Shown here: piece after piece, positions 1-64,000 of the stretch | How the letters are laid out: each line of letters begins with the position of its first letter | Position numbering within the stretch: the stretch's first letter is position 1 | DNA from: Macrostomum hystrix | Lineage: Eukaryota; Animalia; Platyhelminthes | Length of the DNA stretch: 64,000 nt | Direction of reading: 5' to 3' | Assembly: GCA_950097015.1 (NCBI GenBank) | Contig: CATNEN010000008.1 | Coordinates: 1,674,001-1,738,000 of the forward strand | The notes under the pieces: model-generated | Database searches by the model: none | What the model was told of the DNA's origin: nothing | What the model saw: only the letters and a program-made list of their open reading frames with translations | Program-made: the position numbers and the translations under genes

Positions 1-559
1 CTAAGATGCCAATAATACATATATCAAGATAAACAAATAATTATTAAAATGCTTTAAAAACTATTCAAATTTTAATTAGGAGCAGAAACATGACATATTC
101 AAATAGATAATGTAGCCAAAATAGAAAATATCTTACCATAAATTAATATTTTGTTAGCTGCAAATACAGAACTGTAGCAAATTGTGTAGATTCTATTAAC
201 TCATAATTTGCAATTGACACATGGCAAGTGAAAATGGGCATGATTGTGTTGTATGCCCTCTCTATCTTTCCACTCCTGTTTTTCTCTCTGAGTATTATTT
301 GGGTTAGGATTGGCTAGTCTATGTTACTAGGGTGAGGCTTAAGCTGAGCCCTGGCCTAGGCCAGTCAAGACTTTCATTACACATATGGATTTCAAGGACT
401 ACTAGGAATAGAAGGATGGGAAACTCCACTTCTTAGAAAAAAAATTAAAGGCAGGTTTTTTCAAATCAATACATTATCAAGATAGGAAATTTTCTATTTT
501 TCATATTTAAATGGTGACTGCTTTTGATTGGAAGCATATATAAAGCAGTTATCTATATA

Positions 560-1803
560 CGAGGGGTGTCCAAAAAGTAGTGATACTTTTGCTCGTACAG
601 CCTTACTGCATGCTTGAAAATCAGCAAGTTTGGTGTTGTTGGAAAGCGAAAAATATCAGCTTTAATTTGACTGCAAACATTTAACAAAAACACAACCTAT
701 AACAAAGTTATGAATAGAAACACACAACAAGGTCAGCCATAGAGTTACAATGAATTTATGCATGGTGTAACAGGTCAAGAAGTTTCGACAGTTAGTATGA
801 CTCATCATCATCAGGGAGGGAAGCTTTCTCGACATAATTACCCCCCGATTGCACGCACTTCTCCCAGCGACGAAACAAGTGATCAATTGCATCTGCGTAG
901 ATCTGTCGCGGAATCACGTGCAAAAGTACTCTGCGGACTTCCTGTTCCAGGTGATCACGGCTGACATGGACACGGCCCCTCAGGTGGCGCTTCAATTGAG
1001 GGAAAAGGGCAAGATCAGAGATGAACCGTTGATCGTGGCGTGTCGAGTCTGTCAGCAATCTCACGAACTGTCATTCTGCAGTCTTCTTCCAGCAGATCAA
1101 GAATCCGGTCAGCCAAAGCCTTTGAGCTTGGTGTAGATGGCCTTCCTGGCCTTGGCAAGTCAGCCAAATTTGTTCTTCCTGACTCAAATTGCTCGACCCA
1201 TCTGTACACCGTCATGCGACTTACTGCTTCAGCTCCGTGAATGCTGCACAGATGATGGTAAATCTCCTGCCCACTTTTCCCAATACTCCATAGTGTGTGA
1301 ATTGCGTGTCGCTGTCCTTCCTTTGAGCGCACGTCCATAACTGTCAGTTGAACAGAATCTGGTCTTGAAAAAGCAAGCACTTGTGAAAGAAAAATGAGCT
1401 GGCAGTGCAGAAGCAGGCAGGCAGGCAGAAGCAAGCAGGCAGTGCGAAGAAGACTTAGCCACAATTTACCACAGACAAAAAAGCAACCCTCGTACGCTCG
1501 TAAAATGCTATCCCAGTATTTATTGGTTTACATTTATTGATTTGTTAAGCTCTAAAGCTTCATGAATCTTTGAGGCAGATAAAAACTCAACAAAGTCAAC
1601 CATACAGTATTTTTGTAAGTCTATGAGCAACCCTTGCTCAAATAGACAGTGATAACTTTTTTAAAAAACAACATATGAGGATGATTTTTTAGTCAAATTA
1701 AGGCTGATATTTTTCGCTTTCCAACAACACCAAACTTGCTGATTTTCAAGCATGCAGTAAGGCTATACGAGCAAAAGTATCACTACTTTTTGGACACCCC
1801 TCG
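560..1803 (-). mobile_element. mariner (Tc1/mariner) DNA transposon, internally deleted, ~113-bp TIRs
   Basis: TA|CGAGGGGTGTCCAAAAAGTAGTGATACTTTTG... at 560 is mirrored by ...CAAAAGTATCACTACTTTTTGGACACCCCTCG|TA ending at 1803. The inverted match extends ~113 bp. TA flanks both ends. Confidence 0.95.
792..1338 (-). pseudogene. mariner transposase with catalytic core deleted
   Basis: N-terminal HTH region (MDVRSKEGQRHAIHTLW...VYRWVEQFESGR...MTVREIADRL) joins out of frame near 1015-1030 to the C-terminal DLALFPQLKRHLRG...RWEKCVQSGGNYVEK. The GDETW and HDNARPH motifs present in the paralog at 48.4-49.5 kb are missing. Confidence 0.9.
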
Positions 1804-2825
1804 TATATAAAAGTGAAAACTCTGTCTGTGTGTGTGTGTGTGTGCAACATTTTGTCTTTATAGACGCCGAAACCGCTCAACCAAATCGCACCAAACTTTG
1901 CACATACCTAAAACCACCTACGCTGAGTGCAATAGGCTACTCAAATTCCCGAAAAATCATTTCCTTCCTGCTCAAAAGTGCAAAAAACTGCTCAAAAATC
2001 GTCAAAAAATCACTCAATTCGACATATCGTCGCCCCACTTTGTCAGATTTTCTCCAAATTTGATCCACTTACACTTTACATGTTTTCCAACAATGCTGTC
2101 AATTTTGAACATCTCTACTCAATCCAGAGCAAAGCTGCATCATCTCAAAGTGAGTCACTTTTTGTTTTCCGAGGACAGCCACCCCAACTCCCCTCCGCCA
2201 CTCTGCGGGCCAAATTTTATTACAGCCACCCCCTCCCTTCCCCGGGCGCCGAAGCCCCAGACTGTACTCGTTTTGATATAACTTTTCAAGCATGTTGCTC
2301 TACCAAATGTTATAAAGTTTTGTACATTGATCCTCATAGGGTTTTCTTTACTAAATAACCTATTATGAGTATAAAATTGAATACATCACAGACTAGTAAA
2401 ATTAGCTTGATCCTATACTTGTTTTCTTGTTGCAATCAAGTATAATTACATTACTTAGTATTAGCCTCCTCCTAGCTTTAACAGTAGGATTACCAAGCCA
2501 TTTTGCCACCCGTTTTTATACCAAGGGGGGGATTTTCAGGGGGACCTTCAAATCAACAAGTGGCACCAATTTACAGAAAATTTACAGAAAATTCACTTTA
2601 GGGACTCCATAGTCAGCTGGTGCCACTTGTTAAAGGTCCAGCAACTCCGTCTAGATAAAGGTCAGTGACTGCCGAAGTCAGAGATGATGCAAGCACATTT
2701 GGGTGACATGCTGATAATGTTTGAAGGTCTGGAAAGGCCGCACTGAGGCGCATTGTAAATTTGTGTATAGGGGTGTATGAAATACACTAGCTCTTATGGG
2801 AAAAATCGGACCTTCGGCCAGAAAC

Positions 2826-4631
2826 CAAGGACTACTAAACAACACAGGACGTTGCAATCGCGTTTTGTGCAAATTTTTCAGAAGGCTGGTTAAATGAAGC
2901 TAAAAGTCTATGGCATATGCTTTATTATATAATAAATTCACGTAGCTCAAGAGGAACGCATATAGTTTAGCCTTTTACTTTTAGTTGTCCTAAGTCTGCT
3001 TTTCTATCTCAGTTCGTTATCAGTTTTTTAGTCCTGCAGAAGACAGATGCTAGCGTGATTTCTTTGGTTTTCGCATCATGCCAAGAAAGTGCTGCGTAAA
3101 AGGCCGCAAGAGCAACTACGACAGTGGAGAAAGATGTACTGTCTATAGTTTCCCGCGGGACGAACGAGAAGCGAGCATTTGGATGACGGATATGCCGACA
3201 TACTCATCGGTAAGCATCAAAATGTTAACTATATAAACAGAATGTGTAAACGGAATGTTTTTATGTCACCCTTTTTTGTAATTGACCGTTGTGTTAATCG
3301 TACACAGAAAGCAACCAAGTACATGGGTGTTTGTAAAAAGCACTGGCCTGAGAACGCACGGATGCTCAAGGTGAAGATCAATCACACACGTCCGATTGAT
3401 CCACCATCTGTGTTTCATTGCGGTCCAGCCAGTTCCTTTCGTCAGACAGTGTCCAGTAAGTTAGGACAAGGTTTCTTACTACTGACATGAGTTGAGTTAT
3501 ACTGTTTGCCTATTACATGACTAATATTACCTTTCAGAAAAATTGAGGCGCTCAAAGCAGCGCGGTGTTCTTAAATGAGCGCAATCGCTCGCCTGATGAG
3601 CTCTCTACATTCAATGCTGCTGATAAAATCGTCTCATGGGCGAATTTCCTCCTGACTGCTTTTACACTCAGTTTTGTTTCGAGTGGAGAATGGATGGCGC
3701 AGCGGGAGGAGTTCAGAGTCAATTTCTTCATTGTACAAGAACAACAAGTTCAGCAGTCCGTGTGTGTTCATTGCTAGGCAAGTAGAGCTATGTTTTACGT
3801 CATCTGCCAACACAATATATGAATCTAAAGACATTCTAATGTCTGCAAGTTTGTACTTTTCAAGCCATCAGAGCTACCGTGTCTGCAGAAAAACCTTTCA
3901 CCTACCGCATCCTGCGACATTGAGAAGACATCTTGGAGGTCTCGGCATAGTGGGGTCAGACAGTGATTGTATAAAGACTATTGAGGCTCAATTTCAGCAC
4001 TATACACAAAACCAGCGATACTGTTCAATCATTTTTGACGAGGTTTATGTCAAACCATCTCTACGCCTCCGAGGTTGTCCTGTCATTGGCTCTGCAGAGG
4101 AAGCCCCTGACCAGCAAGCACGAACTGTTCTGGCTATAATGGTGAAGCCATTCATGGGTGCATCTGCATTTGTTGCCCGGTTGGTACCAATCTTCAGCCT
4201 ACAGGCAGAGTTGTGGCACAATCAAGTGGTTCGCCTCATTGGAATCATTAAGCAATTCGGAGGCACAGTAGTCAGCCTAATTTGCGACAACCACTTTACC
4301 AATCAGCGGTGCTTTTGCTTGTTCCAATCTGGCGATTTGAGGCCATGGATAGTGCAAAATCCGATAAATGCGAACCAACCGCTATTTTTTCTATTTGACA
4401 CTGCATGTGCACCTGCTAAAAAACATAAGAAACAACTGCGGTACAGAATTCGTAAAAATGTTCATTTATTACACATTTTGACTCCTAAAATATTTGCCTG
4501 AAAGTTCCTATTGAGCTATGTGCATATATTAATAAAGCATATGCCATAGACTTTTAGCATCATTTAGCCAGCCTTCTGAAAAATTTGCACAAAACGCGAT
4601 TGCAACGTCCTGTGTTGTTTAGTAGTCCTTG
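2826..4631 (+). mobile_element. P-element superfamily (THAP-transposase) DNA transposon, internally deleted
   Basis: Imperfect ~130-bp TIRs (CAAGGACTACTAAAC...GTTTAGTAGTCCTTG) and an exact 8-bp TSD CCAGAAAC at 2818-2825 and 4632-4639. A paralogous empty site lies near 59485 (minus strand). Confidence 0.93.
3078..4501 (+). pseudogene. THAP domain + N-terminal half of P-type transposase, intron-containing, frameshifted and truncated
   Basis: Exon 3078-3209 (MPRKCCVKG...VYSFP) and exon 3308-3455 (VCKKHW...PPSVF) form a THAP domain across a GT-AG intron. Downstream: LPHPATLRR, IIFDEVYVK, CDNHFTN, and frameshifted FD..HLLKNIRNN, all P-transposase motifs. The C-terminal half is absent. Confidence 0.88.
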
Positions 4632-7112
4632 CCAGAAACATTGAATATCTTGATGGTCTGAAGAGCTGGTGACTTGTTTCTTGTTTCAGAAGATGAGCAA
4701 CAAAAGTTGGCCCATGTTCTTGAGTTTCATGTGCTTGCATTGTTACATTTGGGTGCAGCAAAAAATTGTCAGGGGGGATTTCCCCCCCTTGTTAGTTCTA
4801 CTGTTAATAGAAAAAACACTTACTTATTATTATTTTTATTTATTTATTTATTTTTATTATTCATTTTAATTTTTTAAATGCTTTTTTTACAAGACCTACA
4901 AGCATCATTTAGCTAAATAAAAATTTAATTATGCTAGTAAAAAAACAACAGCTAAAAAGTCTTAAGTTGGGCTCATTAAGAATTAATAGCCTAGCTATAA
5001 AATAACTCTAAAAAATTGACTATGAATTGGAACTTTATAAGTATAGAAAATTGGGTAAATATCACATTTTTTGTAGTAAACTTGATAACATTTGGTAGAG
5101 CAACAAGTTAGGCAAGTGATTTCAAAAGAAAAGTTTTGTATTTGCTTCTAATCAAAAGATGTCACTTTTTTAATCTGAAAAAAAGAAACTTTCTTAGGCC
5201 TATCTCCATAATTTTTTAAAATTAGAAACTTAAAATTAAAACATAGATTCCTATCTTTCTACTCCTAATTGTCCATGATTGATTTACTAGGGGCCAGATA
5301 GGCTAAGGTGTCTATTGAACACTTAGTCTTGAGGAGGCCATTCTGATGACCAATCCTATACTTTTATTTCTATTTAAGTTAGCCCTAACCTAACACTAAC
5401 ATTAAGTGCCATCTTGAGCCTGTCAAGTCTGGCCTTGCCCTCATTTGACCTTTGCTAGTACACTAAGGGCCTAAAAACAATTGCCACCTGTTTAGAAGTT
5501 GAGTAGTTGAAGCTGCCATTCGTTTTAATATAAATTGCAAAGACCTGGACAGGGGAACATTTATTATCAGGGACATAGGATGTCTGGGTGTTGGGGACCA
5601 GCCTTCCCAGTGTTCTTTAAAATTTTAAGTCAACAACAAACAACAATCACAACAAGGCAAAAAGTAGGCCTACAAATGGCATACAGCCAGGGCCTTGTTA
5701 AAATAATACTGCAGCACATAGTTGCCACCTTCATGACTAGGCCCTATTTATGTTTTATCATTTGTAGTATAAAATGCTGCTACATTATTTACATACATTT
5801 CCTTCAATAAAAATAAAAAAATTAGATTTTTTTAAAGTATACATGGATAAAAAAGTATACATGGACATTAGAAAATAACTTATTAGTAAAGTACAATAGA
5901 CAATCACATAAATGAAAATGTTATGTTCATTTTTAGCTTGTACAATTAAGTATGATATTATGATAAAAAAACAGAATAATCGACTATCTTATGAACACCA
6001 CGTTGTGTACTAAAAAATTGGTGACCCAAAATTGCCATATTGGTGCTTTTATCCACCAATTCGTTTTGTTGACTGACGGATTAATCTGGAAAGATCCACA
6101 ATTGAACCTTGAAGAACATAGAATTTTGCCCCTGAAAATCTAAATATTAACCTCTTTGTAACTTTTCGGCAACAAGTATTAAGAGCAATTGCTATTACTT
6201 TCAGATTTTATGCTGTCTTTTGTTGTAATGAAAACGACCGCACGATAAGTCTGTAGTACGTAAATTTGAAATCAACTTTTCATTATACCCATTTTAAAAA
6301 GAAAGTGAAGCCAGGCGGACCACTAAATATTGTTTCTTGTTTTAGTGCTGTTAATAGTGAGTAATTAGTAGCCCAGGACCAAACATTGCTTAGTATATAT
6401 TTTTTCCTTCCTCTTCCTCTGGACACAATCCAGAAAATGTTCACTTGACTACACTGCTGTTGTACTAATATCATATATATAATTGTCATATATTTGTCGT
6501 TTTTCAAGTTGCGTAATTGATCCTCTGTCACTTTTGTGCAATATATTTTGGGGAAGTTAGGCAAATAATCAAAGCAATCAAAATAATTACGTAGTTTAAA
6601 ATATGTGATAGTCCGGATAACAAAATCTTCATTTTTAAGGCTGTATATTATGGACATTTCCGTATCAGTAGGAATATAAGTAAATATCTATATTACTATG
6701 TTAATTTAAATAATGAAAAATTTTATAATTTGCATAATTACAGGACATATATCTATGCTGATTAATAAATCATTGCATGTCGCATGTGAATTTATTGGTT
6801 AAGGATCAAAATACGAGTATGTAATTTTGCTAGAAAAAAGGTATAATTAAAGTCACAGTTAGACAATAAAATTGTTGCTACAATCAAACCAAAAACTCAT
6901 GATTATGTAATAAGCTTGATTCTGTGTAAAAGTCATTATTAAGAGTATCGAAGAGTAACAAAAATGTGAGTAAGTACTGGTAAGTCAATAAAGCTAACAA
7001 TAAAAAGTATCACTAGCATCTTCAGGTTGAAGACTAAGACTCGCAATGCTGCGAGTATTAACTTGAACCGAGTGCAATATAATTTCAGTTTAAAATAAGT
7101 GAAAATAGTAAT

Positions 7113-7501
7113 TTAGAGTGCTATGAGTGAATAGAGTGCTGTGAAGGCTAACACAGCTGGCTTCTCGAAATTGTATCTCAAGTGCAGTCGTTTTCCTTTG
7201 GAAGCGGGCAGCATAACTTCATAGAAGTCATTTCCTGCTCTGCTGCAATAGTCTCGAATGCTGCGACTCTGCATCTGCTCATAGTTCATGTGCTTCCGGC
7301 ACTTGTGGAGGCCCCACAGCCGAGCTGCCTCGTTGTTGTCCAGGAATTTGAACACGCCCGGCTGGTTCTTGGACCAGGCCAGACAGCTTTGACCTTCTAG
7401 GAGCAGCAGAAGGGGAAGCATCGACGGGGGACGAAGCTGTGGCCGCGGCCGTCTGGCCCGCTTGGCAACCCGGCTAGAAGCCTTGGATCTACGGAAGCCA
7501 A
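7113..7501 (-). CDS. exon encoding a divergent ETS DNA-binding domain
   Basis: LAW..GVFKFLDNNEAARLWGLHKCRKHMNYEQMQSRSIRDY...KGKRLHLRYNF follows the ETS pattern (W, FK, ARLWG, MNY, SRxxRxY, GKR..Y.F). The frame stays open from a splice acceptor (ctcttacag) at 7502. Confidence 0.8.
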
Positions 7502-8285
7502 CTGTAAGAGAATGTCAACAGTGAAATTGCAATCTAATTTAAGCGAGCTGTGTTTGAAATTCGCGAAAGTTATACCAATCTGAAACAATTGAGAATGAAC
7601 TGACAAATCACAATTGTGAGCATTTTGAATGAGTGTCTATTTTTAGAAATTCATGAATGAAAGAATATACTCGTAGAATTACTCATATACGTGTCTGTGC
7701 TTGAAAATTTTGAAAGGTCAATATAGTGCAATATGAAGTTTAAGTAGACATTGCAAAGCATCTTAGAGTGGGCGGTGCTTGCGCATATCCTCATTGTTCT
7801 AACTCGTTATTTTTCGGCTCAAAAGCGTCTCGTCATTTTTTAAATGGCTCATAATCATTGAACATGGCGACAGTGTCCATGGACTTATCAGCTGTACATA
7901 GCCGCGTGACTAAAGACTGGCTTACTCAGTTTGATTGATAGAAAAAGAAAAATGCCATCATATTTAGATTCAAAAAATTCCTGCTATTTATTATTAAAAT
8001 TTGTTAGTGTAACAAACATAAACAATATAAACAATAACTATTTGCAGTGGCTTGTGATTACTAACACATTAGTTGACGATAGTCAACCCGTAGCCATCGT
8101 AGGAGGCATAAAACACTCAATCCCTTTTACAGAAAAATGATAGGACAGGGTAAATTGATAAGCATAGTTTACAGAGACCAAAATGAAAGTGCAGAAACTA
8201 ACTAATTTTCAAGGACAACTAAAGTAGAAATGTTAAGTCCATCACTGAAGTCAGCCTGGCGGACTGCGTTAGAAGGCGATTCGAT

Positions 8286-8980
8286 TTAAGCACCTGCCAA
8301 AGTGCCTCTGACAGCCGAGTTCCCATCTGGCCGCCTTCTCAGCTGTGATGACGAGGCCGACTGCAGGAGACCAAACTCAGTCGCAATCGCCATGCACACC
8401 GGGACATTTGGCCCGCGTTGCGTTGTCACAGTTCGCCGAATAGGACGGCCTTTCAGCGCACGACCCTGAGAGCACCTGGTCCAGAGATTGAACCCGGTCT
8501 CGTCCAAGAAGACAGTGCGAGTCTCTTGAGCCAAATTCAGCATGAACATGGCGTACTCGTGCCTGGCTTCGATATTTGCCTCAGAATTTGTCCTCACCCT
8601 CACGTCAGTGCCTTTGGCAGCCAACTTCACGGTGTATAGCAGACCGTGCAGCATTCGTCCACGCACTTGTAGCTGACTTGCGGCTTTTCCGGAAACTGCT
8701 CGGCCAGACGTGAGGACATTTCCTTGAGTGTGAGGAAGGGATTTTCCTCCAGCGTCTCAGTCAGGAAGTCTCTCATCGCGTTGTCAGCCTTGAACTTTTC
8801 TTCTCTCCGACCGCCACGAGGTAGGAATTCAACTCTGCCATGGAGGCGGAACTCCGCAGCGATCCTAAAGGCGGACGCTCTCTTGATCTTGAGAATTTGA
8901 GCGGCAGCTAGGATGGTTGATCCATTGTTTACTGCGTCGATCAGACGCTGACACTGTGGTGCCATCACAGTGAAATCCAA
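8286..8980 (-). pseudogene. IS630/Tc1-like transposase, frameshifted and 3'-truncated
   Basis: HTH ORF (AAQILKIKRASAFRI...PRGG...NPFLTLKEM) overlaps a DDE ORF (VFLDETGFNLW...GRALKG...NVPVCMAI) that stops after the first catalytic D. No clear TIRs. Confidence 0.8.
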
Positions 8981-9405
8981 GGGGTCAGATGCAACCCAAG
9001 GGGTGAGAAAGAGAGCAGGCTGAGGGTCAGAGGTTTAGAGCGATATCTGAAGGCTTTCACTCCCGGTCTCATATTGAGCGTCTTATTCTCATTTTGATAT
9101 TTCATTTTTAGTCTATGGCCAAGCCATCCCTGCAGCCAAGACTGGGCTTGCTCTGGCCGTGGCTAGCCTTCTGGCCTTGCTTGCGATCCTATGCAGTCGT
9201 ATTTTGAATGTCTAAAGTCTTATCTAGAGCGCCAAAACCGATATAGAAGTATGCTGCTTGATCTGTATGTAGGTATTTTCGCGAAAATACGGATATGTTG
9301 ACAAACGATGGTAAATGCATATTTTTGTGAATGTTGAACTTGAACTTGAACTTGAAACTTGAATTAGCATGGCTATGTTGTTTTCGCGAAATAGACATAG
9401 ACATT

Positions 9406-9840
9406 TTATCTATTAGTATTAAGGTTGAAGTATCGATTCAATCCAGCTCGAATGCAAATCAATGTTGGAGGTGCGTAGAACAGACCCTCCTGTGTTCTTA
9501 GAGTTGAATAAAAGAGGCGCAGATAGTTGTTCAAAATAGTTGGTGGTACTCGCACCAGATCAGACGACAGTTGCTTATCAGTCAAAAACGTTTGGAACCG
9601 CGCCACTGCGTCTTCCATCTGCCTCGCAGATGATTTTGGTATTCCTTCACGTTCAATCTCTCTAAGTTCCTCGAGCGCATCTTCATCGAGGTCCAGGATT
9701 TCTTCCGCATCTAGCCTTCGAGCAAACTCGCCACTTAGTTCCTCCAGATAACGTGTTGCAGATTCCGAAGTCACCCAGTTCAGCTCTTCAGTTGATAATG
9801 CGCTGACCAGTTGATCGGGTAGATTTGCTAAGTTCAACAT
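9406..9840 (-). pseudogene. Crypton tyrosine recombinase, N-terminal (core-binding) part only
   Basis: IPKSS...F..FL...LNNYLRLFYSTLRTQEGLFYAPPTLICIRAGLNRY matches the N-terminal pattern of the full Crypton at 29.4 kb. The catalytic domain is absent. Confidence 0.8.
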
Positions 9841-10060
9841 TTTAACACTCCTGTATTAAAGATCTGTTGTCCCTCTCATTCTTATTTAACGAAGTTCTCT
9901 CGCTCCTCACTCTCCTTATAGTCTATGGCGCATATACCCATCAACCAATTGGAAACAAACTTAGACCATAGACATTCCAACATCTCTAACATAGGGCCCG
10001 CTAATTTCTGCATTGTCGCCCGGAATTTTCTTGCATTGCTTAAGTTACTGACAATATGAT

Positions 10061-10153
10061 TAACATAGAATTTTGCTAGTAGTCAATGCATAATTTTTCG
10101 GGCGCTTGCGCGCCCTCAAAATTCTACATTGACAACTACAAAATTCTATGTTA
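10061..10153. repeat. imperfect palindrome upstream of the truncated Crypton ORF
   Basis: TAACATAGAATTTTG...GTCAATG..AATTTT / AAAATT..CATTGAC...CAAAATTCTATGTTA arms around a GGGCGC-TTGC-GCGCCC centre. Confidence 0.85.
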
Positions 10154-10189
10154 ATGTTACATTGCTGAATAATATTCATTAATGTTTCA

Positions 10190-13100
10190 TCGCGAAAAAA
10201 AAGTGCTACTTGAATTAGCACTACTTCCACCCGCTAAAGGACATATTTTCGCAAACAAAGGCAAATGGGAGTCTTTTTTAGCGAATGTATAACTTAAAGT
10301 AGTCTTAATGTTTATTTTTTTGATGGTAATAAGGACGAATTATATTTACGATAGCGTATATAAGTTGTCGAATTAAATTGTAACTACTTTATACGACAAT
10401 GCTTACTATTTCATATGGTATTTTCGCTAAAGTTTGCCGCTTAATAGTTACGTAGGTATATTTTCGAGTATATTTTCGCGAAAATACTGATATGTTGTCG
10501 AACGAGGGAAAATGCAGTATTTTACCATAGACATTTCACCGAGTAGTTTTTCTGCAAATTGCGAAAAGTATTGATGAATGCTATTCATGAAGGTATTTTC
10601 GAAAAATAATAATAACGAGTTCTAAATGGAAAGTAAATACAGTATTTTGCGAAAAAACTGATATGTTCTTAAACGAAGGTAAGGGCAGTATTTTTGCAAA
10701 AGTTCTTGAAGTAGCGTGCATGGCTACATCTTATGGTATTTTCGCAAAAGTACATACGTATTCTCAGACGAAGTGTCAATTGTACTTTTTTACCATAGAC
10801 ACATTTAGTATTTCTGCAAATTGCCAAGAGTCATGAATTTACTTTTTTCGCAATAAGACTACTGTGTATACTATATTGAATACTTATAAAGGAAAAACAA
10901 TGGCAGTTTTTGCGAAAGTACTAACGATAGGATGACGAATATATTTTTCGCAAAAATGCTGATATGCTCTCAAAGAAGTTAACGGCAGCATTATGCAGCA
11001 GGCAGTACTCAAAGAATTTATGATTATTATTTTCTCAATATTTTTGCGAAAAACATTGCCTAAAACGCAAACGCCTTTGAGTACGGTAAAAATGATGTAT
11101 TTATGCGAAAGTACTTTGAGTATCTGTGATGAATATTTCTAATGGTAATCAAATAACCAAATAAGACTTTGTTGATTGCTTGAACTATATTAAGCAATGA
11201 TTGCTTAAAATATATTAACTTATTTATTTGCTTATTATTTACGTCAGAATTTGCAAATTACAACTTGTGTACTCATGTACGAGTTAACATTTATTAAGCC
11301 AACACGGGTGCTACTGACAGCGATCAATGTTCTGACTGAGAAGTAGATGGTATGGCAGACGATGCATTTTTTGGAATTGTAGAGTTGTAAAATATGTTTT
11401 TGCTTAACGCGCTACTTAAAGTAATGTCACAAGGAAACCTCAGCCATAACGTTTAATCTAATTTTAGAAATGAGTCATGCGCTATTTTTAGAAACAAAGT
11501 CATGTGACATGAAACCGGAGAACCGGTTCTCGACAGCTGTATTTGCTTGAATTCCAAATAAGGTAATGTTCACCTGAAAAACCCCCAAAACGCAGCTGAA
11601 CAAACAAGTTTGACCTCACTGTGCAAACATGTATGCCCAATGTAAACACCCGGTCCTAAGCCGGTTTGCCCCAAAATTTTACTATAAATATAAGCGAAAA
11701 TCCGAGCTGAGAATTCAGACTCGGAGCGGTCCACCGGACTTTAAAACACCTTACGAAGAAGAGGACTCATATCTGAGGGAATGACAAGTGGTAAGCGCTT
11801 TACTAGACAGAGTTATTTATTGCTAGCAATAGTTTTTGAATTGAACTAAGTTTACGAGAGCCACATATCGTCGATACATTTGAGAAAGGCCTCCTTTGTT
11901 TCCTAGGATACATTCCTAGAGGATTATTGATGGATTTGATTTGAGTTATCCGTTATCTTTCGGAGGTAACGATGAAGACGCCCTTCTGTAGGACCTATTA
12001 GAGATATACAAGAGAGATTTCAATTGTTCACTAGGGCGCACGTTTTTATTGTGAATTCTGAGCTCGAGGAAACCGACAAGTAATCTGATTTGCTCTCGTC
12101 ATTTATTGGCCAACAGACAAACTCAAGCAGCTGCCAGGAAGACAAAGAAGACAAGACTACAAAGACTCAAGAAACACAGACTCGAAACGTCACGGTCGAC
12201 CAGAATAAGAAGAAGAACAAGGACTACAACGACCCAGAAGACTACAAACTACTTAAGGAATAAGAAGCAATTGCAGTAAGTGTCACGTGACTGTTATAAA
12301 TTCCTAGGCAATTGTTCCCCATTGTCTAGAAGTGGGAGTTTCGTGTGTCTGATCAACACACAAAACTCTTCAGCATGTGTACAGCATAGGACTGTCCCGC
12401 AGAAGACGATCCCGCAGAAGACGCACACACGACAATAGACAGCTCAATGTTTGCACCCGCGTCTATCGAATCAGACGAAGAGTCGGATGATATTCCATAC
12501 AGTATTCGCCTCAATGTGATACGATGCAGTCGCTGCGGGTCGTCCAACCTCCGGAATTGTGCTCCAATCAAAACTCGAAACGAAGTCTGAATGATTTGTA
12601 ATAAAGTGCCTTACAACATTCGTCTTCCGAATTGAAGCTTTGCAGACTGGGCACGTATCCATTTCGCTGGTTGTTATTTAATGCTGTTGCAAACTGCTTA
12701 TAACGGAGAAATTTTACACAGATTTGTAAGCGAGAGCGCTCGGCTTCTGACTTAAGCTTCTGTCGTGACCCGTACGACCGTTTTATCACATAAACTATCA
12801 TTCTAGGTTTGTCTATGTTGAAATAGCACAATATCGAACTCATAATATATTTAACGTTGCTATATTGTCTACTCATTGTAGAGTAGGTAGTTTCGAACAG
12901 AATATGAACATAAACACGAATAATTAATTGATTTCTGATTTATGTCCACAATTTCAATCTGTATGTTAAGAAAGCACTTAAATTAGTGTTGATTATTCCA
13001 GAGGTATTTCCGCGAAAGTACATATATATTCGCAAACGAAGGTTAATGTAGTCTTTGCAAAAATACTTTAGTGCTAATACGTTTACTGTTTCTGATGGTA

Positions 13101-13345
13101 TTTTCGCGAAAACACGGATGTATTTTGAAACAATGGTCAAGTACTGCCGTGCAAAATTACCTGAGACAAGACATTATCAAACAACCTTAAAAAAGTAGAT
13201 TCGAAAAAGTACTTAAAGTACTGCTGATTAATATTTATGTTTTTGCGAAATACAGATACCTATTCAAGGGAAGGTATAATAGTAATTTTGCAAAAGTACT
13301 TTAAGTACTTCGGTTACATTTGATGATATTTTCGCAAAAGGCTTA
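10190..13345. repeat. degenerate dispersed repeats built on the palindrome TTTTCGCGAAAA (probable subterminal repeats of a CACTA-type element)
   Basis: Many TATTTTCGC(G/A)AAA(A/T)AC variants at 10190-11120 and 12990-13340, with further copies at 9270-9395 and 13710-13920. Confidence 0.6.
12471..12662 (-). pseudogene. short C2H2/BED-like zinc finger fragment, probably transposon-associated
   Basis: CPVCKASIRKTNVVRHFITNH shows CxxC...HxxxxH spacing. Confidence 0.35.
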
Positions 13346-13412
13346 AGTGCAGTACCATTGTTTATACAGGGCTAAGTGTTGTGGGTTTCGTTACGATAAT
13401 TCCGTAAATAGT

Positions 13413-13539
13413 TTTCTAGAACTTTCTACCACTTGTTATAACACTCTGTTGTTTCCAGAATCTTCTCTGCGCCTCCCCCGCGGGCTATCTATGAGAACTT
13501 TCTAGAAAGTTCTCCCACTCGCTCCCCAGGCTATAAATA
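13413..13539 (+). promoter_or_regulatory. heat-shock promoter: three perfect HSEs plus TATA box
   Basis: tTTCt-aGAAc-tTTCt (13413-13427), tTTCc-aGAAt-cTTCt (13452-13466), aGAAc-tTTCt-aGAAa-gTTCt (13494-13513, within a 22-bp perfect palindrome), then TATAAATA at 13532-13539. Confidence 0.88.
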
Positions 13540-14201
13540 GAAACCCCGCGCGGTGCACACACTCAAAAATGCTTTCCAGTATTTAATAATACTGCTGTTA
13601 CAAATATACGCTATCCAGTCGACTGCCGAGTGCTCCTTTCGGCGCTATACTTACATTTACCAACACTACAATTGGAATCTCTGTATTCGTTACTTCAAGA
13701 ATACAACACTAAGTATTTTCGCGAAAGTAAATTTTCGCGTTCTTTTGCGAAAGAACGAAGGTAAACTTGTTAGTCCATCCATGCAAACTCGGTGCATTCG
13801 CGAAAGCACAATGAAATGGTTCCAGAAGGACAAAGTGATATATATATATTAGTACTTTCGCAAACACGACTACATGCTCCGCAGTGCCCCAGGTCTTTCG
13901 ACATATTTTCGCGAAATCAGTCACCACGTTGAGTCAGACTGAAGAATTTTCCGCCCATTTGAAAACTGAAGATATTGTCCGCCCATAGACTTCTATTGAA
14001 AACTAAAGATATTATTCGAACTTCGTTCTTAAGCTTTGCCTAGTTTGCTTAATGCTCGACTGTCAAGTTCATCGCATTGACTCTTTTGATGGAATATGGC
14101 ACTAAACTGTTCAGCACCAGATCGAAATAGCCATAGAACGGCACTTCGATAAGATCATTGCGTACGAAAATGTTCTAGCTCAAATTTATCGAACCGATTT
14201 T

Positions 14202-14870
14202 TTGAACTCCGACGTAGCTAAAGAGTTAGAGTCTTGTGTTTCAGCTTCTGTTTTTCACTTGTATTTTCTACTTCCAGCTGATGGTGCGAATTTTTTCAAG
14301 GCATCAGACATGTCAGTCTGGCCTTTCTGCGCAATATGCCTTAATTTGCCTTGTGAAGTGCGGCAAAAATTCGTTAACATGATAACCCTAGCTCTTTTTG
14401 CTAGTCGAGGTAAGAGAGACTTTGAAACCTACTTGCCGTCGATTCTGAAGCAGTTACCCACCTTTGTCATTGTCAGAGACATTTTATTCTTCATTTTTCT
14501 TTCTTTAACTGCGATTTGCCCGCTATCTCACCTTTTCGGAATAAAGCAGTTCAATTGAGAATTCTCGTGCCCTAAATGCCTGTCCGCTGGCAAGTCTTTA
14601 AAGGTGTCGGAAAGAGGATCCGTTCGAGTTTTTCCTAATGTTCAAGACATTCCTCTTCGAACTCGAACACACGCCTTGCATTTGCATCACCTTAAAGTTC
14701 TCAAGACTCAAGCACTTTCATGGCATTTTGGAATCAAGCGTGAAGCAGTCTTGCTTAAGATCATTAAGTTTCCCGATCACTTTGTTGTAGACTCGATGCA
14801 CTGCTTATGGGAAGGACAAGTTTACCACATTCTGTCCTACTTAACAGATCCTAAAACCGTGTGTAGTGTC
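14202..14870 (+). pseudogene. EnSpm/CACTA (Transposase_21-like) transposase fragments
   Basis: DGANFFKAS..SVWP..ICLNLP..VRQK..NMI, GIKQFN..FSCPKC..G, IPLRT, FGIK...FPDHFVVDSMHCLWEG. These are hallmark motifs of animal CACTA transposases, split by frameshifts. Confidence 0.8.
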
Positions 14871-16499
14871 AGCTTGTTTGTACTTCTATCTCCCCGTGTT
14901 ATTTTTCAGTGTTTAATTGTCTATTTTTAGACGCGTGTGTTTTTTTGCTAAGAGTTCATCCACGCCAAGCCGGGCCGAACCAGCTGGGGGAACGGACGCC
15001 CACCACCCCGCGAGCACTACCCCTGGGCTACGGTCCCGGCCAATCAGCGAGCGACCTGGCCTCACTACCTGTCTACCCTCGGCAAGAAGCCACCCCGGGG
15101 CTCAGAACGGCGGTCGCAAGTCTACTGTGGTTTGTCGCCTTGGATCAAGCTACAGCCAGGCATCCACCTCGCCGATCGACCTAATTTGGGGTTAAAATGA
15201 CTCTATATAACGAAGCGTGCTTTTGTAGTCCAAATTATCTTTCTCTCTCTTGTCTTCGCAATTCGCCTCACACTGTGAGAAGCACGTGCAAATTATCGTT
15301 CTCTGCAATTCGCCTCACACTGTGAGAAGCACGTGCAAACTAAGTCCACTTGTTTTGTCCCTCCCCGCCCGACCACACTCCGCTTGTTCAGTTAGGTAGC
15401 TTTCGGCGCTACGCGTCTTGAGAGTGCGCCGCTGACAAGGGTGGTCTAGATAGGCGCTGGTTGTCGAAGTCAGTACGTGCTCTCTTCGGAGACTCCGCCG
15501 TCAGGCAGAAGGAGTGCCAACCGATAGGATCTGTCGGGGCAGCGCTGAAAGCAGAGACAACCGGAGCCTCTCGGGAAGAGTAGGGCGCGGATTAGGCCAG
15601 TTAAGTAAAAATTGTTATATCCAAATTGTTAGGCCAGGCTTGCTTCTCACTGTGAGCGCGCTATGATTTAATTCCGTGCGAACATCTATCTGTCAGTATA
15701 ACTTTTTAAGTCAAGTAAACTATATTCAAAGTAATTCCTATTCGTATCTGGAATCTGAGTCACAGCTGATCAAATCACTTCTAATCAAATTAGTCGAGTC
15801 TTGTGTTCACACTGTGTTATTCCTTTTTCATTGGGAGTTTCGCCGGGCCGGAGGACGACACGCGGGTCTCTTCGCTTATTCCACTCGCTCGCAACCGCAG
15901 TCTCTAACGCTATTTAATTCCAGATTTCCCTGCTGCTATTGAAACGATTGGTAGGACACCGACCCCGGTGAATAGTGAATAGTCGCTAGCTTTAAAAACT
16001 TCTCTCGCTCCAGCTAGGACATTCATTTTATTACACGTGATTAACAATAATATTCTATTGCGATCTGCCACTATTAATGCTGTTGATGCTTCACTATATT
16101 GTGTCTACGGCTTCCTCAAGGCGTAGATAGTGTACCCCCTTTAAGTAAGCGTTCTCAGTAGAAAGCAGTCATTCAAGCTTTATGCGCTGTATCTTCTTCC
16201 CATTGTTCTTTTGCCTAGGATTGAAAGCTCAATTTTTAAAGCCGTGCTTCTTCTTCTTAATTCAATTTATTCACTACTGTATTCACCAAATTCTTGTGTT
16301 TCAACTTTAAACTATCTTTGTCAGCTATTTCTCGACCTATGCCCAGAGTTTTTTCCGAGCGTATATTGCTCCCTAACTTTCACCTTCTCTCTCATTTACC
16401 TGCTCAGTACGCACGATTTGGCCCCTTACATTGCGCTTCCATGTTTACTTTTGAGTCAGCAACGAATTGTTTCAATATGACAATATGTTGCATTTTGGA

Positions 16500-18415
16500 A
16501 GTCGTTTTCATGGCCATCAAATCTATATTTTCCGCCCTATGTAGTGCTCAAATGGGTTGTTTTTGCACAAAATCACGTTTTTCGATTTTGAGAGTCAATT
16601 ATAAAATTTTTATGCAACTGACAGACGTGAATGTCACTTTTTCTGAGAGTAGTCATCTAGATGTTTCTAATAAGTGCTAATATGGGTCATTCTTATGCTT
16701 CACCTATCCTTAGTATAGGTACAAAGTCATTATTTCATTTCCAGCAAGTCACGTGACCTGGCCTGAGGTGTACAATGCATCGTGCAATGCCAGCGAACAT
16801 ACACTCAAATTAAAGCACTTTTTAAATGCTAATTATTGACACCACACTGAAGGCCTGGCGTAGCATCGTTAATAAATGGCAGCGTGAAATATAGCAAAAA
16901 AACGCATAACACCGGAACCTCGTAATTCGGTAAATGTTATTAGCGTAAAAATACGAATTTTCGCACACTAACGAAGATAGCAGTCATCTGTACGTGTTTA
17001 CTGTGCACAATAGTGCTCTTGGAAGCTAAGAACCTCATAGCGAAAATCAATAAGTTTTTCACCCTATGTGTGTTCATATATGGGTTGTTTTTGCACAAAA
17101 TCACGTTTTTTGATTTTAAAAGTAAATTATAACAAAATTTTGCAACTGACAGACGTGTATATCATTTTTTCTGACAGTAGTCATCTAGGTGTTTCTAATA
17201 AGTACAAATTTTGGCTCATTCTTACGCTTCACCTATCCTTAGTATAGGTACAAAGTCATTATTTCATTTCCAGCAAGTCACGTGACCTGACCTGAGGTGT
17301 ACAACGCATCGTGCAATGACAGCGAACATACATTCAAATTAAAGTACATCTAAAATGTAGTTCAATGACACCAAGTGCGTCGCGCTACGGTAATCCGCTC
17401 AAAAGTTACAGGCTAAAAAGTATGTTCGATATGCAAGCCCCCCGTACCGTCGTTAAAGTACATTTCTGTACCGGAATCGACTTCAATAAACTAAGACGAA
17501 ATTTCAAGATATACATATTGTGCGCAATTTAGTTGTGCACCTTGCCTAAAAAGTCTGATTTTCCTAGCATGTCGTCGTTTCTTATTTTTTGTACATTTGT
17601 ATCATGAAAAATGCATAAAAATAGCCTAAATCACGTTTATCGACTTTAGCAGTGTATGGCTCAGAGTCAGTGCAACGAAACGGCTCAAAATGTATTATAA
17701 ACATGTAGATCTTACCTAAATGACCGCATTCATGTACTTTTTAGAGTCTCGCAACAAGGTTGAATTTCCTTTATTTCGGTTCGAATACCTACCCGTCGAA
17801 TATTCGAATGTAATTAACAGGTGCGAATGTACAGTTAAAGTGAGTATCTTGGTTAAAGTCGTGCGTCATGTAAGAGTCCTAGGTGCCATCGTAAGAATGA
17901 CGCAGCTCAAAGGTCGCGCTGACGCGTGACCTTTGAGCTGCGTCAGTTGAAAGTTGAAAAAATGCGCATTTTTTGACACTTAAAAAACACACTTTTACAG
18001 AATTACCTATCAAGGTAAGCATTTAGCGGAAAATAACCAATCAGTGTCTTGAAGGTCTGAAAATTCGCCAAAAGTTGGGTTCAATCAATTTTTGACTCCA
18101 TTTTGTGAATCCTTATTTTTTGAGATTCAAGATTTCGACGGGTCTAAAAAAAGTCACTTTTTTGTTGCCATGGCAACCAAGACGCGTTGCTATGGAACTT
18201 TCACGTCGCTCATCTTGTAGCCCTAAATGTTTTACGTCCATTGAGGGGTCACACATGGTTTCATCTGAAGTGGTTTTAATTCTGCATCAATTTTAGTTTC
18301 TAAAACGTTGATTTTACGTTGGGGGAGTCTCCGGGCTATCTTATCTCGGTCTCGTTTGTCCGCAAAAATTGCCAACGAGGAGCGAAGCGAGCACTTCGAC
18401 CTAACTAGGCTAGTA
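16500..18415 (+). repeat. non-autonomous Helitron-like repeat with an internal ~280-bp direct duplication; related copy at 26.1-27.2 kb
   Basis: 16538-16818 is repeated at 17065-17345. The hairpin CAGCTCAAAG...CTTTGAGCTG and GTTGCCATGGCAAC are shared with 26660-26950. It ends in GCGAAGCGAGC...CTAGT. Confidence 0.5.
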
Positions 18416-18672
18416 ATGAAGATGTGATCTTCATTGAGATGAGAGAGCAAAGTACTCGTATTTTGCCCAAAGTTTCTTGCCTGAAAAGTTTAAATAAGCC
18501 ATTAACAGCACAGCTAATGACTCATAAATTGAAAGTAGATTGAGGGAAAATGCAAACTATAAGAATCCACATGCTGTTGGTTGATGCTTAACGGTAAATT
18601 TCGACAACTGCATACCCACAGTCTGGGTATGCAGTATGCTGCTGCTGTTGTTGTTGTTGTTGTTGCCGGCGC

Positions 18673-19100
18673 TCACGCCGAGGGGGGCGGGCTGAGACCC
18701 GTCCTCCTCGCCAGCGTGACCACGGCTGCTGGACTGGTAGCGAGGACTTCAAGCTGGGGCACTGGCGTCCCAAACACTGCCGTCCTGACGGCGTACAGTG
18801 CCGGGCATTCCGCCAGCCAGTGCTCCACGGTTTCGGGCGCCTCTCCGCAGCGCTGGCAGGTGGGGTCCGCTGCTGGGTTAACCACCTGGCTGTAGGCGCG
18901 GAGGGCGCTGCAGTGGCCCGCTCTGAGGCGGGCGAGGAGGACGGCGTCCCGGCGGCAGCTGATCTCACGGCGGTCGCGTTCCTTCGAGTGACCGGCATAT
19001 GCGAGCGCCGTGCGGGCGTGCTGTCGCGGGGGGTCCACGATGGAGCGGCTGATGAGTGCTCTGGCGCAGGCAAAGGTCGCCGGCAGCGGCGCGGGACCTG
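18673..19100 (-). pseudogene. C-terminal part of the Ingi ORF with CCHC zinc knuckle
   Basis: LARLRAGHC...CQRCGEAPETVEHWLAEC, followed by the (CAA)n tail. Confidence 0.88.
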
Positions 19101-19111
19101 GCCTTCCCCGT

Positions 19112-19442
19112 CACGTAGCTGACGTCCGCCCGGCACCAGACACGCAACCGCAGCCTCCTGGGGTGGAGCGAGCTGTCGAGCGGGATGCCGAACCACGACG
19201 GTCTAATAGGGTGAAGTCGGCGCCGGTCCGTTACGAACCTTGATCTCTTGTGATCCGGAGATCAGGGGGTGATGTGTTGTACTTTCATTATTTAGAAACT
19301 AGTATTTGACCGTTGCAGCTAAATATCCCATAGACAATTCGTTCTACCTGTTTGTTTGCGAGGACCGCGTTAAGAGTGTTTGCGGCTCTAGCTTTCGTGC
19401 TAACCCCGGGCTTTGCTATCTACACAAATACATTAGACCACA
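19112..19442 (+). mobile_element. 3' remnant of a Ty3/Gypsy element (integrase tail, PPT, 170-bp LTR) inside the Ingi
   Basis: PRRSNRVKSAPVRYEP* is a typical integrase tail. It is followed by the purine tract AGGGGGTGA and an LTR TGTG...CACA at 19273-19442. Confidence 0.75.
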
Positions 19443-19444
19443 AG

Positions 19445-22400
19445 CTATCGCGACTGCAGGGTGGTGGGCCCGCGGCGCTCGTTTAGCAGCCTGCAGAGAG
19501 GCAGTACGCTCGGGTTCAGGCTGTCCAGGGCGGTCAAGAGGGCCCGGCTGTCGGTGGCGATGGTGACCTGCCCCTCCGGGCCGTGGTCAGCCAGCCAGCG
19601 CAGGGCGCAAGACATGGCCTGCAGCTCCTCCTGGAAAGAAGAGGTCAGCTCGTGGCCTCGACCGCTCGCCTGGAACTGGGCCACCGGGAGCTCCGGGTCG
19701 CCGGTCGTAACGGCGAAGGCATGAGCGCCGTTCCTGGTGCCCTCGGCTGCTGAGCCGTCGGTATAAATGGTGACAATGCCCTGGTGACTGCGGATGGCTT
19801 CAACTGCGGCGCGGCGGAGGGCCGGCTGGCTTTCTTCCTTGGTGAGGCCGCCAGGCAGGTCGCAGCAGACCCGCCAGCCCGCCCGGCTGAGTTCCCAGGG
19901 CGGCAGGTCGGTGCGGGTGAAAGGAGCACGGGAGGCCAGGGCGGGTGGGAGCGACGCCGCCAGCAGATTGGCGGCGCGGCGCCAGCTGGAGCGCACGAGG
20001 CGATGTGGTGTCACTCCTGAGGCGGCGAGGCGGGCCGGGTGCGAGTCGGGTAGGCGGAGGGCGCGCTCCAGGCTGGTGGTGCGGTAGGTCGGGAGGCCCG
20101 CTTCCGCGTGGAGGGCCTCGAGCGGGGAGGACCTCAGCTGGCCGGTGACAATGCGCAGGGCCGAGTTCTGCGCGCGCTCCAGGCGGTCGAAAACGGTGTC
20201 CGAGAGCCAGGGCTGCCAAGCGGGGGCGGCGAAATTGAGCACGCTCTGCTGCATCGCGAGGTAGCAGCGGCGGAGCGACTCCTTGCACCAGCCCCAGTCT
20301 CTGGCGGCCAGGCACATCAGCATGCGGTTGCGGGCTGCAACGCGGCGGGTGACCTCTGTCACATGCTTGGAGAAAGACAGGACGCGGTCCAGGAAGACGC
20401 CCAGGAAGCGCGGGGTGGCGTTGAAAGGCAGCTGGCGATTGTCGATGGAAACGGCGGGTTGCCATTCGGCCTCCTGGGTAGCGGTGGAGAAAAAGGCCAC
20501 CTCGCTCTTCTCCACGTTCAGGAGCATCTTTCGTGAGCTGCTCCAGGCGGCAACGGCAGTCACGGCGACTTGCAGTTGCTGAGCCGCTGTCGATTTGTCG
20601 TGGTGCTGGGCCAGGAGAGCGACGTCGTCGGCGTACATGGAGTTGGAGACGCCACGCGGGATGACTTCGACTACCTCATTGATGTACAGCAGGAAGAGGA
20701 GCGGGGCCAGGACAGAGCCTTGAGGCAGGCCCTGCCTCAGCCGAAAGCTGCGACTCTGGCTGCCGAGGATGTCGACACGGGCTTGTCTGTTCAGCAGGAA
20801 GCCGCCCGTCCAGCGCAGGAAGTGGCCGGGGATCCCTTTGTGATGCATGGAGAGCAGCAGCCGCTCGCGCCACACCCGGTCGTAGGCTCGCGAGTAGTCC
20901 AGCAGGGCCATGACCGCCCGCAAGGCCGGGCGGGCCTGGAAGCCGTCGCTGATCAGCTGCGTCACCCGGAGGACTAGGTCCTCACACGAGTGCAGCTGGC
21001 GGAACCCGGCCTGAGTGGGAGAGAGCCAGCCGCGCGTCTCGGCCAGGTGGTACAGCCTGGCGTGGACCATTCTCTCCAGGAGCTTGCCCACGCAGGAGGT
21101 GAGGCTGATCGGCCTGAAGGACGAGATGGCGCTCGCGGGCTTCCCGGATTTCAGGAGCGGGATGATGGTGGCGGTGCGCCAGCACTGCGGCGTCTGGCCT
21201 AGCCTGAAGGACAGGTTAAAAATATTCAGCAGGGCCGAGAGGGCCCTGGGCCCCAGGGGGGGAGCAGATTTGCCGACAAATTGTTGGGCAGCAGCGATGA
21301 TGGTGTCTTTGAGCTGGACTGCCTGGGTCTTGAGGCTGGCCGTCGGGTCGATGGCGGGCAGTGTTTCCTCTACAGCGGCCGAAAAGGCGCCCCAGTCGAC
21401 ACCGATGCGGCGCCAGCGGGGCCGGCCGTCTCTCCGGCGGATGGTGTCGACGCGGGAGGCCACCGTGATGAAGATCGGCAGGTGGTCGGAGCCGAGGTCC
21501 TCCCCAGTAGACCAGGAGCATCTGTCGGACCAGGTCTGGTGGACGAGCGAGACGTCTGGGGTGCTGCTCCCGCCTGTGCCGCGGTTGACGCGGGTGGCGG
21601 AGCCGTCGTTCAGCAGGCTCACCGGGTTCGAGGTGACCCAGTCCTCGAGGAGCTCGCCCTGTTGGTCAGGGGGCTGCTCGGAGTCCCACAGTGGAGAGTG
21701 CGCGTTGAGGTCACCGCAGAGGACGGTGTCGGTGAGGTCAGGAAGCCAAGCCCAGTCGGCAGGGACGGGCCCGTCTCTTGAGGGCGGACAGTAGACGTTG
21801 TGGATGGTGATCCACCGTTTGGCGCTAAGGCGGACGCGGATGGCCAGGGCTTCGGCAGGGGCCGGAGCAGTTGGTGCCGCGGTCCTCGTGAAGATGACGG
21901 ACTCATGGACCAGAAAAAGCAGGCCGCCTCCGGGGCGGCCGTCTGCGCGGTCTTGCCGGATCGCCGAGAAACCCCTGATGGAGGGCGTGGCGTGGGGCGA
22001 GCGCAGTTTGGTCTCCTGGATGGCTACGATGTCGACGTCAGCGCCATAAAGGCAGTGCTCGAGCTCTGCGACTTTGGGGGACAGGCCGTCCGCATTCCAC
22101 TGGAGGATGCGGAGCTTGTCACGGCTGGTCCCTGGGTGGGGCTCGTGCTTGTCAGCGGCAGGTGGGCTCGCCCGGGGAGGGGGCCGAGAGGAGCGCTGAC
22201 TGCAGTCGCTGCAGTTCCAGCCGGCCCGCCGGGTGGCAGACGCAGCGGCGCCCCGGGAGAGGCCGGAGCAGGCTTGGTGGAAGAGCGACGAGCAGGAGGA
22301 GCAGGTGAGCGGCGTGATGGTGCGCGCAAAACACTTAGCACAGCCTTGGCAGGATCTCGGTATCGTCCCCACCGGTCTCGGGGGCGGGGGGGCGAGAAGG

Positions 22401-22987
22401 CGGCGGCCGGCGATGGAGGGCGCTTGGCGAGGCGGCTGGTGAACCGGGCACAGCCAGCTTGGGGCGCCGCGGTATCTGGAGCGGCCGCTGCAGCTGGTGG
22501 CCGCGTGGCAGGCGGCTGGGCAGCCAGGGGCGCTGCAGAGGGTAGGCTGGGTTCCCTGACGGATGGGGCCCCGGCAGCTCGCACAGTGCCGAGAGACTGA
22601 GGTCGGTAGCGGAGCCGGAGCTTGGCTTGGCCGGGCAGGGCCCGGCGCCCGATTTGCGTTGTGGTTCGGGCAGAACCACGGCAGGGACTGGGCGGCTCTA
22701 GACTGGCCGCTACAGCATTTCTGCCGGTGCGACTTGGCGTCGCAAGGTACGAAGCTGCAGGCGAGCCACGGGCAACCCTGGCGGAAGAGCTTCCCGCAGC
22801 TGGAGCAGCTTGGGCCGGGGTTAGGGTGGATGTCTCCGGCCCGGAGCAGCAGATCTAAAAGGTTGAAGTCCCCGTCACCAGTCCAGCCAGGCCGAAGGCC
22901 TGTGCCGAGGTGTCCGAGGTTGAGCACTTTGGTAGGCCCCAGGGTGTTAGCCTGGGATCCCGGTCGCCGCGAAGAGGCAGTGCTCAT
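19445..22987 (-). CDS. Ingi polyprotein: 2A-like peptide, 3 PHD-like fingers, APE endonuclease, reverse transcriptase, partial RNase H
   Basis: Motifs: GDIHPNPGP; three Cys/His clusters; LQWNADG/QETKL/GDLNAH/SDHLPI; PQGSVLAP/YADDV; YTDGSA/EELQA/TDSRAL. The APE-RT linker is shortened in frame. The ORF stops where WVPGH should follow. Confidence 0.92.
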   Translation of the reverse strand: MSTASSRRPGSQANTLGPTKVLNLGHLGTGLRPGWTGDGDFNLLDLLLRAGDIHPNPGPSCSSCGKLFRQGCPWLACSFVPCDAKSHRQKCCSGQSRAAQSLPWFCPNHNANRAPGPARPSQAPAPLPTSVSRHCASCRGPIRQGTQPTLCSAPGCPAACHAATSCSGRSRYRGAPSWLCPVHQPPRQAPSIAGRRLLAPPPPRPVGTIPRSCQGCAKCFARTITPLTCSSCSSLFHQACSGLSRGAAASATRRAGWNCSDCSQRSSRPPPRASPPAADKHEPHPGTSRDKLRILQWNADGLSPKVAELEHCLYGADVDIVAIQETKLRSPHATPSIRGFSAIRQDRADGRPGGGLLFLVHESVIFTRTAAPTAPAPAEALAIRVRLSAKRWITIHNVYCPPSRDGPVPADWAWLPDLTDTVLCGDLNAHSPLWDSEQPPDQQGELLEDWVTSNPVSLLNDGSATRVNRGTGGSSTPDVSLVHQTWSDRCSWSTGEDLGSDHLPIFITVASRVDTIRRRDGRPRWRRIGVDWGAFSAAVEETLPAIDPTASLKTQAVQLKDTIIAAAQQFVGKSAPPLGPRALSALLNIFNLSFRLGQTPQCWRTATIIPLLKSGKPASAISSFRPISLTSCVGKLLERMVHARLYHLAETRGWLSPTQAGFRQLHSCEDLVLRVTQLISDGFQARPALRAVMALLDYSRAYDRVWRERLLLSMHHKGIPGHFLRWTGGFLLNRQARVDILGSQSRSFRLRQGLPQGSVLAPLLFLLYINEVVEVIPRGVSNSMYADDVALLAQHHDKSTAAQQLQVAVTAVAAWSSSRKMLLNVEKSEVAFFSTATQEAEWQPAVSIDNRQLPFNATPRFLGVFLDRVLSFSKHVTEVTRRVAARNRMLMCLAARDWGWCKESLRRCYLAMQQSVLNFAAPAWQPWLSDTVFDRLERAQNSALRIVTGQLRSSPLEALHAEAGLPTYRTTSLERALRLPDSHPARLAASGVTPHRLVRSSWRRAANLLAASLPPALASRAPFTRTDLPPWELSRAGWRVCCDLPGGLTKEESQPALRRAAVEAIRSHQGIVTIYTDGSAAEGTRNGAHAFAVTTGDPELPVAQFQASGRGHELTSSFQEELQAMSCALRWLADHGPEGQVTIATDSRALLTALDSLNPSVLPLCRLLNERRGPTTLQSR

Positions 22988-22995
22988 TGACCGGG
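22921..22995 (-). ncRNA. candidate HDV-like self-cleaving ribozyme at the Ingi 5' end
   Basis: P1 CCCGGUC/GACCGGG, P2 UGAGCAC/GUGCUCA, P3 GCC/GGC with L3 UCUUCGC, P4 CCCAGG/CCUGGG. The fold is 75 nt and starts exactly at the TSD boundary. Confidence 0.78.
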
Positions 22996-23129
22996 GCTGC
23001 TGCTGTTGCTACTGCTGCTTTTATGGCGGCGGCTGCTGTTTTCACAGCGGGCGCCGCTGCGGCTGCGGCTGCGGCTTCTCTTCTTGCAGTCTCGGGCAAC
23101 ATGCCTGAGACCGCAACATCGATGGCATA
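22984..23129 (-). CDS. CCHC zinc-knuckle + RS-repeat exon (SRSF7/9G8- or GRP2-like architecture), truncated by the Ingi insertion
   Basis: Acceptor tttttatttgcAG. Reads CHRCCGLRHVARDC (C-x2-C-x4-H-x4-C) then KKRSRSRSRS...SSSSNSSS. The current stop codon lies inside the LINE. Confidence 0.72.
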
Positions 23130-23222
23130 CTGCAAATAAAAAAACCAAAGTAAATAGAAAGAAATTCATGCACTCTATGAAAAAAATGCTCTATTCAAAT
23201 GATAACTAAATGGAAAACTAAC

Positions 23223-23698
23223 ATAAACGGCCAGCGCTGGCACCTCCACAAACACGGCCGCCACCGCGTACACCACCGCCTCGGTCGCCGCCACCACCGC
23301 CGCCGCCGCCGCCACCGCTGCCGTAGCCGCCACCGCTTCGGCCGTCACCGCCGCCTCGGCCGTCACCTCGGCCGTCACCGCCGCCGTCGCCGCCACCGCC
23401 GTAGACGCCACCGCCGTAGCCGCCACCGCCGTAGACGCCACCGCCGTAGCCGCCACCGCCGCCTTGACCCCCACCGCCGTAACCGCCACCGCCACCGCCG
23501 AAGCCGCCACCATCGCCGCGGACGCTGCCACCGCCGCCGCCACCAGCGTGGACGCCGCCACCGCCGCCTCGGCCGCCGTAGCCACCACCACCATCGCGGA
23601 CGCCGCCACCGCCGCCGCCACCACCGTGGACGCCGCCACCGCCGCCTCGGCCGCCACCTTGGACGCCGCCACCGCGGCGGCTAATGGTTACATTGATA
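23223..23698 (-). CDS. Gly-rich exon of an RNA-binding protein gene
   Basis: Acceptor ttttgttttgtgtAG and donor GTTAGT. Reads INVTISRRGGGG...GGYGGG...GRL. The phase-1 end fits the next exon across a 93-bp intron. Confidence 0.7.
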
Positions 23699-24423
23699 CT
23701 ACACAAAACAAAACTCGTACTTAATCAAACGAATAGAACACTTTCGAGCAAATAAAAAAACAAGAAATCACTTTTTAAATTACTCGTACGAGTACTGGAG
23801 ATAGTCAAGCAATTGAGAAATTTAGGGAGAACGATATGAAGCAGTGTAAAACAAAACAATACTTTGCCGCTCCGATTTTGTTTGCTGCCATTGAAAATGA
23901 GACTTTTGAGAAGCCTACTATTCAATGAACAGTCAAACACCCACAGGTATGTGAAACCATCAGATACGACTTTGCAGTGAACTATTGTGCCTTAGAATTC
24001 GGCTGAATATTTACAGCCTAATCATTATTGGCAAACCCATATTTGGTCACAGGCAGGATTACACAAAATAAAAAACTGGTCAAAAACGAAGGGGTTAAAT
24101 TTTGAATAGAAAGCGTGGGTATTCCTGCTGTGAACCAAACTCAAAGCGTCGGACATTGTTCAAAACTGTCGATAGCCACTTCATCAAAATGTTATTTTGC
24201 TGTTCATACACCTTACAGGTTGAATGATTTAAGCAAAAATGGAAATGATTATAATTATAATTAAATTGTTATAATTATTAAAATAATTAGGATAAATATG
24301 CCTAATATTTATTTTTATTATTGCTTTCATTTATAATGTTATATTATAAAATATAGTCATAAAATTTCGTTATAGTTGTTATATTTATTAACAGTTATTT
24401 ATATTGCCCATTGACCATTATTA

Positions 24424-26358
24424 GTATATTGTTATTATTTTTCCTTATCGTTATATTTCACTATATATTTCTTAGTCATGATTATTTATATGGAAATTAT
24501 GCTTTTATTATTGCTTTCATTTATAATTTTATATCATAAAATATAGTCATATAATTTAGTTATAGTTGTTTTATTTATTTACAGTTATTTATATTGCCCA
24601 TTGACCATTTATAAGCATACTGTTTTCATTTTGCCATAAAATTTTTCATTTGGGATGGTTTAATAAATTATGGATACTTTACAAGCACATGAAAACTTAC
24701 TGCTACTCACTTTCTTGTGCAGATTGAAAGCAACTTAAAGAGATAGTACAACACTGTTTTATCGGTATCCTTCTGTATATCAAATAGAAATATAGCAATG
24801 TAAACAGCATAATTAGACTCATCGTAGCTACAAACTTAATGTCGAAATGCCTTCTTATGTGACGCAGAAAATTGCGCACAAAATACTTTGATTGCAAAAT
24901 TAGTATATTCGTTAAAATTTGTGATAAACTAAATCGCATACGCCAAAATTTAAAATTAATACAACGAAGAAAAGCGAAAATTATCCACAATGAAACAACT
25001 CGAATAACCTAAAATTCAATGAAAAACGTTTAGAAAATACTTTTATGTGCTGTATATATGCCAAAGCGTACTACGTTACTATGTTTTCAATGCTAGACAT
25101 AAACTTTTGTTATACCAACGTTTTTAAATATTTCAAATAATTCAGACTTATAAAAAAATGCTAATTTTCACCTTTATTCCTATTTTTACAACTATTTCGA
25201 ATTTTCCCAGAACACACGATACATACATTCGATGTAGAATTTTGAGGCGCACAACGTTTACTCCGAGGTACTAAGCGTCTTATAGCGATGCAAAATTCAA
25301 TTTTTGGCCTAACGACAAAAACAGCCAAAAATGGACCCGAAAACACGATATTTTTTTTTGGGACCGATTTTAAAAGTTACAATAACATCTTTTGAAAAAC
25401 CTGAAGTGCCACTTCTTATACAACACCTACACATATTATTTGACACCGTTTTCAGCTAAATTAATGCGTTTGCCTCAATTCCAGACCAAATTTGCCGCAA
25501 ATTTTTACCTGTACAGGTATACAATCGGGTATTGACGCTTACCTGTTATGAGATGACACAAGTGTTATGCGTCATTTTATTGCCGCATTAAAGTGTTACT
25601 AAACGACGCCTCACTCAATGTCTTAAAATAAAGTGTTCAAAAGTTACACTAAAAGGAGTACCTTAAATTGTGAAGCCACCCGTGTGTCGTGATCACAGGT
25701 GATCTGACCTGTACAGGAAAAACGAATTTTCACGGCTTAACTGAGGTGTACATAATTAGCCAAAATATGTTGTCATTGGGGGCAAATAGGTTAAATTGGG
25801 CTAAATAGTAATATGTTTTTCGAGCGTAAAATTTTTCATGTCGAAAAAGTGCAAAAAACTGCAAAAACAACGTTTTCCACCTTTGACCTCATTTGGATCA
25901 ACAATAGTTCCACGCAGAGCTTAATTTTCAATATAAACTTTTGTCTACACACCTAGTTCTACGAGTCTGAGCAGTTTTCTGCAATTTTAGAGCGACTTTC
26001 TTACTTTTGTACTATCGTGTACAAGTACATGTATATGTACACATGTACATGTACAAATTTGAATACTGTACGAACAGAAAGTGCACATATGTACTTATCT
26101 CTAGCGTCAAATGAAAGTTCATCTAAAATGTAGTTCAGCGACACCAAGCTCATAATTGTGCGATGCAGGAGAAAAAAGTTGTACGACGATATGTTTATTC
26201 GAATTCATGTCCCTCAGAGTGCCGTAATTTGTGTTTTTCGAACCACAGCAAATAACCGTAACATATTAAGACAAATCAAGATGTACATATTGTGTGCATA
26301 TTTGTTGTGCATCTTAGCTATGCAGTTTCCTGTCATCAGCATATCGTGGATTCTTATT
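24424..26358. repeat. left arm of a ~1.9-kb near-identical inverted duplication
   Basis: The reverse complement matches 27517-29308 and, beyond the Crypton and foldback insertions, 35793-35975. Confidence 0.92.
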
Positions 26359-27516
26359 TTTTGGACATTTGTAGATCGAAAAATGACGAAAAATGACGAA
26401 AATCATGTTTTCCGGGTTTACAACCCCACAGCACATAAACAAAACACTCAATCGGTCTGAAACCAACTTTTCCATATAGATCTCATCCAGATTAAGTAAA
26501 ATACGTACCGAATTGGCTCGAGCTAACTGTCCTTGCGTACTCGGGAACGGTTCGAATAGCACCCCAGTCAGAGTGTACAGGTAGAGAACAGGTGCAATTT
26601 ACCTGTAAAAGTGCAAACCTGAAAACATAACCCTACTCAAATGTTAGGCCCAGGTATGCTGTATTCAATCAAGCAGCTCAAAGTCCGCGCTGTCGCGCGT
26701 CCTTTGAGCTGCTTGATTTCAAAAATTGAAAAAATGCACATTTTTTGACCCTTAAAAAACAGTTTTTCGACCAAGTCAGCCAAAAGATAGGGAGCAATAA
26801 AAAACCAATTACATACCTTTGTAGGGTTTGAATGCCCGCGTCGGCTGACTTCAGTCACTTGGCGGCACCATATTGTGGTTCCTTATTTTTCGAGATCACA
26901 TTTTTCGAGGCACCCGAAAAAATCGAGTTTTCGGTTGCCATGGCAACCAAGATGCGTCGCCATGACAACCGGACAGACTCGGATCGATAGCCCTGGGTCT
27001 TTTGCACATGCCAGTAAAAGCTATTAGTAATTCCATCAACCTGGTGCAGAGCTGTAAGCTTTTCAATTTCAAAAACGTCGTTATATGCTTTTCCGCCCAT
27101 CCTCCATCTGAAGAAGATTCGTTCGCACTAACCAAATTCCCAGAGTAAAAGTCTCGCTTCGCTCGACTTTTCCTCTGGTCTCTTTGGTTTGAGCTCTCTC
27201 ATCTTAACTAGAGTTGCCCAGTCAATTACACAATTTGAATAACTCCTTTTTAGTTCTATTACAGCTTGGCTTTGTCTCAATAGGGAGGTATGAAATAAGT
27301 AAGACACTTTAACGATAATATGTAAGACACTGTTTAACTCGCGAGTGAGCGCGGAACTCCGGTTGTCTTTCTCCTAAAATTCCCTCTATATTTATAGGAT
27401 CACATTGGGGTGGCGTACCCCACTAAAACACGGAACCATTTAAACAAAAATTATACGGCAACATTATTTCGCGCCAATTTGATTTTAAAATGTTTTGATA
27501 ATTATTACGCTGCCTC

Positions 27517-29308
27517 AATAAGAATCCACGATATGCTGATGACAGGAAACTGCATAGCTAAGATGCACAACAAATATGCGCACAATATGTACATCTTGAT
27601 TTGTCTTAATATGTTACGGTTATTTGCTGTGGTTCGAAAAACACAAATTACGACACTCTGAGGGACATGAATTCGAATAAACATATCGTCGTACAACTTT
27701 TTTCTCCTGCATCGCACAATTATGAGCTTGGTGTCGCTGAACTACATTTTAGATGAACTTTCATTTGACGCTAGAGATAAGTACATATGTGCACTTTCTG
27801 TTCGTACAGTATTCAAATTTGTACATGTACATGTGTACATATACATGTACTTGTACACGATAGTACAAAAGTAAGAAAGTCGCTCTAAAATTGCAGAAAA
27901 CTGCTCAGACTCGTAGAACTAGGTGTGCAGACAAAAGTTTATATTGAAAATTAAGCTCTGCGTGGAACTATTGTTGATCCAAATGAGGTCAAAGGTGGAA
28001 AACGTTGTTTTTGCAGTTTTTTGCACTTTTTCGACATGAAAAATTTTACGCTCGAAAAACATATTACTATTTAGCCCAATTTAACCTATTTGCCCCCAAT
28101 GACAACATATTTTGGCTAATTATGTACACCTCAGTTAAGCCGTGAAAATTCGTTTTTTCTGTACAGGTCAGATCACCTGTGATCACGACACACGGGTGGC
28201 TTCACAATTTAAGGTACTCCTTTTAGTGTAACTTTTGAACACTTTATTTTAAGACATTGAGTGAGGCGTCGTTTAGGAACACTTAAATGCGGCAATAAAA
28301 TGACGCCTAACACTTGTGTCATCTCATAACAGGTAAGCGTCAATACCCGATTGTATACCTGTACAAGCAAAAATTTGCGGCAAATTTGGTCTGGAATTGA
28401 GGCAAACGCATTAATTTAGCTGAAAACGGTGTCAAATAATATATGTAGGTGTTGTATAAGAAGTGGCACTTCAGGTTTTTCAAAAATGTCATTGTAATTT
28501 TTTAAAATCGGTCTCAAATAAAAAAAATTGATATCAAGTTTTCGGGTCCATTTTTGGCTGTTTTTGTCGTTAGGCCAAAAAGTGAATTTTGCATCGCTAT
28601 AAGACGCTTAGTACCTCGGAGTAAACGTTGTGCGCCTCGAAATTCGACATATTAGAATTCTAATTCGAAATTCCTCGAATGTATGTATCGTGTGTTCTGG
28701 GAAAATTAGAAATAGTTGTAAAAATAGGAATAAATGTGCAAATTAGCATTTTTTGTAAGTCTGTGTAATTTGAAATATTTATAAGCGTTGGTATAACAAA
28801 AGTTTATGTCTAGCATTGAAAACGTAGTAACGTAGTACGCTTAGGCATATATACAGCACATAAAATTATTTTCTAAACGTTTTTCATTGAATTTTAGGTT
28901 ATTCGAGTTGTTTCATTATGGATAATTAAATTTTCGCTTTTCTTCGTTGTATTAATTTAAAATTTTGGCGTATGCGATTTAGTTTATCACAAATTCTAAC
29001 GTATATACTAATTTTGCAATCAAAGTATTTTGTGCGCAATTCCCTGCGTCACATAAGAAGGCATTTCGACGCAGGGAATAAGAAGGTTGTAGCTACGATG
29101 AGTTTAATTATGCTGTTTACATTGCTATATTACTATCTGATATACAGAAGGATACTGATAGAACAGTGTTGTATCTCTTTAAGTTGGTTTCAATCTGCAC
29201 AAGAAAGTGAGTAGCAGTAAGTTTTCATGTGCTTGTAAAGTATCCATAATTTATCAAACCATCCCAAATTAAAAATTTTATGGCAAAATGAAAACAGTAT
29301 GCTTATAA
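27517..29308. repeat. right arm of the inverted duplication (continues at 35793-35975)
   Basis: Reverse complement of 24612-26358. The short ORFs MRCRRKKLYDD... and MRFSLSQILT... appear on opposite strands in the two arms. Confidence 0.92.
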
Positions 29309-31186
29309 GTATATGTTATTCCCCACTTGTTTTATTTATTTTGGTCGTAAGCGGCTGAGGACGCGTTTATTGGCCGAGGCGAAGCCGAGGCCAAATAAAC
29401 GTGGCCGAAGACGGTTACGGCCATAGATAAGTCAAACAAGTGGGGAATGATGTATTTATTACTCAGTTCGTGTCAAGCGAGAGGAAAGTTACGATGAAAT
29501 CCGGCAACGTACTTACCAGCGACTTATCCAGCCAAAAAACCACAATGAGTATTCCTGACGACTTACTTGACTTGACTCTGCCGGACATGGATTTTAATCT
29601 TGACCTGTTCATGGTGGCCGAAGGCGACAAACAACGTGATGGAGTGGTTTCGAGTCGGCATGCGATGATGAACGAGTTGGAGTTGAATTTGCAACTGGAG
29701 AAAGCGATACCAGAAAATACTAAAAAGAAGGCTGATTGGATCGTCGGCGTATTCAAGAATTGGCATGAGCAGAAGAAGACTGCTTGGTCAACGGGTGGTG
29801 GTCCATCATTAATGGTCCTGAAAGATCTCTCGGAGATGACGAAGCCAGATCTGAATTTTCTTCTGAAGTACTTCGTAATGGAAGTACGCAATCAGGATGG
29901 AGAACGGTACACTTCCACCACTCTCAAAGACTTTGTGTCCATGATTCAATGGTACTGGCAAAATGTGTTGAAACAAAACTGGTCAATCTGGAGGGACGAC
30001 GCCTTCCGGGAAACCCGTGTCGCATTGGATGCGGCTATGAAGGTGGCTACCAGAGAAGGCAAAGGTGCTCGCTTGAACAAGGCTGAAACAATTCCAAATA
30101 CGATTGAGTACAAACTATGGGCTGATGGTGTGCTGGGTGTGACGACGCCGCGCAGCCTACTAAACGCCGTCGTGTGGCTGTTAGGGAAACATTTTGCCCT
30201 GCGTGGCGGTGCGGAACTACGTGACCTAGAATTTGACAGGCAGATTCAACTGGAGTCTGTTGGATGCCACGAGTGCATCGTCTACAGAGAAAATTGCGTG
30301 ACCAAAACCAATCAAGGCGGTCTGAAGGGATTGCTCCGTGACCCGAAGGTAGTTCGTGCGTTTCATACGGATAATCATGAACGCTGCCCAGTGTGTATCT
30401 ACAAAGAGTACACGACAAAGCGTCCTCCTAATAGCGAAGCCGCCTTGTTCTTGGCGGTGAATCGGTCGTGGTCGCCTGGTTCAGCCTGTTCATGGTTCAT
30501 GCGATCTCCTGTCGGACGGCACACTCTCGCAGAGACAGTAAAGACATGTGTCAAACTAGTTGCACCTGAGGATACCAGCAAGTATACCAACCAGAGTTTG
30601 CGCAAAACGGCTGCAACAAGACTTCATGAAGCCGGTGTCGAACGTGCCGACATTTGTCGCGTCACCGGCCACAGCTCCTCGGCTCTTGAAAGGTATATCG
30701 GTCAATCCGTGACTAAGCAGAAGGAGGCCTCGGCAATCATTGCCGCAAGAGAAGTGAACCAAGTGACAAACATCAACGCTGGTGGAGATTCCATGACGCA
30801 CATAGTCTGCCAGAGCCAGGCCTCTGCCGTCATTACTACCACTGGAGCTACTACTGCTACCTCTTCTAATGTTGTTGCCCACCAAGGACAACAGTCAACT
30901 GTCGCCGTCAACTCCGACAGTCCTAGTCCTAAGAAGATGCGAATCGAGATCTGTGGCGAATCGAATAAGGTCACGATTACTTTCGATTAACAATTTTCGT
31001 TTTTGAGAACTCAATGACAAAAGTGCAGTACTTCGTTCGTTCTTCGTTTCTTACACGTTATTTCGTTCAAACAGAAACTCTAAAGTACTCGGGCCAATAA
31101 ATAATTTATTGTCCCGGCCAAATAAATTTCTCTCGCATCAAATAAATGCTTTCCTTAGTCTATGACCGGGCCTAACTGGGCAATAA
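29309..31186 (+). mobile_element. Crypton (tyrosine-recombinase DNA transposon), apparently complete
   Basis: The empty site gcttATAA|atggtcaatggg is seen at 24596-24615 (minus strand). The element is bounded by ATAA on both sides with no long TIR, and has a 5' palindrome at 29318-29449. Confidence 0.88.
29440..30990 (+). CDS. Crypton tyrosine recombinase (DUF3504-type), uninterrupted ORF
   Basis: IPENTKKK..W...F..W, FVMEVRNQDGERY, FALRGGAELRDL (R), TKTNQGG (K), CPV, PVG, TNQSLRKT (Q at the HxxR His), VTGH (H), LERY (Y). The true start is probably the ATG at 29493 or 29545. Confidence 0.92.
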   Translation: MGNDVFITQFVSSERKVTMKSGNVLTSDLSSQKTTMSIPDDLLDLTLPDMDFNLDLFMVAEGDKQRDGVVSSRHAMMNELELNLQLEKAIPENTKKKADWIVGVFKNWHEQKKTAWSTGGGPSLMVLKDLSEMTKPDLNFLLKYFVMEVRNQDGERYTSTTLKDFVSMIQWYWQNVLKQNWSIWRDDAFRETRVALDAAMKVATREGKGARLNKAETIPNTIEYKLWADGVLGVTTPRSLLNAVVWLLGKHFALRGGAELRDLEFDRQIQLESVGCHECIVYRENCVTKTNQGGLKGLLRDPKVVRAFHTDNHERCPVCIYKEYTTKRPPNSEAALFLAVNRSWSPGSACSWFMRSPVGRHTLAETVKTCVKLVAPEDTSKYTNQSLRKTAATRLHEAGVERADICRVTGHSSSALERYIGQSVTKQKEASAIIAAREVNQVTNINAGGDSMTHIVCQSQASAVITTTGATTATSSNVVAHQGQQSTVAVNSDSPSPKKMRIEICGESNKVTITFD

Positions 31187-33835
31187 ATGGTCTATGGGAC
31201 GTTGGCGACATTTTACCGCGCGGTAAAAACCGCTAACTTTACCGCATAGTAATGTCAACACATTACCCTGCGGTAAAGTTAGCGGTTTTTTCCGCACTGT
31301 TTATAACATCTAAAAAACCGCAGTGTTTAAATAACCTCGATCATTGCAGGCTTTGACTATGCGGTGGAGGACTATGCGGAATTTACCGCACTGTTTAATT
31401 AACCTCATTTCAGGCTTTGACTATGCCGTGAACTATGCGGAATTTACCGCACTGTTTAAATAACCTCATTGCAGGCATTTCAGTCGGGGTAATTAGTCTT
31501 GTTGCATTGTGCACGTCTGTAATGACAAAAAGTTCCACAGCGAAAACTCGTCCAGAGCCAAAACAGTAAGCAAATAGTAACTGCAGGATGCTGACGCAAG
31601 GCGTATTTCGGTACAAAAATTATGAAATTAGTCAACGGACTGAATTGCAAATGACGGAGCGACATTGCAGTCAATGTCTCTTCCTTTAAATCCCCGATTA
31701 AAACTTTAGAGTTATGTGGAATACTTTTTCGAAAGGTACTGTGGTAGTGTAGTTTGATTATTTTATGCTACGTTTTTTATGGTACCTTCGTTTTACTGCA
31801 ATGTTCTTACAAATTCGTTAGTCTCAAATCAGGTGCTTGATTTATTTACCGATTTGTTAATAGGGCTCGCACACGGTACTTACGCCACCTAATCTAGTTT
31901 AGAAGCACCAGTGTAGCGTACATTTACAAAGAGAGTTATTACTTATTATTATTACGTAAATTATATTTAAAAAATTGAATATTGTCATGCAAAGTTAAGT
32001 AACGAAATACTGATTGTAGTAGGCCGGCATATGGATGCTTTTATTATTAAAAAGTCAAATTTGTACCCATGCTCTTTGTTTAAATGCAGTAAATTTTTGA
32101 AGTATGTAGAATAATCAATAATATTCTGTCAAATGAAATCATTCATTTAAAAAAATGTGTGTATAAAGGACTGCAATTCACGTGAGACAAATAAATGCGC
32201 CAGTGTGGCGTAAAGCAAATCACTAATAACTGAGTAAGAATGTGTTTAAGTTTTTGGTTAGTTTTTTTGAGGCTGTGACCTGATCTGATCTACTAAAAAC
32301 GCCCAGCAAGGACTGGAGAGTAAAGACACCAGTGCCTACTTGAATCTGACTTGAATTGCTTAAATTAAGAACAAAATACACAACCAAGTACTTAACTCAA
32401 CTAAAATCTAGGCTTGGTCAGACTCTATTATACTTAAGCAATATATGCTGTCTTATATCTGGTATAGTGTATTTACTGACTACATTATTTAATATAATGT
32501 GTGTTTTCTTAAAAACTATATTATAGAATTTCCCTACATCTTTTATACCGGTTCTCCTTTTTAGCACTAGCATATTTTCAGAAACAGGTACAAAATATTA
32601 TTTGGTCTTGACACGGCCATAGCACCGATATTGACGATTGCTGATATTAGAACATCCCATTTTTCAACAGGGACCAGCGCACGGCAATATCCGACATATT
32701 CTAGCGCAATGCACCGACGTGTCTCTAGCCGCAACCCAGCCGCATCACTTTTTTAAATCACTTGTACCACTTGCAAAATCCGTCTTTTCTAATAGATTTT
32801 GACAAGATTTAATTGTACCACACGTCAAATCATCTTCATATTGCTATTCATGTCACTTTTGAAGCCTTCAAATATATTTCCGGATTTAAAAAAATCGGTG
32901 CGGCTGGCATTGGGCTGATCACTAGCGTCCTTGCTTTTGACTAGATTCCTGTACCGTTTTTTAATTTATAAAATTTCAGCAAAATGTGCATATTTTGAGC
33001 TGAAAAGTTGATCTGAACAAGCTTTAATAAGTAAGAAATCATCGTCTGAAGTTTTAATGAAGTCATTCCCGGTAGCAAATGGTCTTCTCTCTCCAAAAAT
33101 AGAATACATACGCTCGTACAGCCTGTACCACATTTGTACCACCTCAAGCACATATTTTTATACAACTCTGTGCAAAATTAAGCATTTTGATCAAATGGTT
33201 CGAAAGTTCTAGACAAAACCCTTCGTTCACATTTTTTCGCGTGTGCTTTCTGAATTTGACCCGGAATTTTGTGATACTGAGAATAAGACGAATCGGACTT
33301 ACTTCTTGTATGACGTATGTTATTTTGGGTTTTGCAAAATTCCGATGGTAAATATATATCTTGCAGCATCCGATTATTCTAAAGGCACCACTACTAAAAT
33401 ATTGTTTTAATTCAATCAGCTAAAGCTTCGTTGTATAATTTTAAGTTGGTCACGCACTTCAAATTTTCTTTTTGTCAAGCTGTTATTTGCACGTGACCTA
33501 ATATTATTCTCTGAGAAGCGGTACATTGTAGATCATTCTGCTATGAATCTGTTGTTACGGCTTCATGCAAGGCCGCTGAAAGTGATAATTATGTAAATTA
33601 GTATACTTAATTAGTAATAAGAAATAAATAAATAATAAAAATTAAAATAAATTATTAACATTAACTTCCTTTAATTAAATAATTTAATTAAATAATTTCA
33701 TATATTATTTTTATTTAATAACTTACTAACTTGACTAGTGTAATGGTCATTGTCTCAGCTATCCAGCTAAGAATAAACTTAGTCAAACGGTCTAAGCTCC
33801 AAGCAGTTGGTTAGTTATTTTTATTATTTGACACT

Positions 33836-34072
33836 CAGCGGCTCACACTCACTTTGACCGTCAACGGCAGCAAGATGGAGGTACTACACCTGGGATTTGA
33901 GGACCCACCGCCCCTGGCCCTGCCCAACGGTGAGGTCATCGCGGCGTGCAGCGACTTCCGCTACTTGGGTGTCCCGGTGATGAGCCCGGATGTGATCATC
34001 GCGGACAAGAAGACCCAGGCCTGGCGCGCCGTTCAAAAACTTAAGCCAGTCTACACCTCTGGAGCGCGAGAC
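33836..34072 (+). pseudogene. RTE-type LINE reverse-transcriptase thumb fragment
   Basis: LTVNGSKMEVLHL...DFRYLG...QAWRAVQKLKPVY resembles the IN..KTE / FKYLG / AW.A..KL motifs of RTE-type RTs. Confidence 0.65.
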
Positions 34073-34141
34073 CGCATAGTCAAAGCCTGAAATGAGGTTA
34101 TTTAAACAGTGGGGAAAAAACCGCATAGTTCACGGCATAGT

Positions 34142-34805
34142 TGTGACGATTAAAACACAAAGGACGAAGTCGCAGTCAGAGCAGCGGCAATTGTAAGTTC
34201 GGCAATTCAGAGTCAGTAATGTCTGTGATGTAGCGGTAGCACTTTTATTCTGGGTGCACTGGGACGTCGACAAGCAGGGCGTTATGTAAGGCGTAGGAGC
34301 TCGTTAATGGTGATTGTTGGACACGAACAGAACCGAATGTAGTGGAGTGTAGTGAGAGAATGGCACAGCACGAAAACGTAGAAGGGCGAGAGTGAGAAGG
34401 TAAGGCGCGAGCGGAAAGGAAAGGAACGGAAAGAATGGCTAGAACAGAAAGAATGGCTAGAACCGTGAGGCGCGAGCGGGCCTGAAGCCCTTGATTAAGT
34501 AAACCAGGCTAACTGAAAAACATAGCGATCGATACTTCCGACCAGTCAGAGCTCGCACGCTCATTGGCCGGGGGGGAAATACATTAAGATACGCGTAGGA
34601 AATAGCTAGAATGGCGCGATATGCGTTTATGGTTACTAACAGTAGCGCCCTAATAATTTGAGTTAATAATATAAATTAACAGAATTGGATGATATTATAC
34701 GATGAGTTAAAACGGCCCAAGCTAGTACATAATTAGGAAATTAAGCATGTAATCAACGCATAGAGTAATATTGCAGGGGCGCCTTCAACAAGTGACAACG
34801 TCACA
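34142..34805 (-). mobile_element. solo LTR (Gypsy-like), 664 bp
   Basis: TGTGACG...CGTCACA termini, a 4-bp TSD TAGT (34138-34141 and 34806-34809), and AATAAA on the minus strand. It sits inside a 61-bp repeat unit. Confidence 0.8.
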
Positions 34806-36068
34806 TAGTCAAAGCCTGAAATGAGGTTATTTAAACAGTGCGGTAAATTCCGCATAGTCCTCCACCGCATAGTCAAAGCCTGCAATGATCGAGGTTATTT
34901 AAACACTGCGGTTTTTTAGATGTTATAAACAGTGCGGAAAAAACCGCATAGTTCACCGCATAGTCAAAGCCTGAAATGAGGTTATTTAAACAGTGCGGAA
35001 AAAACCGCATAGTTCACGGCATAGTCAAAGCCTGAAATGAGGTTATTTAAACAGTGCGGAAAAAACCGCATAGTTCACGGCATAGTCAAAGCCTGAAATG
35101 AGGTTATTTAAACAGTGCGGAAAAAACCGCATAGTCCACCGCATAGTCAAAGCCTGAAATGAGGTTATTTAAACAGTGCGGTAAATTCCGCATAGTCCAC
35201 CGCATAGTCAAAGCCTGAAATGAGGTTATTTAAACAGTGCGGTAAATTCCGCATAGTCCACCGCATAGTCAAAGCCTGAAATGAGGTTATTTAAACAGTG
35301 CGGTAAATTCCGCATAGTCCACCGCATAGTCAAAGCCTGAAATGAGGTTATTTAAACAGTGCGGTAAATTCCGCATAGTTCACCGCGTAGTCAAAGCCTG
35401 CAATGAGGTTATTTAAACAGTGCGGAAAAAACCGCATAGTCCACCGCATAGTCAAAGCCTGAAATGAGGTTATTTAAACAGTGCGGTAAATTCCGCATAG
35501 TCCACCGCATAGTCAAAGCCTGAAATGAGGTTATTTAAACAGTGCGGTAAATTCCGCATAGTTCACCGCGTAGTCAAAGCCTGAAATGAGGTTATTTAAA
35601 CAGTGCGGTAAATTCCGCATAGTTCACCGCATAGTCAAAGCCTGCAATGATCGAGGTTATTTAAACACTGCGGTTTTTTAGATGTTATAAACAGTGCGGA
35701 AAAAACCGCTAACTTTACCGCAGGGTAATGTGTTGACATTACTATGCGGTAAAGTTAGCGGTTTTTACCGCGCGGTAAAATGTCGCCAACGTGTCAATGG
35801 GCAATATAAATAACTGTAAATAAATAAAACAACTATAACTAAATTATATGACTATATTTTATGATATAAAATTATAAATGAAAGCAATAATAAAAGCATA
35901 ATTTCCATATAAATAATTATGACTAAGAAATGTAAAGTGAAATATAATGATAAGGCAAAATAATAACGATATACATAAGCGCAAAGCGGGGTCAAGGGGG
36001 CGCTGAGCCCCCTTGTGGCGGGGTGGGGGCAAAGCCCCCACATGACGATAAGGTAAGGTAATCCTCTT

Positions 36069-36450
36069 CAGCAGGAGCAGCCCCAGCAGCAGCAGGAGCA
36101 GCCCCAGCAGCAGCAGGAGCAGCCCCAGCAGCAGCAGCAGGAGCAGCCACAGCATCAGATAAGGCCAAAGCAGCCCTGCGTCATGCAGTAGGGGCAAAAT
36201 TGAAATTTTTTAACAGAATAAGGGAATAGCTGATGGGGAATAAGGTAGTAGCTGATTGGGAATAAGGTAGTAGCTGATTGGGAATAAGGTAGTAGCTGAT
36301 TGGGAATAATGTAGTAGCTGATTGGGAATAAGGGAGTAGCTGATTGGGAATAAGGGAATAGCTGATTGGGTTTAAGGGAATAGCTAATAGGGAATTTAGG
36401 AATAAGGGAATTGCTGATGGGGAATTTGGGAATAAGGGAATTGCTATGGA
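36069..36450 (+). repeat. (AGC/CAG)-rich low-complexity tract followed by ~22-bp tandem repeats
   Basis: CAGGAGCAGCCCCAGCAGCAG x3, then GGGAATAAGGTAGTAGCTGATT repeats. Confidence 0.75.
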
Positions 36451-36643
36451 TATTATTTTGGCGCAGGCCTGTGTTTGGCAATCCATGTGCCTCTGGATTT
36501 AAAAATAAGGTAATAATTTTGCCAACAGTATACTCTGTGCAGTTTATGCAAATGCAGACTGTGGGTATGCAGTTGTCGAAATTTACCATTAAGCATCAAC
36601 CAACAGCATGTGGATTCCTATTATAGTTTGTGTAGTGTAGGGA

Positions 36644-39600
36644 TGTAGTGTGCGTACGCACGTGAGCCAGGCCCAGGTGTACACCTGGGTCGTTTGATTG
36701 GTTGCGGAGCGGGGTGGGTGTCGCCACCCCAGTTCTAGCAAATAATATATGGACGCGCGCTCAGCGTGGCAGTAAAGATTGAGAGTTTTGTCTGCTCACT
36801 AAAAATAGCCTCGGCCTTAGTTATTACAATGGCATCGCAAGCACCGAACCCCTAGTGCACCATGACTGAGCAAATTTCTCTCGCGCCTCCCGGCCAGTTT
36901 GTTATCGATAGCGATTGCCACTCAACTGCACAGCGCTGGACTGCATGGGCTCGCCGGTTCGCCACATACATTAACGCAGCTGGGATCCATGACGCAAAGC
37001 GAGGGCAGCACCTGCTGTTGTACGCCGCGGGAGAGGAGCTGCAGACCATCGTCGAAGAGAATGAAATTGACGCTGGGGAAGACTACAGCAGCCTCGCAAA
37101 GAATATCCAGGAATTCTGGGACGGCAAGAACAGCATCGTGTTCCTCCGCTTCAAGTTCGAGACCTGCAGACAACAGCAAGGCGAGACAATCGACCAGTGG
37201 TACCAGCGCCTGCGCAAGGCGGGGGAGCCGTGCGAGTTTGGAGCGATCAAGGACTCGCTGATCCGAGACAAAATCGTCGCCTACTGTGACTCCGAGAGGC
37301 TGAGGAGAGACTTCCTACAGAGCAAAGACATCTCCCTGACAGATGTGCTGAGGAAGGCGAGAGCCAAAGAAGCGGCGGAGCAGCAGGCCAGCGCGATGGA
37401 GAACGGCAGGCCAGGTGAGCCGCAGCAGCAACTCGCAGCCATCCGGAGAGCCGAGCAGCCACCAGGGCCGCAGGTGCGCTGCAATCGGTGCGGCAGGCCA
37501 GGGCACTCCACGTGCGCCGCGGCGCAAGGCAAGAGCTGCAGAAAGTGCGGAAAGCCAGGCCACTTCGCCCGAGCTTGCAGGTCCAGGCAGGAGGCGCCCC
37601 AAAGCAATTCGAATGCTGTCGCGATGCTGCAAGGTGAGACCAGCTACGAGAGGGTGGACGACCCGGACACCGGCATATTCAAGGTCGACCAGGAGGAGCA
37701 ATCCGCCCACACAGTAGCTGAGATCAACGGCACCAGACTGTCAGTGCTGATCGACAGCGGGGCGGCTCGCAATGTGATCAACCGCGCAACGTTTGAGAGC
37801 CTTAAACAGCGGCCGCGTCTGCAAGCAGCCTCTGACAGGTTGTTCGCGTACGGCTCGGACCGGCCGATGCAACTCATCGGCAAGGCGGCGATGTCCATCC
37901 GCTTATTCGGCCGACGGGCGGTCGCCACATTTCACGTTGTCGAAGGCAGAGGCATCACCATCATCGGCAGGCAGACGGCCACTCAAATGGAAATCCTGCG
38001 GATCGGACCACCACCGACGGTCGATCATCAGGTGCTGCAGGTCGCCGAAGCGGAGGCGGCTGTCGACAGCCTCCTCGGCAACACGAGATCCAGTGGAATG
38101 CCCCAAGATGCCCTTGGCAGGATACTGCGCAAGTACTCCAGCGTGCTCAGCGGCATCGGCTGCTTCACCGGGCCGCCAGTCAGCATCCACCTGACCGACA
38201 ACGCCCGACCGGTTTGTCACGCACCGTCTAAGGTACCGATTCACCTGGCCGAGGCAGTGGACAAGGAGCTGCAGCTACTGGAGCAGCTCGGAATCATCGA
38301 GCCCGTCGACGGACCAGTTCCGTGGGTCGCGCGGATGGTCGTTGTGCCCAAGAAGGAGCCAGGCGAAGTGCGGATCACACAGGACCTCCGCGATGTCAAT
38401 CGCTATGTCATCCGCGAGCGTCACCAGATTCCGACTTTTGAAGAGGTGACGGGAGACATGGCCGGCAGCACCGTCTTCTCGGAACTGGACATCGCGAAGG
38501 CGTTCTACCAGGTGCCTGTAGCAGAAGAATGCCGCAATCTGCTGACATTCTCGACACCCCGAGGACTTCGGCGTCTCACTCGGCTGTGCATGGGCCTGTC
38601 CACCTCACAGGAGATCCTACAGAGCGTGATGTGCAGAGTGCTGGCAGGTCTGCCCAACGTAAAATGGATCCACGACGACGTGGTCGTGTTCGGCCGCACG
38701 ATGGCGGAGCACAACAGCAGCCTCGAGGCCTGCCTGGCCCGCCTGGCGCTACACGGCATCACGCTAAATGCTCGAAAATGCAGGTTGGCACGCAGCAGCA
38801 TTGAGTTTATGGGAATGCGACTGACGGCCGAAGGAGTCCAAGCCACAGAAAGCAAGGTCGCCGCCGTTCAAGAATTCAAGGAGCCAGAGACGATAAGCCA
38901 ACTTCGATCGTTCTTGGGCCTCGTGAATTATCTCGCAGTATTCACGCCACAGCTGGCCAAGGTGGCGGAGCCGCTGCGACGCCTGACCCGGAAGAACACC
39001 GACTGGCAGTGGGGCGCCGACCAGGCCAGCGCCTTTGCGCAGCTAAAGCGCAGCATTGCGGAGCCGACAACGCTGGCATTCTACGACAAGCGGCTACGGA
39101 CACAGCTGATTGTGGACGCGGGACCAACCGGACTCGGCGCAATCCTGGCGCAAGTACAGCACGACGGCAGTTCGCGGCCAGTCGCATACGCGAGCCGGAC
39201 CCTCTCCGACGTAGAGCGGCGATATTCGCAGACCGAAAAAGAGGCGCTCGCCGTGAAGTTCGGCTGCCTGAAGTTTGAGTACTACTTGTATGGATCGCCC
39301 GAATTCACGGTGATCTCTGACCACAAGCCGCTGACAGCCATGTATGCGCCAGGGTCACGGCCGCCTCCACGAGTCGAGCGTATGGCGCTGCGTATCCAGC
39401 ACCTGGTATTCAAGGTCGAATACCAGCCAGGAGCGTCCAATGCTGCAGACATACTCAGCAGGCAGCCTCTAAGCGCTGAAGGACGTAGGACCAGCGAGCA
39501 GCTGAGAGAGGCCTACATAAACGAGGTAGCGCAGGCGGCTGTCCCGAAGGCGCTCACGCTCGAAGACATCCGCAAGAGCTCAGCCAGCGACCCAGTTATC

Positions 39601-41246
39601 CGGGCAGCGATAGCAGCGATGCAAGGCGGCCAATGGGACCGCTCTAGCGCTGAGATGCGGTCACTCCACGCGCTGCGAGAGGAGCTGTCGGCGGTAGACG
39701 GAGTTCTTCTTCGGCATCAGCGGATTGTCGTGCCAGCAGCTCTACGGCAGCAGATGCTCGAGCTGGCGCACCAAGGACACCAGTGCTCGCAGAAGACGAC
39801 CGCAAGGCTCAGCAGCAAGGTCTGGTGGCCGAGAATGGCAACACAAGCGGAGGAGTTCGTCAGTCGGTGCCGCAGCTGTGCCATCACGTCTCACACGCCA
39901 GCCGTCCGGGCTACGCCTCTACAGCCGACGCCTATCCCTAAGGGCGCCTGGTTGTCGATTGGGGCTGACTTTGTAGGCCCGATCAACAACAACATGCTGC
40001 TGGTGTGCGTGGACAGATACTCGAGATTCCCAGAGGTGCAGCTCATGCAGACAACGACGGCCGAGGCACTGGTCCCGCGCCTGCGAGAAATGTTCGCGCG
40101 ATTTGGCATCCCGCAGGAGCTCGTAACTGACAACGGGCCGCCATTTTCATCCAAGGAGTTTGGCCGTTTCCTAGAAAGCTACGGCATCAAGCACCGCCTC
40201 ATCACGCCTTACTACCCAGCCGCCAACGGCATGACAGAGCGGCTGAACCGCTCAATCAACAAGGTCGTGCGGGCGGCAATCGAGGAGCGGCGCGACTGGA
40301 GGGCTGCTCTGGACGAGTGGCTGCTGGCCTACAGGAACACGCCGCACACAGCCACGGGCCGCGCGCCAGCCGAGCTGCTGATGGGCCGGCGACCAAATGA
40401 TGTCATCCCCGCCGCCCGGCCATCCCAGCGCGTCCGCATCAACGAGCAGCGGCTGCGAGAGATGGATGCGAGCGCCAAGGCCGCGATGAAGCAGCGAGCG
40501 GACGCCAGAAGGCGGCCACGGCGGCACGAAATCCAGGTCGGCGATTCGGTGCTGCGACGGCGAGTCGGTGCCAGCAAGACGCAAACGCCATTCGAGAGCG
40601 GCGCCTGGACAGTCCAGCGGGTGGCCGGCAACTCGCTGATGCTGCGTCGTGACGGCGCGGCCTGCTGGCGGCATTGCACGGCGGTCAAGGTCGTCACCCC
40701 AGAATCAGACGACGCTGGTGCCAGGTCGCAGGCTGCCGCGCCAGAAACTCCAGGCGAGGCGGCGCGGAACCCGGCCGAATCCCCGGTGGCGCTGCGCCCG
40801 CACCCCCGCGCTGCACGGGGTGGCGTGAAGATCTACAAGGACTAAACCAAGGACTGAAAACGAACTGACTTTTCTACTGACATTAACAATCACATGCACG
40901 CTTTTCTTTGCAAGTCTGCGACTATCAATTCGAGTGTTTTATTTCCTCCAATAGCTGCATATTTTTTTTCGGTCGAGTTTATTTTCGTTCTTTTCGACAT
41001 CTTGCTTCTCGAATTCGTTCTTTTTTTGTCTCCCCACAGTTTCTGTTCGAAGGGGGAGAGATGTAGTGTGCGTACGCACGTGAGCCAGGCCCAGGTGTAC
41101 ACCTGGGTCGTTTGATTGGTTGCGGAGCGGGGTGGGTGTCGCCACCCCAGTTCTAGCAAATAATATATGGACGCGCGCTCAGCGTGGCAGTAAAGATTGA
41201 GAGTTTTGTCTGCTCACTAAAAATAGCCTCGGCCTTAGTTATTACA
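36644..41246 (+). mobile_element. intact Ty3/Gypsy LTR retrotransposon (Mag-like), very young
   Basis: Two 185-bp LTRs (36644-36828 and 41062-41246), identical by eye, with TG...CA ends. PBS-like TGGCATC, PPT AGGGGGAGAGA, and 5-bp TSD GTTTG (36626-36630 and 41247-41251). Confidence 0.97.
36862..40845 (+). CDS. gag-pol polyprotein (gag with CCHC knuckles, protease, RT, RNase H, integrase)
   Basis: CRKCGKPGHFARAC, LIDSGA, WIHDDVVV, VDAGPTG/EKEALA/SDHKPL, HQGH..C..C, ADF/TDNG/TERLN. One 1327-aa ORF. Confidence 0.97.
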   Translation: MTEQISLAPPGQFVIDSDCHSTAQRWTAWARRFATYINAAGIHDAKRGQHLLLYAAGEELQTIVEENEIDAGEDYSSLAKNIQEFWDGKNSIVFLRFKFETCRQQQGETIDQWYQRLRKAGEPCEFGAIKDSLIRDKIVAYCDSERLRRDFLQSKDISLTDVLRKARAKEAAEQQASAMENGRPGEPQQQLAAIRRAEQPPGPQVRCNRCGRPGHSTCAAAQGKSCRKCGKPGHFARACRSRQEAPQSNSNAVAMLQGETSYERVDDPDTGIFKVDQEEQSAHTVAEINGTRLSVLIDSGAARNVINRATFESLKQRPRLQAASDRLFAYGSDRPMQLIGKAAMSIRLFGRRAVATFHVVEGRGITIIGRQTATQMEILRIGPPPTVDHQVLQVAEAEAAVDSLLGNTRSSGMPQDALGRILRKYSSVLSGIGCFTGPPVSIHLTDNARPVCHAPSKVPIHLAEAVDKELQLLEQLGIIEPVDGPVPWVARMVVVPKKEPGEVRITQDLRDVNRYVIRERHQIPTFEEVTGDMAGSTVFSELDIAKAFYQVPVAEECRNLLTFSTPRGLRRLTRLCMGLSTSQEILQSVMCRVLAGLPNVKWIHDDVVVFGRTMAEHNSSLEACLARLALHGITLNARKCRLARSSIEFMGMRLTAEGVQATESKVAAVQEFKEPETISQLRSFLGLVNYLAVFTPQLAKVAEPLRRLTRKNTDWQWGADQASAFAQLKRSIAEPTTLAFYDKRLRTQLIVDAGPTGLGAILAQVQHDGSSRPVAYASRTLSDVERRYSQTEKEALAVKFGCLKFEYYLYGSPEFTVISDHKPLTAMYAPGSRPPPRVERMALRIQHLVFKVEYQPGASNAADILSRQPLSAEGRRTSEQLREAYINEVAQAAVPKALTLEDIRKSSASDPVIRAAIAAMQGGQWDRSSAEMRSLHALREELSAVDGVLLRHQRIVVPAALRQQMLELAHQGHQCSQKTTARLSSKVWWPRMATQAEEFVSRCRSCAITSHTPAVRATPLQPTPIPKGAWLSIGADFVGPINNNMLLVCVDRYSRFPEVQLMQTTTAEALVPRLREMFARFGIPQELVTDNGPPFSSKEFGRFLESYGIKHRLITPYYPAANGMTERLNRSINKVVRAAIEERRDWRAALDEWLLAYRNTPHTATGRAPAELLMGRRPNDVIPAARPSQRVRINEQRLREMDASAKAAMKQRADARRRPRRHEIQVGDSVLRRRVGASKTQTPFESGAWTVQRVAGNSLMLRRDGAACWRHCTAVKVVTPESDDAGARSQAAAPETPGEAARNPAESPVALRPHPRAARGGVKIYKD

Positions 41247-41708
41247 GTTTGCATTTTCCCTCAATCTACTTTCAATTTATGAGTCATTAGCTGTGCTGTT
41301 AATGGCTTATTTAAACTTTTCAGGCAAGAAATTTTGGGCAAAATACTCTGCTCTCTCATCTCAATGAAGATCACATCTTCATTACTAGCCTAGTTGTTAA
41401 CAACAGAATTACGCTATATTTTATGTGTTTTTTGTTAGGAAAAAGCATATAAAACAATACAGTTAAACTGATTTAAAACGCGAACAGACAAGTTGCATAA
41501 CAAAGCGCACATGCATTCCTTTAAGTGCTTTACTAGTTAAATCTAGTTAAAACTACATGGCCAGAAATTATCAAGCACTTTATCAAGTGCTGATTTAAAC
41601 GTTAAAATGCAAGCTGTGATATAATACAATTTGAAATATGTACTTAATCTCGTATAAATTATAAAGGTTAATTTAGCATTAATCTTCCTTCCCTCTCCAA
41701 AATTCTCT

Positions 41709-42925
41709 CACATCCTCGCCTTAATCCTTACATCCTCGCCTTAATCCTTACATCCTCGCCTTAATCCTTACGTCCTCGCCTTAACCCTTGCATTCTCGAA
41801 TTAATCCTTACTTCCTCGCCTTAACCCTTGAATTCTCGATTTAATCCTTACATCCTCGCCTTAACCCTTGCATTCTTGAATTAATCCTTACATCCTCGCC
41901 TTAACCCTTGCATTCTCGAATTAATCCTTACATCCTCGCCTTAACCCTTGCATTCTCGAATTAATCCTTACATCCTCGCCTTAATCCCTACATCCTTGCC
42001 CTAATCCTTAAATCCTCGCCTTAATCCTTACATCCTCGCCTTAATCCTTACATCCTCGCCTTAATCCTTACATCCTCGCCTTAATCCTTAAATCCTCGCC
42101 TTAATCCTTACATCCTCGCCTTAATCCTTAAATCCTCGCCTTAATCCTTACATCCTCGCCCTAATCCTTAAATCCTCGCCTTAATCCTTACATCCTCGCC
42201 TTAATCCTTACATCCTCGCCCTAACCCTTGCATTCTCGAATTAATCCTTACATCCTCGCCTTAACCCTTGCATTCTCGAATTAATCCTTACATTCTCGCC
42301 TTAACCCTTGCATTCTCGAACTAATCCTTACATCCTCGCCTTAATCCTTACATCCTTGCCCTAATCCTTAAATCCTCGCCTTAATCCTTACATCCTCGCC
42401 TTAATTCTTACATCCTCGCCTTAACCCTTGCATTCTCGAATTAATCCTTACATCCTCGCCTTAATCCCTACATCCTTGCCCTAATCCTTAAATCCTCGCC
42501 TTAATCCTTACATCCTCGCCTTAATCCTTACATCCTCGCCTTAATCCTTACATCCTCGCCTTAATCCTTAAATCCTCGCCTTAATCCTTACATCCTCGCC
42601 TTAATCCTTAAATCCTCGCCTTAATCCTTACATCCTCGCCCTAATCCTTAAATCCTCGCCTTAATCCTTACATCCTCGCCTTAATCCTTACATCCTCGCC
42701 CTAACCCTTGCATTCTCGAATTAATCCTTACATCCTCGCCTTAACCCTTGCATTCTCGAATTAATCCTTACATTCTCGCCTTAACCCTTGCATTCTCGAA
42801 CTAATCCTTACATCCTCGCCTTAATCCTTACATCCTTGCCCTAATCCTTAAATCCTCGCCTTAATCCTTACATCCTCGCCTTAATTCTTACATCCTCGCC
42901 TTAACCCTTGCATTCTCGAATTAAT
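41709..42925. repeat. 20-bp satellite (TTAATCCTTACATCCTCGCC with variant TTAACCCTTGCATTCTCGAA)
   Basis: About 60 units. 41941-42420 is repeated nearly exactly at 42421-42900. Confidence 0.97.
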
Positions 42926-43145
42926 ACTTTAAACATCCTTGCTTTAACCCTTGCATCCTCGCTCTAAGCCTATACATTCTCGCAATCATCCTCACGTCAA
43001 CGCCTTAATACTTTTTTCGCCTTATTTGAGATTTAGTATAGGCAGATTAATAATATCTGCACGACAAGAGTAGCAAAGAAACAATTTCTCAAATTATTAA
43101 AGAAACACACAAAGCTAGACATGAGGGGAATAGCGAAGTAAAATA

Positions 43146-46100
43146 TTAGCTTCCGGTTCCGCTTCCGTGTCTGTTTCCGCTGTAAAATTCGCTTCCGCTA
43201 CCGCCCGCGGAATAATTTCCAGCAACCGGCGCTCCGTTGGCGGAAGTTCGGCTGATTGGCAGGGGTCTCAGGCACCAGTCCGGAGCGGAGTCTGGCGGCG
43301 GTCGGCTGCTCCTAGTAGCGCCGTCTCGCCGACACCTGACCAGCTGGTCGCGCTGCTTCTGGGTGGCGAATCGCCGTAGAAACAAGTCGTCCAGTCGGCG
43401 CTTGATGTCGCGCACCCTGTCAGACTCCCAGGGCAGCTCGCGCACAGTCAGCCGCTCCCGGCCGCGTTCGTCTTCGCTCTCCTCGTCGGAGGTGGTAAAG
43501 TCACGAGTGAGCACCAGGCGGTACTGCTCAAGCTCGTCCGGCGCCAGCTCAGGCAGCAGGGCTTCGAATGATTTCTGACGCCGGGCGAGCTTCTGCCGGA
43601 AATAATGAATTTGAGGATTAATAGTTTCAAATCCATCTACTTGAATAGGATTCTAATTCTGATTCTAATAGGAATAGGGATGATTTAGAATTGGGATTGC
43701 AATTTAGGGATTATTTGGAATCAAGATACCATAAACAATTAATAGCGTTGATCCTTTTTAAAAAGGATAATAATTAACAAACTATGTAGAATAGGCCAGG
43801 ATTTAAGAATTTTTTAAAATTAGGATTTAAAAAGGGATGATCTAGATGTGGGTTACAATTTAGGGATTTTTTAGAATTGAGATGTCATTTGAAAATTTGG
43901 AATTGTGATCAACCAATTCAGAGACCAATTTTGATCGTCTATTAAAAGGAAAATTTTCGAATTCCAATTGAGTATCTGGGATTTCTAACGACTGGTCACT
44001 GGGGTGTATAATTCGACTTATTATAAGAGTGTTCCATAGATTGATCTCTGTGCTCGTATATATTTATATAAATATGGCGATCATAACTTTGAGTCCTTGA
44101 AAGCTAAATTAAAGATACGAGTATTTTGCTAGCATCAAACTCGGCGCGTCAAGTATTGCACAAAAGGTTCCTAGTTTGAAGCCGCGGAGAGCAAGCTTGA
44201 GGACTGGTCTTTGGATTTTGGATTTGGATTTATGGTGGAATGGAGGTCACGGGTTCGAATCTCAACCAAGGAGACAATATGTTTCCTTGAGAAAGATACC
44301 GCGAATTCCCTGAGAACTTGAGTTTACCCAGCTGTAAAACGGGTACCAGCATCGGGTGGTTAAAGAATTAGGGTGTGCTGTTTCGGCCTCTCCAGTCCAT
44401 GGACTGTAACAGCTGTACATCAGGCCCAACTGGTGTTAAAATCAAGGAAATTAGTGCACACACCGATTTGAGTCGCAGGCACCTACGAGAGGCGCTGCGA
44501 TGCGATAAAATTGGATTGAATACGGCGCGAAGTGCGCCATCTGAAACAAATATTGTTTTTTTGTATAACAAAATTCAATTCAATGATTAACTGGAAATTG
44601 TCGTAACTTTAGTTATTTACAAAGCGATCGTTGCAAAATTCGCGAAAAAAAAATGTTGCAGATTTAGTCGATCTCTGAGTTATTACGAGTATAACACCAT
44701 AATTCCATTTGCTTTCAAATCATAATAATATTCCATTAATTCAAAGGCTGATCTCATGGGATAATTACAGAATGTGATATTTGGGATTCAGATTAAAGGT
44801 TGATCTAAAATTAAAGAATGGGATATTTCGGATTCAGATTAAAGGATGATCTCATGGGAAAATTACAGAATGGGATATTTGGGATTCAGATTAAAGGCTG
44901 ATCTCATGGGATAATTACAGAATGTGATATTTGGGATTCAGATTAAAGGTTGATCTAAAATTAAAGAATGGGATATTTCGGATTCAGATTAAAGGATGAT
45001 CTCATGGGAAAATTACAGAATGGGATATTTGGGATTCAGATTAAAGGCTGATCTCATGGGATAATTACAGAATGTGATATTTGGGATTCAGATTAAAGGT
45101 TGATCTAAAATTAAAGAATGGGATATTTCGGATTCAGATTAAAGGATGATCTCATGGGAAAATTACAGAATGGGATATTTGGGATTCAGATTAAAGGTTG
45201 ATCTAAAATTAAAGAATGGGATATTTCGGATTCAGATTAAAGGATGATCTCATGGTAAATTTAAAGAATGGGATATTTCGGATTCAGATTAAATGCTGAT
45301 CTCATGGGAAAATTACAGAATGGGATATTTCGGATTCAGATTAAAGGATGATCTCATGGGAAAATTAAAGAATGGGATATTTCGGATTCAGATTAAAGGT
45401 TGATTTCATGGGACAACTATAGATTGGGAAATTTCGGATTCAGATTAAATGTTGATTTCATGGGACAACTATAGATTGGGAAATTTCGGATTCAGATTAA
45501 ATGTTGATCTCATGGGACAACTATAGATTGGGAAATTTCGGATTCAGATTAAAGGTTGATTTCATGGGACAACTATAGATTGGGAAATTTCGGATTCAGA
45601 TTAAATGTTGATTTCATGGGACAACTATAGATTGGGAAATTTCGGATTCAGATTAAAGGTTGATCTCATGGGATAATTACAGAATGGGATATTTGGGATT
45701 CAGATTAAAGGCTGATCTCATGGGATAATTACAGAATGGGATATTTGGGATTCTGTTCTTTTTGGTTTTATCGATAAATGCAGATTATGATCCTAGGGAT
45801 AGATACAGCAAAGGATACTTTGGGATCCTATCACATTTTAGTAATGTTGGGGTGGAAGAATAAACCATTTTTCACCAAGGCCACCTTACAGCATATTTTC
45901 TGTTATGCTTTCTAGTGTTAGCCTTCTGCTTGGCGTGCCTGTCCTCGGCAACCCTGAAGTGGCCCAACAAGCTGGCTATTGTGCCTGCGAGGCGGGCATG
46001 TTTATAAAAAACGTGAGCGTCGAAAATTGCCGAATATTTACAATTGATCTACCACGTTGCAGAGGGTGATTAATTTCAGTCTATGAGCCACACGCTCCCC

Positions 46101-49100
46101 GCTCCGCCTTGATGAATATGAATCAGAAAAAATATGCATAACTAAATATATAAGTTTCTATAGTTATTGACGATAATTAATTAATTAGTTGATTAATTCA
46201 TAAACTAAAATTAATAAAAAAAAGTTCTGAGAACGACCTCTGCAACGTCAGAATTCTTTAGAACGCGTTAATCATGATACTTAAGAAATAGCAAAAAGCA
46301 AGCATATTTGTCTGTGTCTGTCAGTTCTGTGTCTGTCAGTTCTGTCTCAGTTCTGTGTCTGTCAGTTCTGTGTCTGTCAGTTCTGTGTCTGTCAGTTCTG
46401 TCTCAGTTCTGTGTCTGTCAGTTCTGTGTCTGTCAGTTCTGTCTCAGTTCTGTGTCTGTCAGTTCTGTGTCTGTCAGTTCTGTGTCTGTCAGTTCTGTGT
46501 CTCTCAGTTCTGTGTCTGTCAGTTCTGTGTCTGTCAGTTCTGTGTCTGTCAGTTCTATGTCTCTCAGTTCTGTGTCTGTCAGTTCTGCGTCTGTCAGTTC
46601 TGTGTCTGTCAGTTCTGTGTCTGTCAGTTCTATGTCTCTCAGTTCTGTGTCTGTCAGTTCTGCGTCTGTCAGTTCTGTGTCTGTCAGTTCTGTGTCTGTC
46701 AGTTCTGCGTCTGTCAGTTCTGTGTCTTTCAGTTCTGTCTCTCAGTTCTGTGTCTGTCAGTTCTGTGTCTGTCAGTTCTATGTCTCTCAGTTCTGTGTCT
46801 GTCAGTTCTGTGCGTCAGTTCTGTGTTTCTGAGTTCTGTGTCTGTCAGTTCTGTGTCTGTCAGTTCTGTGTTTCTCAGTTCTGTGTCTGTCAGTTCTGTG
46901 CGTCAGTTCTGTGTCTGTCAGTTCTGTCTCTCAGTTCTGTGTCTGTCAGTTCTGTGTCTGTTAGTTCTGCGTCTGTCAGTTCTGTGTGTCAGTTCTAGGT
47001 GTGTGTTAGTTGGTCTTTCAGTTGTGTCTGTCAATTCTGGGTGTCTGTCTGTCTGTCTGTCTGTCTGTCGGCCTGTCTGTCTGTCTGCCTGTCTCACCGC
47101 GCCAGACTTCCACCGGCAGACCCTGGTTGCCAACCCTGGCCTGGCCCAGCGCAATAATCCTATGCGTCACTTGGACGTTGTAGGGATCGTCGAACGGTCT
47201 GGCAAAGTCGAATAACTCGGCGCCGGCGCTTTTCAACTCCTTGTAAGAATCCTTTAGAGCGGCCTGCGTCAAGGCGATGAAAAGCGGAATGAATGAAAAC
47301 TATTGTTAATTTATTGATTGATAAATCAAGAGTACACTGGCGCTAGAGTGCCGCTTTCTATAAATCTGAATGGAATAGGCAGGAATGAATGACACTAAAG
47401 ATAAGAGGTGATAAGTTTAAAAGAAACAGCTTCTATACAGTTGCACAATGACGGGCTTACGGTCAATTGTCAAGCTGCCTTCTAATGGCATTATATAGCC
47501 GTGCGTAGGCGGGCTTGATTTTACTGTTCGCTAGCTTGAAGCCAGTTAATGCTAACACGAAACTAACGACAATATTGTAGATACGGATAATGCGTCAGGA
47601 TTGGAACCCCCGACTTCTAATAAGTCGCGAATCCCACGGTCTAATCACTACGCTACAATCCTTAATCCTAATGCATCCGAACTTATTCCAAAAAACTAAA
47701 ATTTTGTTTAGACAACGAAATCTTTTTAAGACATAAAATTCCATCCCAAAACACCGAAATCCATTCTAAAACACCGAATTCCATTCTAAAACACCGAATT
47801 CCATCCCAAAACACCGAAATCCATTCTAAAACACCGAATTCCATTCTAAAACACCGAATTCCATCCCAAAACACCGAATTCCATTCTAAAACACCGAATT
47901 CCATTCTAAAACACCGAATTCCATTCAAAAACACCGAATTCCATTCAAAAACACCGAATTCCATTCAAAAACACCGAATTACATTCTAAAACACCGAATT
48001 CCATCCCAAAACACCGAATTCCATTATAAAACACCGAATTCCATCCCAAAACACCGAATTCCATTCTAAAACACCGAATTCTATTCTAAAACACCGAATT
48101 CCATTCTAAAACAGCAAATTCCATCCCAAAACACCGAATTCCATTCTACGAGGGCTGTCCCAAAAGTAGTGTTACTTTTGATTATATCTTTTGTTCTGAT
48201 GGTTCAAATAGCGTGATTTTACACAGTCTTATAGCGGCAAGTCTCTTCTTTATAATAATTCAAATCTTTTTTCTAACAGACTAGGGAAATAGAAGTTATC
48301 AACGAAAAACTAACAGGACCTTAAACATAGACTTACAGTAAATCAACAAGCAAGCAAAAATGACCAACAGTTGAGTGGTTGCGAATATGAAGTTTTCTCG
48401 TAGCAATTGAAACGCTCCTCTTCACTCGTCGGTGGGAATGCTTGACTTCTCAACATAGTCACCGCCGAGCTGAAGGCATTTTTGCCACCGACTGAACAAA
48501 CCGTCAATAGCGTTGGCATAACTCTCGCGTGGAACTTTGTGGAGCAGGACATTCCGCACTGCCTGTTCGAGGTTGTCACGGTTCTCATGAACTTTACCTC
48601 GCAGATGCGACTTCATTAGTGGAAATAAGGCGAAATCTGCTGGCGCCAGATCAGGCGAATACGGTGGATGAGGCAAAATATTAAACTTGAGTCTGCTGAC
48701 AGCCTCGGAGGTCTTCTGTGCAGTATGGGGTCTGGCGTTGTCGTGGTGGAGAAGAAAGGGCTTGATTCCAACCCGACGCTTGTTCCAGATTTCGAACTTC
48801 AATTTTTCAAGGGAAGCAATATAGCACTCGGCATTGATGCTCTTCCCTGGCTCAAGAAATTCGATTGTAAGTGGTCCATTTCTGTCGAAGAACAAAGTCA
48901 GAAGCACCTTTTTGCAGTGAGGCTCTCGACGTGCCTTAACAGGGGGGTCTGAACCCCTGACTGTCCAAACCTTGGACTCCTGTTTGGTGGGGGGATCGAA
49001 GTGAGGCACCCACGTCTCGTCACCAGTAACAACGATTTGCCGAAACGTTTCCCATCCACCATGTTGCCTGACGAGCTCCAGATTCTCCTGGCACACTCGC

Positions 49101-51667
49101 TGCCGCTGCTCTTTCAGGTCTGGTGTCAGAAGGCGTGGAATTCAGCGAGCACTCAGCTTCACATAATCCATGCTGGTGAGACTTCGATGAACCGTTGATC
49201 GCGGAGTATTCAGCCTGTCAGCAATCTCTCTGATCGTCATTCGTGCGTCCTCATCAAGAAGATCCAGGATAGCGTCAGCCAGGACGTCAGAGTCTCGAAC
49301 ATGAGGGCGACCTGTCCTGAGCTGATCAGCAAGGTCCGTCCTTCCCGCTCGAAACTGTTCTATCCAACGATAGATGGTCATTTTACTGACCGCACAAGAC
49401 CCATGAGCTGATGAAAGTTGCCCATGAATCTCGGCTGCACTGTGCGCCGTCTTCCAAAGGGTGTAAATCACACTCCTCTGGGCAAAACTTGAATGCACAT
49501 CCATGATCTTTAGCACAGCAAGAAATGAGAACAAAAATGCTCGTACTGAAGCCAAGTCCCAGTGAGAGATATGAAGATTTCATTCCATCTTTTCCAGAGA
49601 CAACTTTCAAATTATAACTTCATTATGATTTTTCCAGAGACATATCTTTGTCGCGGATTGAGAAATTGAGAAATTTTGGTTAAAAGAGTGACCTCAGTCG
49701 AAAGCACTTTCGTAGCATTCCGATAGCTTGTTGATTTACTGTAAGTCTATGTTTAAGGTCCTGTTAGTTTTTCGTTGATAACTTCTATTTCCCTAGTCTG
49801 TTAGAAAAAAGATTTGAATTAATATAAAGAAGAGACTTGCCGCTATAAGACTGTGTAAAATCACGCTATTTGAACCATCAGAACAAAAGATATAATCAAA
49901 AGTAACACTACTTTTGGGACAGCTCTCGTAAAACACCAAATTCCATTCCAAAACACCAGATTCCATCCTAAAAGACCAAATACCTTTATAAAATACCAAA
50001 TTCAATTATAAAACACCTAACTCTACCCTAAAACACCTAAATCTACCCTGAAACACCTAAATTCATCTTAAAACACCTAACTCTACCCCGAAACACCTAA
50101 ATCTATCTTAAAACACCTAACTCTACCCTAAAACACCCAACTCTACCCTGAAACACCTAACGCTACCCTAAAACACCTAACTCTACCCTGAAACACCTAA
50201 ATCTATCTTAAAACACCTAACTATACCCTAAAACACCCAACTCTACCCTAAAACACCCAACTCTACGCTAAAACACCCAACTCTACCCTAAAACACCTAA
50301 CTCTACCCTAAAACACCTAAATCTATCTTAAAACACCTAACTCTATCCTGAAACACCCAACTCTAACCTAAAACACCTAACTCTACCCTAAAACACCTAA
50401 CTCTACCCTAAAACACCCAAGTCTACCCTGAAACACCTAACGCTACCCTAAAACACCTAACTCTACCCTGAAACACCTAAATCTATCTTAAAACACCTAA
50501 CTCTATCCTGAAACACCCAACTCTAACCTAAAACACCTAACTCTACCCTAAAACATCTAACTCTACCCTAAAACACCTAACTTTACCCTAAAACACCTAA
50601 CTCTACCCTAAAACACCTGACTCTACCCTAAAACACCCAAATCTATCATAAAACGCCGAACTCTACCCTGAAACACCCAACTCTAACCTAAAACACCTAA
50701 CTCTACCCTAAAACACCTAAATCTATCTTAAAACACCTAACTCTATCCTGAAACACCCAACTCTAACCTAAAACACCTAACTCTACCCTAAAACACCCAA
50801 CTCTACCCTGAAACACCTAACTCTACCCTAAAACACCTAAATCTATCACAAACGCCGAACTCTACCCTAAAACACCCAAATCTACCCTAAAACACATGAA
50901 TCTATCCTAAATCATGGAATTCTATCCAAAAATACCTAATTTATTTAAATAACACATATTACCATCCTTAAACACATAAGTATAATTTCAATTATAAATT
51001 ATAAATTCAATCCTAAAATGCCTTCTATTAGAGTAAATTTTTCTCTAACCAGTTTCTCAAGTTCACTCACTCTTAGCTCAGGTGTTGAGCTCGCGGCGGA
51101 GGCGGTGTAGCTGGAGCTACTCAGAAACGAATCATGTAAGGCCGTTCCGCTTTGACCAGCAGCGGCAGCAGCAGTCGCAGCTGTCGAATCATCCATCATT
51201 ATCAGACAGTCGTCGTCAGCTTCGGAGCCACCGCCGATAAGCGACTCGCATTTGACAACGCGCGACTGTACATTAACGGACGAGCCGCCGGGCGGTAATC
51301 TATTAGCGCAAGATGAAGAATAACTGCTGCCAGGAATTTCATCGTCTGATGCGGATCGTTGCGACCTTTTGCGACGCTTACAATCGGCCGATTCAAAGGC
51401 CGCAGCTGGCTCCGGCTGGCAGTGAGACTTGTGATGCTCGGCGACCGAACACGCGGCGCCAACTGAAGGTTCCATGACGTCAACAATGCGCGAATGCAGG
51501 CTGGATAGCACACGCAGGGCGCTAACTAGATCTCTAGTTGTCATCGAGTCCACTAGCATACCCGCGTTAGTGATCGTGCATTCGAATAGGTGCAATGGCG
51601 TAAATGTTGAAACAGAATCGCCGCCAGGTGGCGAGACTAGAGAGGCCAACGCAACTGCTGCAGACAT
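43146..51667 (-). CDS. 4-exon gene, C14orf93/DUF4616-like protein (~434 aa)
   Basis: Exons 51071-51667, 47098-47263, 45890-45984 and 43146-43592 all have GT-AG borders with matching phases (0,1,0), totalling 1305 nt. The product has FDF...YNVQV...RKYAKLARRQ...TSDEE...LPWES...LD...SSRPPP..PDW, the motif order of C14orf93-like proteins (family assigned from recall). Confidence 0.72.
44235..44560 (+). mobile_element. tRNA-derived SINE remnant with conserved central-domain-like motif
   Basis: B-box GGGTTCGAATCTC, then TTTCCTTGAG...ACCCAGCTGTAAAACGGGTACC. Confidence 0.5.
44745..45745. repeat. satellite of 46/52-bp units with a 150-bp higher-order period (intronic)
   Basis: CTCATGGGATAATTACAGAATGTGATATTTGGG recurs at 44753, 44903 and 45053. 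Confidence 0.93.
46308..47090. repeat. 15-bp satellite (TCTGTGTCTGTCAGT) grading into (GTCT)n (intronic)
   Basis: Tandem units are directly visible. Confidence 0.95.
47420..47661 (-). mobile_element. tRNA-derived SINE-like element
   Basis: The minus strand begins GGATTGTAGCGTAGTGATTA (A-box-like) ... GGGGTTCCAATCC (B-box-like). No complete tRNA cloverleaf. Confidence 0.5.
48149..49928 (-). mobile_element. full-length mariner with 203-bp TIRs
   Basis: TIRs at 48149-48351 and 49726-49928. The TA TSD lies inside a satellite unit (ccattcTA...TAaaacacc). Confidence 0.96.
48422..49504 (-). pseudogene. mariner D,D34D transposase with a single nonsense codon
   Basis: The two track ORFs are in frame. 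TGA replaces the W of the WVP-type motif (SAR*IPRLL). GDETW, HDNARPH and YSPDLAPAD are intact with 34-residue spacing. Confidence 0.93.
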
Positions 51668-51796
51668 TGTTGCCAAGTTCTTCTTAACAGATTTTATTTG
51701 TTTCTTTTAACGCGTTAAAAGCTGCGGAAAAAAACTTTTGTTAGATAGAGAAGTGTCTTCAAAATAAGCCTCGGGTAACTGCGAAAACGAATAAAT

Positions 51797-54700
51797 AAGC
51801 TTCAGGGTGTCTTGAGAAGAAGCCTCAAGGTGTCTTGAGAAGAAGCTTCAGGGTGTCTTGAGAAGAAGCCTCAAGGTGTCTTGAGAAGAAGCTTCAGGGT
51901 GTCTTGAGAAGAAGCTTCAGGGTGTCTTGAGAAGAAGCCTCTGTGTGTCTTAAGAAGAAGCCTCAAGGTGTCTTGAGAAGAAGCCTCAAGGTGTCTTGAG
52001 AAGAAGCTTCAGGGTGTCTTGAGAAGAAGCTTCAGGGTGTCTTGAGAAGCTTCAGGGTGTCTTGAGAAGAAGCTTCAGAGTGTCTTGAGAAGAAGCTTCA
52101 GGGTGTCTTGAGAAGAAGCTTCAGGGTGTCTTGAGAAGAAGCTTCAGGGTGTCTTGAGAAGAAGCTTCAGGGTGTCTTGAGAAGCTTCAGGGTGTCTTGA
52201 GAAGAAGCTTCAGAGTGTCTTAAGAAGCTTCAGAGTAACTTAAGAAGAAGCCTCAGGGCGTCTTGAGAAGAAGCTTCAGGGTGTCTTGAGAAGAAGCTTC
52301 AGTGTGTCTTGAGAAGAAGCTTCAGGGTGTCTTGAGAAGAAGCTTCAGGGTGTCCTGAGAAGAAGCTTCAGTGTGTCTTGAGAAGAAGCTTCAGGATGTC
52401 TTGAGAAGAAGCTTCAGGGTGTCTTGAGAAGAAGCCTCAGGGTGTCCTGAGAAGAAGCTTCAGGGTGTCTTGAGAAGAAGCCTCAGTGTGTCTTGAGAAG
52501 AAGCTTCAGGGTGGGTGTCTTGAGAAGAAGCTTCAGTGTGTCTTGAGAAGAAGCTTCAGGGTGTCTTGAGAAGAAGCTTCAGGGTGTCTTGAGAAGAAGC
52601 TTCAGAGTGTCTTGAGAAGCTTCAGAGTGTCTTAAGAAGAAGCCTCAGGGCGTCTTGAGAAGAAGCTTCAGGGTGTCTTGAGAAGAAGCTTCAGAGTGTC
52701 TTAAGAAGAAGCCTCAGGGCGTCTTGAGAAGAAGCTTCAGGGTGTCTTGAGAAGAAGCTTCAGAGTGTCTTGAGAAGCTTCAGGGTGTCTTGAGAAGAAG
52801 CCTCAGTGTGTCTTGAGAAGAAGCTTCAGTGTGTCTTGAGAAGAAGCTTCAGGGTGTCTTGAGAAGAAGCTTCAGGGTGTCTTGAGAAGAAGCCTCAGTG
52901 TGTCTTGAGAAGAAGCCTCAGGGTGTCTTGAGAAGAAGCCTCAGTGTGTCTTGAGAAGAAGCTTCAGGGTGTCTTGAGAAGAAGCTTCAGGGTGTCTTGA
53001 GAAGAAGCTTCAGAGTGTCTTGAGAAGCTTCAGAGTGTCTTAAGAAGAAGCCTCAGGGCGTCTTGAGAAGAAGCTTCAGGGTGTCTTGAGATGAAGCTTC
53101 AGGGTGTCTTGCGAAGAAGCTTCAGGGTGTCTTGAGAAGAAGCCTCAGTGTGTCTTGAGAAGAAGCTTCAGGGTGTCTTGAGAAGAAGCTTCAGAGAGTC
53201 TTGAGAAGGTTCAGAGTGTCTTGAGAAGAAGCCTCAGGGCGTCTTGAGAAGAAGCTTCAGGGTGTCTTGAGAAGAAGCTTCAGAGAGTCTTGAGAAGGTT
53301 CAGAGTGTCTTGAGAAGAAGCCTCAGGGCGTCTTGAGAAGAAGCTTCAGAGTGTCTTAAGAAGAAGCCTCAGGGCGTCTTGAGAAGAAGCTTCAGGGTGT
53401 CTTGAGAAGAAGCTTCAGAGTGTCTTGAGAAGCTTCAGGGTGTCTTCTGAAGAAGCTTCAGTGTGTCTTGAGAAGAAGCTTCAGTGTGTCTTGAGAAGAA
53501 GCTTCAGGGTGTCTTGAGAAGAAGCCTCAGGGTGTCTTGAGAAGAAGCTTGAGAGTGTCCTGAGAAGAAGCCTCAGGGTGTCTTGAGAAGAAGCCTCAGG
53601 GTGTCTTGAGAAGAAGCCTCAGGGCGTCTTGAGAAGAAGCTTCAGGGTGTCCTGAGAAGAAGCCTCAGTGTGTCTTGAGAAGAAGCCTCAGGGTGTCCTG
53701 AGAAGAAGCCTCAGTGTGTCTTAAGAAGAAGCCTCAGGGTGTCTTGAGAAGAAGCTTCAGGGTGTCCTGAGAAGAAGCCTCAGTGTGTCCTGAGAAGAAG
53801 CCTCAGTGTGTCTTAAGAAGAAGCCTCAGGGTGTCTTGAGAAGAAGCCTCAGAGTGTCTTGAGAAGAAGCTTTAGAGTGTCTTGAGAAGAAGCTTCAGTG
53901 TGTCTTGAGAAGAAGCTTCAGTGTGTCTTGAGAAGAAGCCTCAGTGTGTCTTGAGAAGAAGCCTCAGGGTGTCTTGAGAAGAAGCTTCAGAGTGTCTTGA
54001 GAAGAAGCTTTAGAGTGTCTTGAGAAGAAGCTTCAGTGTGTCTTGAGAAGAAGTCTCAGGGTGTCTTGAGAAGAAGCTTCAGGGTGTCCTGAGAAGAAGC
54101 TTCAGTGTGTCTTGAGAAGAAGCTTCAGGGTGTCTTGAGAAGAAGCTTCAGGGTGTCTTGAGAAGAAGCCTCAGGGTGTCCTGAGAAGAAGCCTCAGGGT
54201 GTCCTGAGAAGAAGCCTCAGTGTGTCTTGAGAAGAAGCTTCAGGGTGTCCTGAGAAGAAGCCTCAGGGTGTCCTGAGAAGAAGCCTCAGTGTGTCTTGAG
54301 AAGAAGCCTCAGGGTGTCTTGAGAAGAAGCTTCAGGGTGTCTTGAGAAGAAGCCTCAGTGTGTCTTGAGAAGAAGCTTCAGAGTGTCTTGAGAAGAAGCC
54401 TCAGGGTGTCTTGAGAAGAAGCTTCAGAGTGTCTTGAGAAGAAGTTTCGGGGTGTCTTGAGAAGAAGCTTCAGAGTGTCTTGAGAAGAAGCCTCAGGGTG
54501 TCTTGAGAAGAAGCTTCAGGGTGTCTTGAGAAGAAGCTTCAGGGTGTCTTGAGAAGAAGCCTCAGAGTGTCTTGAGAAGAAGCCTCAGAGTGTCTTGAGA
54601 AGAAGCTTCAGGGTGTCTTGAGAAGAAGCTTCAGTGTGTCTTGAGAAGAAGCTTCAGGGTGTCTTGAGAAGAAGCCTCAGTGTGTCTTGAGAAGAAGCCT

Positions 54701-57700
54701 CAGTGTGTCTTGAGAAGAAGCTTCAGGGTGTCTTGAGAAGAAGCCTCAGGGCGTCTTGAGAAGAAGCTTCAGGGCGTCTTGAGAAGAAGCCTCAGTGTGT
54801 CTTGAGAAGAAGCCTCAGGGTGTCTTGAGAAGAAGCTTCAGAGTGTCTTGAGAAGAAGCTTTAGAGTGTCTTGAGAAGAAGCTTTAGAGTGTCTTGAGAA
54901 GAAGCTTTAGAGTGTCTTGAGAAGAAGTCTCAGGGTGTCTTGAGAAGAAGCTTCAGGGTGTCCTGAGAAGAAGCTTCAGTGTGTCTTGAGAAGAAGCTTC
55001 AGGGTGTCTTGAGAAGAAGCTTCAGGGTGTCTTGAGAAGAAGCCTCAGGGTGTCCTGAGAAGAAGCCTCAGGGTGTCCTGAGAAGAAGCCTCAGTGTGTC
55101 TTGAGAAGAAGCTTCAGGGTGTCCTGAGAAGAAGCCTCAGGGTGTCCTGAGAAGAAGCCTCAGTGTGTCTTGAGAAGAAGCCTCAGGGTGTCTTGAGAAG
55201 AAGCTTCAGGGTGTCCTGAGAAGAAGCCTCAGTGTGTCTTGAGAAGAAGCCTCAGGGTGTCTTGAGAAGAAGCTTCAGGGTGTCCTGAGAAGAAGCCTCA
55301 GGGTGTCTTGAGAAGAAGCTTCAGGGTGTCTTGAGAAGAAGCCTCAGGGCGTCTTGAGAAGAAGCTTCAGGGCGTCTTGAGAAGAAGCCTCAGTGTGTCT
55401 TGAGAAGAAGCCTCAGGGTGTCTTGAGAAGAAGCTTCAGGGTGTCCTGAGAAGAAGCCTCAGGGTGTCTTGAGAAGAAGCTTCAGGGTGTCTTGAGAAGA
55501 AGCCTCAGGGCGTCTTGAGAAGAAGCTTCAGGGTGTCTTGAGAAGAAGCCTCAGGGTGTCCTGAGAAGAAGCCTCAGTGTGTCTTGAGAAGAAGCTTCAG
55601 GGTGTCTTGAGAAGAAGCTTCAGGGTGTCCTGAGAAGAAGCCTCAGTGAGTCTTGAGAAGAAGCCTCAGGGTGTCTTGAGAAGAAGCTTCAGGGTGTCCT
55701 GAGAAGAAGCCTCAGGGTGTCTTGAGAAGAAGCTTCAGGGTGTCCTGAGAAGAAGCCTCAGTGTGTCTTGAGAAGAAGCCTCAGGGTGTCTTGAGAAGAA
55801 GCTTCAGGGTGTCCTGAGAAGAAGCCTCAGGGTGTCTTGAGAAGAAGCTTCAGGGTGTCTTGAGAAGAAGCCTCAGGGCGTCTTGAGAAGAAGCTTCAGA
55901 GTGTCTTGAGAAGAAGCCTCAGGGTGTCTTGAGAAGAAGCTTCAGAGTGTCTTGAGAATAAGTTTCGGGGTGTCTTGAGAAGAAGCTTCAGAGTGTCTTG
56001 AGAAGAAGCCTCAGGGTGTCTTGAGAAGAAGCTTCAGGGTGTCTTGAGAAGAAGCTTTAGAGTGTCTTGAGAAGAAGCTTCAGTGTGTCTTGAGAAGAAG
56101 CTTCAGTGTGTCTTGAGAAGAAGCCTCAGTGTGTCTTGAGAAGAAGCCTCAGGGTGTCTTGAGAAGAAGCTTCAGAGTGTCTTGAGAAGAAGCTTTAGAG
56201 TGTCTTGAGAAGAAGCTTCAGTGTGTCTTGAGAAGAAGTCTCAGGGTGTCTTGAGAAGAAGCTTCAGGGTGTCCTGAGAAGAAGCTTCAGTGTGTCTTGA
56301 GAAGAAGCTTCAGGGTGTCTTGAGAAGAAGCTTCAGGGTGTCTTGAGAAGAAGCCTCAGGGTGTCCTGAGAAGAAGCCTCAGGGTGTCCTGAGAAGAAGC
56401 CTCAGTGTGTCTTGAGAAGAAGCTTCAGGGTGTCCTGAGAAGAAGCCTCAGGGTGTCCTGAGAAGAAGCCTCAGTGTGTCTTGAGAAGAAGCCTCAGGGT
56501 GTCTTGAGAAGAAGCTTCAGGGTGTCTTGAGAAGAAGCCTCAGTGTGTCTTGAGAAGAAGCTTCAGAGTGTCTTGAGAAGAAGCCTCAGGGTGTCTTGAG
56601 AAGAAGCTTCAGAGTGTCTTGAGAAGAAGTTTCGGGGTGTCTTGAGAAGAAGCTTCAGAGTGTCTTGAGAAGAAGCCTCAGGGTGTCTTGAGAAGAAGCT
56701 TCAGGGTGTCTTGAGAAGAAGCTTCAGGGTGTCTTGAGAAGAAGCCTCAGAGTGTCTTGAGAAGAAGCCTCAGAGTGTCTTGAGAAGAAGCTTCAGGGTG
56801 TCTTGAGAAGAAGCTTCAGTGTGTCTTGAGAAGAAGCTTCAGGGTGTCTTGAGAAGAAGCCTCAGTGTGTCTTGAGAAGAAGCCTCAGTGTGTCTTGAGA
56901 AGAAGCTTCAGGGTGTCTTGAGAAGAAGCCTCAGGGCGTCTTGAGAAGAAGCTTCAGGGCGTCTTGAGAAGAAGCCTCAGTGTGTCTTGAGAAGAAGCCT
57001 CAGGGTGTCTTGAGAAGAAGCTTCAGGGTGTCCTGAGAAGAAGCCTCAGGGTGTCTTGAGAAGAAGCTTCAGAGTGTCTTGAGAAGAAGCTTTAGAGTGT
57101 CTTGAGAAGAAGTCTCAGGGTGTCTTGAGAAGAAGCTTCAGGGTGTCCTGAGAAGAAGCTTCAGTGTGTCTTGAGAAGAAGCTTCAGGGTGTCTTGAGAA
57201 GAAGCTTCAGGGTGTCTTGAGAAGAAGCCTCAGGGTGTCCTGAGAAGAAGCCTCAGGGTGTCCTGAGAAGAAGCCTCAGTGTGTCTTGAGAAGAAGCTTC
57301 AGGGTGTCCTGAGAAGAAGCCTCAGGGTGTCCTGAGAAGAAGCCTCAGTGTGTCTTGAGAAGAAGCCTCAGGGTGTCTTGAGAAGAAGCTTCAGGGTGTC
57401 CTGAGAAGAAGCCTCAGTGTGTCTTGAGAAGAAGCCTCAGGGTGTCTTGAGAAGAAGCTTCAGGGTGTCCTGAGAAGAAGCCTCAGGGTGTCTTGAGAAG
57501 AAGCTTCAGGGTGTCTTGAGAAGAAGCCTCAGGGCGTCTTGAGAAGAAGCTTCAGGGCGTCTTGAGAAGAAGCCTCAGTGTGTCTTGAGAAGAAGCCTCA
57601 GGGTGTCTTGAGAAGAAGCTTCAGGGTGTCCTGAGAAGAAGCCTCAGGGTGTCTTGAGAAGAAGCTTCAGGGTGTCTTGAGAAGAAGCCTCAGGGCGTCT

Positions 57701-58125
57701 TGAGAAGAAGCTTCAGGGTGTCTTGAGAAGAAGCCTCAGGGTGTCCTGAGAAGAAGCCTCAGTGTGTCTTGAGAAGAAGCTTCAGGGTGTCTTGAGAAGA
57801 AGCTTCAGGGTGTCCTGAGAAGAAGCCTCAGTGAGTCTTGAGAAGAAGCCTCAGGGTGTCTTGAGAAGAAGCTTCAGGGTGTCCTGAGAAGAAGCCTCAG
57901 GGTGTCTTGAGAAGAAGCTTCAGGGTGTCCTGAGAAGAAGCCTCAGTGTGTCTTGAGAAGAAGCCTCAGGGTGTCTTGAGAAGAAGCTTCAGGGTGTCCT
58001 GAGAAGAAGCCTCAGGGTGTCTTGAGAAGAAGCTTCAGGGTGTCTTGAGAAGAAGCCTCAGGGCGTCTTGAGAAGAAGCTTCAGGGCGTCTTGAGAAGAA
58101 GCTTCAGGGTGTCCTGAGAAGAAGG
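51797..58125. repeat. 23-bp satellite (GAGAAGAAGCTTCAGGGTGTCTT), ~6.3 kb
   Basis: About 275 units. Rare variants recur at a 2185-bp offset. Confidence 0.98.
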
Positions 58126-58553
58126 GTATGTTAAGTTGTTATTGTATGAGGCATCGGTTGTTTTTTTAAAACTGCCTCAGGATTGTGTAGAAGCATAAGT
58201 TGATTGTGGTGAAGTCGCGATTTATTGTCAATAAGTCTCGGTGTGTCTTTCAGGACTAATTAATGTGCACAGTGGGGTTCACAGCCTTCAGCCTAATTCG
58301 TCGTTTGTAAAATAACAAAAACAAAATACAAAAAGATTTTGTCAAAAAAATTATAAGAAACAAAAACGAGAAAGACAAATTAAAGGCAGTACAAAAAAGC
58401 TAAATAAAATGCACAAAAAGTGGTTTCATTCGTAAAGGAAAAATGTGACAAAAAAGGAACCATCTCATGTGATCGGTAAGAGTAAGACAAGAAACAGAAC
58501 ATTTTCTAATTGATACATATATTTTTCCAACGTGGTTCGCTGTGATTTTTTGT

Positions 58554-61500
58554 TCAAAGTTCGCAGTTATCGTTGGACAAGTTGCGCGGGGATGAGAGAT
58601 AGCTGAGAGTGTCCGAGTCTACTAGCTTGGAAGCGACGTCGCACAGCGGGTCAAACATCAGCTGGCAGAGCCTGACCTCCTCCATAGCCGTTTGTTCGTT
58701 TAATTTTGACAGCAAATCGGCTAATTGTTGACCGACACTGCTCAGTAAAGATAGTTGCCGTTTGGTTGCCATGGCAATGCGGGCTCTAGTGACGGCACTC
58801 AATTGTTCTTTCCTACCCTGGCAGTCTGGTGTCTCTTCAATATCAATATCAAACTTGTCTCCAAAACACTTGACAGCCAGGTGAGTGCGAGCTGTTGAAG
58901 TAATGCGAAGACAATTGAATGCAGGCTGCGGTACCGAGTCCTGGAATGGCAAACACTCGAGATTTGAGAACATAGACTAACCAAATGTAAGATAGGAAAA
59001 CCTGATTTAAGAACAAGACAATCAGATTTTAGGATAGAGCAATAAAAAATGTTGGGCGGAACAATTAACTTTTCGGATAAAATCCTGTCTTTAGCTATCT
59101 ATAAAATACACTTTTAATACAGGCACAAATTATTTAGCCAAAACTAAAATAGAAACAAATACTACTAATACTACTAAAAGCAGTTTAATAGTAGAAGACC
59201 ACGGGGTATTTCAAATACCCATATTTTTCCTTTTTTCTGTATCTCCTAAAAAATTCAAGCAATCGCCATGACAATGCAGAACACGGGCTAAAGTAAATTC
59301 TCGCCAGGGTGTCAGGTGGCAAAAACACAAATATAGGCATAAATCCCCCTGACAATTTTTGCGCTGCACCCGAACGGAGCAACGCAAGCACACGAAACTC
59401 AAGAACATGGACCAAATTTTTATTGTGCAACTTCAGAAACAATAATTAAGTCGCCAGCCCTTCAGACCTTTGAGATATTCAACGGTTCTGGGCGAAGGTC
59501 AGATTTTTCCTATAAGAGCTAGTGTATTTTATACACTTCTATATTTTATACACACAAATTAGCACTGCGCCTCAGTGCGGCCTTGCCAGGCCTTCAAACT
59601 TTATCAGCATGTCACCCGAATGTGGCTGCATCATCTCCGACTTCAGTGGTCACCGACCTTTATCTAGGCGAAGCTGCTGGATTTTCAACAAGTGATAGTT
59701 GAGTTTAGGCCAATATCGAGGCTTCATCAGCGAAAGTAGAAAAATTCGCTTTAGGGACTCCATAACCTGCTGACGGCATCGGGGTGGTGACTGATTGGTT
59801 AACAGACTAGGCGAGGGTCCTGTGGTTGAGCTGCGTCTCATATTGAGGCTTGATCAGCGAAATAGGAGAAATTTGTATCAGTGTGTCCATATTCGGCTGG
59901 TGCCACTTGTTGAAGGTCCAGCAGCTCCGTCTAGATAAAGGTCGGTGACCACTGAAGCTGGAGATGATGCAGGCACATTCGGGTGACATGCTGATAAAGT
60001 TTGAAGGCCTGGCAAGGCCGCACTGAGGCGCAGTGCCAAATCGGGGGCTTATGAAATACACTAGCTCTTATAGGAAACATCTGACCTTCGCCCAGAACTG
60101 TTGAAAAGCTGGCTACCCTGTAAAAAATTCGGCTGCTTCTTCGGCGGGTTTTTTGTGCAAAATAGGAGTGGAATCTACCGAAATCCCCCCTATCTCGCAA
60201 GAGTTAAAGAAACCACCCAGGAAGCAGCCGATGTAACCGTAAATTGTGCAGAAACCGCCGAAGAATCACCCGAACCAGTGGCCCATAGGACAACCAGAGA
60301 ATTATTTACGGGCGATTCCTCGGTGGTTTCTGAGCATGGAATCTTCCGAACTGGAGGATTCTTTGGGTGATTCCATTTCGCCACCAAGAAGCTCCGAGAA
60401 AACGCCCAGTTGGGTAGATTCTAAGCATGGAATCATCCGATTGGTATGTTTCCAGCGGTCGGCTGTTTCTTTTTCTGGAAACACCGCAGATTCCAACTGG
60501 AATCACCCAAAGAAACATCCCTATTTTTTGCGGGTACTTGATTCTTGTTTCTGAAGTAGCGCAATAAAAAGTTGGTCCATGTTTTCGAGTTTGGTCTGCT
60601 TGCTTTGCTAGTCGGAAATTCTTCCCTGAGTATAAAAACGGGCGGCAAAATGGCTCGGTAGTCCTACTGTTAAAGAGGTTTACCAGATCCGCAGTGGAAT
60701 TCTCGACGGCAGAGACTGCAGCGAAGCAGCGTGGCGCAGCAGGTGTGTATATTGCCGAGCCAACACGCAGGCCAGGCCAATTAATAAAGCAGGTGCGAAG
60801 CAGTTGCAACGGCTTGGCAACGGGCCCTGGCCTTGCTAGATGTCGCTTATCTGCTAGGCTACTGGTCAGGACAGCTTCCAAATCGCTTAGTGCCGATTCT
60901 AAACGAACGGCGAGGCGGCCGCGACGCTCCGCGGCGACTGACAGACGATCGACTTGGCAAGCGAGATTTTCCGCTTCGCGAAGAAGACGAGATGGATCGG
61001 AGCGATCTCTGCGGAGGAAAAGCAGCTCTTTATCATGTCTCGATTGCTAAGTTCCGATACGGTTCCTACCAGTGATATACGTGTTTAATTACGTTTTTTA
61101 AATCATGAAAACAAACAACGAGAGTCGTAACATGATTATAAAAAATTTAAAATAAGGATAATATCATAAACGAATACATATTAAAAAGGCATGACAAATT
61201 TCGTAACTATCTTTATAAAGAAACACTCTATTGTTACCAATAGTAATAAAAATAGAAACGCAATTCCTATTTTTTAATTAGCCAATAACAGATTAGTGAC
61301 CTTTTAATTTAATACACATCACTAGTTGCTAACGTATTTTTAGATTGTCGGTTGCTACCCAGTTTTGGATTGTCAGTTGCTACCCAGTTTTGGATTGTCA
61401 GTTGCTACCCAGTTTTGGATTGTCAGTTGCTACCTAGTTTTGGATTGTCAGTTGCTACCCAGTTTTGGATTGTCAGTTGCTACCCAGTTTTGGATTGTCG

Positions 61501-63563
61501 GTTGCTACCCAGTTTTGGATTGTCAGTTGCTACCCAGTTTTGGATTGTCGGTTGCTACCCAGTTTTGGATTGTCAGTTGCTACCCAGTTTTGGATTGTCA
61601 GTTGCTACCCAGTTTTGGATTGTCGGTTGCTACCCAGTTTTGGATTGTCAGTTGCTACCCAGTTTTGGATTGTCAGTTGCTACCCAGTTTTGGATTGTCA
61701 GTTGCTACCCAGTTTTGGATTGTCAGTTGCTACCCAGTTTTGGATTGTCAGTTGCTACCTAGTTTTGGATTGTCAGTTGCTACCCAGTTTTGGATTGTCG
61801 GTTGCTACCCAGTTTTGGATTGTCAGTTGCTACCCAGTTTTGGATTGTCAGTTGCTACCCAGTTTTGGATTGTCGGTTGCTACCCAGTTTTGGATTGTCG
61901 GTTGCTACCCAGTTTTGGATTGTCGGTTGCTACCCAGTTTTGGATTGTCGGTTGCTACCCAGTTTTGGATTGTCAGTTGCTACCCAGTTTTGGATTGTCA
62001 GTTGCTACCCAGTTTTGGATTGTCAGTTGCTACCCAGTTTTGGATTGTCAGTTGCTACCCAGTTTTAGATTGTCAGTTGCTACCCAGTTTTGGATTGTCG
62101 GTTGCTACCCAGTTTTGGATTGTCGGTTGCTACCCAGTTTTGGATTGTCAGTTGCTACCCAGTTTTGGATTGTCAGTTGCTACCCAGTTTTGGATTGTCA
62201 GTTGCTACCCAGTTTTGGATTGTCAGTTGCTACCTAGTTTTGGATTGTCAGTTGCTACCCAGTTTTGGATTGTCAGTTGCTACCCAGTTTTGGATTGTCG
62301 GTTGCTACCCAGTTTTGGATTGTCAGTTGCTACCCAGTTTTGGATTGTCGGTTGCTACCCAGTTTTGGATTGTCAGTTGCTACCCAGTTTTGGATTGTCA
62401 GTTGCTACCCAGTTTTGGATTGTCGGTTGCTACCCAGTTTTGGATTGTCAGTTGCTACCCAGTTTTGGATTGTCAGTTGCTACCCAGTTTTGGATTGTCA
62501 GTTGCTACCCAGTTTTGGATTGTCAGTTGCTACCCAGTTTTGGATTGTCAGTTGCTACCTAGTTTTGGATTGTCAGTTGCTACCCAGTTTTGGATTGTCG
62601 GTTGCTACCCAGTTTTGGATTGTCAGTTGCTACCCAGTTTTGGATTGTCAGTTGCTACACAGTTTTGGATTGTCGGTTGCTACCCAGTTTTGGATTGTCA
62701 GTTGCTACCCAGTTTTGGATTGTCAGTTGCTACCCAGTTTTGGATTGTCGGTTGCTACCCAGTTTTGGATTGTCAGTTGCTACCCAGTTTTGGATTGCCA
62801 GTTGCTACCCAGTTTTGGATTGTCGGTTGCTACCCAGTTTTGGATTGTCAGTTGCTACCCAGTTTTGGATTGTCAGTTGCTACCCAGTTTTGGATTGTCA
62901 GTTGCTACCCAGTTTTGGATTGTCGGTTGCTACCCAGTTTTGGATTGTCATTGGATTACATATTCAGTTGCTACCCAGTTTTACATATTTAGTTGCTACC
63001 CAGTTTTACATATTTAGTTGCTACCCAGTTTTACATATTCAGTTGCTAACCGAATCAGACTTACTTTAGCAAGCATAAATTGCCGAGCAGCGCTCGTTGA
63101 CACCTAGTCAGCACCCGATCCCAGCTAAATAGATACAAGCAGCCGCCGCAGGCAATCAAGGCTCCCGGCTGTAGGGCAGCCGGTCGGTCCTCCGTCACCG
63201 GCTCCCAGTTGACAAACAGGGAGGCAGCAGAGGTGGCAATCTCGGCCCAGGCGCCAGAAATTTCGATTCGCACATTGAATTCCTCTTTACATCCGTTGCC
63301 ATTGTCGCCCGTGTCAATGTCGGTGGCTTCAAAGGTTGGAGGAGACACTCGAGTAACGTCGTCATTGGCCAGAGGTATTATAGATACACTGGCTGAGCCT
63401 GCAGAAGAATACGACGATAACAGAAGCAACAGATGCGGCTCGGGAGCGGAAAGGACAGCTTCGCCAATACAAGGAGATGATACTTGAAGGCCGGGCAAGG
63501 CCGCGACTAGATCAGGATCGGTGCACAATGATCTGGTCTGCATTGACTGCTGCGCTGATGCTG
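58554..63563 (-). CDS. three probable exons of an unidentified host gene (63065-63563, 60684-61046, 58554-58976)
   Basis: GC-richer open frames with plausible splice sites. The 60684 donor and 58976 acceptor are both phase 0. The first junction is not phase-clean. No recognised domain. Confidence 0.5.
59320..60640. repeat. inverted copies of the dispersed repeat family also seen at 2.5-4.8 kb
   Basis: 59485-59695 is the reverse complement (~90%) of 59900-60095. A further partial copy lies near 60540-60600. Confidence 0.85.
61335..63045. repeat. 25-bp satellite (TTGGATTGTCAGTTGCTACCCAGTT), intronic
   Basis: About 68 units. The last ones change to TTACATATT(C/T)AGTTGCTACCCAGTT. Confidence 0.98.
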
Positions 63564-64000
63564 CTGAAGATTTTGCCAATATGGTGATAGTTTGATGAAT
63601 TTCTTATTGACTGGGTAACCAGATTATCTACTAAGACATTACACTTATTTAAATATATATTATTTGCTTTGATGTGTCTTAGCTGTATAACCAGCTCAAA
63701 ATAATTTGAAATATATATATCCTTTAACATAGGCTGCTATCTAGAAATGTATTTGTTCGAACATAGAAATATAGATTATAACTTTTGTGACATTTTCTTC
63801 CTAATTATTTATCTAACCAACTTTTTGGTTTGAATTAGTGGTTCACTGGTTCTCTTTTTCGATATTCTGTCTAATTAGAATTTTTGCAAGAAATAAAGTC
63901 CAAGACTTGAATAAGAAGAAAGTAAAAATGTAAGTAAAAAAGGCTATGGCCTAAAAAGCCAATTCATTTTTTTGTAAAAATGCAAAAATTATTATTGTTA

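Follow-up and report, generated by a model that had tools for sequence, protein, structure and literature searches.

An HDV-like ribozyme fold, probably self-cleaving, at the 5′ end of a LINE inserted into a CAG repeat of Macrostomum hystrix

The LINE and its insertion site

The window analysed here, a 64-kb stretch of the genome of the flatworm Macrostomum hystrix, carries on its minus strand a LINE which is framed by CAG-type repeats. We refer to this element as family A. The following features could be assigned.

18648..22995 (-): complete copy of the LINE; its 3′ end is a (CAA)6 tail (18665-18648)
18647-18639 (-): (CAG)3, located 3′ of the (CAA)6 tail
19445..22987 (-): ORF of 1180 aa with endonuclease, reverse transcriptase and partial RNase H
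22811..22870 (-): stretch coding for a 2A-like peptide (aa 40-59) which ends in DIHPNPGP (codons 52-59), assigned by sequence reading
22996..23019 (-): upstream CAG-type repeat (the target), adjoining the first helix of the fold, P1

Family A has two copies in the 220-Mb genome (42 contigs), the one in the window and one termed L003, which reside on different chromosomes. They are about 99% identical, and in the ribozyme region they are identical from the same base onward. The L003 copy is also preceded by a CAG repeat, and its (CAA)n tail is followed by CAG repeats at the 3′ end. The window copy differs from L003 by a 520-nt deletion, a 21-nt deletion and the replacement of 19455-19102, while L003 carries a 1-nt frameshift, and thus both copies are defective.

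Among named protein relatives, one from M. lignano ranks best (50% identity). The architecture of the family group comprises a 2A peptide, PHD-like fingers, endonuclease, reverse transcriptase (RT), RNase H and a C-terminal knuckle. When the element was termed "Ingi" in an earlier sequence-only reading of the window, this is, judged from the domains encoded, to be taken as a description of an Ingi-like architecture and not as a clade placement.

Within the 2A-like stretch, residues G51, D52, N56, P57, G58 and P59 are invariant in alignment A1. Family A deviates from the 2A consensus D-[V/I]-E-x-N-P-G-P, as its sequence DIHPNPGP (window 22811-22834, minus strand) has a His at the position of the canonical Glu. 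Substitutions of this Glu were inactive in published assays (PMC3708506), and by analogy the family A 2A peptide may, with His replacing Glu, be weak or dead.

The window copy lies in sense orientation in an exon-like stretch (22984-23124, minus strand) that codes for a CX2CX4HX4C knuckle followed by an Arg/Ser-rich tail. This stretch reads the repeat as Ser codons, and its frame stops at a TGA which overlaps the ATG of the element. A Pfam search with the Gly-rich upstream ORFs found nothing.

A nested double pseudoknot in the first 75 nt

The first 75 nt of the LINE RNA can be arranged into a nested double pseudoknot in which every helix is perfect. Upon sequence reading, the HDV-like strand order P1-P2-P3-L3-P3′-P1′-P4-P2′ is complete on the minus strand (window 22995-22921). 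RNA positions are numbered such that position p corresponds to window position 22996-p on the minus strand, and RNA position 1 is window position 22995. The elements of the fold, all on the minus strand, are listed in 5′ to 3′ order up to J4/2 and the second strand of P2.

between 22996 and 22995 (-): predicted cleavage site, at the 5′ edge of P1
22989..22995 (-): P1 5′ strand CCCGGUC (RNA 1-7), forming 7 Watson-Crick pairs with 22959-22965
22986..22988 (-): J1/2, AAU, overlapped by the ORF start codon
22979..22985 (-): P2 5′ strand GAGCACU (RNA 11-17), pairing with 22922-22928
22966..22978 (-): P3, GCC (18-20)/GGC (28-30), with loop L3 UCUUCGC, matching the Rfam HDV consensus
22958..22965 (-): P1 3′ strand GACCGGG (RNA 31-37) and A38, which may pair with U23 of L3 as the only pair of P1.1
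22937..22957 (-): P4 hairpin with 7 bp, one of them U-G, and a loop of 7 nt (RNA 39-45 pairs with 53-59)
22929..22936 (-): J4/2, CCUACCAA (RNA 60-67), with candidate catalytic cytidine C64 at 22932, then C-A-A
22922..22928 (-): P2 3′ strand AGUGCUC (RNA 68-74), partner of GAGCACU

Such a fold in 22921-22995 had been proposed in the sequence-only reading, and its coordinates proved to be exact. When the helices were read again, P1 and P2 with 7 bp each, P3 with its loop and the P4 hairpin were all recovered, P2 being possibly extended to 8 bp by an optional U10-A75 pair (with the A at 22921). Its position at the very start of the element is supported by the genomic boundary: in both family A copies, the CAG repeat is directly followed by the 5′ strand of P1.

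P3 consists of three GC-rich pairs. Alignment of the segment to the Rfam HDV consensus shows that L3 opens with a 5′ U and has a C-G near its 3′ end. P1.1 comprises at most one pair, the U23-A38 pair already considered possible in the earlier reading, and A38-U39 is invariant in the alignment of family sequences. Provided that U39-G59 and U17-A68 pair, J4/2 has 8 nt. It ends in CCAA directly 5′ of the P2 3′ strand, so that the C-N-A-A context equals that of the HDV consensus CuAA, and C64-C65-A66-A67 is invariant in all six aligned sequences. The ATG that opens the 1180-aa ORF does lie inside the fold, as had been noticed before; it occupies RNA positions 9-11 (window 22987-22985) and overlaps J1/2 and P2.

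Both nested halves of the pseudoknot are stable (-25.6 kcal/mol for P1+P3+P4 and -24.2 kcal/mol for P2+P3+P4). As these values come close to the nested minimum free energy of -28.5 kcal/mol, the knotted fold is energetically plausible. The nested-fold z-score of the 75-mer is only -1.67.

Database models and pattern searches

Two Rfam HDV models (RF00094, RF02682) match the region, and both matches begin at the first bases of the element. The HDV-F-prausnitzii model aligns to 22938-22995 (minus strand) with 23.4 bits and an E-value of 0.063, against a gathering threshold of 44, and the HDV_ribozyme model to 22920-22994 (minus strand) with 18.5 bits, against a gathering threshold of 50. Both scores are well below gathering.

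Our own strict descriptor, which replaced an earlier loose version with 1092 matches, gave 3 matches in the 64-kb window, compared to a mean of 0.8 in 20 shuffles. As about one match per window is expected by chance, a descriptor match alone is not rare, and the evidence derives its strength from the location at base 1 and from the related elements described below. The other two matches, at about 2714 (plus strand) and about 39025 (minus strand), were taken to be chance matches; the latter is antisense to an ORF and is devoid of a proper P4.

Exact-pattern scans for the catalytic block were also performed outside of this genome. In viral contigs there were ten matches, all of them in unrelated coding DNA and attributed to chance, and a protein-based scan of the viral contigs found no relative. 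The single match in a metagenome scan is located inside a bacterial membrane-protein gene and is a chance match, too.

Sister families conserve the core and show matched changes

A protein search of the genome uncovered two sister families with 44-45% identity to family A. Family B consists of L007, L010 and L037, and family C of L009 and the decayed L011. Members of both families are integrated in CAG repeats, have a (CAA)n 3′ end and code for a 2A motif (DVEVNPGP in family B, DLELNPGP in family C). An intact member of family C encodes 1548 residues and has the PHD-like fingers between 2A and endonuclease.

We built a covariance model from the window sequence alone, with P2, P3 and P4 entered as nested pairs. 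It matches exactly ten sites in the 220-Mb genome, and all of these are 5′ ends of the A/B/C LINE group, with scores of 46 bits for family B and 39 bits for family C. In the model-based alignment, 95% of the cells pair, compared to 25-45% when partners are slid. Nine pairs (4 in P2, 5 in P4) change on both sides among the families, a number reached by none of 500 shuffles. The third pair of P1, which is C-G in family A, is flipped to G-C in families B and C. P3 and L3 do not vary among the families and are thus uninformative on covariation. Since the alignment was fitted to the model, and since its basis is three lineages plus degenerate copies, we consider the covariation to be support rather than proof. 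It had been proposed to look for covariation across copies; the family A copies are identical and contribute nothing, and the matched changes come from the sister families.

Sequence conservation is concentrated in the core. A block of 22 nt (P3-L3-P3′-P1′-J1/4) is identical between families at 20-22 of its 22 positions, whereas the rest of the leader up to NPGP is only 53-64% identical. In families A and C the ribozyme region is inside the ORF. In family B, however, the ORF starts only downstream of the core, its start codon being part of the P2 3′ strand, and therefore coding cannot explain core conservation in this family. Ahead of the C-N-A-A motif, the relatives have 0-4 extra bases, with four in family A. 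J4/2 is longer than canonical, as stated in the sequence-only reading, but in view of the relatives there is no need to regard it as a special structural variant.

These data bear on the possibility that the fold is fortuitous, with a GC-rich coding leader that happens to fit a loose descriptor and with conservation which stems from the encoded peptide. The frequency of descriptor matches in shuffled windows, the sub-threshold Rfam scores and the location inside the ORF in families A and C would be compatible with this. It is nevertheless very hard to reconcile with a position starting at base 1, with the same architecture and matched double changes in the sister families, and with a core that is more conserved than the surrounding coding sequence and, in family B, is located upstream of the start codon. 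We consider a chance fold to be extremely improbable.

P1 is probably split in families B and C

In families B and C, the 3′ strand of P1 reads GACCCGG. Its complement is split into CCG, which represents the first bases of the element, and GGUC, which directly precedes J1/2. The base 5′ of CCG is C, G or A depending on the copy, which indicates that CCG is the true terminus. The two parts are separated by an insert of 40 nt in family B and 46 nt in family C, which folds as two abutting hairpins without an unpaired base (L007 1286-1332; L009 1265-1317). The inserts have energies of -33.2 kcal/mol (z-score -4.45) in family B and -22.1 kcal/mol (z-score -3.5) in family C. With two abutting hairpins inside P1, this helix would form a perfect four-way junction in families B and C.

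A contiguous, bulged P1, which is the choice of Rfam's model for families B and C, was also considered, and we rate it below the split P1. With such a P1, cleavage would take place 40 nt into the element, and a very stable hairpin would have to open at its base. In addition, its best ungapped 7-mer pairs at only 5 of 7 positions.

More distant LINEs with HDV-like folds

Three more distant LINE families that carry a 2A peptide also start with HDV-like folds, as detected by the descriptor. One of these, family E, is from the same genome (L016 and L020 on the minus strand, L026 on the plus strand, at oriented positions of about 1455-1530). It has a 68-nt HDV-like fold with G-U as first pair, and its 2A (LLSGDVEPNPGP) follows about 190 nt later. 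Its three copies have unrelated flanks, and the point of divergence is exactly the first P1 base.

The other two, L057 (87-170) and L058 (3452-3535), are eukaryotic LINEs with an HDV-like fold and a 2A that are found on contigs filed under bacterial bins, and they likely represent host contamination of symbiont bins. The fold is preceded by a GAT repeat in L058 and by a longer satellite in L057. An Rfam search of the stray eukaryotic contigs returned nothing at E-values up to 1, and this includes L057 and L058, whose folds are evident at the descriptor level. The folds of family E, L057 and L058 have in common with that in the window the L3 pattern U...CG and either C-A-A-A-U or C-C-A-A before P2′.

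Insertion into CAG repeats and an open Gln frame

All seven full-length 5′ junctions from families A, B and C abut CAG-type repeats, and each of the 3′ ends examined (5 of 5) is a (CAA)5-9 tail followed by (CAG)n. On the basis of the flanking repeats, CAG junctions were assigned in the window (22996-23019 and 18639-18665), in L003 (860-1000 and 5596-5640) and in L073, L074 and L075 (near 4880-4970). Thus, the same repeat occurs on both sides of independent insertions, as is the case for microsatellite-specific LINEs, and from these flanks families A, B and C appear to be CAG-repeat-specific. In a review of LINE microsatellite targets, only ACAY, AC, TC, TTC and TAA are given and CAG is absent (PMC3812793).

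In families A, B and C alike, no stop codon interrupts the Gln (CAG) frame that leads from the upstream repeat through the ribozyme and into the ORF and its 2A. The open frame covers 22811-23019 (minus strand) in the window, 1260-1560 in L007, 1240-1560 in L009 and 2-4897 in L075. In the latter case, a flanking zinc-knuckle/polyQ ORF continues into the LINE as one uninterrupted frame. Insertions of family C (L009 1090-1265) and family B (L010 1130-1230), which are independent, are both located just downstream of similar CX2CX4HX4C knuckles that are followed by polyQ. Judging from these two cases, a frequent target of insertion may be a repeated gag-like gene that contains a CAG tract.

One may speculate that families A, B and C are an undescribed CAG-specific LINE lineage with a 5′ module that exploits transcribed, and even coding, CAG tracts. 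The ribozyme would free the RNA, and in transcripts that escape cleavage the Gln frame would enter the ORF, where 2A could release the enzyme from the host-encoded part. We put this forward as a tentative idea that is rather unlikely to hold in full. Should the split-P1 version be active, it would represent a novel topology of the HDV fold, for which family A would provide a natural uninterrupted control.

Proposed role of the fold

We are fairly confident, on sequence evidence, that the region 22995-22921 (minus strand) represents a genuine self-cleaving HDV-like ribozyme, and that it very probably trims the transcript of the element to its exact first base. This reading is supported by the fold itself, by the sub-threshold Rfam matches that start at base 1, by conservation and matched changes in the sister families, and by the unrelated flanks of related families, whose divergence sets in at P1.

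In the proposed course of events, the element integrates into CAG repeats, which would often be situated in transcribed DNA, and it would be transcribed within a longer host transcript, probably from a host promoter. The double pseudoknot would then fold, and C64 (22932), together with L3, would catalyse scission 5′ of C1, between 22996 and 22995. The released RNA would start at base 1 of the element with a 5′-OH. The folded ribozyme would remain on this RNA, the AUG within it would serve as translation start, and about 50 codons further on the 2A-like peptide would separate a leader peptide from the enzyme. What the analysis shows directly is the fold, its base-1 position, the conserved catalytic block and the matched changes; cleavage, co-transcription and any role in translation are inferred. 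The base before the cut is a C, which is unable to pair with A38, and P1 is thus not extended at the expense of P1.1. Such an extension is the inhibitory case described for L1Tc (PMC3185411).

The fold might also be real and conserved without being catalytic. It could be a structured 5′ leader that allows a cap-independent translation start, protects the 5′ end or binds a protein of the element, or it could act at the DNA level as an internal promoter like Pr77. The start codon within the fold and the weak P1.1 fit with this, and support of translation initiation has been reported for HDV-like folds at the 5′ ends of LINEs, with Pr77 being both promoter and ribozyme (PMC6765202, PMC3185411, PMC4748587). 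However, the invariant parts are those which the chemistry needs (C-N-A-A in J4/2, U...CG in L3, and P3), and in each family the element opens with P1, as is predicted by cleavage. Such other roles are compatible with cleavage. We consider a purely non-catalytic leader improbable.

With P1.1 reduced to one pair and J4/2 lengthened by four bases, the fold might also have been disabled and would then be the inactive relic of a once-working ribozyme in decaying copies. The disabling ORF lesions in both family A copies, the low copy number of two and the His that replaces the key Glu of 2A point in this direction. In contrast, every helix is perfect, L1TcRz works with a single-pair P1.1 (PMC3185411), and the two copies must be recent as they are about 99% identical. 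We thus regard this explanation as unlikely, too, and favour an active ribozyme.

Comparison with known systems

HDV-like ribozymes at the 5′ ends of LINEs are established for R2, L1Tc/ingi, RTE, baggins and other metazoan elements (PMC3774820, PMC3185411, PMC4035085, PMC6765202). The kind of ribozyme is thus already known, from insects, trypanosomes and other animals, and family A is a further example at a LINE 5′ end.

By analogy, L1TcRz is the nearest analogue, being of similar size, with a P1 that starts with C, a single-pair P1.1 and a 2A downstream. Pr77 of L1Tc/ingi from trypanosomatids is, like the family A fold, contained in the first nucleotides (about 77) of a single-ORF LINE with endonuclease, RT and RNase H. 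The P1 5′ strand starts with C in both (primer CCCTGGC..., PMC4748587; L1Tco 5′ end, PMC4035085 supplement), the P1.1 of L1TcRz is a single pair as is the candidate P1.1 of family A (PMC3185411), and the 2A is located in the N-terminal part of the ORF (PMC3708506). For the L1Tco 5′ end (PMC4035085 supplement), size and helix order match those of family A, a likeness which is at the level of description. At positions +25 to +28, Pr77 has CGTG, family A has CGCG and the cores of families B and C have CGUG, so that C-G at +25/+26 is common to all. Family A differs from L1Tc/ingi by its animal host, by its CAG-repeat target and by a P3/L3 that is closer to HDV itself (GCC/GGC).

With the genomic HDV ribozyme (RF00094), family A shares the nested double pseudoknot, P3 GCC/GGC and the C-N-A-A cytidine before the P2 3′ strand, and a single substitution plus a single deletion separate the two L3 loops. 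At the cleavage site, family A has the pair C1-G37 and HDV a G-U wobble, and P1.1 is at most one U-A pair as opposed to two G-C pairs. Furthermore, P4 of family A is short, and four extra bases are located between P4 and the cytidine.

R2 ribozymes act at or near the 5′ junction, where they process a site-specific LINE out of the transcript which it shares with the host (PMC3774820), and this is the role proposed for family A. R2 differs by having a restriction-like endonuclease and 28S rDNA as target. Large J1/2 loops are common among its ribozymes, and there are species in which 28S sequence provides P1. The ribozymes of RTE, baggins and other metazoan LINEs and SINEs have the same role, as they process the 5′ ends of elements which lack a promoter and are transcribed from those of the host or of neighbours (PMC6765202). 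RTE and baggins elements belong to different LINE clades, and neither a 2A nor a microsatellite target is described for them in the literature cited here. 2A peptides have been described in animal Ingi-like, CR1, L2 and Rex1 elements, in a study that does not mention ribozymes (PMC3708506).

The split-P1 ribozymes of families B and C have the catalytic block, the CAG target, the (CAA)n tail and the 2A leader in common with family A, but P1 of the latter is uninterrupted. Family A and families B/C thus form a matched pair that bears on the tolerance of a four-way junction in P1. The CAG target of the group is one that the list of LINE microsatellite targets lacks (PMC3812793). Ribozyme and 2A are combined in trypanosome L1Tc/ingi, and the animal LINEs with this architecture have the same arrangement, which suggests that these two devices travel together.

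Follow-up and report, generated by a model that had tools for sequence, protein, structure and literature searches.

An intact, recently mobile Crypton in Macrostomum hystrix with a candidate composite recombination site at its ends

The element, its boundaries and its copies

Positions 29309 to 31186 of the window (the whole stretch of Macrostomum hystrix DNA that was analysed, 64 kb) hold an intact, recently mobile Crypton, a DNA transposon that uses a tyrosine recombinase (Table 1). It occupies one arm of a local inverted duplication, and the opposite arm still has the unfilled site. Its left end, GTATATG-TTATTCCCCACTTG, starts at 29309 and its right end, TAACTGGGCAATAA, finishes at 31186, exactly as a first-pass annotation of this DNA had placed them. 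The 27 nt preceding the insert are an exact match to the minus strand of the mirror arm (24635-24609), which runs straight into ATGGTCAATGGG, as had been described. The 12 nt following the insert (31187-31198) also match the mirror arm at 11 of 12 positions, which makes the empty site fuller than previously seen. Directly past this right flank there is a second, unrelated insertion (31199-35792), and the mirror-arm sequence picks up again at 35793. Both junctions and the empty site have only ATAA in common, and no target-site duplication is present, again in agreement with the annotation. Like other Cryptons, this one, with its fixed termini GTATATG... and ...GGGCAATAA, lacks long terminal repeats and target-site duplications and has only a short word common to terminus and target. 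A true right end past 31186, taking in GTCTATGG, was ruled out because the copy in X1/X7 diverges at 31187/8, and GTCTATGG was discarded as part of the element because the word is present in the mirror arm, where there is no element.

The same element was found in contigs of four public studies. Its left end recurs there at four more flanks and its right end at one more, for totals of five left and two right flanks when the window is counted, those outside it all coming from short contigs. The copies are 99.5-99.9% identical and the overlap between element and left flank in the other copies is 2, 4, 2 and 0 nt. As is characteristic of Cryptons, copies whose ends are identical lie scattered at unrelated sites, and neither the X1 nor the X5b flank is related to the element. 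The recurrence of the same ends next to four other left flanks shows that the boundaries are real and that the element moved recently. Different boundaries in other copies, a possibility raised in the first-pass annotation, were not seen in these contigs, the ends being shared across samples. All the statements of that annotation about the sequence of this element were borne out; of its interpretation, the intact Crypton-type element with exact ends and a visible unfilled site stands, the loxP-like attachment site stands in part and the relaxed target needs do not stand, as detailed below.

The junction expected from a circle or a tandem, CTGGGCAATAA joined to GTATATGTTATT (31186 joined back to 29309), was not found among the joints or loose ends listed for the contigs of X1, X5, X6 and X7, and this is weak evidence because contigs drop rare forms. 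In run X1 the hairpin core of the left end had a depth about tenfold that of the element body, and this core is common to many related Crypton families. In the JGI metagenome contigs the left-end 18-mer was located at seven loci (L001-L007), all of them chance matches without other similarity.

Table 1 Coordinates of the Crypton, its internal features and its target in the 64-kb window
Feature	Positions	Strand	Basis
Unfilled target in the mirror arm, reading ATAA directly followed by ATGGTCAATGGG	24597-24612	-	
ATAA in the left flank, equal to the last four element bases (31183-31186)	29305-29308	+	
Whole Crypton, 1,878 bp	29309-31186	+	Bounded by the mirror-arm empty site; same ends in contigs of other samples
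Spacer GTATATG of the joined-end site; crossover point at its 5' edge	29309-29315	+	
Arm A2, CAAGTGGGGAATAA on the minus strand; outer ascending hairpin stem	29316-29329	-	
Long imperfect hairpin/palindrome of the left end, 135 nt	29316-29450	+	Fold; inverted repeats I3 and I4
Conserved hairpin apex, GAGGCGAAGCCGAG	29376-29389	+	Identical 14-mer in L009 and L012
CCATAGAT word, descending hairpin arm (reverse complement of ATCTATGG)	29420-29427	+	Word also present at this place in L008 and L010
Arm A3, CAAGTGGGGAATGA; hairpin partner of A2, 13/14 to A2	29437-29450	+	
Arm A4, GAACTGAGTAATAA on the minus strand; 5 nt past the hairpin, plus strand complementary to A1	29456-29469	-	
Recombinase ORF, 498 aa from the first ATG (29494); open frame from GTG 29440	29494-30990	+	
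3' palindrome CGGGCCAATAAAT-A-ATTTATTGTCCCG, with the family-specific GGCCAATAA word	31090-31116	+	Inverted repeats I16 and I25
GTCTATGA word, 21 nt inside the right end	31158-31165	+	Homologous words in L008
Arm A1, TAACTGGGCAATAA; ends exactly at the right boundary, 11/14 to A2 and 11/14 to A4	31173-31186	+	
Right flank ATGGTCTATGGG, 11/12 to the mirror arm; contains GTCTATGG, 3 nt off the element end	31187-31198	+	

The encoded recombinase

The frame between 29440 and 30990 is open, as claimed before, and gives 516 aa if read from the GTG. It is the one long sense ORF of the element; any other ORF of at least 80 aa overlaps it, either in a different frame or on the opposite strand. Pfam comparison identified DUF3504 (2.8e-22) and QRICH1 (3e-8), together with a weak match to Phage_integrase. 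A tyrosine recombinase is encoded and there is neither a reverse transcriptase nor any other transposase, as in Cryptons generally, and the animal host, the DUF3504 recombinase and the lack of a C-terminal DNA-binding domain are those of the CryptonA group. An AlphaFold model of the protein (pLDDT 74) matched Cre-loxP complexes with E = 1.7e-8 and a TM score of 0.55-0.59 over ~370 columns; Cre was the best structural match outside QRICH1, with both domains covered, and IntI, XerA/H and the Tn1549 integrase were also among the fold matches. As modelled, the encoded protein is a two-domain, Cre-like tyrosine recombinase of the DUF3504/QRICH1 type.

In the alignment the catalytic residues R237, K271, R370, H393 and Y401 are present and conserved. 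The histidine of the HxxR motif (histidine II) is replaced by Gln367 in the window Crypton and in P0001, P0002, P0003, P0005 and P0006, whereas P0004 and the molluscan relatives have His at this position; judged from the aligned sequences, Gln takes the place of this first histidine throughout the closest clade of the recombinase. The best protein relatives have 49-52% identity by BLASTP (50-58% in the alignment) and the nearest named ones belong to Mytilus and Lottia. An exact-protein look-up of the ORF retrieved no record, and the viral contigs searched with the protein alignment gave a single match, 40 aa long and unrelated.

Arms, hairpin and target sites

When the two ends are joined, 11 of 14 positions agree between the right arm and the reverse complement of the left arm and the spacer is 7 nt long, so that the inverted arms reported in the first-pass annotation are real. 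Such arms are rare by chance: when pairs of 40-mers from the window were joined and searched near the junction for 14-nt arms with a spacer of 5-9 nt, only 0.25% of 20,000 random junctions reached 11/14 or better. In this the joined ends resemble loxP- and FRT-type sites, with inverted arms of 11-14 bp and a 6-8-bp spacer at the crossover. The definable loxP-like attachment site that had been proposed holds, as regards the existence of inverted arms at the ends. Those are, however, two of four arms, the outer tier of an interrupted palindrome of ~180 nt, and the arm-to-arm symmetry (the likeness of A1 to A2) was not found in the distantly related elements L009 and L012, whose boundaries are inferred. 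A4 matches the right end at 12/14 with a shift of 1 nt (shuffled-query P = 0.011). The four-arm pattern matches those four places only in the 64 kb, being a pattern built from the same four arms.

The most conspicuous structure is the long hairpin at the left end. The DNA fold of 156 nt around it (29305-29460) has -44.8 kcal/mol and z = -10.97, none of 200 shuffles being as good, and the paired stem extends over ~29318-29448. Its apex contains a GCGAAGC mini-hairpin (29379-29385); d(GCGAAGC) is a very stable DNA mini-hairpin and the RNA form is far less stable (PMC13037366). The GGCCAATAA word of the 3' palindrome is found in the inner hairpin too. Searches of Rfam gave matches to miRNA hairpins only, far below threshold, and scans for bacterial-type promoters and terminators gave nothing above chance.

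Homologous hairpins with different stems were found in L009, L012 and L010. The z-score is -11.0 in this element, -13.4 in L009 and -11.0 in L012, and in these three the stems differ and the apex is kept; as in attC sites, this is an imperfect palindrome whose structure is conserved and whose sequence is variable. In the same three elements, the 3' UTR contains the best inverted match to the 24 nt past the hairpin, with 12/14 in the window Crypton (P = 0.011), 14/14 in L009 (17/17 in full, P <0.0005) and 12/14 in L012 (P = 0.0105). Family-specific inner words are present in both the 5' hairpin and the 3' palindrome, and in L008 the right end and the hairpin stem have a common family-specific ATTAA word (read by eye). 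The end comparison covered the relatives with usable ends, which L011, L013 and L014 lack. In sequence comparison, the hairpin, its GCGAAGC cap and the complementarity of the right end to the post-hairpin segment are conserved across relatives.

As for the targets, the relaxed needs suggested by the first-pass annotation were not sustained. Three of the five insertion sites are 3-14 nt from a GTCWATGG word, and only 0.77% of the window positions have one within 15 nt (P ~5e-6). Two of these GTCWATGG-adjacent sites are inside the ends of related Cryptons, and the flanks in X5a and X6 can be aligned with the window Crypton's own right end and descending hairpin arm. With three of five sites near this word, and often in the ends of other Cryptons, the choice of target is not relaxed. 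The first eight bases of the element (GTATATGT, 29309-29316) match the word GTCTATGG at 6/8.

Candidate mechanisms and known systems

The explanation that we favour, and to which we give about an even chance of being right, is a composite site in which a circle, a joined-end palindrome of arms and hairpin, and an AA-directed joining without spacer match are combined. The element would exit as a circle and its joined ends would create a recombination site, made up of A1, the 7-nt spacer and the inverted A2 and backed by A3 and A4 beyond the 135-nt hairpin, A1-A4 and the hairpin together making one interrupted palindrome of ~180 nt. The recombinase would bind these candidate arms and cut the top strand at the border between A1 and the spacer, after AA, and the cut end would then be joined to an AA in the target, no spacer match being needed. 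New insertions may be attracted by related sequences, resembling the arms or bearing GTCWATGG, in the termini of resident Cryptons.

It seems unlikely that the two 14-bp arms and the 7-bp spacer are the whole attachment site, with exchange across the spacer into nearly any target. The 11/14 arms with their 7-nt spacer at the exact junction, the crossover point at the arm/spacer border and the Cre-like two-domain fold without an extra arm-binding domain are what such a site would have, but the spacer does not fit. The right junctions read ATGGTCT and ACAGTTT, which agree with GTATATG at 1/7 and 2/7, and GTATATG is found on the left in 5/5 copies and never on the right. Canonical Cre- or lambda-type exchange is intolerant of mismatched spacers, and the element is a poor fit to exchange of this homologous-spacer kind because GTATATG is not common to any target. 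Furthermore, two more arms and the conserved hairpin adjoin the putative minimal site, L009 and L012 (with their inferred boundaries) lack the arm symmetry, and the insertions cluster beside GTCWATGG words. Carry-over of flank bases as in Tn916 was ruled out, GTATATG being constant across copies.

Similarly improbable, by analogy with attC and with CTX phage/XerCD, is a site made of a single folded strand. Here the top strand would fold, nucleated and capped by GCGAAGC, and the A1:A4 and A2:A3 stems would mimic core-site arms round an unpaired 7/5-nt centre; the exchange would involve one strand pair, at the border of stem and loop, with replication completing the process. Several observations point in this direction: the structure is kept and the sequence is not in three families with different stems (z = -11 to -13), the right end is complementary to the post-hairpin segment in three families, the crossover is on one fixed side of the spacer without spacer homology, and the integron integrase is among the fold matches. 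The apex is a DNA-specific stable mini-hairpin, far less stable as RNA (PMC13037366), and the active Chlamydomonas Crypton excises cleanly and yet increases in copy number (PMC9977147). On the other side, the same complementarity is expected in duplex DNA from any palindrome of protein-binding sites, and there are no conserved bulged bases as in attC. Joining the ends does extend the left-end hairpin across the junction, but the gain in folding is small (-57.2 vs -51.3 kcal/mol). The long cross-junction palindrome suggested by the fold (~38 nt) was rejected, since local alignment backs 13 nt only (11/13, unanchored P = 0.06) and the match is not significant past them; from the sequence we claim a putative cross-junction match at arm length only. 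If true, a folded-strand site would be a eukaryotic counterpart of integron attC sites and CTX-phage integration, and would account for the lack of spacer homology and of duplication, for the fixed spacer side and for the gain of copies despite clean excision.

A role in gene expression (promoter, pairing of 5'UTR and 3'UTR, polyadenylation sites) for the hairpin, for the complementarity of A4 to A1 and for the AATAAA-rich words, with recombination depending on the terminal AA/ATAA alone, is in our view doubtful to much the same degree. In the model of Goodwin for fungal Cryptons a short terminal word reportedly suffices for recombination. The hairpin is just 5' of the ATG, with A4 24 nt before it, and AATAAA is found inside the 3' words. 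Known Cryptons have been described with a short terminal direct repeat only (PMC3212892; PMC8969392), and in the active CryptonF-1_cRei the terminal word is CACCG and the target CAYCG (PMC9977147). Against such a role, A1 reaches exactly to one recombination boundary, with A2 beginning 7 nt from the opposite one, new copies enter the same modules of other Cryptons, the apex is a stable hairpin of the DNA type and not of the RNA type, and an AA match of 2-4 nt is insufficient alone for fixed element ends.

Finally, an enzyme inactivated by Gln in place of histidine II, with copies spread by the recombinase of a related Crypton or by segmental duplication, is very improbable: position 367 is His in P0004 and the molluscan relatives, and there are many related families with the same hairpin core (at ~tenfold the depth of the element body in X1), but the Gln is kept in six relatives with intact ORFs, Cre with His289 substitutions still recombines (PMC4381057), and segmental duplication is excluded for the copies because the other flanks are unrelated to one another.

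Among known elements, the window Crypton is like the CryptonA group (PMC3212892) in its single gene for a DUF3504-type tyrosine recombinase and in the lack of reverse transcriptase, GCR1_C domain, long terminal repeats and target-site duplication. No terminal repeats of any kind were found in animal Cryptons (PMC3212892, Kojima and Jurka 2011), whereas this element has exact ends, a long GCGAAGC-capped hairpin and four arms, and its right end is complementary to the post-hairpin segment; it also differs in being just 1.9 kb long and in the Gln at histidine II. CryptonF-1_cRei of Chlamydomonas, the first Crypton seen moving (PMC9977147), is similar in the short word of terminus and target (CACCG/CAYCG there, AA or ATAA here), the clean empty sites and the agreement with the tyrosine-recombinase model of Goodwin et al. 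It belongs, however, to group F, with a GCR1_C domain, and its word is of 5 nt and well conserved, in contrast to the 0-4 nt and the preference for a GTCWATGG neighbourhood seen here.

The likeness to Cre/loxP includes the two-domain fold, inverted arms of 13-14 bp, a spacer of 7-8 bp and the cut at the arm/spacer border. Cre, however, requires identical spacers in both partners and has neither accessory arms nor hairpin, whereas here a palindrome of 180 nt surrounds the site and the targets do not resemble the spacer. With attC/IntI and CTX attP/XerCD the element has in common an imperfect palindrome with conserved structure, a crossover at a short conserved word and no need of spacer homology; its hairpin is far longer, has no conserved extrahelical bases and is found in a eukaryotic host, and the folded form here is a predicted one. 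The integrases of Tn916 and Tn1549 are also tyrosine recombinases that insert a circle (a putative one here) into AT-rich targets without spacer homology, but their coupling sequences derive from the flanks and change with each move, unlike GTATATG, which is constant and always on the left.

To our knowledge, no other class of eukaryotic DNA transposons is understood as poorly as Cryptons. The usual account of animal Cryptons gives them no recognisable termini (PMC3212892), and curators are advised that the only landmark is a handful of shared bases (PMC8969392). The element described here is compact (1.9 kb) and offers base-exact ends, a visible unfilled site and several independent insertions, and its conserved end architecture provides a concrete candidate docking site for animal Cryptons. 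Recognition by an animal Crypton recombinase can now be tested at the bench with defined oligonucleotides and the 498-aa protein. As a small eukaryotic integrase the enzyme would also merit attention, provided that it works without spacer homology.

Boundaries of the element and its copies in other samples

The Crypton occupies one side of a large inverted duplication (94-99% identity between the arms), and the mirror arm preserves its unfilled site. The first-pass annotation had described an intact element with ends GTATATG-TTATTCCCCACTTG and TAACTGGGCAATAA and a visible empty target, and both ends were confirmed to the base. The 27 nt preceding the insert have an exact copy in the mirror arm that runs straight into ATGGTCAATGGG, and the 12-nt right flank is identical to the mirror-arm continuation at 11 positions; therefore the insert is exactly the stretch listed in the table, give or take the shared ATAA, and the target was not duplicated. 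Filled and empty sites indeed show no target-site duplication and have only ATAA in common. The 516-aa frame is uninterrupted, as annotated, when read from its GTG (498 aa from the first ATG). We have high confidence that the Crypton is intact and was recently mobile, and that its boundaries are correct.

Positions of the features in the window
Feature	Position (strand)	Remarks
Crypton	29309-31186	1,878 bp
Open frame of the recombinase	29440-30990	GTG start; first ATG at 29494
C-terminal tail	30930-30987	KKMR...ITF, residues 480-498
Left-end hairpin	29316-29450	-44.8 kcal/mol as DNA, z = -10.97; outer stem A2
Arm A1 (right end)	31173-31186	
Arm A2	29316-29329 (-)	
Arm A3	29437-29450	hairpin partner of A2
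Arm A4	29456-29469 (-)	five nt past A3
Inverted duplication, left arm	24313-26358	arms ~1.16 kb apart
Inverted duplication, right arm	27517-29308, resuming 35793-35974	holds both insertions, absent from the left arm
Copy of the 27 nt preceding the insert	24635-24609 (-)	exact
Right flank	31187-31198	mismatch to mirror arm at 31193, A to T
Second insertion	31199-35792	4.6 kb; mirror-arm sequence resumes at 35793
AT-rich unit (~190 bp), left arm	24313-24608 (-)	two tandem copies
AT-rich unit, right arm	35793-35974	one copy
Element's own word copies	31158; 29420	GTCTATGA; CCATAGAT
GTCTATGG copies	2906 (+); 4544 (-)	lie in another element's long, identical inverted repeats
GTCTATGG copies	9921; 9966	within 9111-10800; make a small palindrome

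A near-identical element was found in runs of at least four studies, including two organism labels and two environmental metagenomes. In the contigs of four sequencing runs (X1, X5, X6 and X7) aligned to the locus, the element body was 99.5-99.9% identical between runs. Here the GTATATG left end is attached to four other flanks, ...GAGAAGTGAA (X1 and X7), ...CCATAGACTGGATAA and ...GAATGGTAGAA (both X5, the latter with TA deleted in the spacer) and ...AGTCTAAAAGTTCC (X6), and the right end ...GGGCAATAA to one further flank, ACAGTTTCGCGG (X1 and X7). The ends being constant, the boundaries hold in these copies too. The left flanks of the five copies, the window's included, overlap the final bases of the element by 4, 2, 4, 2 and 0 nt. 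No circle junction (a joint back from 31186 to 29309) was found among the joints listed for the contigs of these four runs; contigs lose rare forms, so that its absence speaks only weakly against a circle. One X1 contig passes 29308 into 29 non-Crypton letters, indicating that an unfilled version of this flank exists in that sample. Furthermore, contigs in X1 covered the left hairpin (29285-29478) about ten times as deeply as the element body, and many short contigs matched 29353-29392 only, indicating that the hairpin core is common to other, more numerous elements. In three metatranscriptome runs (X14, X17 and X20, from wastewater and outdoor samples) 8-21% of the sampled words of the element were present, which hints at its transcription.

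End architecture of the element and its relatives

Joining the ends gives, as first noted, 14-nt inverted arms matching at 11 positions around a 7-nt spacer. As a control, 40-mers drawn at random from the window were joined in pairs and searched with equal freedom (14-nt arms, spacer of 5-9, near the junction); only 0.25% of 20,000 trials reached 11/14 or better. Within the left-end hairpin A2 and A3 match at 13/14, and A4 matches A1 at 11/14, or 12/14 with a 1-nt shift. A search pattern derived from all four arms matches nowhere else in the window, a result that shows specificity and not significance since the pattern was composed post hoc. A circle would carry, in this order, A1, GTATATG, A2, hairpin interior, A3, TGTAT, A4, 24 nt and ATG, and the joined ends would thus prolong the left-end palindrome across the junction. 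A longer cross-junction pairing suggested by the fold was discarded, the scored alignment supporting an arm-length match only. The best-supported reading, with chances close to even, is that the joined-end palindrome would be the recombination site.

Among related Cryptons, taken from contigs whose encoded proteins are 30-50% identical to the recombinase, L009 (z = -13.4) and L012 (z = -11.0) have a long hairpin ahead of the gene, and L010 has the inner half of one. The apex GA-GGC-GAA-GCC-GA is common to all these hairpins and that of the window element, although the stem sequences differ greatly. GCGAAGC is known as an extraordinarily stable DNA mini-hairpin (Tm 76.5 C); for the related GCGAAAGC as RNA the Tm is far lower, 39 C (PMC13037366). 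For the three elements with both ends on the contig, we compared the 24 nt after the hairpin with everything downstream, and in all three the best inverted match fell within the 3' UTR: 12/14 exactly at the right end in the window element (P = 0.011), 17/17 in full in L009 (P < 0.0005) and 13/15 in L012 (P = 0.0105). In addition, a family-specific inner word recurs in the hairpin and the 3' palindrome of each family (GGCCAATAA in the window element, GGCCATTAA in L008, GTCCCATTAT in L009 and GGACCATCA in L010); L008, a contig without the left end, has its own version of the end word. The A1-A2 similarity that gives the loxP look was not evident in L009 or L012. L009 has an additional 12/14 inverted match (182-197 and 2219-2234) just beyond the inferred ends, ~30 nt past the A1-like segment, and its true boundaries may therefore differ from the inferred ones.

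Target choice and the point of strand exchange

Relaxed target needs, as first proposed, are not supported. In the window the end of the element lies 3 nt before GTCWATGG (W = A or T), and the distance from the left end to CCATAGAC is 3 nt in an X5 copy (counting the ATAA shared with the element) and 14 nt in X6. Only 0.77% of window positions are within 15 nt of the word, against 3/5 insertion sites (P about 5e-6). The reverse-complemented X5 flank aligns to the element's own 31157-31180 (P < 0.003) and the X6 flank to 29419-29441 (P = 0.017), indicating that those copies sit in end modules of related Cryptons. At 4 nt downstream of the insertion, the window target contains TCAATGGGCAATAT, which matches A1 at 11/14. 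The element, too, carries copies of the word shortly inside each end.

The word GTCTATGG occurs 10 times in the window (1.2 expected), and the single mismatch of the right flank changes GTCAATGG to it. Every AT-rich unit starts with ATGGTCAATGGGCAATAT, containing GTCAATGG and an 11/14 match to the right-end arm, so that the unit resembles a compact Crypton right end. The second insertion, unrelated to the Crypton, is bounded by perfect terminal inverted repeats of 168 nt, contains arrays of a 61-nt repeat and lacks any ORF of at least 100 aa. Its point of insertion is the same GTCWATGG word that adjoins the Crypton, and its flanks (GTCTATGGG left, GTCAATGGG right) resemble a 9-bp target duplication in which one base differs.

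The element-side junction is always ...ATAA/GTATATG..., the exact A1/spacer border, at which top-strand cleavage by a tyrosine recombinase would be expected. The left side carries GTATATG in all five copies, and the 7 nt following the right end (ATGGTCT and ACAGTTT) are like it at only 1/7 and 2/7 positions. The data therefore do not support canonical exchange over a spacer common to both partners, or the simple loxP analogy as stated. Either spacer mismatch would be tolerated, or a single strand-pair exchange would be finished by replication.

The recombinase and comparison with known Cryptons

Pfam assigned the protein to DUF3504 (2.8e-22) and QRICH1 (3e-8), with Phage_integrase below threshold. 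Its AlphaFold model (19 input sequences, pLDDT 74, core >85) matched best, after QRICH1, Cre in loxP complexes (E = 1.7e-8, TM 0.55-0.59, ~370 columns), with further matches to integron integrase, XerA/H and Tn1549 integrase; as modelled, the protein is a two-domain Cre-like recombinase. The alignment with relatives retains Arg237, Lys271, Arg370, His393 and Tyr401. In place of the HxxR-box His, this protein (Gln367) and its five closest relatives have Gln; the related recombinase P0004 and molluscan proteins have His. Because intact multi-copy elements conserve this Gln, we do not take it as a mark of inactivity. Cre with substitutions of the same His still recombines (PMC4381057). The C-terminal tail, conserved with the closest relatives after a disordered linker, is confidently predicted as a two-strand beta hairpin and may act as nuclear localisation signal and subunit contact.

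The only Crypton seen moving, CryptonF-1_cRei, terminates in CACCG, targets CAYCG and excises cleanly, yet gains copies (PMC9977147). Short terminal repeats are the sole Crypton landmark in a curation guide (PMC8969392), and Kojima and Jurka described short direct repeats of 4-6 bp in Cryptons of fungi and oomycetes and animal ones without terminal repeats (PMC3212892). In contrast to the latter, the window element has structured, conserved ends. Among the titles retrieved by a literature search on Cryptons and hairpins, none dealt with such an end structure. On this comparison, the element is classed as an animal (A) type Crypton whose conserved end architecture is newly visible.
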